Shown piece by piece: positions 1 to 64,000 of a stretch of DNA of 64,000 bases. Numbering within the stretch: the first letter of the stretch is position 1; each line of letters starts with the position of its first letter. The notes below the pieces were generated by a model, which searched no databases, was not told the origin of the DNA, and worked only from the letters and a program-made list of their open reading frames with translations. The DNA is taken from assembly GCA_964057225.1 (NCBI GenBank), contig OZ059894.1, positions 11,966,001 to 12,030,000 on the forward strand, in the 5' to 3' direction. Origin of the DNA: Auanema rhodensis (taxonomy: Eukaryota > Animalia > Nematoda). The translations under genes and the position numbers were made by a program.

Positions 1-288
1 AAAACTACAATATTAAACTATAAAAGTAACAAAAGCGTAGAGGCAGCAAAGACATGAATAAACATAAATGTAAATACAGAATTACCAGGTAGTACATAAG
101 TATGACAAAAAATTATAAGAAAGCCATGAAAATAGAAGGTTTGTGAACAAATGAGAGGTACATCTTTGATCGTATAGTCATTTCTAAACCGTTCGTATGC
201 TGCAGCATCGTCATAAGCGTCACTCAAGTTGAATTTCCATGTGTACTACACGATTTTCATTCTTATTGTTACATTCTTTCCCTGAGGG

Positions 289-1303
289 AATGGGCCGTTC
301 CCGCCAGCAGTGCAAGAGCGGGTCGACCCGTGAGGTGGAGCTAGCAAGCCAGCATCTACCTCAAGTCTCAAAAATCGGTTAACCTTATTGTGAACCAATG
401 GAACACATATCGAAGGTTAATTCGATAAGAACGATTTATTGAAGTAGATAATGTTTGTCCCGGAGGACTACAATATTAAAATAATTACTGAAGCCCGAAG
501 GCAGCGAGAAATAGTAAGGATACTACCTGCACTGAGTGCGTCGTATCATAAAAAAAGAGATAGCTAATGGGCAAGTTGAAGAGCTTGAAATTAACAATGA
601 CGTCACTAGAAGTAAAGTTTTCTATCTGCAGCTGCGGGTAAAGAGGGTCAGCGTAAGCAGAATTCAATTCTACCAACAATTAGTGGGAACATTGAGAGAA
701 CAGATGAAGGAGGAAATTGTAACTTCAAGTAAAATAGATTATATCTTCAGCTGCGGGTAAAGAGAGTCAGCTTTGTACAGATTACTAGTTTACATAAGAA
801 GTGGTAACATTTCAAAAAAGGAGCACAACATAAAAAACGAGACTACGGACTATGAGGTAAATGTTATCATTGTCTGGATCGATGATTCGGCATTTGATTG
901 CAGCTGCGGATTGAGTGGATCAGCTTGCATGGCGTCCGCATTCGACATCAGGGAAAATGATGAGTTTCTTGAGGTCCGGCTCGGCGGGCTGTTATGTCCT
1001 ATTCCCTGTTGATGGTGTTGTTGTCCTTGAGCTTGTTCTTCTTCCCAGAAAAAAAAAAACTGTGAAGCTGAAGAGTCCTATTAAACGTCTTTAAACGCAA
1101 GATTAATAAGAAGCTACTACAGCTAACACAGGACCGCCTCAAGGCCTGGTAGATCAACCAGTGTTGCTTCAATCACCAAGTATTGCGGCCTGGGCCCTTG
1201 GATCAATTCACAACACCAGTATAGCAATGGAACACATATCGAAGGTTAATTCGATAAGAACGATTACTACACTTTGATCTTAGCCAAAAGGCCGAGAAGC
1301 GAT
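289..1303 (-). pseudogene. U2: U2 snRNA gene interrupted by element A (nt 1-79 at 1303-1225; nt 40-end at 435-289)
   Basis: Minus strand ATCGCTTCTCGGCCTTTTGGCTAAGATCAAAGTGTAGTA from 1303; 3' part with Sm site ATTTTTG and loop IV TTGCACT lies beyond the insert. Confidence 0.93.
436..1224 (-). mobile_element. Element A: 789-bp non-coding U2-targeted insertion, putative non-autonomous Utopia-dependent retroelement
   Basis: Absent from post-gap units; flanked by 40-bp direct repeats of U2 nt 40-79 (396-435, 1225-1264); 3' end CATTATCTACTTCAATAA resembles the Utopia tail; no long ORF. Confidence 0.85.
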
Positions 1304-1376
1304 ACAGCATAGCCATGAGTATCAAAGACATCAAGCAAATGTATCGTACTTGTTACGAGTGCACTCTCTCATTTGA
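1304..1376 (-). promoter_or_regulatory. Presumed U2 upstream promoter region (PSE position), present in every unit
   Basis: Positional inference only; specific PSE motif not recognised. Confidence 0.35.
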
Positions 1377-1730
1377 ATATAAAAGTGTGGTTTGACAATC
1401 TTGACTGTACAGGTCATAAATGGCTCATATAAACTGTGGATTTACTCAACTTTTGGACTTATTTTTTTCTTATTCGAAGCGCTGCACTTTTTTCTATTCT
1501 TTTTATTCAAATACTTGTATATAGTTTTATATGTACGGTTGCAAAGTTTCCGAATATTTTATATATTTTTATACAATAATTAGGAGAAGGTTAATACAAT
1601 GAAATCTCCCAACTTTACAGTGTTTGTATTGCTTACAGTATCTAGAACAACCACTCTTGTAATATTAGAGCACATATCAATCAACAACTTTTTCTAGTTA
1701 TCAAAGCTTTTTTATTTCTTCAAGATATTT

Positions 1731-1746
1731 CAAATAAAATATAAAA
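1731..1746 (-). terminator. Pol III oligo-T terminator after 5S (same after every 5S copy)
   Basis: Minus strand ...GCTTTTATATTTTATTTG directly at the 5S 3' end. Confidence 0.75.
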
Positions 1747-1864
1747 GCTTACGACACCCGGGATTCCCAAGCCGTCTCCGATCCAAGTACTAACCGGGCC
1801 CAACGTTGCTTGACTTGCCAGATCGGACGGGATGGCGTACTTTCAACGTGGTATGGTCGTAAGC
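1746..1864 (-). rRNA. 5S: 5S rRNA
   Basis: 119-nt GCTTACGACCATACCACGTTGAAAGTACGCCATCCCGTCCGATCTGGCAAG...GTCGTAAGCT, close to nematode 5S, followed by T-run Pol III terminator. Confidence 0.97.
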
Positions 1865-2105
1865 AATGTTATATTCTTCATTATCAGTTATATCACTCTA
1901 AATCTTGTTGTTAATAGTTAGGACCACAAAGAAAACAACAGGAACAGTAACAAATGAAATGCCCAAACTTTACAGTGTTCGAGTTATTTACAGTATCTAA
2001 GACTACCTCTGTCGTGTTATTAGAGCAAACATTCGATTAACAACAACTTTTTTTTAGTTATCAAAGCTTTTTTATTTCTTCAAAAAATTTCAAATAAAAT
2101 ATAAA

Positions 2106-2224
2106 AGCTTACGACACCCGGGATTCCCAAGCCGTCTCCGATCCAAGTACTAACCGGGCCCAACGTTGCTTGACTTGCCAGATCGGACGGGATGGCGTAC
2201 TTTCAACGTGGTATGGTCGTAAGC
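2106..2224 (-). rRNA. 5S: 5S rRNA
   Basis: Identical copy 360 bp from the first. Confidence 0.97.
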
Positions 2225-2366
2225 AATGTCATATTCTTCATTATCAGTTATATCACTCTAAATCTTGTTGTTAATAGATACGACCACAAAGAAAACAACA
2301 GGAACAGTAACAATAACAAAAAAAATTTTTTTTTCACCTATGTGTCTAAAGGTTAGCCATGTATCC

Positions 2367-2370
<4 letters not shown>

Positions 2371-2420
<50 letters not shown>
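2371..2420. repeat. (AT)n microsatellite, one per unit, 18-70 bp
   Basis: 50 bp here; 18 bp at 22159-22176; 70 bp at 46901-46970. Confidence 0.97.
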
Positions 2421-2422
<2 letters not shown>

Positions 2423-3235
2423 ACAGTAAAAAGTCCAATCAAGAGAGAAATTTTTTCAACACATAGTTGTTTTTTTTTAAATATCATTGTTTTTCCTCAT
2501 AACTCGGTTTAAACTCGTTCTAACCCGTTGAAATACGTCTAGAAAGTCTTTATAACATGCATATGTATGATAGAACTTCATATTTATTGTAATAGAAAAT
2601 TTTATTTTCAGACGTCTTGGTTAACAATGATATGTTTTACCCCCTTATAATTTTTATCATAATGTTCCTTATACGGAACGCTCAATGAAACTTGCTTCCA
2701 GAAAAATTTCTTTCTATTTTTTCTTCATATGTACGTAGATACTATAGAGAACTATGATAGAAAACTTTAACATTCACGAAATCATCATTTCTCATTACGC
2801 TACGGAGGTTTAAAAAGCTGTGTTTTACCTTATAATAGACCGGAAAACCCTTGTGTTAAAACTGGACCGTTTTTACACATATAAAAATGTCCCGTATTCG
2901 GGACCCTAATGTAACTTTTGATTCCCTATATTTTTTTTCATGAAATTTACAATCTACTGTAGAAAGAAGAATTATTTTTATAAAAACTGTAAATTTTTGA
3001 AAAATGAAAACAAAACGAAAACAAAAACAACTTTTTTTTGAACATTTTCTCACACAAGGGTCCCCCCTTACCTACTTTTTTTCTCATTACTCGTTTCAAC
3101 CTCATCCGATCACTCTGCAAACATGTTTAATCGTTCTAACTTGTTGAAATACGTCTTAAAAGTCTAAACAACATGCATATGCATAATAGAAACCACCCGA
3201 ATAGGCCCCCACGCACTAAACGAGATATATACATT

Positions 3236-3330
3236 ACCAGTATAGTAATAGAACACATATTGAAGATTAATTCGATAAGAACAATTTATTGACGTAGAGA
3301 ATGTTTGTTCCGAAAAACTACAATATTAAA
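3236..3330 (-). mobile_element. Fossil junction: element 3' end + U2 nt 39-79 + element 5' end; present in the spacer of every unit
   Basis: 3236-3245 matches element A 5' terminus; 3246-3286 matches U2 39-79 (36/41); 3287-3330 matches element A 437-480 (38/44). Confidence 0.85.
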
Positions 3331-3601
3331 CTATAAAAGTAACAAAAGCGTAGAGGCAGCAAAGACATGAATAAACATAAATGTAAATACAGAATTACCA
3401 GGTAGTACATAAGTATGACAAAAAATTATAAGAAAGCCATGAAAATAGAAGGTTTGTGAACAAATGAGAGGTACATCTTTGATCGTATAGTCATTTCTAA
3501 ACCGTTCGTATGCTGCAGCATCGTCATAAGCGTCACTCAAGTTGAATTTCCATGTGTACTACACGATTTTCATTCTTATTGTTACATTCTTTCCCTGAGG
3601 G

Positions 3602-4616
3602 AATGGGCCGTTCCCGCCAGCAGTGCAAGAGCGGGTCGACCCGTGAGGTGGAGCTAGCAAGCCAGCATCTACCTCAAGTCTCAAAAATCGGTTAACCTTA
3701 TTGTGAACCAATGGAACACATATCGAAGGTTAATTCGATAAGAACGATTTATTGAAGTAGATAATGTTTGTCCCGGAGGACTACAATATTAAAATAATTA
3801 CTGAAGCCCGAAGGCAGCGAGAAATAGTAAGGATACTACCTGCACTGAGTGCGTCGTATCATAAAAAAAGAGATAGCTAATGGGCAAGTTGAAGAGCTTG
3901 AAATTAACAATGACGTCACTAGAAGTAAAGTTTTCTATCTGCAGCTGCGGGTAAAGAGGGTCAGCGTAAGCAGAATTCAATTCTACCAACAATTAGTGGG
4001 AACATTGAGAGAACAGATGAAGGAGGAAATTGTAACTTCAAGTAAAATAGATTATATCTTCAGCTGCGGGTAAAGAGAGTCAGCTTTGTACAGATTACTA
4101 GTTTACATAAGAAGTGGTAACATTTCAAAAAAGGAGCACAACATAAAAAACGAGACTACGGACTATGAGGTAAATGTTATCATTGTCTGGATCGATGATT
4201 CGGCATTTGATTGCAGCTGCGGATTGAGTGGATCAGCTTGCATGGCGTCCGCATTCGACATCAGGGAAAATGATGAGTTTCTTGAGGTCCGGCTCGGCGG
4301 GCTGTTATGTCCTATTCCCTGTTGATGGTGTTGTTGTCCTTGAGCTTGTTCTTCTTCCCAGAAAAAAAAAAACTGTGAAGCTGAAGAGTCCTATTAAACG
4401 TCTTTAAACGCAAGATTAATAAGAAGCTACTACAGCTAACACAGGACCGCCTCAAGGCCTGGTAGATCAACCAGTGTTGCTTCAATCACCAAGTATTGCG
4501 GCCTGGGCCCTTGGATCAATTCACAACACCAGTATAGCAATGGAACACATATCGAAGGTTAATTCGATAAGAACGATTACTACACTTTGATCTTAGCCAA
4601 AAGGCCGAGAAGCGAT
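3602..4616 (-). pseudogene. U2: U2 snRNA gene interrupted by element A
   Basis: Same as 289-1303. Confidence 0.93.
3749..4537 (-). mobile_element. Element A copy 2
   Basis: Same sequence and junctions as 436-1224. Confidence 0.85.
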
Positions 4617-5058
4617 ACAGCATAGCCATGAGTATCAAAGACATCAAGCAAATGTATCGTACTTGTTACGAGTGCACTCTCTCATTTGAATATAAAAGTG
4701 TGGTTTGACAATCTTGACTGTACAGGTCATAAATGGCTCATATAAACTGTGGATTTACTCAACTTTTGGACTTATTTTTTTCTTATTCGAAGCGCTGCAC
4801 TTTTTTCTATTCTTTTTATTCAAATACTTGTATATAGTTTTATATGTACGGTTGCAAAGTTTCCGAATATTTTATATATTTTTATACAATAATTAGGAGA
4901 AGGTTAATACAATGAAATCTCCCAACTTTACAGTGTTTGTATTGCTTACAGTATCTAGAACAACCACTCTTGTAATATTAGAGCACATATCAATCAACAA
5001 CTTTTTCTAGTTATCAAAGCTTTTTTATTTCTTCAAGATATTTCAAATAAAATATAAA

Positions 5059-5177
5059 AGCTTACGACACCCGGGATTCCCAAGCCGTCTCCGATCCAAG
5101 TACTAACCGGGCCCAACGTTGCTTGACTTGCCAGATCGGACGGGATGGCGTACTTTCAACGTGGTATGGTCGTAAGC
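5059..5177 (-). rRNA. 5S: 5S rRNA
   Basis: Identical copy. Confidence 0.97.
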
Positions 5178-5418
5178 AATGTTATATTCTTCATTATCAG
5201 TTATATCACTCTAAATCTTGTTGTTAATAGTTAGGACCACAAAGAAAACAACAGGAACAGTAACAAATGAAATGCCCAAACTTTACAGTGTTCGAGTTAT
5301 TTACAGTATCTAAGACTACCTCTGTCGTGTTATTAGAGCAAACATTCGATTAACAACAACTTTTTTTTAGTTATCAAAGCTTTTTTATTTCTTCAAAAAA
5401 TTTCAAATAAAATATAAA

Positions 5419-5537
5419 AGCTTACGACACCCGGGATTCCCAAGCCGTCTCCGATCCAAGTACTAACCGGGCCCAACGTTGCTTGACTTGCCAGATCGGA
5501 CGGGATGGCGTACTTTCAACGTGGTATGGTCGTAAGC
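5419..5537 (-). rRNA. 5S: 5S rRNA
   Basis: Identical copy. Confidence 0.97.
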
Positions 5538-5679
5538 AATGTCATATTCTTCATTATCAGTTATATCACTCTAAATCTTGTTGTTAATAGATACGACCAC
5601 AAAGAAAACAACAGGAACAGTAACAATAACAAAAAAAATTTTTTTTTCACCTATGTGTCTAAAGGTTAGCCATGTATCC

Positions 5680-5735
<56 letters not shown>

Positions 5736-6914
5736 ACAGTAAAAAGTCCAATCAAGAGAGAAATTTTTTCAACACATAGTTGTTTTTTTTTAAATATCAT
5801 TGTTTTTCCTCATAACTCGGTTTAAACTCGTTCTAACCCGTTGAAATACGTCTAGAAAGTCTTTATAACATGCATATGTATGATAGAACTTCATATTTAT
5901 TGTAATAGAAAATTTTATTTTCAGACGTCTTGGTTAACAATGATATGTTTTACCCCCTTATAATTTTTATCATAATGTTCCTTATACGGAACGCTCAATG
6001 AAACTTGCTTCCAGAAAAATTTCTTTCTATTTTTTCTTCATATGTACGTAGATACTATAGAGAACTATGATAGAAAACTTTAACATTCACGAAATCATCA
6101 TTTCTCATTACGCTACGGAGGTTTAAAAAGCTGTGTTTTACCTTATAATAGACCGGAAAACCCTTGTGTTAAAACTGGACCGTTTTTACACATATAAAAA
6201 TGTCCCGTATTCGGGACCCTAATGTAACTTTTGATTCCCTATATTTTTTTTCATGAAATTTACAATCTACTGTAGAAAGAAGAATTATTTTTATAAAAAC
6301 TGTAAATTTTTGAAAAATGAAAACAAAACGAAAACAAAAACAACTTTTTTTTGAACATTTTCTCACACAAGGGTCCCCCCTTACCTACTTTTTTTCTCAT
6401 TACTCGTTTCAACCTCATCCGATCACTCTGCAAACATGTTTAATCGTTCTAACTTGTTGAAATACGTCTTAAAAGTCTAAACAACATGCATATGCATAAT
6501 AGAAACCACCCGAATAGGCCCCCACGCACTAAACGAGATATATACATTACCAGTATAGTAATAGAACACATATTGAAGATTAATTCGATAAGAACAATTT
6601 ATTGACGTAGAGAATGTTTGTTCCGAAAAACTACAATATTAAACTATAAAAGTAACAAAAGCGTAGAGGCAGCAAAGACATGAATAAACATAAATGTAAA
6701 TACAGAATTACCAGGTAGTACATAAGTATGACAAAAAATTATAAGAAAGCCATGAAAATAGAAGGTTTGTGAACAAATGAGAGGTACATCTTTGATCGTA
6801 TAGTCATTTCTAAACCGTTCGTATGCTGCAGCATCGTCATAAGCGTCACTCAAGTTGAATTTCCATGTGTACTACACGATTTTCATTCTTATTGTTACAT
6901 TCTTTCCCTGAGGG

Positions 6915-7929
6915 AATGGGCCGTTCCCGCCAGCAGTGCAAGAGCGGGTCGACCCGTGAGGTGGAGCTAGCAAGCCAGCATCTACCTCAAGTCTCAAAAA
7001 TCGGTTAACCTTATTGTGAACCAATGGAACACATATCGAAGGTTAATTCGATAAGAACGATTTATTGAAGTAGATAATGTTTGTCCCGGAGGACTACAAT
7101 ATTAAAATAATTACTGAAGCCCGAAGGCAGCGAGAAATAGTAAGGATACTACCTGCACTGAGTGCGTCGTATCATAAAAAAAGAGATAGCTAATGGGCAA
7201 GTTGAAGAGCTTGAAATTAACAATGACGTCACTAGAAGTAAAGTTTTCTATCTGCAGCTGCGGGTAAAGAGGGTCAGCGTAAGCAGAATTCAATTCTACC
7301 AACAATTAGTGGGAACATTGAGAGAACAGATGAAGGAGGAAATTGTAACTTCAAGTAAAATAGATTATATCTTCAGCTGCGGGTAAAGAGAGTCAGCTTT
7401 GTACAGATTACTAGTTTACATAAGAAGTGGTAACATTTCAAAAAAGGAGCACAACATAAAAAACGAGACTACGGACTATGAGGTAAATGTTATCATTGTC
7501 TGGATCGATGATTCGGCATTTGATTGCAGCTGCGGATTGAGTGGATCAGCTTGCATGGCGTCCGCATTCGACATCAGGGAAAATGATGAGTTTCTTGAGG
7601 TCCGGCTCGGCGGGCTGTTATGTCCTATTCCCTGTTGATGGTGTTGTTGTCCTTGAGCTTGTTCTTCTTCCCAGAAAAAAAAAAACTGTGAAGCTGAAGA
7701 GTCCTATTAAACGTCTTTAAACGCAAGATTAATAAGAAGCTACTACAGCTAACACAGGACCGCCTCAAGGCCTGGTAGATCAACCAGTGTTGCTTCAATC
7801 ACCAAGTATTGCGGCCTGGGCCCTTGGATCAATTCACAACACCAGTATAGCAATGGAACACATATCGAAGGTTAATTCGATAAGAACGATTACTACACTT
7901 TGATCTTAGCCAAAAGGCCGAGAAGCGAT
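6915..7929 (-). pseudogene. U2: U2 snRNA gene interrupted by element A
   Basis: Same as 289-1303. Confidence 0.93.
7062..7850 (-). mobile_element. Element A copy 3
   Basis: Same sequence and junctions as 436-1224. Confidence 0.85.
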
Positions 7930-8371
7930 ACAGCATAGCCATGAGTATCAAAGACATCAAGCAAATGTATCGTACTTGTTACGAGTGCACTCTCTCATTT
8001 GAATATAAAAGTGTGGTTTGACAATCTTGACTGTACAGGTCATAAATGGCTCATATAAACTGTGGATTTACTCAACTTTTGGACTTATTTTTTTCTTATT
8101 CGAAGCGCTGCACTTTTTTCTATTCTTTTTATTCAAATACTTGTATATAGTTTTATATGTACGGTTGCAAAGTTTCCGAATATTTTATATATTTTTATAC
8201 AATAATTAGGAGAAGGTTAATACAATGAAATCTCCCAACTTTACAGTGTTTGTATTGCTTACAGTATCTAGAACAACCACTCTTGTAATATTAGAGCACA
8301 TATCAATCAACAACTTTTTCTAGTTATCAAAGCTTTTTTATTTCTTCAAGATATTTCAAATAAAATATAAA

Positions 8372-8490
8372 AGCTTACGACACCCGGGATTCCCAAGCCG
8401 TCTCCGATCCAAGTACTAACCGGGCCCAACGTTGCTTGACTTGCCAGATCGGACGGGATGGCGTACTTTCAACGTGGTATGGTCGTAAGC
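8372..8490 (-). rRNA. 5S: 5S rRNA (single-5S unit)
   Basis: Identical copy; the 360-bp sub-repeat is missing in this unit. Confidence 0.97.
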
Positions 8491-8632
8491 AATGTTATAT
8501 TCTTCATTATCAGTTATATCACTCTAAATCTTGTTGTTAATAGATACGACCACAAAGAAAACAACAGGAACAGTAACAATAACAAAAAAAATTTTTTTTT
8601 CACCTATGTGTCTAAAGGTTAGCCATGTATCC

Positions 8633-8682
<50 letters not shown>

Positions 8683-9861
8683 ACAGTAAAAAGTCCAATC
8701 AAGAGAGAAATTTTTTCAACACATAGTTGTTTTTTTTTAAATATCATTGTTTTTCCTCATAACTCGGTTTAAACTCGTTCTAACCCGTTGAAATACGTCT
8801 AGAAAGTCTTTATAACATGCATATGTATGATAGAACTTCATATTTATTGTAATAGAAAATTTTATTTTCAGACGTCTTGGTTAACAATGATATGTTTTAC
8901 CCCCTTATAATTTTTATCATAATGTTCCTTATACGGAACGCTCAATGAAACTTGCTTCCAGAAAAATTTCTTTCTATTTTTTCTTCATATGTACGTAGAT
9001 ACTATAGAGAACTATGATAGAAAACTTTAACATTCACGAAATCATCATTTCTCATTACGCTACGGAGGTTTAAAAAGCTGTGTTTTACCTTATAATAGAC
9101 CGGAAAACCCTTGTGTTAAAACTGGACCGTTTTTACACATATAAAAATGTCCCGTATTCGGGACCCTAATGTAACTTTTGATTCCCTATATTTTTTTTCA
9201 TGAAATTTACAATCTACTGTAGAAAGAAGAATTATTTTTATAAAAACTGTAAATTTTTGAAAAATGAAAACAAAACGAAAACAAAAACAACTTTTTTTTG
9301 AACATTTTCTCACACAAGGGTCCCCCCTTACCTACTTTTTTTCTCATTACTCGTTTCAACCTCATCCGATCACTCTGCAAACATGTTTAATCGTTCTAAC
9401 TTGTTGAAATACGTCTTAAAAGTCTAAACAACATGCATATGCATAATAGAAACCACCCGAATAGGCCCCCACGCACTAAACGAGATATATACATTACCAG
9501 TATAGTAATAGAACACATATTGAAGATTAATTCGATAAGAACAATTTATTGACGTAGAGAATGTTTGTTCCGAAAAACTACAATATTAAACTATAAAAGT
9601 AACAAAAGCGTAGAGGCAGCAAAGACATGAATAAACATAAATGTAAATACAGAATTACCAGGTAGTACATAAGTATGACAAAAAATTATAAGAAAGCCAT
9701 GAAAATAGAAGGTTTGTGAACAAATGAGAGGTACATCTTTGATCGTATAGTCATTTCTAAACCGTTCGTATGCTGCAGCATCGTCATAAGCGTCACTCAA
9801 GTTGAATTTCCATGTGTACTACACGATTTTCATTCTTATTGTTACATTCTTTCCCTGAGGG

Positions 9862-10876
9862 AATGGGCCGTTCCCGCCAGCAGTGCAAGAGCGGGTCGAC
9901 CCGTGAGGTGGAGCTAGCAAGCCAGCATCTACCTCAAGTCTCAAAAATCGGTTAACCTTATTGTGAACCAATGGAACACATATCGAAGGTTAATTCGATA
10001 AGAACGATTTATTGAAGTAGATAATGTTTGTCCCGGAGGACTACAATATTAAAATAATTACTGAAGCCCGAAGGCAGCGAGAAATAGTAAGGATACTACC
10101 TGCACTGAGTGCGTCGTATCATAAAAAAAGAGATAGCTAATGGGCAAGTTGAAGAGCTTGAAATTAACAATGACGTCACTAGAAGTAAAGTTTTCTATCT
10201 GCAGCTGCGGGTAAAGAGGGTCAGCGTAAGCAGAATTCAATTCTACCAACAATTAGTGGGAACATTGAGAGAACAGATGAAGGAGGAAATTGTAACTTCA
10301 AGTAAAATAGATTATATCTTCAGCTGCGGGTAAAGAGAGTCAGCTTTGTACAGATTACTAGTTTACATAAGAAGTGGTAACATTTCAAAAAAGGAGCACA
10401 ACATAAAAAACGAGACTACGGACTATGAGGTAAATGTTATCATTGTCTGGATCGATGATTCGGCATTTGATTGCAGCTGCGGATTGAGTGGATCAGCTTG
10501 CATGGCGTCCGCATTCGACATCAGGGAAAATGATGAGTTTCTTGAGGTCCGGCTCGGCGGGCTGTTATGTCCTATTCCCTGTTGATGGTGTTGTTGTCCT
10601 TGAGCTTGTTCTTCTTCCCAGAAAAAAAAAAACTGTGAAGCTGAAGAGTCCTATTAAACGTCTTTAAACGCAAGATTAATAAGAAGCTACTACAGCTAAC
10701 ACAGGACCGCCTCAAGGCCTGGTAGATCAACCAGTGTTGCTTCAATCACCAAGTATTGCGGCCTGGGCCCTTGGATCAATTCACAACACCAGTATAGCAA
10801 TGGAACACATATCGAAGGTTAATTCGATAAGAACGATTACTACACTTTGATCTTAGCCAAAAGGCCGAGAAGCGAT
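9862..10876 (-). pseudogene. U2: U2 snRNA gene interrupted by element A
   Basis: Same as 289-1303. Confidence 0.93.
10009..10797 (-). mobile_element. Element A copy 4
   Basis: Same sequence and junctions as 436-1224. Confidence 0.85.
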
Positions 10877-11318
10877 ACAGCATAGCCATGAGTATCAAAG
10901 ACATCAAGCAAATGTATCGTACTTGTTACGAGTGCACTCTCTCATTTGAATATAAAAGTGTGGTTTGACAATCTTGACTGTACAGGTCATAAATGGCTCA
11001 TATAAACTGTGGATTTACTCAACTTTTGGACTTATTTTTTTCTTATTCGAAGCGCTGCACTTTTTTCTATTCTTTTTATTCAAATACTTGTATATAGTTT
11101 TATATGTACGGTTGCAAAGTTTCCGAATATTTTATATATTTTTATACAATAATTAGGAGAAGGTTAATACAATGAAATCTCCCAACTTTACAGTGTTTGT
11201 ATTGCTTACAGTATCTAGAACAACCACTCTTGTAATATTAGAGCACATATCAATCAACAACTTTTTCTAGTTATCAAAGCTTTTTTATTTCTTCAAGATA
11301 TTTCAAATAAAATATAAA

Positions 11319-11437
11319 AGCTTACGACACCCGGGATTCCCAAGCCGTCTCCGATCCAAGTACTAACCGGGCCCAACGTTGCTTGACTTGCCAGATCGGA
11401 CGGGATGGCGTACTTTCAACGTGGTATGGTCGTAAGC
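11319..11437 (-). rRNA. 5S: 5S rRNA
   Basis: Identical copy. Confidence 0.97.
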
Positions 11438-11678
11438 AATGTTATATTCTTCATTATCAGTTATATCACTCTAAATCTTGTTGTTAATAGTTAGGACCAC
11501 AAAGAAAACAACAGGAACAGTAACAAATGAAATGCCCAAACTTTACAGTGTTCGAGTTATTTACAGTATCTAAGACTACCTCTGTCGTGTTATTAGAGCA
11601 AACATTCGATTAACAACAACTTTTTTTTAGTTATCAAAGCTTTTTTATTTCTTCAAAAAATTTCAAATAAAATATAAA

Positions 11679-11797
11679 AGCTTACGACACCCGGGATTCC
11701 CAAGCCGTCTCCGATCCAAGTACTAACCGGGCCCAACGTTGCTTGACTTGCCAGATCGGACGGGATGGCGTACTTTCAACGTGGTATGGTCGTAAGC
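11679..11797 (-). rRNA. 5S: 5S rRNA
   Basis: Identical copy. Confidence 0.97.
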
Positions 11798-11939
11798 AAT
11801 GTTATATTCTTCATTATCAGTTATATCACTCTAAATCTTGTTGTTAATAGATACGACCACAAAGAAAACAACAGGAACAGTAACAATAACAAAAAAAATT
11901 TTTTTTTCACCTATGTGTCTAAAGGTTAGCCATGTATCC

Positions 11940-11989
<50 letters not shown>

Positions 11990-13168
11990 ACAGTAAAAAG
12001 TCCAATCAAGAGAGAAATTTTTTCAACACATAGTTGTTTTTTTTTAAATATCATTGTTTTTCCTCATAACTCGGTTTAAACTCGTTCTAACCCGTTGAAA
12101 TACGTCTAGAAAGTCTTTATAACATGCATATGTATGATAGAACTTCATATTTATTGTAATAGAAAATTTTATTTTCAGACGTCTTGGTTAACAATGATAT
12201 GTTTTACCCCCTTATAATTTTTATCATAATGTTCCTTATACGGAACGCTCAATGAAACTTGCTTCCAGAAAAATTTCTTTCTATTTTTTCTTCATATGTA
12301 CGTAGATACTATAGAGAACTATGATAGAAAACTTTAACATTCACGAAATCATCATTTCTCATTACGCTACGGAGGTTTAAAAAGCTGTGTTTTACCTTAT
12401 AATAGACCGGAAAACCCTTGTGTTAAAACTGGACCGTTTTTACACATATAAAAATGTCCCGTATTCGGGACCCTAATGTAACTTTTGATTCCCTATATTT
12501 TTTTTCATGAAATTTACAATCTACTGTAGAAAGAAGAATTATTTTTATAAAAACTGTAAATTTTTGAAAAATGAAAACAAAACGAAAACAAAAACAACTT
12601 TTTTTTGAACATTTTCTCACACAAGGGTCCCCCCTTACCTACTTTTTTTCTCATTACTCGTTTCAACCTCATCCGATCACTCTGCAAACATGTTTAATCG
12701 TTCTAACTTGTTGAAATACGTCTTAAAAGTCTAAACAACATGCATATGCATAATAGAAACCACCCGAATAGGCCCCCACGCACTAAACGAGATATATACA
12801 TTACCAGTATAGTAATAGAACACATATTGAAGATTAATTCGATAAGAACAATTTATTGACGTAGAGAATGTTTGTTCCGAAAAACTACAATATTAAACTA
12901 TAAAAGTAACAAAAGCGTAGAGGCAGCAAAGACATGAATAAACATAAATGTAAATACAGAATTACCAGGTAGTACATAAGTATGACAAAAAATTATAAGA
13001 AAGCCATGAAAATAGAAGGTTTGTGAACAAATGAGAGGTACATCTTTGATCGTATAGTCATTTCTAAACCGTTCGTATGCTGCAGCATCGTCATAAGCGT
13101 CACTCAAGTTGAATTTCCATGTGTACTACACGATTTTCATTCTTATTGTTACATTCTTTCCCTGAGGG

Positions 13169-14183
13169 AATGGGCCGTTCCCGCCAGCAGTGCAAGAGCG
13201 GGTCGACCCGTGAGGTGGAGCTAGCAAGCCAGCATCTACCTCAAGTCTCAAAAATCGGTTAACCTTATTGTGAACCAATGGAACACATATCGAAGGTTAA
13301 TTCGATAAGAACGATTTATTGAAGTAGATAATGTTTGTCCCGGAGGACTACAATATTAAAATAATTACTGAAGCCCGAAGGCAGCGAGAAATAGTAAGGA
13401 TACTACCTGCACTGAGTGCGTCGTATCATAAAAAAAGAGATAGCTAATGGGCAAGTTGAAGAGCTTGAAATTAACAATGACGTCACTAGAAGTAAAGTTT
13501 TCTATCTGCAGCTGCGGGTAAAGAGGGTCAGCGTAAGCAGAATTCAATTCTACCAACAATTAGTGGGAACATTGAGAGAACAGATGAAGGAGGAAATTGT
13601 AACTTCAAGTAAAATAGATTATATCTTCAGCTGCGGGTAAAGAGAGTCAGCTTTGTACAGATTACTAGTTTACATAAGAAGTGGTAACATTTCAAAAAAG
13701 GAGCACAACATAAAAAACGAGACTACGGACTATGAGGTAAATGTTATCATTGTCTGGATCGATGATTCGGCATTTGATTGCAGCTGCGGATTGAGTGGAT
13801 CAGCTTGCATGGCGTCCGCATTCGACATCAGGGAAAATGATGAGTTTCTTGAGGTCCGGCTCGGCGGGCTGTTATGTCCTATTCCCTGTTGATGGTGTTG
13901 TTGTCCTTGAGCTTGTTCTTCTTCCCAGAAAAAAAAAAACTGTGAAGCTGAAGAGTCCTATTAAACGTCTTTAAACGCAAGATTAATAAGAAGCTACTAC
14001 AGCTAACACAGGACCGCCTCAAGGCCTGGTAGATCAACCAGTGTTGCTTCAATCACCAAGTATTGCGGCCTGGGCCCTTGGATCAATTCACAACACCAGT
14101 ATAGCAATGGAACACATATCGAAGGTTAATTCGATAAGAACGATTACTACACTTTGATCTTAGCCAAAAGGCCGAGAAGCGAT
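13169..14183 (-). pseudogene. U2: U2 snRNA gene interrupted by element A
   Basis: Same as 289-1303. Confidence 0.93.
13316..14104 (-). mobile_element. Element A copy 5
   Basis: Same sequence and junctions as 436-1224. Confidence 0.85.
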
Positions 14184-14625
14184 ACAGCATAGCCATGAGT
14201 ATCAAAGACATCAAGCAAATGTATCGTACTTGTTACGAGTGCACTCTCTCATTTGAATATAAAAGTGTGGTTTGACAATCTTGACTGTACAGGTCATAAA
14301 TGGCTCATATAAACTGTGGATTTACTCAACTTTTGGACTTATTTTTTTCTTATTCGAAGCGCTGCACTTTTTTCTATTCTTTTTATTCAAATACTTGTAT
14401 ATAGTTTTATATGTACGGTTGCAAAGTTTCCGAATATTTTATATATTTTTATACAATAATTAGGAGAAGGTTAATACAATGAAATCTCCCAACTTTACAG
14501 TGTTTGTATTGCTTACAGTATCTAGAACAACCACTCTTGTAATATTAGAGCACATATCAATCAACAACTTTTTCTAGTTATCAAAGCTTTTTTATTTCTT
14601 CAAGATATTTCAAATAAAATATAAA

Positions 14626-14744
14626 AGCTTACGACACCCGGGATTCCCAAGCCGTCTCCGATCCAAGTACTAACCGGGCCCAACGTTGCTTGACTTGCCA
14701 GATCGGACGGGATGGCGTACTTTCAACGTGGTATGGTCGTAAGC
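14626..14744 (-). rRNA. 5S: 5S rRNA (single-5S unit)
   Basis: Identical copy; second sub-repeat missing. Confidence 0.97.
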
Positions 14745-14886
14745 AATGTTATATTCTTCATTATCAGTTATATCACTCTAAATCTTGTTGTTAATAGATA
14801 CGACCACAAAGAAAACAACAGGAACAGTAACAATAACAAAAAAAATTTTTTTTTCACCTATGTGTCTAAAGGTTAGCCATGTATCC

Positions 14887-14936
<50 letters not shown>

Positions 14937-15010
14937 ACAGTAAAAAGTCCAATCAAGAGAGAAATTTTTTCAACACATAGTTGTTTTTTTTTAAATATCA
15001 TTGTTTTTCC

Positions 15011-15210
15011 NNNNNNNNNNNNNNNNNNNNNNNNNNNNNNNNNNNNNNNNNNNNNNNNNNNNNNNNNNNNNNNNNNNNNNNNNNNNNNNNNNNNNNNNNN
15101 NNNNNNNNNNNNNNNNNNNNNNNNNNNNNNNNNNNNNNNNNNNNNNNNNNNNNNNNNNNNNNNNNNNNNNNNNNNNNNNNNNNNNNNNNNNNNNNNNNNN
15201 NNNNNNNNNN
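15011..15210. other. Assembly gap (200 N)
   Basis: Run of N. Confidence 1.
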
Positions 15211-16066
15211 TAGGAAATGTTTTGCCCCGTAGGACTACAAGTAAATATTATCTAGCACAAGGCTATTAGAGAATGATAAGATACTACCTGCACTAAGTGC
15301 GTCGCATCGTAAAGGGAAAAAAATTAAACAATGGGAGTTTAACAGCATGAAATTGAGAGAAAAGACATATCCGAGTGTGAATAAAATTACGGGTGAACGG
15401 AACATGGAGTACGAGAGACATACAAAACGAGACTAAGTGAAAAGAAAAAGTCTTGTATCACGTTCATGAAGGTTCGACGGATCCGGTAAGAAGCTGCGGG
15501 TTCAGAAGGTCAGCTTTCATCTCGTAGTCGTGGCGCATCAGGAATTTGTGAAGCTTTCCGGCTTTGCAGACGGCTGTATTGGTCCTCGTAGGATGGTGGA
15601 AGATGTTGTCGCTTAGTGATGTTACACATAAAGATATGCAAAAATAGAACAATTCAAAGAAAAAGAGCACAATTAAAACGAGATTTGGAGAGAAGAGAAG
15701 TCTTATATCACTTTCGATGGTTCGGAAGCTCCAGTCTGCTGCTGCGGTTTAGGGGGTGCAACTGGCATGTCGGAGGCGTAGCACATCATAGGTCAAGCTT
15801 GCTGGACTCCCGGCTCGGCTGGTGGCTGTGAGTTTTCCTTGTGCTTGTTCTCGGTGGTGGTCCCTGGGCTGTCTCTTCACCAAAAATTACTATACTAATT
15901 GCACATTTCATTTAAACGACCCATTTCAGAAGCTTTAAGAGGAAAAGCTACAATTAGCATAGGACCGCCTCAAGGCCTGGTGGATCATTCAATTTAGTTT
16001 CAATCGCCAAGTATAGCGGCCTGGGCCCTTGGGTCAATTCACTGAACCAGTGTAGTATCGATTGTT
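15211..16066 (-). mobile_element. Element B: diverged relative of element A inserted in U2; extreme 3' end lost in the gap
   Basis: Follows U2 nt 79 like element A; shares 5' module (15961-16055 vs 1130-1224) and 3' hairpins (15217-15312 vs 451-550); interior diverged. Confidence 0.85.
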
Positions 16067-16145
16067 CAATGGAACACATATCGAAGGTTAATTCGATAAG
16101 AACGATTACTACACTTTGATCTTAGCCAAAAGGCCGAGAAGCGAT
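16067..16145 (-). pseudogene. U2: U2 snRNA 5' fragment (nt 1-79) upstream of element B
   Basis: Identical to U2 nt 1-79. Confidence 0.92.
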
Positions 16146-16587
16146 ACAGCATAGCCATGAGTATCAAAGACATCAAGCAAATGTATCGTACTTGTTACGA
16201 GTGCACTCTCTCATTTGAATATAAAAGTGTGGTTTGACAATCTTGACTGTACAGGTCATAAATGGCTCATATAAACTGTGGATTTACTCAACTTTTGGAC
16301 TTATTTTTTTCTTATTCGAAGCGCTGCACTTTTTTCTATTCTTTTTATTCAAATACTTGTATATAGTTTTATATGTACGGTTGCAAAGTTTCCGAATATT
16401 TTATATATTTTTATACAATAATTAGGAGAAGGTTAATACAATGAAATCTCCCAACTTTACAGTGTTTGTATTGCTTACAGTATCTAGAACAACCACTCTT
16501 GTAATATTAGAGCACATATCAATCAACAACTTTTTCTAGTTATCAAAGCTTTTTTATTTCTTCAAGATATTTCAAATAAAATATAAA

Positions 16588-16706
16588 AGCTTACGACACC
16601 CGGGATTCCCAAGCCGTCTCCGATCCAAGTACTAACCGGGCCCAACGTTGCTTGACTTGCCAGATCGGACGGGATGGCGTACTTTCAACGTGGTATGGTC
16701 GTAAGC
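16588..16706 (-). rRNA. 5S: 5S rRNA
   Basis: Identical copy. Confidence 0.97.
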
Positions 16707-16947
16707 AATGTTATATTCTTCATTATCAGTTATATCACTCTAAATCTTGTTGTTAATAGTTAGGACCACAAAGAAAACAACAGGAACAGTAACAAATGAA
16801 ATGCCCAAACTTTACAGTGTTCGAGTTATTTACAGTATCTAAGACTACCTCTGTCGTGTTATTAGAGCAAACATTCGATTAACAACAACTTTTTTTTAGT
16901 TATCAAAGCTTTTTTATTTCTTCAAAAAATTTCAAATAAAATATAAA

Positions 16948-17066
16948 AGCTTACGACACCCGGGATTCCCAAGCCGTCTCCGATCCAAGTACTAACCGGG
17001 CCCAACGTTGCTTGACTTGCCAGATCGGACGGGATGGCGTACTTTCAACGTGGTATGGTCGTAAGC
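16948..17066 (-). rRNA. 5S: 5S rRNA
   Basis: Identical copy. Confidence 0.97.
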
Positions 17067-17208
17067 AATGTCATATTCTTCATTATCAGTTATATCACTC
17101 TAAATCTTGTTGTTAATAGATACGACCACAAAGAAAACAACAGGAACAGTAACAATAACAAAAAAAATTTTTTTTTCACCTATGTGTCTAAAGGTTAGCC
17201 ATGTATCC

Positions 17209-17252
<44 letters not shown>

Positions 17253-18432
17253 ACAGTAAAAAGTCCAATCAAGAGAGAAATTTTTTCAACACATAGTTGT
17301 TTTTTTTTTAAATATCATTGTTTTTCCTCATAACTCGGTTTAAACTCGTTCTAACCCGTTGAAATACGTCTAGAAAGTCTTTATAACATGCATATGTATG
17401 ATAGAACTTCATATTTATTGTAATAGAAAATTTTATTTTCAGACGTCTTGGTTAACAATGATATGTTTTACCCCCTTATAATTTTTATCATAATGTTCCT
17501 TATACGGAACGCTCAATGAAACTTGCTTCCAGAAAAATTTCTTTCTATTTTTTCTTCATATGTACGTAGATACTATAGAGAACTATGATAGAAAACTTTA
17601 ACATTCACGAAATCATCATTTCTCATTACGCTACGGAGGTTTAAAAAGCTGTGTTTTACCTTATAATAGACCGGAAAACCCTTGTGTTAAAACTGGACCG
17701 TTTTTACACATATAAAAATGTCCCGTATTCGGGACCCTAATGTAACTTTTGATTCCCTATATTTTTTTTCATGAAATTTACAATCTACTGTAGAAAGAAG
17801 AATTATTTTTATAAAAACTGTAAATTTTTGAAAAATGAAAACAAAACGAAAACAAAAACAACTTTTTTTTGAACATTTTCTCACACAAGGGTCCCCCCTT
17901 ACCTACTTTTTTTCTCATTACTCGTTTCAACCTCATCCGATCACTCTGCAAACATGTTTAATCGTTCTAACTTGTTGAAATACGTCTTAAAAGTCTAAAC
18001 AACATGCATATGCATAATAGAAACCACCCGAATAGGCCCCCACGCACTAAACGAGATATATACATTACCAGTATAGTAATAGAACACATATTGAAGATTA
18101 ATTCGATAAGAACAATTTATTGACGTAGAGAATGTTTGTTCCGAAAAACTACAATATTAAACTATAAAAGTAACAAAAGCGTAGAGGCAGCAAAGACATG
18201 AATAAACATAAATGTAAATACAGAATTACCAGGTAGTACATAAGTATGACAAAAAATTATAAGAAAGCCATGAAAATAGAAGGTTTGTGAACAAATGAGA
18301 GGTACATCTTTGATCGTATAGTCATTTCTAAACCGTTCGTATGCTGCAGCATCGTCATAAGCGTCACTCAAGTTGAATTTCCATGTGTACTACACGATTT
18401 TCATTCTTATTGTTACATTCTTTCCCTGAGGG

Positions 18433-18618
18433 AATGGGCCGTTCCCGCCAGCAGTGCAAGAGCGGGTCGACCCGTGAGGTGGAGCTAGCAAGCCAGCATC
18501 TACCTCAAGTCTCAAAAATCGGTTAACCTTATTGTGAACCAATGGAACACATATCGAAGGTTAATTCGATAAGAACGATTACTACACTTTGATCTTAGCC
18601 AAAAGGCCGAGAAGCGAT
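18433..18618 (-). ncRNA. U2: U2 snRNA, intact
   Basis: ~186 nt: conserved 5' end, GTAGTA, stem IIa TATCGAA-TTAACC-TTCGATA with IIc complement GGTTAA, Sm site ATTTTTG, stem III, stem IV with TTGCACT loop; 3' end +/-3 nt. Confidence 0.96.
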
Positions 18619-19060
18619 ACAGCATAGCCATGAGTATCAAAGACATCAAGCAAATGTATCGTACTTGTTACGAGTGCACTCTCTCATTTGAATATAAAAG
18701 TGTGGTTTGACAATCTTGACTGTACAGGTCATAAATGGCTCATATAAACTGTGGATTTACTCAACTTTTGGACTTATTTTTTTCTTATTCGAAGCGCTGC
18801 ACTTTTTTCTATTCTTTTTATTCAAATACTTGTATATAGTTTTATATGTACGGTTGCAAAGTTTCCGAATATTTTATATATTTTTATACAATAATTAGGA
18901 GAAGGTTAATACAATGAAATCTCCCAACTTTACAGTGTTTGTATTGCTTACAGTATCTAGAACAACCACTCTTGTAATATTAGAGCACATATCAATCAAC
19001 AACTTTTTCTAGTTATCAAAGCTTTTTTATTTCTTCAAGATATTTCAAATAAAATATAAA

Positions 19061-19179
19061 AGCTTACGACACCCGGGATTCCCAAGCCGTCTCCGATCCA
19101 AGTACTAACCGGGCCCAACGTTGCTTGACTTGCCAGATCGGACGGGATGGCGTACTTTCAACGTGGTATGGTCGTAAGC
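19061..19179 (-). rRNA. 5S: 5S rRNA
   Basis: Identical copy. Confidence 0.97.
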
Positions 19180-19420
19180 AATGTTATATTCTTCATTATC
19201 AGTTATATCACTCTAAATCTTGTTGTTAATAGTTAGGACCACAAAGAAAACAACAGGAACAGTAACAAATGAAATGCCCAAACTTTACAGTGTTCGAGTT
19301 ATTTACAGTATCTAAGACTACCTCTGTCGTGTTATTAGAGCAAACATTCGATTAACAACAACTTTTTTTTAGTTATCAAAGCTTTTTTATTTCTTCAAAA
19401 AATTTCAAATAAAATATAAA

Positions 19421-19539
19421 AGCTTACGACACCCGGGATTCCCAAGCCGTCTCCGATCCAAGTACTAACCGGGCCCAACGTTGCTTGACTTGCCAGATCG
19501 GACGGGATGGCGTACTTTCAACGTGGTATGGTCGTAAGC
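19421..19539 (-). rRNA. 5S: 5S rRNA
   Basis: Identical copy. Confidence 0.97.
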
Positions 19540-19681
19540 AATGTCATATTCTTCATTATCAGTTATATCACTCTAAATCTTGTTGTTAATAGATACGACC
19601 ACAAAGAAAACAACAGGAACAGTAACAATAACAAAAAAAATTTTTTTTTCACCTATGTGTCTAAAGGTTAGCCATGTATCC

Positions 19682-19725
<44 letters not shown>

Positions 19726-20905
19726 ACAGTAAAAAGTCCAATCAAGAGAGAAATTTTTTCAACACATAGTTGTTTTTTTTTTAAATATCATTGTTTTTCC
19801 TCATAACTCGGTTTAAACTCGTTCTAACCCGTTGAAATACGTCTAGAAAGTCTTTATAACATGCATATGTATGATAGAACTTTATATTTATTGTAATAGA
19901 AAATTTTATTTTCAGACGTCTTGGTTAACAATGATATGTTTTACCCCCTTATAATTTTTATCATAATGTTCCTTATACGGAACGCTCAATGAAACTTGCT
20001 TCCAGAAAAATTTCTTTCTATTTTTTCTTCATATGTACGTAGATACTATAGAGAACTATGATAGAAAACTTTAACATTCACGAAATCATCATTTCTCATT
20101 ACGCTACGGAGGTTTAAAAAGCTGTGTTTTACCTTATAATAGACCGGAAAACCCTTGTGTTAAAACTGGACCGTTTTTACACATATAAAAATGTCCCGTA
20201 TTCGGGACCCTAATGTAACTTTTGATTCCCTATATTTTTTTTCATGAAATTTACAATCTACTGTAGAAAGAAGAATTATTTTTATAAAAACTGTAAATTT
20301 TTGAAAAATGAAAACAAAACGAAAACAAAAACAACTTTTTTTTGAACATTTTCTCACACAAGGGTCCCCCCTTACCTACTTTTTTTCTCATTACTCGTTT
20401 CAACCTCATCCGATCACTCTGCAAACATGTTTAATCGTTCTAACTTGTTGAAATACGTCTTAAAAGTCTAAACAACATGCATATGCATAATAGAAACCAC
20501 CCGAATAGGCCCCCACGCACTAAACGAGATATATACATTACCAGTATAGTAATAGAACACATATTGAAGATTAATTCGATAAGAACAATTTATTGACGTA
20601 GAGAATGTTTGTTCCGAAAAACTACAATATTAAACTATAAAAGTAACAAAAGCGTAGAGGCAGCAAAGACATGAATAAACATAAATGTAAATACAGAATT
20701 ACCAGGTAGTACATAAGTATGACAAAAAATTATAAGAAAGCCATGAAAATAGAAGGTTTGTGAACAAATGAGAGGTACATCTTTGATCGTATAGTCATTT
20801 CTAAACCGTTCGTATGCTGCAGCATCGTCATAAGCGTCACTCAAGTTGAATTTCCATGTGTACTACACGATTTTCATTCTTATTGTTACATTCTTTCCCT
20901 GAGGG

Positions 20906-21091
20906 AATGGGCCGTTCCCGCCAGCAGTGCAAGAGCGGGTCGACCCGTGAGGTGGAGCTAGCAAGCCAGCATCTACCTCAAGTCTCAAAAATCGGTTAAC
21001 CTTATTGTGAACCAATGGAACACATATCGAAGGTTAATTCGATAAGAACGATTACTACACTTTGATCTTAGCCAAAAGGCCGAGAAGCGAT
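20906..21091 (-). ncRNA. U2: U2 snRNA, intact
   Basis: Same as 18433-18618. Confidence 0.96.
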
Positions 21092-21533
21092 ACAGCATAG
21101 CCATGAGTATCAAAGACATCAAGCAAATGTATCGTACTTGTTACGAGTGCACTCTCTCATTTGAATATAAAAGTGTGGTTTGACAATCTTGACTGTACAG
21201 GTCATAAATGGCTCATATAAACTGTGGATTTACTCAACTTTTGGACTTATTTTTTTCTTATTCGAAGCGCTGCACTTTTTTCTATTCTTTTTATTCAAAT
21301 ACTTGTATATAGTTTTATATGTACGGTTGCAAAGTTTCCGAATATTTTATATATTTTTATACAATAATTAGGAGAAGGTTAATACAATGAAATCTCCCAA
21401 CTTTACAGTGTTTGTATTGCTTACAGTATCTAGAACAACCACTCTTGTAATATTAGAGCACATATCAATCAACAACTTTTTCTAGTTATCAAAGCTTTTT
21501 TATTTCTTCAAGATATTTCAAATAAAATATAAA

Positions 21534-21652
21534 AGCTTACGACACCCGGGATTCCCAAGCCGTCTCCGATCCAAGTACTAACCGGGCCCAACGTTGCTTG
21601 ACTTGCCAGATCGGACGGGATGGCGTACTTTCAACGTGGTATGGTCGTAAGC
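21534..21652 (-). rRNA. 5S: 5S rRNA
   Basis: Identical copy. Confidence 0.97.
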
Positions 21653-21893
21653 AATGTTATATTCTTCATTATCAGTTATATCACTCTAAATCTTGTTGTT
21701 AATAGTTAGGACCACAAAGAAAACAACAGGAACAGTAACAAATGAAATGCCCAAACTTTACAGTGTTCGAGTTATTTACAGTATCTAAGACTACCTCTGT
21801 CGTGTTATTAGAGCAAACATTCGATTAACAACAACTTTTTTTTAGTTATCAAAGCTTTTTTATTTCTTCAAAAAATTTCAAATAAAATATAAA

Positions 21894-22012
21894 AGCTTAC
21901 GACACCCGGGATTCCCAAGCCGTCTCCGATCCAAGTACTAACCGGGCCCAACGTTGCTTGACTTGCCAGATCGGACGGGATGGCGTACTTTCAACGTGGT
22001 ATGGTCGTAAGC
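21894..22012 (-). rRNA. 5S: 5S rRNA
   Basis: Identical copy. Confidence 0.97.
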
Positions 22013-23358
22013 AATGTCATATTCTTCATTATCAGTTATATCACTCTAAATCTTGTTGTTAATAGATACGACCACAAAGAAAACAACAGGAACAGTAACA
22101 ATAACAAAAAAAATTTTTTTTTCACCTATGTGTCTAAAGGTTAGCCATGTATCCGTTTATATATATATATATATATCAACAGTAAAAAGTCCAATCAAGA
22201 GAGAAATTTTTTCAACACATAGTTGTTTTTTTTTTAAATATCATTGTTTTTCCTCATAACTCGGTTTAAACTCGTTCTAACCCGTTGAAATACGTCTAGA
22301 AAGTCTTTATAACATGCATATGTATGATAGAACTTCATATTTATTGTAATAGAAAATTTTATTTTCAGACGTCTTGGTTAACAATGATATGTTTTACCCC
22401 CTTATAATTTTTATCATAATGTTCCTTATACGGAACGCTCAATGAAACTTGCTTCCAGAAAAATTTCTTTCTATTTTTTCTTCATATGTACGTAGATACT
22501 ATAGAGAACTATGATAGAAAACTTTAACATTCACGAAATCATCATTTCTCATTACGCTACGGAGGTTTAAAAAGCTGTGTTTTACCTTATAATAGACCGG
22601 AAAACCCTTGTGTTAAAACTGGACCGTTTTTACACATATAAAAATGTCCCGTATTCGGGACCCTAATGTAACTTTTGATTCCCTATATTTTTTTTCATGA
22701 AATTTACAATCTACTGTAGAAAGAAGAATTATTTTTATAAAAACTGTAAATTTTTGAAAAATGAAAACAAAACGAAAACAAAAACAACTTTTTTTTGAAC
22801 ATTTTCTCACACAAGGGTCCCCCCTTACCTACTTTTTTTCTCATTACTCGTTTCAACCTCATCCGATCACTCTGCAAACATGTTTAATCGTTCTAACTTG
22901 TTGAAATACGTCTTAAAAGTCTAAACAACATGCATATGCATAATAGAAACCACCCGAATAGGCCCCCACGCACTAAACGAGATATATACATTACCAGTAT
23001 AGTAATAGAACACATATTGAAGATTAATTCGATAAGAACAATTTATTGACGTAGAGAATGTTTGTTCCGAAAAACTACAATATTAAACTATAAAAGTAAC
23101 AAAAGCGTAGAGGCAGCAAAGACATGAATAAACATAAATGTAAATACAGAATTACCAGGTAGTACATAAGTATGACAAAAAATTATAAGAAAGCCATGAA
23201 AATAGAAGGTTTGTGAACAAATGAGAGGTACATCTTTGATCGTATAGTCATTTCTAAACCGTTCGTATGCTGCAGCATCGTCATAAGCGTCACTCAAGTT
23301 GAATTTCCATGTGTACTACACGATTTTCATTCTTATTGTTACATTCTTTCCCTGAGGG

Positions 23359-23544
23359 AATGGGCCGTTCCCGCCAGCAGTGCAAGAGCGGGTCGACCCG
23401 TGAGGTGGAGCTAGCAAGCCAGCATCTACCTCAAGTCTCAAAAATCGGTTAACCTTATTGTGAACCAATGGAACACATATCGAAGGTTAATTCGATAAGA
23501 ACGATTACTACACTTTGATCTTAGCCAAAAGGCCGAGAAGCGAT
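23359..23544 (-). ncRNA. U2: U2 snRNA, intact
   Basis: Same as 18433-18618. Confidence 0.96.
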
Positions 23545-23986
23545 ATAGCATAGCCATGAGTATCAAAGACATCAAGCAAATGTATCGTACTTGTTACGAG
23601 TGCACTCTCTCATTTGAATATAAAAGTGTGGTTTGACAATCTTGACTGTACAGGTCATAAATGGCTCATATAAACTGTGGATTTACTCAACTTTTGGACT
23701 TATTTTTTTCTTATTCGAAGCGCTGCACTTTTTTCTATTCTTTTTATTCAAATACTTGTATATAGTTTTATATGTACGGTTGCAAAGTTTCCGAATATTT
23801 TATATATTTTTATACAATAATTAGGAGAAGGTTAATACAATGAAATCTCCCAACTTTACAGTGTTTGTATTGCTTACAGTATCTAGAACAACCACTCTTG
23901 TAATATTAGAGCACATATCAATCAACAACTTTTTCTAGTTATCAAAGCTTTTTTATTTCTTCAAGATATTTCAAATAAAATATAAA

Positions 23987-24105
23987 AGCTTACGACACCC
24001 GGGATTCCCAAGCCGTCTCCGATCCAAGTACTAACCGGGCCCAACGTTGCTTGACTTGCCAGATCGGACGGGATGGCGTACTTTCAACGTGGTATGGTCG
24101 TAAGC
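23987..24105 (-). rRNA. 5S: 5S rRNA
   Basis: Identical copy. Confidence 0.97.
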
Positions 24106-24346
24106 AATGTTATATTCTTCATTATCAGTTATATCACTCTAAATCTTGTTGTTAATAGTTAGGACCACAAAGAAAACAACAGGAACAGTAACAAATGAAA
24201 TGCCCAAACTTTACAGTGTTCGAGTTATTTACAGTATCTAAGACTACCTCTGTCGTGTTATTAGAGCAAACATTCGATTAACAACAACTTTTTTTTAGTT
24301 ATCAAAGCTTTTTTATTTCTTCAAAAAATTTCAAATAAAATATAAA

Positions 24347-24465
24347 AGCTTACGACACCCGGGATTCCCAAGCCGTCTCCGATCCAAGTACTAACCGGGC
24401 CCAACGTTGCTTGACTTGCCAGATCGGACGGGATGGCGTACTTTCAACGTGGTATGGTCGTAAGC
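24347..24465 (-). rRNA. 5S: 5S rRNA
   Basis: Identical copy. Confidence 0.97.
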
Positions 24466-24607
24466 AATGTCATATTCTTCATTATCAGTTATATCACTCT
24501 AAATCTTGTTGTTAATAGATACGACCACAAAGAAAACAACAGGAACAGTAACAATAACAAAAAAAATTTTTTTTTCACCTATGTGTCTAAAGGTTAGCCA
24601 TGTATCC

Positions 24608-24653
<46 letters not shown>

Positions 24654-25833
24654 ACAGTAAAAAGTCCAATCAAGAGAGAAATTTTTTCAACACATAGTTG
24701 TTTTTTTTTTAAATATCATTGTTTTTCCTCATAACTCGGTTTAAACTCGTTCTAACCCGTTGAAATACGTCTAGAAAGTCTTTATAACATGCATATGTAT
24801 GATAGAACTTCATATTTATTGTAATAGAAAATTTTATTTTCAGACGTCTTGGTTAACAATGATATGTTTTACCCCCTTATAATTTTTATCATAATGTTCC
24901 TTATACGGAACGCTCAATGAAACTTGCTTCCAGAAAAATTTCTTTCTATTTTTTCTTCATATGTACGTAGATACTATAGAGAACTATGATAGAAAACTTT
25001 AACATTCACGAAATCATCATTTCTCATTACGCTACGGAGGTTTAAAAAGCTGTGTTTTACCTTATAATAGACCGGAAAACCCTTGTGTTAAAACTGGACC
25101 GTTTTTACACATATAAAAATGTCCCGTATTCGGGACCCTAATGTAACTTTTGATTCCCTATATTTTTTTTCATGAAATTTACAATCTACTGTAGAAAGAA
25201 GAATTATTTTTATAAAAACTGTAAATTTTTGAAAAATGAAAACAAAACGAAAACAAAAACAACTTTTTTTTGAACATTTTCTCACACAAGGGTCCCCCCT
25301 TACCTACTTTTTTTCTCATTACTCGTTTCAACCTCATCCGATCACTCTGCAAACATGTTTAATCGTTCTAACTTGTTGAAATACGTCTTAAAAGTCTAAA
25401 CAACATGCATATGCATAATAGAAACCACCCGAATAGGCCCCCACGCACTAAACGAGATATATACATTACCAGTATAGTAATAGAACACATATTGAAGATT
25501 AATTCGATAAGAACAATTTATTGACGTAGAGAATGTTTGTTCCGAAAAACTACAATATTAAACTATAAAAGTAACAAAAGCGTAGAGGCAGCAAAGACAT
25601 GAATAAACATAAATGTAAATACAGAATTACCAGGTAGTACATAAGTATGACAAAAAATTATAAGAAAGCCATGAAAATAGAAGGTTTGTGAACAAATGAG
25701 AGGTACATCTTTGATCGTATAGTCATTTCTAAACCGTTCGTATGCTGCAGCATCGTCATAAGCGTCACTCAAGTTGAATTTCCATGTGTACTACACGATT
25801 TTCATTCTTATTGTTACATTCTTTCCCTGAGGG

Positions 25834-26019
25834 AATGGGCCGTTCCCGCCAGCAGTGCAAGAGCGGGTCGACCCGTGAGGTGGAGCTAGCAAGCCAGCAT
25901 CTACCTCAAGTCTCAAAAATCGGTTAACCTTATTGTGAACCAATGGAACACATATCGAAGGTTAATTCGATAAGAACGATTACTACACTTTGATCTTAGC
26001 CAAAAGGCCGAGAAGCGAT
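25834..26019 (-). ncRNA. U2: U2 snRNA, intact
   Basis: Same as 18433-18618. Confidence 0.96.
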
Positions 26020-26461
26020 ACAGCATAGCCATGAGTATCAAAGACATCAAGCAAATGTATCGTACTTGTTACGAGTGCACTCTCTCATTTGAATATAAAA
26101 GTGTGGTTTGACAATCTTGACTGTACAGGTCATAAATGGCTCATATAAACTGTGGATTTACTCAACTTTTGGACTTATTTTTTTCTTATTCGAAGCGCTG
26201 CACTTTTTTCTATTCTTTTTATTCAAATACTTGTATATAGTTTTATATGTACGGTTGCAAAGTTTCCGAATATTTTATATATTTTTATACAATAATTAGG
26301 AGAAGGTTAATACAATGAAATCTCCCAACTTTACAGTGTTTGTATTGCTTACAGTATCTAGAACAACCACTCTTGTAATATTAGAGCACATATCAATCAA
26401 CAACTTTTTCTAGTTATCAAAGCTTTTTTATTTCTTCAAGATATTTCAAATAAAATATAAA

Positions 26462-26580
26462 AGCTTACGACACCCGGGATTCCCAAGCCGTCTCCGATCC
26501 AAGTACTAACCGGGCCCAACGTTGCTTGACTTGCCAGATCGGACGGGATGGCGTACTTTCAACGTGGTATGGTCGTAAGC
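26462..26580 (-). rRNA. 5S: 5S rRNA
   Basis: Identical copy. Confidence 0.97.
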
Positions 26581-26821
26581 AATGTTATATTCTTCATTAT
26601 CAGTTATATCACTCTAAATCTTGTTGTTAATAGTTAGGACCACAAAGAAAACAACAGGAACAGTAACAAATGAAATGCCCAAACTTTACAGTGTTCGAGT
26701 TATTTACAGTATCTAAGACTACCTCTGTCGTGTTATTAGAGCAAACATTCGATTAACAACAACTTTTTTTTAGTTATCAAAGCTTTTTTATTTCTTCAAA
26801 AAATTTCAAATAAAATATAAA

Positions 26822-26940
26822 AGCTTACGACACCCGGGATTCCCAAGCCGTCTCCGATCCAAGTACTAACCGGGCCCAACGTTGCTTGACTTGCCAGATC
26901 GGACGGGATGGCGTACTTTCAACGTGGTATGGTCGTAAGC
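26822..26940 (-). rRNA. 5S: 5S rRNA
   Basis: Identical copy. Confidence 0.97.
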
Positions 26941-27082
26941 AATGTCATATTCTTCATTATCAGTTATATCACTCTAAATCTTGTTGTTAATAGATACGAC
27001 CACAAAGAAAACAACAGGAACAGTAACAATAACAAAAAAAATTTTTTTTTCACCTATGTGTCTAAAGGTTAGCCATGTATCC

Positions 27083-27128
<46 letters not shown>

Positions 27129-28308
27129 ACAGTAAAAAGTCCAATCAAGAGAGAAATTTTTTCAACACATAGTTTTTTTTTTTTTAAATATCATTGTTTT
27201 TCCTCATAACTCGGTTTAAACTCGTTCTAACCCGTTGAAATACGTCTAGAAAGTCTTTATAACATGCATATGTATGATAGAACTTCATATTTATTGTAAT
27301 AGAAAATTTTATTTTCAGACGTCTTGGTTAACAATGATATGTTTTACCCCCTTATAATTTTTATCATAATGTTCCTTATACGGAACGCTCAATGAAACTT
27401 GCTTCCAGAAAAATTTCTTTCTATTTTTTCTTCATATGTACGTAGATACTATAGAGAACTATGATAGAAAACTTTAACATTCACGAAATCATCATTTCTC
27501 ATTACGCTACGGAGGTTTAAAAAGCTGTGTTTTACCTTATAATAGACCGGAAAACCCTTGTGTTAAAACTGGACCGTTTTTACACATATAAAAATGTCCC
27601 GTATTCGGGACCCTAATGTAACTTTTGATTCCCTATATTTTTTTTCATGAAATTTACAATCTACTGTAGAAAGAAGAATTATTTTTATAAAAACTGTAAA
27701 TTTTTGAAAAATGAAAACAAAACGAAAACAAAAACAACTTTTTTTTGAACATTTTCTCACACAAGGGTCCCCCCTTACCTACTTTTTTTCTCATTACTCG
27801 TTTCAACCTCATCCGATCACTCTGCAAACATGTTTAATCGTTCTAACTTGTTGAAATACGTCTTAAAAGTCTAAACAACATGCATATGCATAATAGAAAC
27901 CACCCGAATAGGCCCCCACGCACTAAACGAGATATATACATTACCAGTATAGTAATAGAACACATATTGAAGATTAATTCGATAAGAACAATTTATTGAC
28001 GTAGAGAATGTTTGTTCCGAAAAACTACAATATTAAACTATAAAAGTAACAAAAGCGTAGAGGCAGCAAAGACATGAATAAACATAAATGTAAATACAGA
28101 ATTACCAGGTAGTACATAAGTATGACAAAAAATTATAAGAAAGCCATGAAAATAGAAGGTTTGTGAACAAATGAGAGGTACATCTTTGATCGTATAGTCA
28201 TTTCTAAACCGTTCGTATGCTGCAGCATCGTCATAAGCGTCACTCAAGTTGAATTTCCATGTGTACTACACGATTTTCATTCTTATTGTTACATTCTTTC
28301 CCTGAGGG

Positions 28309-28494
28309 AATGGGCCGTTCCCGCCAGCAGTGCAAGAGCGGGTCGACCCGTGAGGTGGAGCTAGCAAGCCAGCATCTACCTCAAGTCTCAAAAATCGGTT
28401 AACCTTATTGTGAACCAATGGAACACATATCGAAGGTTAATTCGATAAGAACGATTACTACACTTTGATCTTAGCCAAAAGGCCGAGAAGCGAT
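28309..28494 (-). ncRNA. U2: U2 snRNA, intact
   Basis: Same as 18433-18618. Confidence 0.96.
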
Positions 28495-28936
28495 ATAGCA
28501 TAGCCATGAGTATCAAAGACATCAAGCAAATGTATCGTACTTGTTACGAGTGCACTCTCTCATTTGAATATAAAAGTGTGGTTTGACAATCTTGACTGTA
28601 CAGGTCATAAATGGCTCATATAAACTGTGGATTTACTCAACTTTTGGACTTATTTTTTTCTTATTCGAAGCGCTGCACTTTTTTCTATTCTTTTTATTCA
28701 AATACTTGTATATAGTTTTATATGTACGGTTGCAAAGTTTCCGAATATTTTATATATTTTTATACAATAATTAGGAGAAGGTTAATACAATGAAATCTCC
28801 CAACTTTACAGTGTTTGTATTGCTTACAGTATCTAGAACAACCACTCTTGTAATATTAGAGCACATATCAATCAACAACTTTTTCTAGTTATCAAAGCTT
28901 TTTTATTTCTTCAAGATATTTCAAATAAAATATAAA

Positions 28937-29055
28937 AGCTTACGACACCCGGGATTCCCAAGCCGTCTCCGATCCAAGTACTAACCGGGCCCAACGTTGC
29001 TTGACTTGCCAGATCGGACGGGATGGCGTACTTTCAACGTGGTATGGTCGTAAGC
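28937..29055 (-). rRNA. 5S: 5S rRNA
   Basis: Identical copy. Confidence 0.97.
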
Positions 29056-29296
29056 AATGTTATATTCTTCATTATCAGTTATATCACTCTAAATCTTGTT
29101 GTTAATAGTTAGGACCACAAAGAAAACAACAGGAACAGTAACAAATGAAATGCCCAAACTTTACAGTGTTCGAGTTATTTACAGTATCTAAGACTACCTC
29201 TGTCGTGTTATTAGAGCAAACATTCGATTAACAACAACTTTTTTTTAGTTATCAAAGCTTTTTTATTTCTTCAAAAAATTTCAAATAAAATATAAA

Positions 29297-29414
29297 AGCT
29301 TACGACACCCGGGATTCCCAAGCCGTCTCCGATCCAAGTACTAACCGGGCCCAACGTTGCTTGACTTGCCAGATCGGACGGGATGGCGTACTTTCAACGT
29401 GGTATGGTGTAAGC
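29297..29414 (-). rRNA. 5S: 5S rRNA variant with 1-nt deletion (G7)
   Basis: ggtatggtgtaagc instead of ggtatggtcgtaagc. Confidence 0.9.
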
Positions 29415-29556
29415 AATGTCATATTCTTCATTATCAGTTATATCACTCTAAATCTTGTTGTTAATAGATACGACCACAAAGAAAACAACAGGAACAGTAA
29501 CAATAACAAAAAAAATTTTTTTTTCACCTATGTGTCTAAAGGTTAGCCATGTATCC

Positions 29557-29610
<54 letters not shown>

Positions 29611-30790
29611 ACAGTAAAAAGTCCAATCAAGAGAGAAATTTTTTCAACACATAGTTGTTTTTTTTTTAAATATCATTGTTTTTCCTCATAACTCGGTTTA
29701 AACTCGTTCTAACCCGTTGAAATACGTCTAGAAAGTCTTTATAACATGCATATGTATGATAGAACTTCATATTTATTGTAATAGAAAATTTTATTTTCAG
29801 ACGTCTTGGTTAACAATGATATGTTTTACCCCCTTATAATTTTTATCATAATGTTCCTTATACGGAACGCTCAATGAAACTTGCTTCCAGAAAAATTTCT
29901 TTCTATTTTTTCTTCATATGTACGTAGATACTATAGAGAACTATGATAGAAAACTTTAACATTCACGAAATCATCATTTCTCATTACGCTACGGAGGTTT
30001 AAAAAGCTGTGTTTTACCTTATAATAGACCGGAAAACCCTTGTGTTAAAACTGGACCGTTTTTACACATATAAAAATGTCCCGTATTCGGGACCCTAATG
30101 TAACTTTTGATTCCCTATATTTTTTTTCATGAAATTTACAATCTACTGTAGAAAGAAGAATTATTTTTATAAAAACTGTAAATTTTTGAAAAATGAAAAC
30201 AAAACGAAAACAAAAACAACTTTTTTTTGAACATTTTCTCACACAAGGGTCCCCCCTTACCTACTTTTTTTCTCATTACTCGTTTCAACCTCATCCGATC
30301 ACTCTGCAAACATGTTTAATCGTTCTAACTTGTTGAAATACGTCTTAAAAGTCTAAACAACATGCATATGCATAATAGAAACCACCCGAATAGGCCCCCA
30401 CGCACTAAACGAGATATATACATTACCAGTATAGTAATAGAACACATATTGAAGATTAATTCGATAAGAACAATTTATTGACGTAGAGAATGTTTGTTCC
30501 GAAAAACTACAATATTAAACTATAAAAGTAACAAAAGCGTAGAGGCAGCAAAGACATGAATAAACATAAATGTAAATACAGAATTACCAGGTAGTACATA
30601 AGTATGACAAAAAATTATAAGAAAGCCATGAAAATAGAAGGTTTGTGAACAAATGAGAGGTACATCTTTGATCGTATAGTCATTTCTAAACCGTTCGTAT
30701 GCTGCAGCATCGTCATAAGCGTCACTCAAGTTGAATTTCCATGTGTACTACACGATTTTCATTCTTATTGTTACATTCTTTCCCTGAGGG

Positions 30791-30976
30791 AATGGGCCGT
30801 TCCCGCCAGCAGTGCAAGAGCGGGTCGACCCGTGAGGTGGAGCTAGCAAGCCAGCATCTACCTCAAGTCTCAAAAATCGGTTAACCTTATTGTGAACCAA
30901 TGGAACACATATCGAAGGTTAATTCGATAAGAACGATTACTACACTTTGATCTTAGCCAAAAGGCCGAGAAGCGAT
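30791..30976 (-). ncRNA. U2: U2 snRNA, intact
   Basis: Same as 18433-18618. Confidence 0.96.
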
Positions 30977-31418
30977 ACAGCATAGCCATGAGTATCAAAG
31001 ACATCAAGCAAATGTATCGTACTTGTTACGAGTGCACTCTCTCATTTGAATATAAAAGTGTGGTTTGACAATCTTGACTGTACAGGTCATAAATGGCTCA
31101 TATAAACTGTGGATTTACTCAACTTTTGGACTTATTTTTTTCTTATTCGAAGCGCTGCACTTTTTTCTATTCTTTTTATTCAAATACTTGTATATAGTTT
31201 TATATGTACGGTTGCAAAGTTTCCGAATATTTTATATATTTTTATACAATAATTAGGAGAAGGTTAATACAATGAAATCTCCCAACTTTACAGTGTTTGT
31301 ATTGCTTACAGTATCTAGAACAACCACTCTTGTAATATTAGAGCACATATCAATCAACAACTTTTTCTAGTTATCAAAGCTTTTTTATTTCTTCAAGATA
31401 TTTCAAATAAAATATAAA

Positions 31419-31537
31419 AGCTTACGACACCCGGGATTCCCAAGCCGTCTCCGATCCAAGTACTAACCGGGCCCAACGTTGCTTGACTTGCCAGATCGGA
31501 CGGGATGGCGTACTTTCAACGTGGTATGGTCGTAAGC
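31419..31537 (-). rRNA. 5S: 5S rRNA
   Basis: Identical copy. Confidence 0.97.
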
Positions 31538-31778
31538 AATGTTATATTCTTCATTATCAGTTATATCACTCTAAATCTTGTTGTTAATAGTTAGGACCAC
31601 AAAGAAAACAACAGGAACAGTAACAAATGAAATGCCCAAACTTTACAGTGTTCGAGTTATTTACAGTATCTAAGACTACCTCTGTCGTGTTATTAGAGCA
31701 AACATTCGATTAACAACAACTTTTTTTTAGTTATCAAAGCTTTTTTATTTCTTCAAAAAATTTCAAATAAAATATAAA

Positions 31779-31897
31779 AGCTTACGACACCCGGGATTCC
31801 CAAGCCGTCTCCGATCCAAGTACTAACCGGGCCCAACGTTGCTTGACTTGCCAGATCGGACGGGATGGCGTACTTTCAACGTGGTATGGTCGTAAGC
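31779..31897 (-). rRNA. 5S: 5S rRNA
   Basis: Identical copy. Confidence 0.97.
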
Positions 31898-32039
31898 AAT
31901 GTCATATTCTTCATTATCAGTTATATCACTCTAAATCTTGTTGTTAATAGATACGACCACAAAGAAAACAACAGGAACAGTAACAATAACAAAAAAAATT
32001 TTTTTTTCACCTATGTGTCTAAAGGTTAGCCATGTATCC

Positions 32040-32085
<46 letters not shown>

Positions 32086-33265
32086 ACAGTAAAAAGTCCA
32101 ATCAAGAGAGAAATTTTTTCAACACATAGTTGTTTTTTTTTTAAATATCATTGTTTTTCCTCATAACTCGGTTTAAACTCGTTCTAACCCGTTGAAATAC
32201 GTCTAGAAAGTCTTTATAACATGCATATGTATGATAGAACTTCATATTTATTGTAATAGAAAATTTTATTTTCAGACGTCTTGGTTAACAATGATATGTT
32301 TTACCCCCTTATAATTTTTATCATAATGTTCCTTATACGGAACGCTCAATGAAACTTGCTTCCAGAAAAATTTCTTTCTATTTTTTCTTCATATGTACGT
32401 AGATACTATAGAGAACTATGATAGAAAACTTTAACATTCACGAAATCATCATTTCTCATTACGCTACGGAGGTTTAAAAAGCTGTGTTTTACCTTATAAT
32501 AGACCGGAAAACCCTTGTGTTAAAACTGGACCGTTTTTACACATATAAAAATGTCCCGTATTCGGGACCCTAATGTAACTTTTGATTCCCTATATTTTTT
32601 TTCATGAAATTTACAATCTACTGTAGAAAGAAGAATTATTTTTATAAAAACTGTAAATTTTTGAAAAATGAAAACAAAACGAAAACAAAAACAACTTTTT
32701 TTTGAACATTTTCTCACACAAGGGTCCCCCCTTACCTACTTTTTTTCTCATTACTCGTTTCAACCTCATCCGATCACTCTGCAAACATGTTTAATCGTTC
32801 TAACTTGTTGAAATACGTCTTAAAAGTCTAAACAACATGCATATGCATAATAGAAACCACCCGAATAGGCCCCCACGCACTAAACGAGATATATACATTA
32901 CCAGTATAGTAATAGAACACATATTGAAGATTAATTCGATAAGAACAATTTATTGACGTAGAGAATGTTTGTTCCGAAAAACTACAATATTAAACTATAA
33001 AAGTAACAAAAGCGTAGAGGCAGCAAAGACATGAATAAACATAAATGTAAATACAGAATTACCAGGTAGTACATAAGTATGACAAAAAATTATAAGAAAG
33101 CCATGAAAATAGAAGGTTTGTGAACAAATGAGAGGTACATCTTTGATCGTATAGTCATTTCTAAACCGTTCGTATGCTGCAGCATCGTCATAAGCGTCAC
33201 TCAAGTTGAATTTCCATGTGTACTACACGATTTTCATTCTTATTGTTACATTCTTTCCCTGAGGG

Positions 33266-33451
33266 AATGGGCCGTTCCCGCCAGCAGTGCAAGAGCGGGT
33301 CGACCCGTGAGGTGGAGCTAGCAAGCCAGCATCTACCTCAAGTCTCAAAAATCGGTTAACCTTATTGTGAACCAATGGAACACATATCGAAGGTTAATTC
33401 GATAAGAACGATTACTACACTTTGATCTTAGCCAAAAGGCCGAGAAGCGAT
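33266..33451 (-). ncRNA. U2: U2 snRNA, intact
   Basis: Same as 18433-18618. Confidence 0.96.
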
Positions 33452-33893
33452 ACAGCATAGCCATGAGTATCAAAGACATCAAGCAAATGTATCGTACTTG
33501 TTACGAGTGCACTCTCTCATTTGAATATAAAAGTGTGGTTTGACAATCTTGACTGTACAGGTCATAAATGGCTCATATAAACTGTGGATTTACTCAACTT
33601 TTGGACTTATTTTTTTCTTATTCGAAGCGCTGCACTTTTTTCTATTCTTTTTATTCAAATACTTGTATATAGTTTTATATGTACGGTTGCAAAGTTTCCG
33701 AATATTTTATATATTTTTATACAATAATTAGGAGAAGGTTAATACAATGAAATCTCCCAACTTTACAGTGTTTGTATTGCTTACAGTATCTAGAACAACC
33801 ACTCTTGTAATATTAGAGCACATATCAATCAACAACTTTTTCTAGTTATCAAAGCTTTTTTATTTCTTCAAGATATTTCAAATAAAATATAAA

Positions 33894-34012
33894 AGCTTAC
33901 GACACCCGGGATTCCCAAGCCGTCTCCGATCCAAGTACTAACCGGGCCCAACGTTGCTTGACTTGCCAGATCGGACGGGATGGCGTACTTTCAACGTGGT
34001 ATGGTCGTAAGC
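33894..34012 (-). rRNA. 5S: 5S rRNA
   Basis: Identical copy. Confidence 0.97.
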
Positions 34013-34253
34013 AATGTTATATTCTTCATTATCAGTTATATCACTCTAAATCTTGTTGTTAATAGTTAGGACCACAAAGAAAACAACAGGAACAGTAACA
34101 AATGAAATGCCCAAACTTTACAGTGTTCGAGTTATTTACAGTATCTAAGACTACCTCTGTCGTGTTATTAGAGCAAACATTCGATTAACAACAACTTTTT
34201 TTTAGTTATCAAAGCTTTTTTATTTCTTCAAAAAATTTCAAATAAAATATAAA

Positions 34254-34372
34254 AGCTTACGACACCCGGGATTCCCAAGCCGTCTCCGATCCAAGTACTA
34301 ACCGGGCCCAACGTTGCTTGACTTGCCAGATCGGACGGGATGGCGTACTTTCAACGTGGTATGGTCGTAAGC
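34254..34372 (-). rRNA. 5S: 5S rRNA
   Basis: Identical copy. Confidence 0.97.
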
Positions 34373-34514
34373 AATGTCATATTCTTCATTATCAGTTATA
34401 TCACTCTAAATCTTGTTGTTAATAGATACGACCACAAAGAAAACAACAGGAACAGTAACAATAACAAAAAAAATTTTTTTTTCACCTATGTGTCTAAAGG
34501 TTAGCCATGTATCC

Positions 34515-34560
<46 letters not shown>

Positions 34561-35740
34561 ACAGTAAAAAGTCCAATCAAGAGAGAAATTTTTTCAACAC
34601 ATAGTTGTTTTTTTTTTAAATATCATTGTTTTTCCTCATAACTCGGTTTAAACTCGTTCTAACCCGTTGAAATACGTCTAGAAAGTCTTTATAACATGCA
34701 TATGTATGATAGAACTTCATATTTATTGTAATAGAAAATTTTATTTTCAGACGTCTTGGTTAACAATGATATGTTTTACCCCCTTATAATTTTTATCATA
34801 ATGTTCCTTATACGGAACGCTCAATGAAACTTGCTTCCAGAAAAATTTCTTTCTATTTTTTCTTCATATGTACGTAGATACTATAGAGAACTATGATAGA
34901 AAACTTTAACATTCACGAAATCATCATTTCTCATTACGCTACGGAGGTTTAAAAAGCTGTGTTTTACCTTATAATAGACCGGAAAACCCTTGTGTTAAAA
35001 CTGGACCGTTTTTACACATATAAAAATGTCCCGTATTCGGGACCCTAATGTAACTTTTGATTCCCTATATTTTTTTTCATGAAATTTACAATCTACTGTA
35101 GAAAGAAGAATTATTTTTATAAAAACTGTAAATTTTTGAAAAATGAAAACAAAACGAAAACAAAAACAACTTTTTTTTGAACATTTTCTCACACAAGGGT
35201 CCCCCCTTACCTACTTTTTTTCTCATTACTCGTTTCAACCTCATCCGATCACTCTGCAAACATGTTTAATCGTTCTAACTTGTTGAAATACGTCTTAAAA
35301 GTCTAAACAACATGCATATGCATAATAGAAACCACCCGAATAGGCCCCCACGCACTAAACGAGATATATACATTACCAGTATAGTAATAGAACACATATT
35401 GAAGATTAATTCGATAAGAACAATTTATTGACGTAGAGAATGTTTGTTCCGAAAAACTACAATATTAAACTATAAAAGTAACAAAAGCGTAGAGGCAGCA
35501 AAGACATGAATAAACATAAATGTAAATACAGAATTACCAGGTAGTACATAAGTATGACAAAAAATTATAAGAAAGCCATGAAAATAGAAGGTTTGTGAAC
35601 AAATGAGAGGTACATCTTTGATCGTATAGTCATTTCTAAACCGTTCGTATGCTGCAGCATCGTCATAAGCGTCACTCAAGTTGAATTTCCATGTGTACTA
35701 CACGATTTTCATTCTTATTGTTACATTCTTTCCCTGAGGG

Positions 35741-35926
35741 AATGGGCCGTTCCCGCCAGCAGTGCAAGAGCGGGTCGACCCGTGAGGTGGAGCTAGCAAG
35801 CCAGCATCTACCTCAAGTCTCAAAAATCGGTTAACCTTATTGTGAACCAATGGAACACATATCGAAGGTTAATTCGATAAGAACGATTACTACACTTTGA
35901 TCTTAGCCAAAAGGCCGAGAAGCGAT
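35741..35926 (-). ncRNA. U2: U2 snRNA, intact
   Basis: Same as 18433-18618. Confidence 0.96.
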
Positions 35927-36368
35927 ACAGCATAGCCATGAGTATCAAAGACATCAAGCAAATGTATCGTACTTGTTACGAGTGCACTCTCTCATTTGAA
36001 TATAAAAGTGTGGTTTGACAATCTTGACTGTACAGGTCATAAATGGCTCATATAAACTGTGGATTTACTCAACTTTTGGACTTATTTTTTTCTTATTCGA
36101 AGCGCTGCACTTTTTTCTATTCTTTTTATTCAAATACTTGTATATAGTTTTATATGTACGGTTGCAAAGTTTCCGAATATTTTATATATTTTTATACAAT
36201 AATTAGGAGAAGGTTAATACAATGAAATCTCCCAACTTTACAGTGTTTGTATTGCTTACAGTATCTAGAACAACCACTCTTGTAATATTAGAGCACATAT
36301 CAATCAACAACTTTTTCTAGTTATCAAAGCTTTTTTATTTCTTCAAGATATTTCAAATAAAATATAAA

Positions 36369-36487
36369 AGCTTACGACACCCGGGATTCCCAAGCCGTCT
36401 CCGATCCAAGTACTAACCGGGCCCAACGTTGCTTGACTTGCCAGATCGGACGGGATGGCGTACTTTCAACGTGGTATGGTCGTAAGC
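36369..36487 (-). rRNA. 5S: 5S rRNA
   Basis: Identical copy. Confidence 0.97.
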
Positions 36488-36728
36488 AATGTTATATTCT
36501 TCATTATCAGTTATATCACTCTAAATCTTGTTGTTAATAGTTAGGACCACAAAGAAAACAACAGGAACAGTAACAAATGAAATGCCCAAACTTTACAGTG
36601 TTCGAGTTATTTACAGTATCTAAGACTACCTCTGTCGTGTTATTAGAGCAAACATTCGATTAACAACAACTTTTTTTTAGTTATCAAAGCTTTTTTATTT
36701 CTTCAAAAAATTTCAAATAAAATATAAA

Positions 36729-36847
36729 AGCTTACGACACCCGGGATTCCCAAGCCGTCTCCGATCCAAGTACTAACCGGGCCCAACGTTGCTTGACTTG
36801 CCAGATCGGACGGGATGGCGTACTTTCAACGTGGTATGGTCGTAAGC
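36729..36847 (-). rRNA. 5S: 5S rRNA
   Basis: Identical copy. Confidence 0.97.
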
Positions 36848-36989
36848 AATGTCATATTCTTCATTATCAGTTATATCACTCTAAATCTTGTTGTTAATAG
36901 ATACGACCACAAAGAAAACAACAGGAACAGTAACAATAACAAAAAAAATTTTTTTTTCACCTATGTGTCTAAAGGTTAGCCATGTATCC

Positions 36990-37037
<48 letters not shown>

Positions 37038-38217
37038 ACAGTAAAAAGTCCAATCAAGAGAGAAATTTTTTCAACACATAGTTGTTTTTTTTTTAAATAT
37101 CATTGTTTTTCCTCATAACTCGGTTTAAACTCGTTCTAACCCGTTGAAATACGTCTAGAAAGTCTTTATAACATGCATATGTATGATAGAACTTCATATT
37201 TATTGTAATAGAAAATTTTATTTTCAGACGTCTTGGTTAACAATGATATGTTTTACCCCCTTATAATTTTTATCATAATGTTCCTTATACGGAACGCTCA
37301 ATGAAACTTGCTTCCAGAAAAATTTCTTTCTATTTTTTCTTCATATGTACGTAGATACTATAGAGAACTATGATAGAAAACTTTAACATTCACGAAATCA
37401 TCATTTCTCATTACGCTACGGAGGTTTAAAAAGCTGTGTTTTACCTTATAATAGACCGGAAAACCCTTGTGTTAAAACTGGACCGTTTTTACACATATAA
37501 AAATGTCCCGTATTCGGGACCCTAATGTAACTTTTGATTCCCTATATTTTTTTTCATGAAATTTACAATCTACTGTAGAAAGAAGAATTATTTTTATAAA
37601 AACTGTAAATTTTTGAAAAATGAAAACAAAACGAAAACAAAAACAACTTTTTTTTGAACATTTTCTCACACAAGGGTCCCCCCTTACCTACTTTTTTTCT
37701 CATTACTCGTTTCAACCTCATCCGATCACTCTGCAAACATGTTTAATCGTTCTAACTTGTTGAAATACGTCTTAAAAGTCTAAACAACATGCATATGCAT
37801 AATAGAAACCACCCGAATAGGCCCCCACGCACTAAACGAGATATATACATTACCAGTATAGTAATAGAACACATATTGAAGATTAATTCGATAAGAACAA
37901 TTTATTGACGTAGAGAATGTTTGTTCCGAAAAACTACAATATTAAACTATAAAAGTAACAAAAGCGTAGAGGCAGCAAAGACATGAATAAACATAAATGT
38001 AAATACAGAATTACCAGGTAGTACATAAGTATGACAAAAAATTATAAGAAAGCCATGAAAATAGAAGGTTTGTGAACAAATGAGAGGTACATCTTTGATC
38101 GTATAGTCATTTCTAAACCGTTCGTATGCTGCAGCATCGTCATAAGCGTCACTCAAGTTGAATTTCCATGTGTACTACACGATTTTCATTCTTATTGTTA
38201 CATTCTTTCCCTGAGGG

Positions 38218-38403
38218 AATGGGCCGTTCCCGCCAGCAGTGCAAGAGCGGGTCGACCCGTGAGGTGGAGCTAGCAAGCCAGCATCTACCTCAAGTCTCAA
38301 AAATCGGTTAACCTTATTGTGAACCAATGGAACACATATCGAAGGTTAATTCGATAAGAACGATTACTACACTTTGATCTTAGCCAAAAGGCCGAGAAGC
38401 GAT
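38218..38403 (-). ncRNA. U2: U2 snRNA, intact
   Basis: Same as 18433-18618. Confidence 0.96.
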
Positions 38404-38845
38404 ACAGCATAGCCATGAGTATCAAAGACATCAAGCAAATGTATCGTACTTGTTACGAGTGCACTCTCTCATTTGAATATAAAAGTGTGGTTTGACAATC
38501 TTGACTGTACAGGTCATAAATGGCTCATATAAACTGTGGATTTACTCAACTTTTGGACTTATTTTTTTCTTATTCGAAGCGCTGCACTTTTTTCTATTCT
38601 TTTTATTCAAATACTTGTATATAGTTTTATATGTACGGTTGCAAAGTTTCCGAATATTTTATATATTTTTATACAATAATTAGGAGAAGGTTAATACAAT
38701 GAAATCTCCCAACTTTACAGTGTTTGTATTGCTTACAGTATCTAGAACAACCACTCTTGTAATATTAGAGCACATATCAATCAACAACTTTTTCTAGTTA
38801 TCAAAGCTTTTTTATTTCTTCAAGATATTTCAAATAAAATATAAA

Positions 38846-38964
38846 AGCTTACGACACCCGGGATTCCCAAGCCGTCTCCGATCCAAGTACTAACCGGGCC
38901 CAACGTTGCTTGACTTGCCAGATCGGACGGGATGGCGTACTTTCAACGTGGTATGGTCGTAAGC
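38846..38964 (-). rRNA. 5S: 5S rRNA
   Basis: Identical copy. Confidence 0.97.
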
Positions 38965-39205
38965 AATGTTATATTCTTCATTATCAGTTATATCACTCTA
39001 AATCTTGTTGTTAATAGTTAGGACCACAAAGAAAACAACAGGAACAGTAACAAATGAAATGCCCAAACTTTACAGTGTTCGAGTTATTTACAGTATCTAA
39101 GACTACCTCTGTCGTGTTATTAGAGCAAACATTCGATTAACAACAACTTTTTTTTAGTTATCAAAGCTTTTTTATTTCTTCAAAAAATTTCAAATAAAAT
39201 ATAAA

Positions 39206-39342
39206 AGCTTACGACACCCGGGATTCCCAAGCCGTCTCCGATCCAAGTACTAACCGGGCCCAACGTTGCTTGACTTGCCAGATCGGACGGGATGGCGTAC
39301 TTTCAAGGGATGGCGTACTTTCAACGTGGTATGGTCGTAAGC
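39206..39342 (-). pseudogene. 5S: 5S rRNA with internal 18-bp tandem duplication
   Basis: gggatggcgtactttcaa repeated at 39289-39306 and 39307-39324. Confidence 0.85.
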
Positions 39343-39484
39343 AATGTCATATTCTTCATTATCAGTTATATCACTCTAAATCTTGTTGTTAATAGATACG
39401 ACCACAAAGAAAACAACAGGAACAGTAACAATAACAAAAAAAATTTTTTTTTCACCTATGTGTCTAAAGGTTAGCCATGTATCC

Positions 39485-39518
<34 letters not shown>

Positions 39519-40669
39519 ACAGTAAAAAGTCCAATCAAGAGAGAAATTTTTTCAACACATAGTTGTTTTTTTTTTAAATATCATTGTTTTTCCTCATAAC
39601 TCGGTTTAAACTCGTTCTAACCCGTTGAAATACGTCTAGAAAGTCTTTATAACATGCATATGTATGATAGAACTTCATATTTATTGTAATAGAAAATTTT
39701 ATTTTCAGACGTCTTGGTTAACAATGATATGTTTTACCCCCTTATAATTTTTATCATAATGTTCCTTATACGGAACGCTCAATGAAACTTGCTTCCAGAA
39801 AAATTTCTTTCTATTTTTTCTTCATATGTACGTAGATACTATAGAGAACTATGATAGAAAACTTTAACATTCACGAAATCATCATTTCTCATTACGCTAC
39901 GGAGGTTTAAAAAGCTGTGTTTTACCTTATAATAGACCGGAAAACCCTTGTGTTAAAACTGGACCGTTTTTACACATATAAAAATGTCCCGTATTCGGGA
40001 CCCTAATGTAACTTTTGATTCCCTATATTTTTTTTCATGAAATTTACAATCTACTGTAGAAAGAAGAATTATTTTTATAAAAACGAAAACAAAAACAACT
40101 TTTTTTTGAACATTTTCTCACACAAGGGTCCCCCCTTACCTACTTTTTTTCTCATTACTCGTTTCAACCTCATCCGATCACTCTGCAAACATGTTTAATC
40201 GTTCTAACTTGTTGAAATACGTCTTAAAAGTCTAAACAACATGCATATGCATAATAGAAACCACCCGAATAGGCCCCCACGCACTAAACGAGATATATAC
40301 ATTACCAGTATAGTAATAGAACACATATTGAAGATTAATTCGATAAGAACAATTTATTGACGTAGAGAATGTTTGTTCCGAAAAACTACAATATTAAACT
40401 ATAAAAGTAACAAAAGCGTAGAGGCAGCAAAGACATGAATAAACATAAATGTAAATACAGAATTACCAGGTAGTACATAAGTATGACAAAAAATTATAAG
40501 AAAGCCATGAAAATAGAAGGTTTGTGAACAAATGAGAGGTACATCTTTGATCGTATAGTCATTTCTAAACCGTTCGTATGCTGCAGCATCGTCATAAGCG
40601 TCACTCAAGTTGAATTTCCATGTGTACTACACGATTTTCATTCTTATTGTTACATTCTTTCCCTGAGGG

Positions 40670-40855
40670 AATAGGCCGTTCCCGCCAGCAGTGCAAGAGC
40701 GGGTCGACCCGTGAGGTGGAGCTAGCAAGCCAGCATCTACCTCAAGTCTCAAAAATCGGTTAACCTTATTGTGAACCAATGGAACACATATCGAAGGTTA
40801 ATTCGATAAGAACGATTACTACACTTTGATCTTAGCCAAAAGGCCGAGAAGCGAT
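40670..40855 (-). ncRNA. U2: U2 snRNA, intact (C>T near 3' end at 40673)
   Basis: Same as 18433-18618 except one substitution that gives a G-U pair in stem IV. Confidence 0.95.
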
Positions 40856-41297
40856 ACAGCATAGCCATGAGTATCAAAGACATCAAGCAAATGTATCGTA
40901 CTTGTTACGAGTGCACTCTCTCATTTGAATATAAAAGTGTGGTTTGACAATCTTGACTGTACAGGTCATAAATGGCTCATATAAACTGTGGATTTACTCA
41001 ACTTTTGGACTTATTTTTTTCTTATTCGAAGCGCTGCACTTTTTTCTATTCTTTTTATTCAAATACTTGTATATAGTTTTATATGTACGGTTGCAAAGTT
41101 TCCGAATATTTTATATATTTTTATACAATAATTAGGAGAAGGTTAATACAATGAAATCTCCCAACTTTACAGTGTTTGTATTGCTTACAGTATCTAGAAC
41201 AACCACTCTTGTAATATTAGAGCACATATCAATCAACAACTTTTTCTAGTTATCAAAGCTTTTTTATTTCTTCAAGATATTTCAAATAAAATATAAA

Positions 41298-41416
41298 AGC
41301 TTACGACACCCGGGATTCCCAAGCCGTCTCCGATCCAAGTACTAACCGGGCCCAACGTTGCTTGACTTGCCAGATCGGACGGGATGGCGTACTTTCAACG
41401 TGGTATGGTCGTAAGC
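41298..41416 (-). rRNA. 5S: 5S rRNA
   Basis: Identical copy. Confidence 0.97.
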
Positions 41417-41657
41417 AATGTTATATTCTTCATTATCAGTTATATCACTCTAAATCTTGTTGTTAATAGTTAGGACCACAAAGAAAACAACAGGAACAGT
41501 AACAAATGAAATGCCCAAACTTTACAGTGTTCGAGTTATTTACAGTATCTAAGACTACCTCTGTCGTGTTATTAGAGCAAACATTCGATTAACAACAACT
41601 TTTTTTTAGTTATCAAAGCTTTTTTATTTCTTCAAAAAATTTCAAATAAAATATAAA

Positions 41658-41776
41658 AGCTTACGACACCCGGGATTCCCAAGCCGTCTCCGATCCAAGT
41701 ACTAACCGGGCCCAACGTTGCTTGACTTGCCAGATCGGACGGGATGGCGTACTTTCAACGTGGTATGGTCGTAAGC
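41658..41776 (-). rRNA. 5S: 5S rRNA
   Basis: Identical copy. Confidence 0.97.
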
Positions 41777-41918
41777 AATGTCATATTCTTCATTATCAGT
41801 TATATCACTCTAAATCTTGTTGTTAATAGATACGACCACAAAGAAAACAACAGGAACAGTAACAATAACAAAAAAAATTTTTTTTTCACCTATGTGTCTA
41901 AAGGTTAGCCATGTATCC

Positions 41919-41982
<64 letters not shown>

Positions 41983-43162
41983 ACAGTAAAAAGTCCAATC
42001 AAGAGAGAAATTTTTTCAACACATAGTTGTTTTTTTTTTAAATATCATTGTTTTTCCTCATAACTCGGTTTAAACTCGTTCTAACCCGTTGAAATACGTC
42101 TAGAAAGTCTTTATAACATGCATATGTATGATAGAACTTCATATTTATTGTAATAGAAAATTTTATTTTCAGACGTCTTGGTTAACAATGATATGTTTTA
42201 CCCCCTTATAATTTTTATCATAATGTTCCTTATACGGAACGCTCAATGAAACTTGCTTCCAGAAAAATTTCTTTCTATTTTTTCTTCATATGTACGTAGA
42301 TACTATAGAGAACTATGATAGAAAACTTTAACATTCACGAAATCATCATTTCTCATTACGCTACGGAGGTTTAAAAAGCTGTGTTTTACCTTATAATAGA
42401 CCGGAAAACCCTTGTGTTAAAACTGGACCGTTTTTACACATATAAAAATGTCCCGTATTCGGGACCCTAATGTAACTTTTGATTCCCTATATTTTTTTTC
42501 ATGAAATTTACAATCTACTGTAGAAAGAAGAATTATTTTTATAAAAACTGTAAATTTTTGAAAAATGAAAACAAAACGAAAACAAAAACAACTTTTTTTT
42601 GAACATTTTCTCACACAAGGGTCCCCCCTTACCTACTTTTTTTCTCATTACTCGTTTCAACCTCATCCGATCACTCTGCAAACATGTTTAATCGTTCTAA
42701 CTTGTTGAAATACGTCTTAAAAGTCTAAACAACATGCATATGCATAATAGAAACCACCCGAATAGGCCCCCACGCACTAAACGAGATATATACATTACCA
42801 GTATAGTAATAGAACACATATTGAAGATTAATTCGATAAGAACAATTTATTGACGTAGAGAATGTTTGTTCCGAAAAACTACAATATTAAACTATAAAAG
42901 TAACAAAAGCGTAGAGGCAGCAAAGACATGAATAAACATAAATGTAAATACAGAATTACCAGGTAGTACATAAGTATGACAAAAAATTATAAGAAAGCCA
43001 TGAAAATAGAAGGTTTGTGAACAAATGAGAGGTACATCTTTGATCGTATAGTCATTTCTAAACCGTTCGTATGCTGCAGCATCGTCATAAGCGTCACTCA
43101 AGTTGAATTTCCATGTGTACTACACGATTTTCATTCTTATTGTTACATTCTTTCCCTGAGGG

Positions 43163-43348
43163 AATGGGCCGTTCCCGCCAGCAGTGCAAGAGCGGGTCGA
43201 CCCGTGAGGTGGAGCTAGCAAGCCAGCATCTACCTCAAGTCTCAAAAATCGGTTAACCTTATTGTGAACCAATGGAACACATATCGAAGGTTAATTCGAT
43301 AAGAACGATTACTACACTTTGATCTTAGCCAAAAGGCCGAGAAGCGAT
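43163..43348 (-). ncRNA. U2: U2 snRNA, intact
   Basis: Same as 18433-18618. Confidence 0.96.
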
Positions 43349-43790
43349 ACAGCATAGCCATGAGTATCAAAGACATCAAGCAAATGTATCGTACTTGTTA
43401 CGAGTGCACTCTCTCATTTGAATATAAAAGTGTGGTTTGACAATCTTGACTGTACAGGTCATAAATGGCTCATATAAACTGTGGATTTACTCAACTTTTG
43501 GACTTATTTTTTTCTTATTCGAAGCGCTGCACTTTTTTCTATTCTTTTTATTCAAATACTTGTATATAGTTTTATATGTACGGTTGCAAAGTTTCCGAAT
43601 ATTTTATATATTTTTATACAATAATTAGGAGAAGGTTAATACAATGAAATCTCCCAACTTTACAGTGTTTGTATTGCTTACAGTATCTAGAACAACCACT
43701 CTTGTAATATTAGAGCACATATCAATCAACAACTTTTTCTAGTTATCAAAGCTTTTTTATTTCTTCAAGATATTTCAAATAAAATATAAA

Positions 43791-43909
43791 AGCTTACGAC
43801 ACCCGGGATTCCCAAGCCGTCTCCGATCCAAGTACTAACCGGGCCCAACGTTGCTTGACTTGCCAGATCGGACGGGATGGCGTACTTTCAACGTGGTATG
43901 GTCGTAAGC
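43791..43909 (-). rRNA. 5S: 5S rRNA
   Basis: Identical copy. Confidence 0.97.
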
Positions 43910-44150
43910 AATGTTATATTCTTCATTATCAGTTATATCACTCTAAATCTTGTTGTTAATAGTTAGGACCACAAAGAAAACAACAGGAACAGTAACAAAT
44001 GAAATGCCCAAACTTTACAGTGTTCGAGTTATTTACAGTATCTAAGACTACCTCTGTCGTGTTATTAGAGCAAACATTCGATTAACAACAACTTTTTTTT
44101 AGTTATCAAAGCTTTTTTATTTCTTCAAAAAATTTCAAATAAAATATAAA

Positions 44151-44269
44151 AGCTTACGACACCCGGGATTCCCAAGCCGTCTCCGATCCAAGTACTAACC
44201 GGGCCCAACGTTGCTTGACTTGCCAGATCGGACGGGATGGCGTACTTTCAACGTGGTATGGTCGTAAGC
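44151..44269 (-). rRNA. 5S: 5S rRNA
   Basis: Identical copy. Confidence 0.97.
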
Positions 44270-44411
44270 AATGTCATATTCTTCATTATCAGTTATATCA
44301 CTCTAAATCTTGTTGTTAATAGATACGACCACAAAGAAAACAACAGGAACAGTAACAATAACAAAAAAAATTTTTTTTTCACCTATGTGTCTAAAGGTTA
44401 GCCATGTATCC

Positions 44412-44467
<56 letters not shown>

Positions 44468-45647
44468 ACAGTAAAAAGTCCAATCAAGAGAGAAATTTTT
44501 TCAACACATAGTTGTTTTTTTTTTAAATATCATTGTTTTTCCTCATAACTCGGTTTAAACTCGTTCTAACCCGTTGAAATACGTCTAGAAAGTCTTTATA
44601 ACATGCATATGTATGATAGAACTTCATATTTATTGTAATAGAAAATTTTATTTTCAGACGTCTTGGTTAACAATGATATGTTTTACCCCCTTATAATTTT
44701 TATCATAATGTTCCTTATACGGAACGCTCAATGAAACTTGCTTCCAGAAAAATTTCTTTCTATTTTTTCTTCATATGTACGTAGATACTATAGAGAACTA
44801 TGATAGAAAACTTTAACATTCACGAAATCATCATTTCTCATTACGCTACGGAGGTTTAAAAAGCTGTGTTTTACCTTATAATAGACCGGAAAACCCTTGT
44901 GTTAAAACTGGACCGTTTTTACACATATAAAAATGTCCCGTATTCGGGACCCTAATGTAACTTTTGATTCCCTATATTTTTTTTCATGAAATTTACAATC
45001 TACTGTAGAAAGAAGAATTATTTTTATAAAAACTGTAAATTTTTGAAAAATGAAAACAAAACGAAAACAAAAACAACTTTTTTTTGAACATTTTCTCACA
45101 CAAGGGTCCCCCCTTACCTACTTTTTTTCTCATTACTCGTTTCAACCTCATCCGATCACTCTGCAAACATGTTTAATCGTTCTAACTTGTTGAAATACGT
45201 CTTAAAAGTCTAAACAACATGCATATGCATAATAGAAACCACCCGAATAGGCCCCCACGCACTAAACGAGATATATACATTACCAGTATAGTAATAGAAC
45301 ACATATTGAAGATTAATTCGATAAGAACAATTTATTGACGTAGAGAATGTTTGTTCCGAAAAACTACAATATTAAACTATAAAAGTAACAAAAGCGTAGA
45401 GGCAGCAAAGACATGAATAAACATAAATGTAAATACAGAATTACCAGGTAGTACATAAGTATGACAAAAAATTATAAGAAAGCCATGAAAATAGAAGGTT
45501 TGTGAACAAATGAGAGGTACATCTTTGATCGTATAGTCATTTCTAAACCGTTCGTATGCTGCAGCATCGTCATAAGCGTCACTCAAGTTGAATTTCCATG
45601 TGTACTACACGATTTTCATTCTTATTGTTACATTCTTTCCCTGAGGG

Positions 45648-45833
45648 AATGGGCCGTTCCCGCCAGCAGTGCAAGAGCGGGTCGACCCGTGAGGTGGAGC
45701 TAGCAAGCCAGCATCTACCTCAAGTCTCAAAAATCGGTTAACCTTATTGTGAACCAATGGAACACATATCGAAGGTTAATTCGATAAGAACGATTACTAC
45801 ACTTTGATCTTAGCCAAAAGGCCGAGAAGCGAT
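45648..45833 (-). ncRNA. U2: U2 snRNA, intact
   Basis: Same as 18433-18618. Confidence 0.96.
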
Positions 45834-46275
45834 ACAGCATAGCCATGAGTATCAAAGACATCAAGCAAATGTATCGTACTTGTTACGAGTGCACTCTCTC
45901 ATTTGAATATAAAAGTGTGGTTTGACAATCTTGACTGTACAGGTCATAAATGGCTCATATAAACTGTGGATTTACTCAACTTTTGGACTTATTTTTTTCT
46001 TATTCGAAGCGCTGCACTTTTTTCTATTCTTTTTATTCAAATACTTGTATATAGTTTTATATGTACGGTTGCAAAGTTTCCGAATATTTTATATATTTTT
46101 ATACAATAATTAGGAGAAGGTTAATACAATGAAATCTCCCAACTTTACAGTGTTTGTATTGCTTACAGTATCTAGAACAACCACTCTTGTAATATTAGAG
46201 CACATATCAATCAACAACTTTTTCTAGTTATCAAAGCTTTTTTATTTCTTCAAGATATTTCAAATAAAATATAAA

Positions 46276-46394
46276 AGCTTACGACACCCGGGATTCCCAA
46301 GCCGTCTCCGATCCAAGTACTAACCGGGCCCAACGTTGCTTGACTTGCCAGATCGGACGGGATGGCGTACTTTCAACGTGGTATGGTCGTAAGC
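46276..46394 (-). rRNA. 5S: 5S rRNA
   Basis: Identical copy. Confidence 0.97.
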
Positions 46395-46635
46395 AATGTT
46401 ATATTCTTCATTATCAGTTATATCACTCTAAATCTTGTTGTTAATAGTTAGGACCACAAAGAAAACAACAGGAACAGTAACAAATGAAATGCCCAAACTT
46501 TACAGTGTTCGAGTTATTTACAGTATCTAAGACTACCTCTGTCGTGTTATTAGAGCAAACATTCGATTAACAACAACTTTTTTTTAGTTATCAAAGCTTT
46601 TTTATTTCTTCAAAAAATTTCAAATAAAATATAAA

Positions 46636-46754
46636 AGCTTACGACACCCGGGATTCCCAAGCCGTCTCCGATCCAAGTACTAACCGGGCCCAACGTTGCT
46701 TGACTTGCCAGATCGGACGGGATGGCGTACTTTCAACGTGGTATGGTCGTAAGC
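46636..46754 (-). rRNA. 5S: 5S rRNA
   Basis: Identical copy. Confidence 0.97.
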
Positions 46755-46896
46755 AATGTCATATTCTTCATTATCAGTTATATCACTCTAAATCTTGTTG
46801 TTAATAGATACGACCACAAAGAAAACAACAGGAACAGTAACAATAACAAAAAAAATTTTTTTTTCACCTATGTGTCTAAAGGTTAGCCATGTATCC

Positions 46897-46972
<76 letters not shown>

Positions 46973-48152
46973 ACAGTAAAAAGTCCAATCAAGAGAGAAA
47001 TTTTTTCAACACATAGTTGTTTTTTTTTTAAATATCATTGTTTTTCCTCATAACTCGGTTTAAACTCGTTCTAACCCGTTGAAATACGTCTAGAAAGTCT
47101 TTATAACATGCATATGTATGATAGAACTTCATATTTATTGTAATAGAAAATTTTATTTTCAGACGTCTTGGTTAACAATGATATGTTTTACCCCCTTATA
47201 ATTTTTATCATAATGTTCCTTATACGGAACGCTCAATGAAACTTGCTTCCAGAAAAATTTCTTTCTATTTTTTCTTCATATGTACGTAGATACTATAGAG
47301 AACTATGATAGAAAACTTTAACATTCACGAAATCATCATTTCTCATTACGCTACGGAGGTTTAAAAAGCTGTGTTTTACCTTATAATAGACCGGAAAACC
47401 CTTGTGTTAAAACTGGACCGTTTTTACACATATAAAAATGTCCCGTATTCGGGACCCTAATGTAACTTTTGATTCCCTATATTTTTTTTCATGAAATTTA
47501 CAATCTACTGTAGAAAGAAGAATTATTTTTATAAAAACTGTAAATTTTTGAAAAATGAAAACAAAACGAAAACAAAAACAACTTTTTTTTGAACATTTTC
47601 TCACACAAGGGTCCCCCCTTACCTACTTTTTTTCTCATTACTCGTTTCAACCTCATCCGATCACTCTGCAAACATGTTTAATCGTTCTAACTTGTTGAAA
47701 TACGTCTTAAAAGTCTAAACAACATGCATATGCATAATAGAAACCACCCGAATAGGCCCCCACGCACTAAACGAGATATATACATTACCAGTATAGTAAT
47801 AGAACACATATTGAAGATTAATTCGATAAGAACAATTTATTGACGTAGAGAATGTTTGTTCCGAAAAACTACAATATTAAACTATAAAAGTAACAAAAGC
47901 GTAGAGGCAGCAAAGACATGAATAAACATAAATGTAAATACAGAATTACCAGGTAGTACATAAGTATGACAAAAAATTATAAGAAAGCCATGAAAATAGA
48001 AGGTTTGTGAACAAATGAGAGGTACATCTTTGATCGTATAGTCATTTCTAAACCGTTCGTATGCTGCAGCATCGTCATAAGCGTCACTCAAGTTGAATTT
48101 CCATGTGTACTACACGATTTTCATTCTTATTGTTACATTCTTTCCCTGAGGG

Positions 48153-48338
48153 AATGGGCCGTTCCCGCCAGCAGTGCAAGAGCGGGTCGACCCGTGAGGT
48201 GGAGCTAGCAAGCCAGCATCTACCTCAAGTCTCAAAAATCGGTTAACCTTATTGTGAACCAATGGAACACATATCGAAGGTTAATTCGATAAGAACGATT
48301 ACTACACTTTGATCTTAGCCAAAAGGCCGAGAAGCGAT
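48153..48338 (-). ncRNA. U2: U2 snRNA, intact
   Basis: Same as 18433-18618. Confidence 0.96.
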
Positions 48339-48780
48339 ACAGCATAGCCATGAGTATCAAAGACATCAAGCAAATGTATCGTACTTGTTACGAGTGCACT
48401 CTCTCATTTGAATATAAAAGTGTGGTTTGACAATCTTGACTGTACAGGTCATAAATGGCTCATATAAACTGTGGATTTACTCAACTTTTGGACTTATTTT
48501 TTTCTTATTCGAAGCGCTGCACTTTTTTCTATTCTTTTTATTCAAATACTTGTATATAGTTTTATATGTACGGTTGCAAAGTTTCCGAATATTTTATATA
48601 TTTTTATACAATAATTAGGAGAAGGTTAATACAATGAAATCTCCCAACTTTACAGTGTTTGTATTGCTTACAGTATCTAGAACAACCACTCTTGTAATAT
48701 TAGAGCACATATCAATCAACAACTTTTTCTAGTTATCAAAGCTTTTTTATTTCTTCAAGATATTTCAAATAAAATATAAA

Positions 48781-48899
48781 AGCTTACGACACCCGGGATT
48801 CCCAAGCCGTCTCCGATCCAAGTACTAACCGGGCCCAACGTTGCTTGACTTGCCAGATCGGACGGGATGGCGTACTTTCAACGTGGTATGGTCGTAAGC
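48781..48899 (-). rRNA. 5S: 5S rRNA
   Basis: Identical copy. Confidence 0.97.
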
Positions 48900-49140
48900 A
48901 ATGTTATATTCTTCATTATCAGTTATATCACTCTAAATCTTGTTGTTAATAGTTAGGACCACAAAGAAAACAACAGGAACAGTAACAAATGAAATGCCCA
49001 AACTTTACAGTGTTCGAGTTATTTACAGTATCTAAGACTACCTCTGTCGTGTTATTAGAGCAAACATTCGATTAACAACAACTTTTTTTTAGTTATCAAA
49101 GCTTTTTTATTTCTTCAAAAAATTTCAAATAAAATATAAA

Positions 49141-49259
49141 AGCTTACGACACCCGGGATTCCCAAGCCGTCTCCGATCCAAGTACTAACCGGGCCCAACG
49201 TTGCTTGACTTGCCAGATCGGACGGGATGGCGTACTTTCAACGTGGTATGGTCGTAAGC
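49141..49259 (-). rRNA. 5S: 5S rRNA
   Basis: Identical copy. Confidence 0.97.
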
Positions 49260-49401
49260 AATGTCATATTCTTCATTATCAGTTATATCACTCTAAATCT
49301 TGTTGTTAATAGATACGACCACAAAGAAAACAACAGGAACAGTAACAATAACAAAAAAAATTTTTTTTTCACCTATGTGTCTAAAGGTTAGCCATGTATC
49401 C

Positions 49402-49465
<64 letters not shown>

Positions 49466-50645
49466 ACAGTAAAAAGTCCAATCAAGAGAGAAATTTTTTC
49501 AACACATAGTTGTTTTTTTTTTAAATATCATTGTTTTTCCTCATAACTCGGTTTAAACTCGTTCTAACCCGTTGAAATACGTCTAGAAAGTCTTTATAAC
49601 ATGCATATGTATGATAGAACTTCATATTTATTGTAATAGAAAATTTTATTTTCAGACGTCTTGGTTAACAATGATATGTTTTACCCCCTTATAATTTTTA
49701 TCATAATGTTCCTTATACGGAACGCTCAATGAAACTTGCTTCCAGAAAAATTTCTTTCTATTTTTTCTTCATATGTACGTAGATACTATAGAGAACTATG
49801 ATAGAAAACTTTAACATTCACGAAATCATCATTTCTCATTACGCTACGGAGGTTTAAAAAGCTGTGTTTTACCTTATAATAGACCGGAAAACCCTTGTGT
49901 TAAAACTGGACCGTTTTTACACATATAAAAATGTCCCGTATTCGGGACCCTAATGTAACTTTTGATTCCCTATATTTTTTTTCATGAAATTTACAATCTA
50001 CTGTAGAAAGAAGAATTATTTTTATAAAAACTGTAAATTTTTGAAAAATGAAAACAAAACGAAAACAAAAACAACTTTTTTTTGAACATTTTCTCACACA
50101 AGGGTCCCCCCTTACCTACTTTTTTTCTCATTACTCGTTTCAACCTCATCCGATCACTCTGCAAACATGTTTAATCGTTCTAACTTGTTGAAATACGTCT
50201 TAAAAGTCTAAACAACATGCATATGCATAATAGAAACCACCCGAATAGGCCCCCACGCACTAAACGAGATATATACATTACCAGTATAGTAATAGAACAC
50301 ATATTGAAGATTAATTCGATAAGAACAATTTATTGACGTAGAGAATGTTTGTTCCGAAAAACTACAATATTAAACTATAAAAGTAACAAAAGCGTAGAGG
50401 CAGCAAAGACATGAATAAACATAAATGTAAATACAGAATTACCAGGTAGTACATAAGTATGACAAAAAATTATAAGAAAGCCATGAAAATAGAAGGTTTG
50501 TGAACAAATGAGAGGTACATCTTTGATCGTATAGTCATTTCTAAACCGTTCGTATGCTGCAGCATCGTCATAAGCGTCACTCAAGTTGAATTTCCATGTG
50601 TACTACACGATTTTCATTCTTATTGTTACATTCTTTCCCTGAGGG

Positions 50646-50831
50646 AATGGGCCGTTCCCGCCAGCAGTGCAAGAGCGGGTCGACCCGTGAGGTGGAGCTA
50701 GCAAGCCAGCATCTACCTCAAGTCTCAAAAATCGGTTAACCTTATTGTGAACCAATGGAACACATATCGAAGGTTAATTCGATAAGAACGATTACTACAC
50801 TTTGATCTTAGCCAAAAGGCCGAGAAGCGAT
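50646..50831 (-). ncRNA. U2: U2 snRNA, intact
   Basis: Same as 18433-18618. Confidence 0.96.
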
Positions 50832-51273
50832 ACAGCATAGCCATGAGTATCAAAGACATCAAGCAAATGTATCGTACTTGTTACGAGTGCACTCTCTCAT
50901 TTGAATATAAAAGTGTGGTTTGACAATCTTGACTGTACAGGTCATAAATGGCTCATATAAACTGTGGATTTACTCAACTTTTGGACTTATTTTTTTCTTA
51001 TTCGAAGCGCTGCACTTTTTTCTATTCTTTTTATTCAAATACTTGTATATAGTTTTATATGTACGGTTGCAAAGTTTCCGAATATTTTATATATTTTTAT
51101 ACAATAATTAGGAGAAGGTTAATACAATGAAATCTCCCAACTTTACAGTGTTTGTATTGCTTACAGTATCTAGAACAACCACTCTTGTAATATTAGAGCA
51201 CATATCAATCAACAACTTTTTCTAGTTATCAAAGCTTTTTTATTTCTTCAAGATATTTCAAATAAAATATAAA

Positions 51274-51392
51274 AGCTTACGACACCCGGGATTCCCAAGC
51301 CGTCTCCGATCCAAGTACTAACCGGGCCCAACGTTGCTTGACTTGCCAGATCGGACGGGATGGCGTACTTTCAACGTGGTATGGTCGTAAGC
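51274..51392 (-). rRNA. 5S: 5S rRNA
   Basis: Identical copy. Confidence 0.97.
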
Positions 51393-51633
51393 AATGTTAT
51401 ATTCTTCATTATCAGTTATATCACTCTAAATCTTGTTGTTAATAGTTAGGACCACAAAGAAAACAACAGGAACAGTAACAAATGAAATGCCCAAACTTTA
51501 CAGTGTTCGAGTTATTTACAGTATCTAAGACTACCTCTGTCGTGTTATTAGAGCAAACATTCGATTAACAACAACTTTTTTTTAGTTATCAAAGCTTTTT
51601 TATTTCTTCAAAAAATTTCAAATAAAATATAAA

Positions 51634-51752
51634 AGCTTACGACACCCGGGATTCCCAAGCCGTCTCCGATCCAAGTACTAACCGGGCCCAACGTTGCTTG
51701 ACTTGCCAGATCGGACGGGATGGCGTACTTTCAACGTGGTATGGTCGTAAGC
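51634..51752 (-). rRNA. 5S: 5S rRNA
   Basis: Identical copy. Confidence 0.97.
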
Positions 51753-51894
51753 AATGTCATATTCTTCATTATCAGTTATATCACTCTAAATCTTGTTGTT
51801 AATAGATACGACCACAAAGAAAACAACAGGAACAGTAACAATAACAAAAAAAATTTTTTTTTCACCTATGTGTCTAAAGGTTAGCCATGTATCC

Positions 51895-51936
<42 letters not shown>

Positions 51937-53116
51937 ACAGTAAAAAGTCCAATCAAGAGAGAAATTTTTTCAACACATAGTTGTTTTTTTTTTAAATATC
52001 ATTGTTTTTCCTCATAACTCGGTTTAAACTCGTTCTAACCCGTTGAAATACGTCTAGAAAGTCTTTATAACATGCATATGTATGATAGAACTTCATATTT
52101 ATTGTAATAGAAAATTTTATTTTCAGACGTCTTGGTTAACAATGATATGTTTTACCCCCTTATAATTTTTATCATAATGTTCCTTATACGGAACGCTCAA
52201 TGAAACTTGCTTCCAGAAAAATTTCTTTCTATTTTTTCTTCATATGTACGTAGATACTATAGAGAACTATGATAGAAAACTTTAACATTCACGAAATCAT
52301 CATTTCTCATTACGCTACGGAGGTTTAAAAAGCTGTGTTTTACCTTATAATAGACCGGAAAACCCTTGTGTTAAAACTGGACCGTTTTTACACATATAAA
52401 AATGTCCCGTATTCGGGACCCTAATGTAACTTTTGATTCCCTATATTTTTTTTCATGAAATTTACAATCTACTGTAGAAAGAAGAATTATTTTTATAAAA
52501 ACTGTAAATTTTTGAAAAATGAAAACAAAACGAAAACAAAAACAACTTTTTTTTGAACATTTTCTCACACAAGGGTCCCCCCTTACCTACTTTTTTTCTC
52601 ATTACTCGTTTCAACCTCATCCGATCACTCTGCAAACATGTTTAATCGTTCTAACTTGTTGAAATACGTCTTAAAAGTCTAAACAACATGCATATGCATA
52701 ATAGAAACCACCCGAATAGGCCCCCACGCACTAAACGAGATATATACATTACCAGTATAGTAATAGAACACATATTGAAGATTAATTCGATAAGAACAAT
52801 TTATTGACGTAGAGAATGTTTGTTCCGAAAAACTACAATATTAAACTATAAAAGTAACAAAAGCGTAGAGGCAGCAAAGACATGAATAAACATAAATGTA
52901 AATACAGAATTACCAGGTAGTACATAAGTATGACAAAAAATTATAAGAAAGCCATGAAAATAGAAGGTTTGTGAACAAATGAGAGGTACATCTTTGATCG
53001 TATAGTCATTTCTAAACCGTTCGTATGCTGCAGCATCGTCATAAGCGTCACTCAAGTTGAATTTCCATGTGTACTACACGATTTTCATTCTTATTGTTAC
53101 ATTCTTTCCCTGAGGG

Positions 53117-53302
53117 AATGGGCCGTTCCCGCCAGCAGTGCAAGAGCGGGTCGACCCGTGAGGTGGAGCTAGCAAGCCAGCATCTACCTCAAGTCTCAAA
53201 AATCGGTTAACCTTATTGTGAACCAATGGAACACATATCGAAGGTTAATTCGATAAGAACGATTACTACACTTTGATCTTAGCCAAAAGGCCGAGAAGCG
53301 AT
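53117..53302 (-). ncRNA. U2: U2 snRNA, intact
   Basis: Same as 18433-18618. Confidence 0.96.
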
Positions 53303-53744
53303 ACAGCATAGCCATGAGTATCAAAGACATCAAGCAAATGTATCGTACTTGTTACGAGTGCACTCTCTCATTTGAATATAAAAGTGTGGTTTGACAATCT
53401 TGACTGTACAGGTCATAAATGGCTCATATAAACTGTGGATTTACTCAACTTTTGGACTTATTTTTTTCTTATTCGAAGCGCTGCACTTTTTTCTATTCTT
53501 TTTATTCAAATACTTGTATATAGTTTTATATGTACGGTTGCAAAGTTTCCGAATATTTTATATATTTTTATACAATAATTAGGAGAAGGTTAATACAATG
53601 AAATCTCCCAACTTTACAGTGTTTGTATTGCTTACAGTATCTAGAACAACCACTCTTGTAATATTAGAGCACATATCAATCAACAACTTTTTCTAGTTAT
53701 CAAAGCTTTTTTATTTCTTCAAGATATTTCAAATAAAATATAAA

Positions 53745-53863
53745 AGCTTACGACACCCGGGATTCCCAAGCCGTCTCCGATCCAAGTACTAACCGGGCCC
53801 AACGTTGCTTGACTTGCCAGATCGGACGGGATGGCGTACTTTCAACGTGGTATGGTCGTAAGC
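53745..53863 (-). rRNA. 5S: 5S rRNA
   Basis: Identical copy. Confidence 0.97.
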
Positions 53864-54104
53864 AATGTTATATTCTTCATTATCAGTTATATCACTCTAA
53901 ATCTTGTTGTTAATAGTTAGGACCACAAAGAAAACAACAGGAACAGTAACAAATGAAATGCCCAAACTTTACAGTGTTCGAGTTATTTACAGTATCTAAG
54001 ACTACCTCTGTCGTGTTATTAGAGCAAACATTCGATTAACAACAACTTTTTTTTAGTTATCAAAGCTTTTTTATTTCTTCAAAAAATTTCAAATAAAATA
54101 TAAA

Positions 54105-54223
54105 AGCTTACGACACCCGGGATTCCCAAGCCGTCTCCGATCCAAGTACTAACCGGGCCCAACGTTGCTTGACTTGCCAGATCGGACGGGATGGCGTACT
54201 TTCAACGTGGTATGGTCGTAAGC
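54105..54223 (-). rRNA. 5S: 5S rRNA
   Basis: Identical copy. Confidence 0.97.
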
Positions 54224-54365
54224 AATGTCATATTCTTCATTATCAGTTATATCACTCTAAATCTTGTTGTTAATAGATACGACCACAAAGAAAACAACAG
54301 GAACAGTAACAATAACAAAAAAAATTTTTTTTTCACCTATGTGTCTAAAGGTTAGCCATGTATCC

Positions 54366-54421
<56 letters not shown>

Positions 54422-55601
54422 ACAGTAAAAAGTCCAATCAAGAGAGAAATTTTTTCAACACATAGTTGTTTTTTTTTTAAATATCATTGTTTTTCCTCAT
54501 AACTCGGTTTAAACTCGTTCTAACCCGTTGAAATACGTCTAGAAAGTCTTTATAACATGCATATGTATGATAGAACTTCATATTTATTGTAATAGAAAAT
54601 TTTATTTTCAGACGTCTTGGTTAACAATGATATGTTTTACCCCCTTATAATTTTTATCATAATGTTCCTTATACGGAACGCTCAATGAAACTTGCTTCCA
54701 GAAAAATTTCTTTCTATTTTTTCTTCATATGTACGTAGATACTATAGAGAACTATGATAGAAAACTTTAACATTCACGAAATCATCATTTCTCATTACGC
54801 TACGGAGGTTTAAAAAGCTGTGTTTTACCTTATAATAGACCGGAAAACCCTTGTGTTAAAACTGGACCGTTTTTACACATATAAAAATGTCCCGTATTCG
54901 GGACCCTAATGTAACTTTTGATTCCCTATATTTTTTTTCATGAAATTTACAATCTACTGTAGAAAGAAGAATTATTTTTATAAAAACTGTAAATTTTTGA
55001 AAAATGAAAACAAAACGAAAACAAAAACAACTTTTTTTTGAACATTTTCTCACACAAGGGTCCCCCCTTACCTACTTTTTTTCTCATTACTCGTTTCAAC
55101 CTCATCCGATCACTCTGCAAACATGTTTAATCGTTCTAACTTGTTGAAATACGTCTTAAAAGTCTAAACAACATGCATATGCATAATAGAAACCACCCGA
55201 ATAGGCCCCCACGCACTAAACGAGATATATACATTACCAGTATAGTAATAGAACACATATTGAAGATTAATTCGATAAGAACAATTTATTGACGTAGAGA
55301 ATGTTTGTTCCGAAAAACTACAATATTAAACTATAAAAGTAACAAAAGCGTAGAGGCAGCAAAGACATGAATAAACATAAATGTAAATACAGAATTACCA
55401 GGTAGTACATAAGTATGACAAAAAATTATAAGAAAGCCATGAAAATAGAAGGTTTGTGAACAAATGAGAGGTACATCTTTGATCGTATAGTCATTTCTAA
55501 ACCGTTCGTATGCTGCAGCATCGTCATAAGCGTCACTCAAGTTGAATTTCCATGTGTACTACACGATTTTCATTCTTATTGTTACATTCTTTCCCTGAGG
55601 G

Positions 55602-55787
55602 AATGGGCCGTTCCCGCCAGCAGTGCAAGAGCGGGTCGACCCGTGAGGTGGAGCTAGCAAGCCAGCATCTACCTCAAGTCTCAAAAATCGGTTAACCTTA
55701 TTGTGAACCAATGGAACACATATCGAAGGTTAATTCGATAAGAACGATTACTACACTTTGATCTTAGCCAAAAGGCCGAGAAGCGAT
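55602..55787 (-). ncRNA. U2: U2 snRNA, intact
   Basis: Same as 18433-18618. Confidence 0.96.
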
Positions 55788-56229
55788 ACAGCATAGCCAT
55801 GAGTATCAAAGACATCAAGCAAATGTATCGTACTTGTTACGAGTGCACTCTCTCATTTGAATATAAAAGTGTGGTTTGACAATCTTGACTGTACAGGTCA
55901 TAAATGGCTCATATAAACTGTGGATTTACTCAACTTTTGGACTTATTTTTTTCTTATTCGAAGCGCTGCACTTTTTTCTATTCTTTTTATTCAAATACTT
56001 GTATATAGTTTTATATGTACGGTTGCAAAGTTTCCGAATATTTTATATATTTTTATACAATAATTAGGAGAAGGTTAATACAATGAAATCTCCCAACTTT
56101 ACAGTGTTTGTATTGCTTACAGTATCTAGAACAACCACTCTTGTAATATTAGAGCACATATCAATCAACAACTTTTTCTAGTTATCAAAGCTTTTTTATT
56201 TCTTCAAGATATTTCAAATAAAATATAAA

Positions 56230-56348
56230 AGCTTACGACACCCGGGATTCCCAAGCCGTCTCCGATCCAAGTACTAACCGGGCCCAACGTTGCTTGACTT
56301 GCCAGATCGGACGGGATGGCGTACTTTCAACGTGGTATGGTCGTAAGC
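56230..56348 (-). rRNA. 5S: 5S rRNA
   Basis: Identical copy. Confidence 0.97.
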
Positions 56349-56589
56349 AATGTTATATTCTTCATTATCAGTTATATCACTCTAAATCTTGTTGTTAATA
56401 GTTAGGACCACAAAGAAAACAACAGGAACAGTAACAAATGAAATGCCCAAACTTTACAGTGTTCGAGTTATTTACAGTATCTAAGACTACCTCTGTCGTG
56501 TTATTAGAGCAAACATTCGATTAACAACAACTTTTTTTTAGTTATCAAAGCTTTTTTATTTCTTCAAAAAATTTCAAATAAAATATAAA

Positions 56590-56708
56590 AGCTTACGACA
56601 CCCGGGATTCCCAAGCCGTCTCCGATCCAAGTACTAACCGGGCCCAACGTTGCTTGACTTGCCAGATCGGACGGGATGGCGTACTTTCAACGTGGTATGG
56701 TCGTAAGC
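56590..56708 (-). rRNA. 5S: 5S rRNA
   Basis: Identical copy. Confidence 0.97.
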
Positions 56709-56850
56709 AATGTCATATTCTTCATTATCAGTTATATCACTCTAAATCTTGTTGTTAATAGATACGACCACAAAGAAAACAACAGGAACAGTAACAATAA
56801 CAAAAAAAATTTTTTTTTCACCTATGTGTCTAAAGGTTAGCCATGTATCC

Positions 56851-56904
<54 letters not shown>

Positions 56905-58084
56905 ACAGTAAAAAGTCCAATCAAGAGAGAAATTTTTTCAACACATAGTTGTTTTTTTTTTAAATATCATTGTTTTTCCTCATAACTCGGTTTAAACTCG
57001 TTCTAACCCGTTGAAATACGTCTAGAAAGTCTTTATAACATGCATATGTATGATAGAACTTCATATTTATTGTAATAGAAAATTTTATTTTCAGACGTCT
57101 TGGTTAACAATGATATGTTTTACCCCCTTATAATTTTTATCATAATGTTCCTTATACGGAACGCTCAATGAAACTTGCTTCCAGAAAAATTTCTTTCTAT
57201 TTTTTCTTCATATGTACGTAGATACTATAGAGAACTATGATAGAAAACTTTAACATTCACGAAATCATCATTTCTCATTACGCTACGGAGGTTTAAAAAG
57301 CTGTGTTTTACCTTATAATAGACCGGAAAACCCTTGTGTTAAAACTGGACCGTTTTTACACATATAAAAATGTCCCGTATTCGGGACCCTAATGTAACTT
57401 TTGATTCCCTATATTTTTTTTCATGAAATTTACAATCTACTGTAGAAAGAAGAATTATTTTTATAAAAACTGTAAATTTTTGAAAAATGAAAACAAAACG
57501 AAAACAAAAACAACTTTTTTTTGAACATTTTCTCACACAAGGGTCCCCCCTTACCTACTTTTTTTCTCATTACTCGTTTCAACCTCATCCGATCACTCTG
57601 CAAACATGTTTAATCGTTCTAACTTGTTGAAATACGTCTTAAAAGTCTAAACAACATGCATATGCATAATAGAAACCACCCGAATAGGCCCCCACGCACT
57701 AAACGAGATATATACATTACCAGTATAGTAATAGAACACATATTGAAGATTAATTCGATAAGAACAATTTATTGACGTAGAGAATGTTTGTTCCGAAAAA
57801 CTACAATATTAAACTATAAAAGTAACAAAAGCGTAGAGGCAGCAAAGACATGAATAAACATAAATGTAAATACAGAATTACCAGGTAGTACATAAGTATG
57901 ACAAAAAATTATAAGAAAGCCATGAAAATAGAAGGTTTGTGAACAAATGAGAGGTACATCTTTGATCGTCTAGTCATTTCTAAACCGTTCGTATGCTGCA
58001 GCATCGTCATAAGCGTCACTCAAGTTGAATTTCCATGTGTACTACACGATTTTCATTCTTATTGTTACATTCTTTCCCTGAGGG

Positions 58085-58270
58085 AATGGGCCGTTCCCGC
58101 CAGCAGTGCAAGAGCGGGTCGACCCGTGAGGTGGAGCTAGCAAGCCAGCATCTACCTCAAGTCTCAAAAATCGGTTAACCTTATTGTGAACCAATGGAAC
58201 ACATATCGAAGGTTAATTCGATAAGAACGATTACTACACTTTGATCTTAGCCAAAAGGCCGAGAAGCGAT
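58085..58270 (-). ncRNA. U2: U2 snRNA, intact
   Basis: Same as 18433-18618. Confidence 0.96.
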
Positions 58271-58712
58271 ACAGCATAGCCATGAGTATCAAAGACATCA
58301 AGCAAATGTATCGTACTTGTTACGAGTGCACTCTCTCATTTGAATATAAAAGTGTGGTTTGACAATCTTGACTGTACAGGTCATAAATGGCTCATATAAA
58401 CTGTGGATTTACTCAACTTTTGGACTTATTTTTTTCTTATTCGAAGCGCTGCACTTTTTTCTATTCTTTTTATTCAAATACTTGTATATAGTTTTATATG
58501 TACGGTTGCAAAGTTTCCGAATATTTTATATATTTTTATACAATAATTAGGAGAAGGTTAATACAATGAAATCTCCCAACTTTACAGTGTTTGTATTGCT
58601 TACAGTATCTAGAACAACCACTCTTGTAATATTAGAGCACATATCAATCAACAACTTTTTCTAGTTATCAAAGCTTTTTTATTTCTTCAAGATATTTCAA
58701 ATAAAATATAAA

Positions 58713-58831
58713 AGCTTACGACACCCGGGATTCCCAAGCCGTCTCCGATCCAAGTACTAACCGGGCCCAACGTTGCTTGACTTGCCAGATCGGACGGGAT
58801 GGCGTACTTTCAACGTGGTATGGTCGTAAGC
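58713..58831 (-). rRNA. 5S: 5S rRNA
   Basis: Identical copy. Confidence 0.97.
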
Positions 58832-59072
58832 AATGTTATATTCTTCATTATCAGTTATATCACTCTAAATCTTGTTGTTAATAGTTAGGACCACAAAGAA
58901 AACAACAGGAACAGTAACAAATGAAATGCCCAAACTTTACAGTGTTCGAGTTATTTACAGTATCTAAGACTACCTCTGTCGTGTTATTAGAGCTAACATT
59001 CGATTAACAACAACTTTTTTTTAGTTATCAAAGCTTTTTTATTTCTTCAAAAAATTTCAAATAAAATATAAA

Positions 59073-59191
59073 AGCTTACGACACCCGGGATTCCCAAGCC
59101 GTCTCCGATCCAAGTACTAACCGGGCCCAACGTTGCTTGACTTGCCAGATCGGACGGGATGGCGTACTTTCAACGTGGTATGGTCGTAAGC
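59073..59191 (-). rRNA. 5S: 5S rRNA
   Basis: Identical copy. Confidence 0.97.
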
Positions 59192-59333
59192 AATGTCATA
59201 TTCTTCATTATCAGTTATATCACTCTAAATCTTGTTGTTAATAGATACGACCACAAAGAAAACAACAGGAACAGTAACAATAACAAAAAAAATTTTTTTT
59301 TCACCTATGTGTCTAAAGGTTAGCCATGTATCC

Positions 59334-59381
<48 letters not shown>

Positions 59382-60561
59382 ACAGTAAAAAGTCCAATCA
59401 AGAGAGAAATTTTTTCAACACATAGTTGTTTTTTTTTTAAATATCATTGTTTTTCCTCATAACTCGGTTTAAACTCGTTCTAACCCGTTGAAATACGTCT
59501 AGAAAGTCTTTATAACATGCATATGTATGATAGAACTTCATATTTATTGTAATAGAAAATTTTATTTTCAGACGTCTTGGTTAACAATGATATGTTTTAC
59601 CCCCTTATAATTTTTATCATAATGTTCCTTATACGGAACGCTCAATGAAACTTGCTTCCAGAAAAATTTCTTTCTATTTTTTCTTCATATGTACGTAGAT
59701 ACTATAGAGAACTATGATAGAAAACTTTAACATTCACGAAATCATCATTTCTCATTACGCTACGGAGGTTTAAAAAGCTGTGTTTTACCTTATAATAGAC
59801 CGGAAAACCCTTGTGTTAAAACTGGACCGTTTTTACACATATAAAAATGTCCCGTATTCGGGACCCTAATGTAACTTTTGATTCCCTATATTTTTTTTCA
59901 TGAAATTTACAATCTACTGTAGAAAGAAGAATTATTTTTATAAAAACTGTAAATTTTTGAAAAATGAAAACAAAACGAAAACAAAAACAACTTTTTTTTG
60001 AACATTTTCTCACACAAGGGTCCCCCCTTACCTACTTTTTTTCTCATTACTCGTTTCAACCTCATCCGATCACTCTGCAAACATGTTTAATCGTTCTAAC
60101 TTGTTGAAATACGTCTTAAAAGTCTAAACAACATGCATATGCATAATAGAAACCACCCGAATAGGCCCCCACGCACTAAACGAGATATATACATTACCAG
60201 TATAGTAATAGAACACATATTGAAGATTAATTCGATAAGAACAATTTATTGACGTAGAGAATGTTTGTTCCGAAAAACTACAATATTAAACTATAAAAGT
60301 AACAAAAGCGTAGAGGCAGCAAAGACATGAATAAACATAAATGTAAATACAGAATTACCAGGTAGTACATAAGTATGACAAAAAATTATAAGAAAGCCAT
60401 GAAAATAGAAGGTTTGTGAACAAATGAGAGGTACATCTTTGATCGTATAGTCATTTCTAAACCGTTCGTATGCTGCAGCATCGTCATAAGCGTCACTCAA
60501 GTTGAATTTCCATGTGTACTACACGATTTTCATTCTTATTGTTACATTCTTTCCCTGAGGG

Positions 60562-60747
60562 AATGGGCCGTTCCCGCCAGCAGTGCAAGAGCGGGTCGAC
60601 CCGTGAGGTGGAGCTAGCAAGCCAGCATCTACCTCAAGTCTCAAAAATCGGTTAACCTTATTGTGAACCAATGGAACACATATCGAAGGTTAATTCGATA
60701 AGAACGATTACTACACTTTGATCTTAGCCAAAAGGCCGAGAAGCGAT
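60562..60747 (-). ncRNA. U2: U2 snRNA, intact
   Basis: Same as 18433-18618. Confidence 0.96.
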
Positions 60748-61189
60748 ACAGCATAGCCATGAGTATCAAAGACATCAAGCAAATGTATCGTACTTGTTAC
60801 GAGTGCACTCTCTCATTTGAATATAAAAGTGTGGTTTGACAATCTTGACTGTACAGGTCATAAATGGCTCATATAAACTGTGGATTTACTCAACTTTTGG
60901 ACTTATTTTTTTCTTATTCGAAGCGCTGCACTTTTTTCTATTCTTTTTATTCAAATACTTGTATATAGTTTTATATGTACGGTTGCAAAGTTTCCGAATA
61001 TTTTATATATTTTTATACAATAATTAGGAGAAGGTTAATACAATGAAATCTCCCAACTTTACAGTGTTTGTATTGCTTACAGTATCTAGAACAACCACTC
61101 TTGTAATATTAGAGCACATATCAATCAACAACTTTTTCTAGTTATCAAAGCTTTTTTATTTCTTCAAGATATTTCAAATAAAATATAAA

Positions 61190-61308
61190 AGCTTACGACA
61201 CCCGGGATTCCCAAGCCGTCTCCGATCCAAGTACTAACCGGGCCCAACGTTGCTTGACTTGCCAGATCGGACGGGATGGCGTACTTTCAACGTGGTATGG
61301 TCGTAAGC
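61190..61308 (-). rRNA. 5S: 5S rRNA
   Basis: Identical copy. Confidence 0.97.
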
Positions 61309-61549
61309 AATGTTATATTCTTCATTATCAGTTATATCACTCTAAATCTTGTTGTTAATAGTTAGGACCACAAAGAAAACAACAGGAACAGTAACAAATG
61401 AAATGCCCAAACTTTACAGTGTTCGAGTTATTTACAGTATCTAAGACTACCTCTGTCGTGTTATTAGAGCAAACATTCGATTAACAACAACTTTTTTTTA
61501 GTTATCAAAGCTTTTTTATTTCTTCAAAAAATTTCAAATAAAATATAAA

Positions 61550-61668
61550 AGCTTACGACACCCGGGATTCCCAAGCCGTCTCCGATCCAAGTACTAACCG
61601 GGCCCAACGTTGCTTGACTTGCCAGATCGGACGGGATGGCGTACTTTCAACGTGGTATGGTCGTAAGC
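61550..61668 (-). rRNA. 5S: 5S rRNA
   Basis: Identical copy. Confidence 0.97.
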
Positions 61669-61810
61669 AATGTCATATTCTTCATTATCAGTTATATCAC
61701 TCTAAATCTTGTTGTTAATAGATACGACCACAAAGAAAACAACAGGAACAGTAACAATAACAAAAAAAATTTTTTTTTCACCTATGTGTCTAAAGGTTAG
61801 CCATGTATCC

Positions 61811-61862
<52 letters not shown>

Positions 61863-63042
61863 ACAGTAAAAAGTCCAATCAAGAGAGAAATTTTTTCAAC
61901 ACATAGTTGTTTTTTTTTTAAATATCATTGTTTTTCCTCATAACTCGGTTTAAACTCGTTCTAACCCGTTGAAATACGTCTAGAAAGTCTTTATAACATG
62001 CATATGTATGATAGAACTTCATATTTATTGTAATAGAAAATTTTATTTTCAGACGTCTTGGTTAACAATGATATGTTTTACCCCCTTATAATTTTTATCA
62101 TAATGTTCCTTATACGGAACGCTCAATGAAACTTGCTTCCAGAAAAATTTCTTTCTATTTTTTCTTCATATGTACGTAGATACTATAGAGAACTATGATA
62201 GAAAACTTTAACATTCACGAAATCATCATTTCTCATTACGCTACGGAGGTTTAAAAAGCTGTGTTTTACCTTATAATAGACCGGAAAACCCTTGTGTTAA
62301 AACTGGACCGTTTTTACACATATAAAAATGTCCCGTATTCGGGACCCTAATGTAACTTTTGATTCCCTATATTTTTTTTCATGAAATTTACAATCTACTG
62401 TAGAAAGAAGAATTATTTTTATAAAAACTGTAAATTTTTGAAAAATGAAAACAAAACGAAAACAAAAACAACTTTTTTTTGAACATTTTCTCACACAAGG
62501 GTCCCCCCTTACCTACTTTTTTTCTCATTACTCGTTTCAACCTCATCCGATCACTCTGCAAACATGTTTAATCGTTCTAACTTGTTGAAATACGTCTTAA
62601 AAGTCTAAACAACATGCATATGCATAATAGAAACCACCCGAATAGGCCCCCACGCACTAAACGAGATATATACATTACCAGTATAGTAATAGAACACATA
62701 TTGAAGATTAATTCGATAAGAACAATTTATTGACGTAGAGAATGTTTGTTCCGAAAAACTACAATATTAAACTATAAAAGTAACAAAAGCGTAGAGGCAG
62801 CAAAGACATGAATAAACATAAATGTAAATACAGAATTACCAGGTAGTACATAAGTATGACAAAAAATTATAAGAAAGCCATGAAAATAGAAGGTTTGTGA
62901 ACAAATGAGAGGTACATCTTTGATCGTATAGTCATTTCTAAACCGTTCGTATGCTGCAGCATCGTCATAAGCGTCACTCAAGTTGAATTTCCATGTGTAC
63001 TACACGATTTTCATTCTTATTGTTACATTCTTTCCCTGAGGG

Positions 63043-63189
63043 AATGGGCCGTTCCCGCCAGCAGTGCAAGAGCGGGTCGACCCGTGAGGTGGAGCTAGCA
63101 AGCCAGCATCTACCTCAAGTCTCAAAAATCGGTTAACCTTATTGTGAACCAATGGAACACATATCGAAGGTTAATTCGATAAGAACGAT
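63043..63189 (-). pseudogene. U2: U2 snRNA 3' part (nt 40-end), interrupted by Utopia-like retrotransposon
   Basis: U2 identity stops at 63189 (nt 40). Confidence 0.93.
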
Positions 63190-64000
63190 GGTTTATTGAA
63201 TAAATAATGTTATGATACAATAAATAACCAATAAAAAAGAGCCCAGAATCGGGGAGACGGTATTACCAGTACAACTTAAAACAGCAAGTGATTAAAAAGT
63301 ACAAAATAAAACACATTACCAACAGAGGCTAAAACGACTCAAGAGTCGGGGGAGTGGGTTAAAAAAAGTAATGAATAACAAAAAAATGAATAATAAAGCA
63401 GAACAGTGAAAAGTAAATATCAAGTGCCGCTATGATCAAACAATTTGAGTGCCTACGGCAATGGTGTTAAAAATAAACAACAAAATACATGTACCAATGA
63501 AGGTCAGAAGGAAAGAGAAAAAAAAAAAAAAAAAAAAAAAGACCAAAATAAGTAATACAAAAAGTAAACACATTACAATCGAATCACAAACAAGTCAATG
63601 GATAATTTCTTCTTCATACTGCCTTACACCAGAAACATGTTCCACGTAGATATTCCTGGCCCACTTGATGGTATCGGCGACGATGAGCTTCTCCATTAGC
63701 CGGTTGTAGTGGCTGCTGATCTTGAGTGATCGGAGGGCTTGTCCGTTGAGCGGGTCCATAGTTCCAAGCGTTCCTACGACATACGCTTCTACACTAGTCT
63801 TATAACCAAGACATTGGTATTGGCTGGCTATGTCAGCATATTTCCTCTCCTTTATCATACGCGCGGCTATCATGGCTTGTCGGCGGTTTTCATAGCTCAC
63901 TGTAACATCAACGATACTACAGTGTTTTGCGTCATGATCGACCACTACTATGTCAGGTCGGAGTGTACTATTAATGCCAGGAAGTGGCTGGTTAGTGTAA
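63190..64000 (-). mobile_element. 3' end of a Utopia-like (NeSL clade, R2 superfamily) U2-targeting non-LTR retrotransposon: RLE domain + 405-bp 3' UTR
   Basis: Same orientation as U2, joined just after GTAGTA; ends ...TTCAATAAACC; ORF with RLE motifs; continues beyond window. Confidence 0.92.
63595..63999 (-). CDS. C-terminal restriction-like endonuclease domain of non-LTR retrotransposon ORF (5'-partial)
   Basis: Frame is open to the window edge: YTNQPLPGINSTLRPDIVVVD..IVDVTVSYEN..K.RKY..VVGTLG..DTIKWARNIYVEHVSGVRQY; PD-D-(E)xK/KY RLE motifs and a Utopia-type C-terminus. Confidence 0.92.
   Translation of the reverse strand, partial: YTNQPLPGINSTLRPDIVVVDHDAKHCSIVDVTVSYENRRQAMIAARMIKERKYADIASQYQCLGYKTSVEAYVVGTLGTMDPLNGQALRSLKISSHYNRLMEKLIVADTIKWARNIYVEHVSGVRQYEEEIIH

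What the first reader, a model, noticed from the sequence alone, without database searches (positions are those of the whole stretch)
436..1224. Non-autonomous U2-specific retroelement family sharing its target site with a Utopia retrotransposon in a 5S/U2 array
Seen: a 789-bp non-coding insert splits U2 in five units. Its 3' junction (U2 nt 39/40, +/-1 because of A ambiguity) matches that of the RLE-encoding element at 63190. It has the same orientation and a similar tail (minus strand AACATTATCTACTTCAATAA vs AACATTATTTA-TTCAATAAACC). Known: Utopia elements target U2 just 3' of GTAGTA, and R2 elements mobilise short non-autonomous SIDEs. Inference: this is a SINE/SIDE-like parasite of Utopia with no recognisable tRNA/5S/7SL head, likely transcribed from the host U2 promoter. 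I do not know of a description of such a family but cannot search. Caveat: similarity to this Utopia copy covers only ~20 terminal nt, so the true partner could be another Utopia family.
Basis: partly seen in the sequence, partly recalled or inferred. Interest (0 to 1): 0.85.

Follow-up and report, generated by a model that had tools for sequence, protein, structure and literature searches.

The report
Non-coding rider at Utopia's U2 site
A 789-base sequence with no protein-coding capacity sits inside U2 snRNA genes of this roundworm at the exact base used by the U2-specific retrotransposon Utopia. It is most likely a passenger copied by Utopia's enzyme, a partner type I found no report of, but actual jumping and its RNA were not seen here.

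Summary
Five consecutive units of a U2/5S array carry the same 789-bp insert, 100% identical. It has U2's orientation, and U2 resumes at nt 40 after it, exactly as after the Utopia-type element at 63190. U2 runs to nt 79 in front of it, giving a 40-41-bp duplication.

It has no ORF over 79 aa, no remnant of a Utopia protein, no tRNA, 5S, 7SL or ribozyme match, no inverted ends and no intron boundaries.

The five copies are best counted as one event spread by array dynamics. Two other lineages exist in the window:
- a diverged copy (15211-16066) with the same nt-79 upstream junction;
- a decayed head-to-tail junction in all 24 units whose spacer lies in the window.

The link to Utopia rests on site, orientation and an 18/20-nt tail match (shuffle p 2e-4). 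A 12-mer of that tail recurs in an Auanema Utopia.

The resident Utopia's 5' end lies outside the window and could not be fetched.

Verdict: a probable SIDE-like non-autonomous partner of Utopia, a new variant of a known kind.

This scan reported the same family on other DNA of this genome (s1-378755, s1-378769, s1-409927, s1-407095, s1-391272).

The parts
436..1224 (-). Rider A, copy 1 (789 bp; 788 if the ambiguous A is given to U2).
   Evidence: Sequence read. It is 100% identical to four other copies. ORFs are no longer than 79 aa. No Rfam or tRNA hit.
3749..4537 (-). Rider A, copy 2.
   Evidence: 789/789 identical.
7062..7850 (-). Rider A, copy 3.
   Evidence: 789/789 identical.
10009..10797 (-). 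Rider A, copy 4.
   Evidence: 789/789 identical.
13316..14104 (-). Rider A, copy 5.
   Evidence: 789/789 identical.
1225..1303 (-). U2 nt 1-79 in front of rider A copy 1, the putative U2 head of the element RNA. Nt 40-79 (1225-1264) is the upstream copy of the duplication.
   Evidence: Exact pattern matches to intact U2. Direct repeat D2. The 600 nt upstream are identical to those of intact genes.
285..435 (-). U2 nt 40-190 behind rider A copy 1. Nt 40-79 (396-435) is the downstream copy of the duplication.
1110..1224 (-). Conserved 5' block of the rider (element nt 1-115). It holds two tracts complementary to U2 nt 1-45.
   Evidence: 83% identical to rider B over 108 nt. Duplex with U2 nt 1-45 is -36 kcal/mol against -24.6 +/- 3.7 for shuffles, p 0.004.
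436..552 (-). Conserved 3' block. It holds a small GCAC/GUGC hairpin, a GGTAGTATC motif, a 4-bp hairpin with a UNCG loop and the terminal motif AACATTATCTACTTCAATAA.
   Evidence: 77% identical to rider B over about 105 nt and 73% to the fossil over 94 nt. Hairpins read. Tail match to Utopia.
620..924 (-). Three internal copies of a 33-nt motif (620-652, 739-771, 892-924; sense-strand core GCTGAC...CCGCAGCTG). Function unknown. The motif is partly kept in rider B.
   Evidence: the repeat finder family D1. Alignment with rider B.
1049..1059 (-). Run of 11 T on the sense strand, a Pol III terminator-like tract that argues against Pol III transcription through the element.
   Evidence: Read. Reading it as a terminator is inference from known Pol III biology.
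15211..16066 (-). Rider B, a diverged family member. It follows U2 nt 79 with 11 extra nt. Its 3' end is lost in the assembly gap at 15011-15210.
   Evidence: U2 nt 1-79 lies at 16067-16145.
18063..18210 (-). Fossil head-to-tail junction (one example). It reads rider 3' end (18117-18210), then a degenerate U2 nt 40-78 (18078-18116), then the rider 5' end (18063-18077).
   Evidence: Read. BLAST finds the tail piece in all 24 array units whose spacer lies in the window. A nt 703-789 matches at 73%, E 1.5e-11. The U2 piece scores 68 against a null maximum of 43.
63190..64000 (-). 3' part of the autonomous Utopia-type element. ORF tail 63598-63999, stop codon 63595-63597, 3' UTR 63190-63594. The element runs off the window.
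63039..63189 (-). U2 nt 40-190 directly behind the Utopia 3' end.

Best explanation
The 789-bp insert, called the rider here, belongs to a non-autonomous, U2-site-specific retroelement family. It encodes nothing and is propagated by the reverse transcriptase and restriction-like endonuclease of a Utopia-type retrotransposon living in the same U2 genes.

Shown:
- It lies in U2's orientation with its 3' end at U2 nt 39/40, the published Utopia site just 3' of GTAGTA.
- U2 runs to nt 79 in front of it.
- Three lineages (A, B and the fossil) share these junctions.
- Its last 20 nt resemble the resident Utopia's tail.

Inferred:
1. The intact U2 promoter of a disrupted gene makes a Pol II transcript that starts at U2 +1 and runs through the rider.
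2. Utopia protein made elsewhere binds the rider's conserved 3' block (small hairpins plus the AACATTAT..TCAATAA motif). It nicks the bottom strand of an intact U2 gene at 39/40 and primes reverse transcription there. Downstream U2 sequence on the co-transcript may help set the exact start, as is known for R2.
3. The 5' join has two possible routes.
   - The cDNA of the U2 head (nt 1-79) pairs with the U2 DNA upstream of the nick. In that case the 40-nt repeat is inherited with the element.
   - The top strand is cut 40 bp downstream, which makes a true target-site duplication.
4. Once in the array, copies are spread, lost or doubled by unequal crossing-over and gene conversion. The five identical adjacent copies reflect this.
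5. A head that stops before the Sm site would keep the RNA out of snRNP assembly. The anti-U2 tracts in the 5' block would fold back on the head.
For: - Exact shared 3' junction and orientation with the RLE-encoding element. The site matches the published Utopia site, where U2 resumes right after GTAGTA (PMC4640811).
- No coding capacity: longest ORF 79 aa, no blastx hit to 268 Utopia-type proteins, and the longest ORF has no homologue.
- No inverted ends and no intron boundaries.
- Tail match of 18/20 to the resident Utopia, shuffle p 2e-4.
- The 12-mer CAAACATTATCT recurs near the 3' end of a Utopia-type element inserted at the same U2 base in Auanema sp. JU1783, p 0.008.
- Rider B is only about 80% alike at its ends, with little similarity in the middle, yet keeps the nt-79 junction. 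The fossil junction keeps it within 1 nt.
- End-biased conservation, with the 5' block at 83%, the 3' block at 77% and a weak middle, is what a template recognised at its ends should show.
- A hairpin with a UNCG loop is kept through stem changes in A, B and the fossil.
- The 600 nt upstream of inserted and intact genes are identical, so the promoter is intact.
- The 5' block is complementary to U2 nt 1-45 well beyond shuffles and beyond the rest of the element.
- Fifteen runs from four studies hold the rider. Four small runs guessed to be RNA hold 39-77% of its words.
- Unchecked earlier notes of this scan report a 47-copy family found only at this site.
Against: - No insertion event is demonstrated. 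The five copies are identical and adjacent, and all array units are near-identical, so array dynamics alone explain them.
- No 5'-truncated copy and no copy outside the array could be looked for, because no genome is held.
- Similarity to this Utopia copy stops at about 20 nt. BLAST finds nothing else in its last 811 nt. This is short for a stringent LINE/SINE pair.
- The Utopia 5' leader could not be compared.
The RNA label of four runs is only a guess.
- The compensatory change in the fossil hairpin is made of C>T and G>A transitions. All four substitutions within nt 40-78 of the fossil's U2 piece are of those types as well, so the compensatory change may be chance.
Confidence: 0.68

Rival explanations
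1. The rider is a relic, not a living family. One or very few ancient insertions into U2 have persisted and diversified only through array dynamics: unequal crossing-over, gene conversion and recombination between the 40-bp repeats. There is no ongoing retrotransposition. A and B would be paralogues that diverged in place, while their U2 flanks were kept uniform by concerted evolution.
For: - The five A copies are identical and in adjacent units.
- The 600 nt upstream of all 24 U2 5' halves in the window are identical apart from one base in two units, so homogenisation is strong.
- The 40-41-bp direct repeats allow tandem doubling, which would produce the fossil's head-to-tail form. They also allow precise loss without any new insertion.
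- No truncated or off-site copy is seen in the window.
Against: - A and B keep their ends (83% and 77%) while the middle has diverged with many indels. That fits selection on a template's ends better than neutral decay in place.
- The tail motif is shared with Utopia elements of two genera.
- The anti-U2 complementarity is maintained in both lineages.
- Unchecked notes report several length variants and 47 copies spread over about 1 Mb of array.
Confidence: 0.17
2. The rider is a mobile non-autonomous retroelement, but its driver is not the Utopia copy in this window. The driver would be another resident Utopia family, or an unrelated U2-specific element of the Keno type (APE endonuclease, Tx1 clade), which uses the same U2 base.
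For: - Only about 20 nt are shared with this Utopia copy.
- The rider tail matches the Auanema Utopia motif about as well.
- Keno and Utopia have identical 3' flanking U2 sequence (PMC4640811).
- An unchecked note describes a different rider that ends in the last 179 nt of the resident Utopia. The present family may therefore belong to another partner (s1-391272).
Against: - No Keno-type or second autonomous element is visible in the window.
- Keno has been reported from vertebrates, lancelet and cnidarians, not from nematodes.
- The tail match to the resident Utopia is the best found.
Confidence: 0.12
3. The insert is not a retroelement at all. It would be a DNA transposon of the snRNA-gene-targeting Dada type, a spliceosomal intron acquired by the U2 gene, or an assembly artefact.
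For: - Dada transposons do target snRNA genes (PMC8869645).
- From my own knowledge, mRNA-type introns are known in some fungal U2 and U6 genes.
- An assembly gap lies next to rider B.
Against: - There are no terminal inverted repeats, and the duplication is 40-41 bp rather than a few bp.
- None of the 42 ways of removing 829 nt that restore U2 has GT-AG or AT-AC ends.
- Fifteen independent runs from four studies hold the sequence.
Confidence: 0.03

Closest known systems
R2 SIDEs and R2/R1 hybrid SIDEs of Drosophila (Eickbush & Eickbush 2012, PMC3414825)
   Same: - Short and non-coding.
- Inserted at the exact site and in the orientation of a site-specific non-LTR retrotransposon inside a tandemly repeated RNA gene.
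- Thought to be co-transcribed with the host gene and copied in trans by TPRT.
   Different: - SIDEs are recognisable internal deletions that keep the partner's 5' ribozyme and its 3' UTR.
- Here only about 20 terminal nt match the visible partner, and no ribozyme is detected.
- The host is a Pol II snRNA gene, not rDNA.
- The element is preceded by 79 nt of host RNA with a 40-nt repeat.
Utopia, U2 snRNA gene-specific RLE non-LTR retrotransposons (Kojima & Jurka 2015, PMC4640811)
   Same: - Same insertion base just 3' of GTAGTA, and same orientation.
- Similar terminal motif.
- Tandem insertions are also reported for Utopia-1_NVit.
- Utopia is known from nematodes (Trichinella, Pristionchus).
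   Different: - The rider has no ORF.
- The paper never uses the term 'non-autonomous'.
- Published 5' junctions give no duplication in arthropods and 20 bp in reptiles, against 40-41 bp here.
SINEU, crocodilian SINEs with U1- or U2-derived heads (Kojima 2015, PMC4494074)
   Same: - Non-autonomous retroelements whose 5' part is snRNA sequence.
- No internal Pol III promoter.
- Oligo-T tracts inside.
- Transcription proposed to depend on flanking sequence.
   Different: - SINEU copies are dispersed, with a preference for a Mariner element. They are linked to Tx1-type partners and carry the snRNA piece as part of each copy.
- The rider is seen only inside U2 genes, and its U2 head is continuous with the host gene.
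R9 of bdelloid rotifers, an RLE element with a very long target-site duplication (from my own knowledge, not checked here)
   Same: It shows that RLE-type site-specific elements can produce long duplications by widely staggered cuts. A true 40-bp TSD is therefore possible.
   Different: R9 is autonomous and targets 28S rDNA.
Keno, an APE-type Tx1-clade element specific for the same U2 base
   Same: Identical 3' flanking U2 sequence.
   Different: - Different endonuclease type.
- Not reported in nematodes.
- None seen in the window.

Membership tests
Non-autonomous partner of a site-specific non-LTR retrotransposon (SIDE-like) | No protein-coding capacity of its own. | tested here: met
   The longest ORF is 79 aa, and that only with a TTG start. 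No blastx hit at E < 2 to 268 Utopia-type proteins. The longest ORF has no homologue in the protein collection.
Non-autonomous partner of a site-specific non-LTR retrotransposon (SIDE-like) | Same insertion site and orientation as the autonomous partner. | tested here: met
   Both the rider and the element at 63190 are followed by U2 nt 40 onward, on the same strand.
Non-autonomous partner of a site-specific non-LTR retrotransposon (SIDE-like) | 3' end shared with the partner, as the RT recognition region. | tested here: inconclusive
   Only the last 20 nt match: 18/20, shuffle p 2e-4. BLAST finds nothing more. A 12-mer is also shared with an Auanema Utopia, p 0.008.
Non-autonomous partner of a site-specific non-LTR retrotransposon (SIDE-like) | 5' end shared with the partner, that is, an internal-deletion origin. 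| not testable with these tools
   The partner's 5' end lies beyond the window. No genome is held, and no near-identical protein or contig could be fetched.
Non-autonomous partner of a site-specific non-LTR retrotransposon (SIDE-like) | 5' self-cleaving (HDV-like) ribozyme, as in R2 SIDEs. | tested here: not met
   An Rfam scan of 240-1360 up to E = 10 lists no ribozyme family. A ribozyme of an undescribed type is not excluded.
Non-autonomous partner of a site-specific non-LTR retrotransposon (SIDE-like) | Several independent insertions, seen as junction variation, truncations or polymorphism. | tested here: inconclusive
   The five A copies are identical and adjacent, so they count as one event. 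Rider B and the fossils are separate lineages at the same site. No truncated copy is seen.
SINE in the strict sense | Head derived from tRNA, 5S or 7SL with an internal Pol III promoter. | tested here: not met
   No tRNA. No 5S or 7SL match inside the insert. A T11 run lies inside the element.
Utopia (the autonomous element at 63190-64000) | C-terminal restriction-like (PD..D/ExK) endonuclease. | tested here: met
   The ORF tail has the RPD..D..E..K pattern. The only PDB matches are weak (E 0.07-0.7) and fall on the C-terminal region of R2 proteins. It is 51-63% identical to the C-termini of proteins with an RT domain.
Utopia (the autonomous element at 63190-64000) | 3' junction in U2 immediately after GTAGTA. 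| tested here: met
   Junction read. Published site.
Utopia (the autonomous element at 63190-64000) | RT domain, and placement in the Utopia clade of an RT tree. | not testable with these tools
   The RT part lies outside the window. Relatives carry RVT_1 and come from hosts listed for Utopia, namely Ladona fulva and turtles.
Dada-type DNA transposon | Terminal inverted repeats and a short TSD. | tested here: not met
   No TIR; the duplication is 40-41 bp.
Spliceosomal intron in an snRNA gene | GT-AG or AT-AC boundaries whose removal restores the gene. | tested here: not met
   None of the 42 restoring deletions has such ends.

The most novel reading that the evidence does not exclude
The rider and its Utopia partner are U2-headed retroelements.
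- Their RNA starts at the host U2 +1 under the U2 promoter.
- It carries the first 79 nt of U2 (rider) as a leader that stops short of the Sm site. According to unchecked notes, the Utopia leader is about 96 nt.
- The leader folds back on anti-U2 tracts in the element's own 5' block.
- It is copied back into DNA, so the 40-nt repeat is inherited rather than made by staggered cuts, and each insertion rebuilds a landing site.

The rider would then be the first non-autonomous parasite described for an snRNA-gene-specific retrotransposon.
Probability: 0.35. Interest if true: 0.7.

Novelty: new variant of a known kind. Interest (0 to 1): 0.58.

Why it matters
Site-specific retrotransposons with restriction-like endonucleases (R2 and its relatives) are the best-understood models of target-primed reverse transcription and are being developed as gene-insertion tools. 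The only non-autonomous partners I know of for them are the Drosophila SIDEs.

A short RNA that a U2-specific enzyme accepts as template would define the minimal cis signals of Utopia: a 3' block of about 100 nt with a 20-nt terminal motif, and a 5' block tied to the U2 head.

It would also show how a Pol II snRNA promoter can be borrowed to express a retroelement. And it would give a natural system for asking whether long 'target duplications' are made at integration or inherited with the RNA.

For the host, 7 of the 25 U2 genes in this window are disrupted, so the pair also bears on how snRNA gene arrays tolerate and purge such insertions.

Tried and rejected
1. The genome search 'own': no genome is held for this window, so no genome-wide census was possible.
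   - In-window tools (repeat finder, local scripts) did read them.
   - An Rfam scan of the fetched Auanema locus turned out to cover that species' own U2 head.
3. Metagenome scan with a pattern from the two invariant stretches of the 5' block: one hit, a GC-rich bacterial contig. This is a chance match.
4. Fetching the resident full-length Utopia:
   - The representative search, a search with the nearest full-length relative and a search with the 134-aa tail gave nothing closer than 63%.
   - The contigs of the nearest ENA hits hold no DNA.
   - The Diploscapter-like contigs do not reach U2.
5. Fetching rider-bearing contigs through the rider's longest ORF: the ORF is not in the protein collection.
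6. Ribozyme or other known RNA family in the rider: none up to E = 10.
7. HDV-like double pseudoknot drawn by eye in the 5' block: the pairing segments are invariant between A and B, so there is no covariation to test. The layout lacks a P4/J4-2 region. I dropped it.
8. Conserved small peptide (ADPL.PQLQ-like) in the internal repeats: A and B share only about 11 of 27 residues. I dropped it.
9. An older U2 5' half in the spacer upstream of the fossil: alignment score 28 against a null maximum of 37, not significant.
10. Intron and DNA-transposon readings: rejected.
11. Thermodynamic stability of the 5' and 3' blocks on their own: not different from shuffles, z -0.5, +0.4 and -1.4.
Full report
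**What the window is.** The window is a tandem array of U2 snRNA and 5S rRNA genes, all on the - strand. It holds 25 U2 genes. Eighteen are intact. Five are split by one and the same insert, one is split by a diverged relative of it, and one, at the right edge, is split by a protein-coding element that runs off the window.

The 600 nt upstream of all 24 U2 5' halves in the window are identical, apart from one base in two units. The array is therefore strongly homogenised.

**The observation.** BLASTN of 436-1224 against the window gives five 789/789 identical copies at 436, 3749, 7062, 10009 and 13316. On the sense (-) strand the order is U2 nt 1-79, insert, U2 nt 40-190.
- The insert has U2's orientation.
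- Its 3' end abuts U2 nt 40.
- It is flanked by a direct repeat of U2 nt 40-79. The repeat reads as 41 nt if the ambiguous A is counted.

The coding element at the right edge ends at 63190 and is followed by the same U2 nt 40 onward. This is the published Utopia site, where U2 resumes directly after GTAGTA (PMC4640811). This worm's U2 has one extra base upstream, hence 39/40 rather than 38/39.

The last 20 nt of the insert and of the coding element agree at 18 positions with one gap. Only 0.02% of 20,000 shuffles reach that score.

**The coding element is Utopia-like.**
- Its 134-aa ORF tail carries the RPD...D...E...K pattern.
- Its only PDB matches are weak and fall on the C-terminal endonuclease region of R2 proteins.
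- It is 51-63% identical to the C-termini of 900-1200-aa proteins with an RVT_1 domain.
- Those relatives come from nematodes (Auanema, Diploscapter, Plectus) and from hosts listed for Utopia, such as Ladona fulva and turtles.
- Two relatives could be read in context. Both sit at the same U2 base. One is a Logan contig, ending ...AAAAATAA followed by ATCGTTC. The other is an Auanema sp. JU1783 contig, with its junction at L006 10895/10896.

**What the insert is not.**
- It has no ORF above 79 aa.
- It has no blastx trace of Utopia-type proteins.
- Its longest ORF has no homologue in the protein collection.
- It has no tRNA and no Rfam family up to E = 10, ribozymes included.
- It has no terminal inverted repeats.
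- None of the 42 ways of removing 829 nt that restore U2 has intron-like ends.
- A run of 11 T on the sense strand argues against Pol III transcription.

**How many events.** The five copies are identical, lie in five consecutive units, and have flanks identical to those of empty units. I count them as one insertion spread by unequal crossing-over or gene conversion, not as five jumps. The window does hold two further lineages.

1. Rider B (15211-16066) follows U2 nt 79 with 11 extra nt. It is 83% identical to A over the first 108 nt and 77% over about 105 nt near the 3' end. It aligns only weakly, with many indels, in between. Its 3' end is lost in an assembly gap.
2. In all 24 units whose spacer lies in the window there is a fossil about 270 nt downstream of U2. 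It reads 94 nt of rider 3' end (73% to A, E 1.5e-11), then a degenerate U2 nt 40-78, then 15 nt of rider 5' end.

The fossil is a head-to-tail junction. It could arise by re-insertion into the rebuilt site, as reported for Utopia-1_NVit. It could equally arise by recombination between the 40-bp repeats.

The family is thus older than the present array unit. Its ends are better kept than its middle.

**Anatomy that bears on mechanism.**

*The 3' block.* It keeps a GCAC/GUGC hairpin, the motif GGTAGTATC, and a 4-bp hairpin with a UNCG loop:
- A has GUCC-UCCG-GGAC.
- B has GUCC-UACG-GGGC.
- The fossil has GUUU-UUCG-GAAC.

The terminal motif follows. The stem change in the fossil is compensatory, but it consists of C>T and G>A transitions. 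All four substitutions within nt 40-78 of the fossil's U2 piece are of those types as well, so this is weak evidence. The 12-mer CAAACATTATCT of the rider tail recurs near the 3' end of the Auanema Utopia (p 0.008). There it directly follows a UUCG-looped mini-hairpin that I read by eye in the sequence; RNAfold did not predict it.

*The 5' block.* It contains two tracts resembling the reverse complement of U2 nt 1-45 (alignment p 0.003 for A and 0.008 for B).
- The predicted duplex with U2 nt 1-45 is -36 kcal/mol for A and -35 for B.
- Shuffles give -24.6 +/- 3.7 for A (-22.4 +/- 3.5 for B), and the rest of rider A gives -13 to -21 (rider B up to -28).
- In the minimum-energy fold of head plus block, the U2 5' end and the GUAGUA region are both paired with the block.

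*The internal repeats.* Three 33-nt repeats have no assigned role.

**Most likely mechanism.** I read the insert as a non-autonomous retroelement copied in trans by a Utopia-type enzyme (confidence 0.68).

The site, orientation, lineages, end-biased conservation and tail motif are shown. The following steps are inferred:
1. The intact U2 promoter drives transcription through the rider.
2. Utopia protein recognises the 3' block.
3. The protein nicks U2 at 39/40 and primes reverse transcription there.
4. A 5' join produces the 40-nt repeat.

That repeat can be a true target-site duplication from a staggered top-strand cut. Long ones are known for RLE elements such as R9, from my own knowledge. 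Or it can be inherited, because the RNA starts at U2 +1 and its cDNA pairs with U2 upstream of the nick. R2 RNAs that carry 28S sequence behave this way (PMC3774820 abstract).

Three points favour inheritance:
- the same nt-79 endpoint in A and B, and within 1 nt in the fossil;
- different U2 endpoints in related autonomous elements, about nt 58 in L004, at least nt 88 before a gap in Auanema, and 0 or 20 bp in published families;
- the cis-complementary 5' block.

Unchecked notes of this scan put the resident Utopia's endpoint at nt 96. I could not verify that.

Stopping before the Sm site would keep such an RNA out of snRNP assembly. That is inference from snRNA biogenesis.

**Rivals.**
- A relic spread only by array dynamics (0.17). 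This fits the identical adjacent copies but not the end-biased conservation or the shared Utopia motif.
- A different driver, either another Utopia family or a Keno-type element (0.12). This is open, because only about 20 nt link the rider to this copy.
- DNA transposon, intron or artefact (0.03). These are rejected.

**Outside evidence.** Fifteen public runs from four studies and four organism labels hold the rider. Four small runs guessed to be RNA hold 39-77% of its words. That is suggestive of expression at best.

I worked beside those places afterwards, as described under Tried and rejected.

**Novelty.** The Utopia paper never uses the term 'non-autonomous'. Full-text searches found no U2-specific non-autonomous element.

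The closest known things are:
- the Drosophila R2 and R2/R1 SIDEs;
- the crocodilian U1- and U2-headed SINEU families, which are dispersed and linked to Tx1-type partners.

I class the rider as a new variant of a known kind.

This scan has already reported the same family on other DNA of this genome: s1-378755, s1-378769, s1-409927, s1-407095 and s1-391272. Those notes are unchecked. They did not enter my confidence except as leads.

Noticed in passing
window 18063-18210 and the matching place in all 24 array units whose spacer lies in the window (e.g. 3286-3330, 62727-62771 for the tail piece): Fossil head-to-tail junction: rider 3' end, then a degenerate U2 nt 40-78, then the rider 5' end. 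It is fixed in the spacer about 270 nt downstream of each U2 gene. All four substitutions within nt 40-78 of its U2 piece are C>T or G>A.
   Followed up: yes
window 1110-1224 and 15935-16066: The rider's 5' block holds two tracts resembling the reverse complement of U2 nt 1-45, including the GUAGUA region. The predicted duplex is far stronger than for shuffles or, in rider A, for the rest of the element (the contrast is weaker in B). Its function is unknown.
   Followed up: partly
window 436-441 with 433-435; 63192-63197; L004 near 4199: AATAAA lies at or across the 3' junction of the rider, of the resident Utopia and of a related Utopia. It might act as a polyadenylation signal placing the RNA 3' end inside the downstream U2 sequence.
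   Followed up: no
L006 6250-6337 and 10535-10895 (Auanema sp. JU1783, GCA_943334845.2): A Utopia-type element lies at the same U2 base in another rhabditid genus. U2 nt 1-88 lies upstream of it before an N gap. Its 3' end holds the rider's 12-mer CAAACATTATCT, which follows a UUCG mini-hairpin.
   Followed up: partly
L005 1-40 and L004 1-60 (Logan contigs of two runs): A related Utopia (51% in the endonuclease domain) shows a tandem junction: element 3' end, then a U2 piece of about nt 40-58, then the element 5' end. Its leader has a motif (TCGAGGGAA) repeated three times.
   Followed up: no
window 15011-15210: A 200-N assembly gap removes rider B's 3' end, the rest of that U2 gene and about 1.1 kb of spacer.
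   Followed up: no
window 39206-39342 and 29297-29414: Two variant 5S genes. One has an 18-nt internal tandem duplication and the other a 1-nt deletion. Some units hold one 5S gene instead of two, e.g. the unit between 6911 and 9858.
   Followed up: partly
window 1265-1270 with 1261-1264, all U2 copies; L004; L006: U2 in this worm, in Auanema and in the L004 organism reads GTAGTAATCG at the insertion site. The canonical form, as I recall it from other animals, is GTAGTATCTG. Another reader of this scan also noted this.
   Followed up: no
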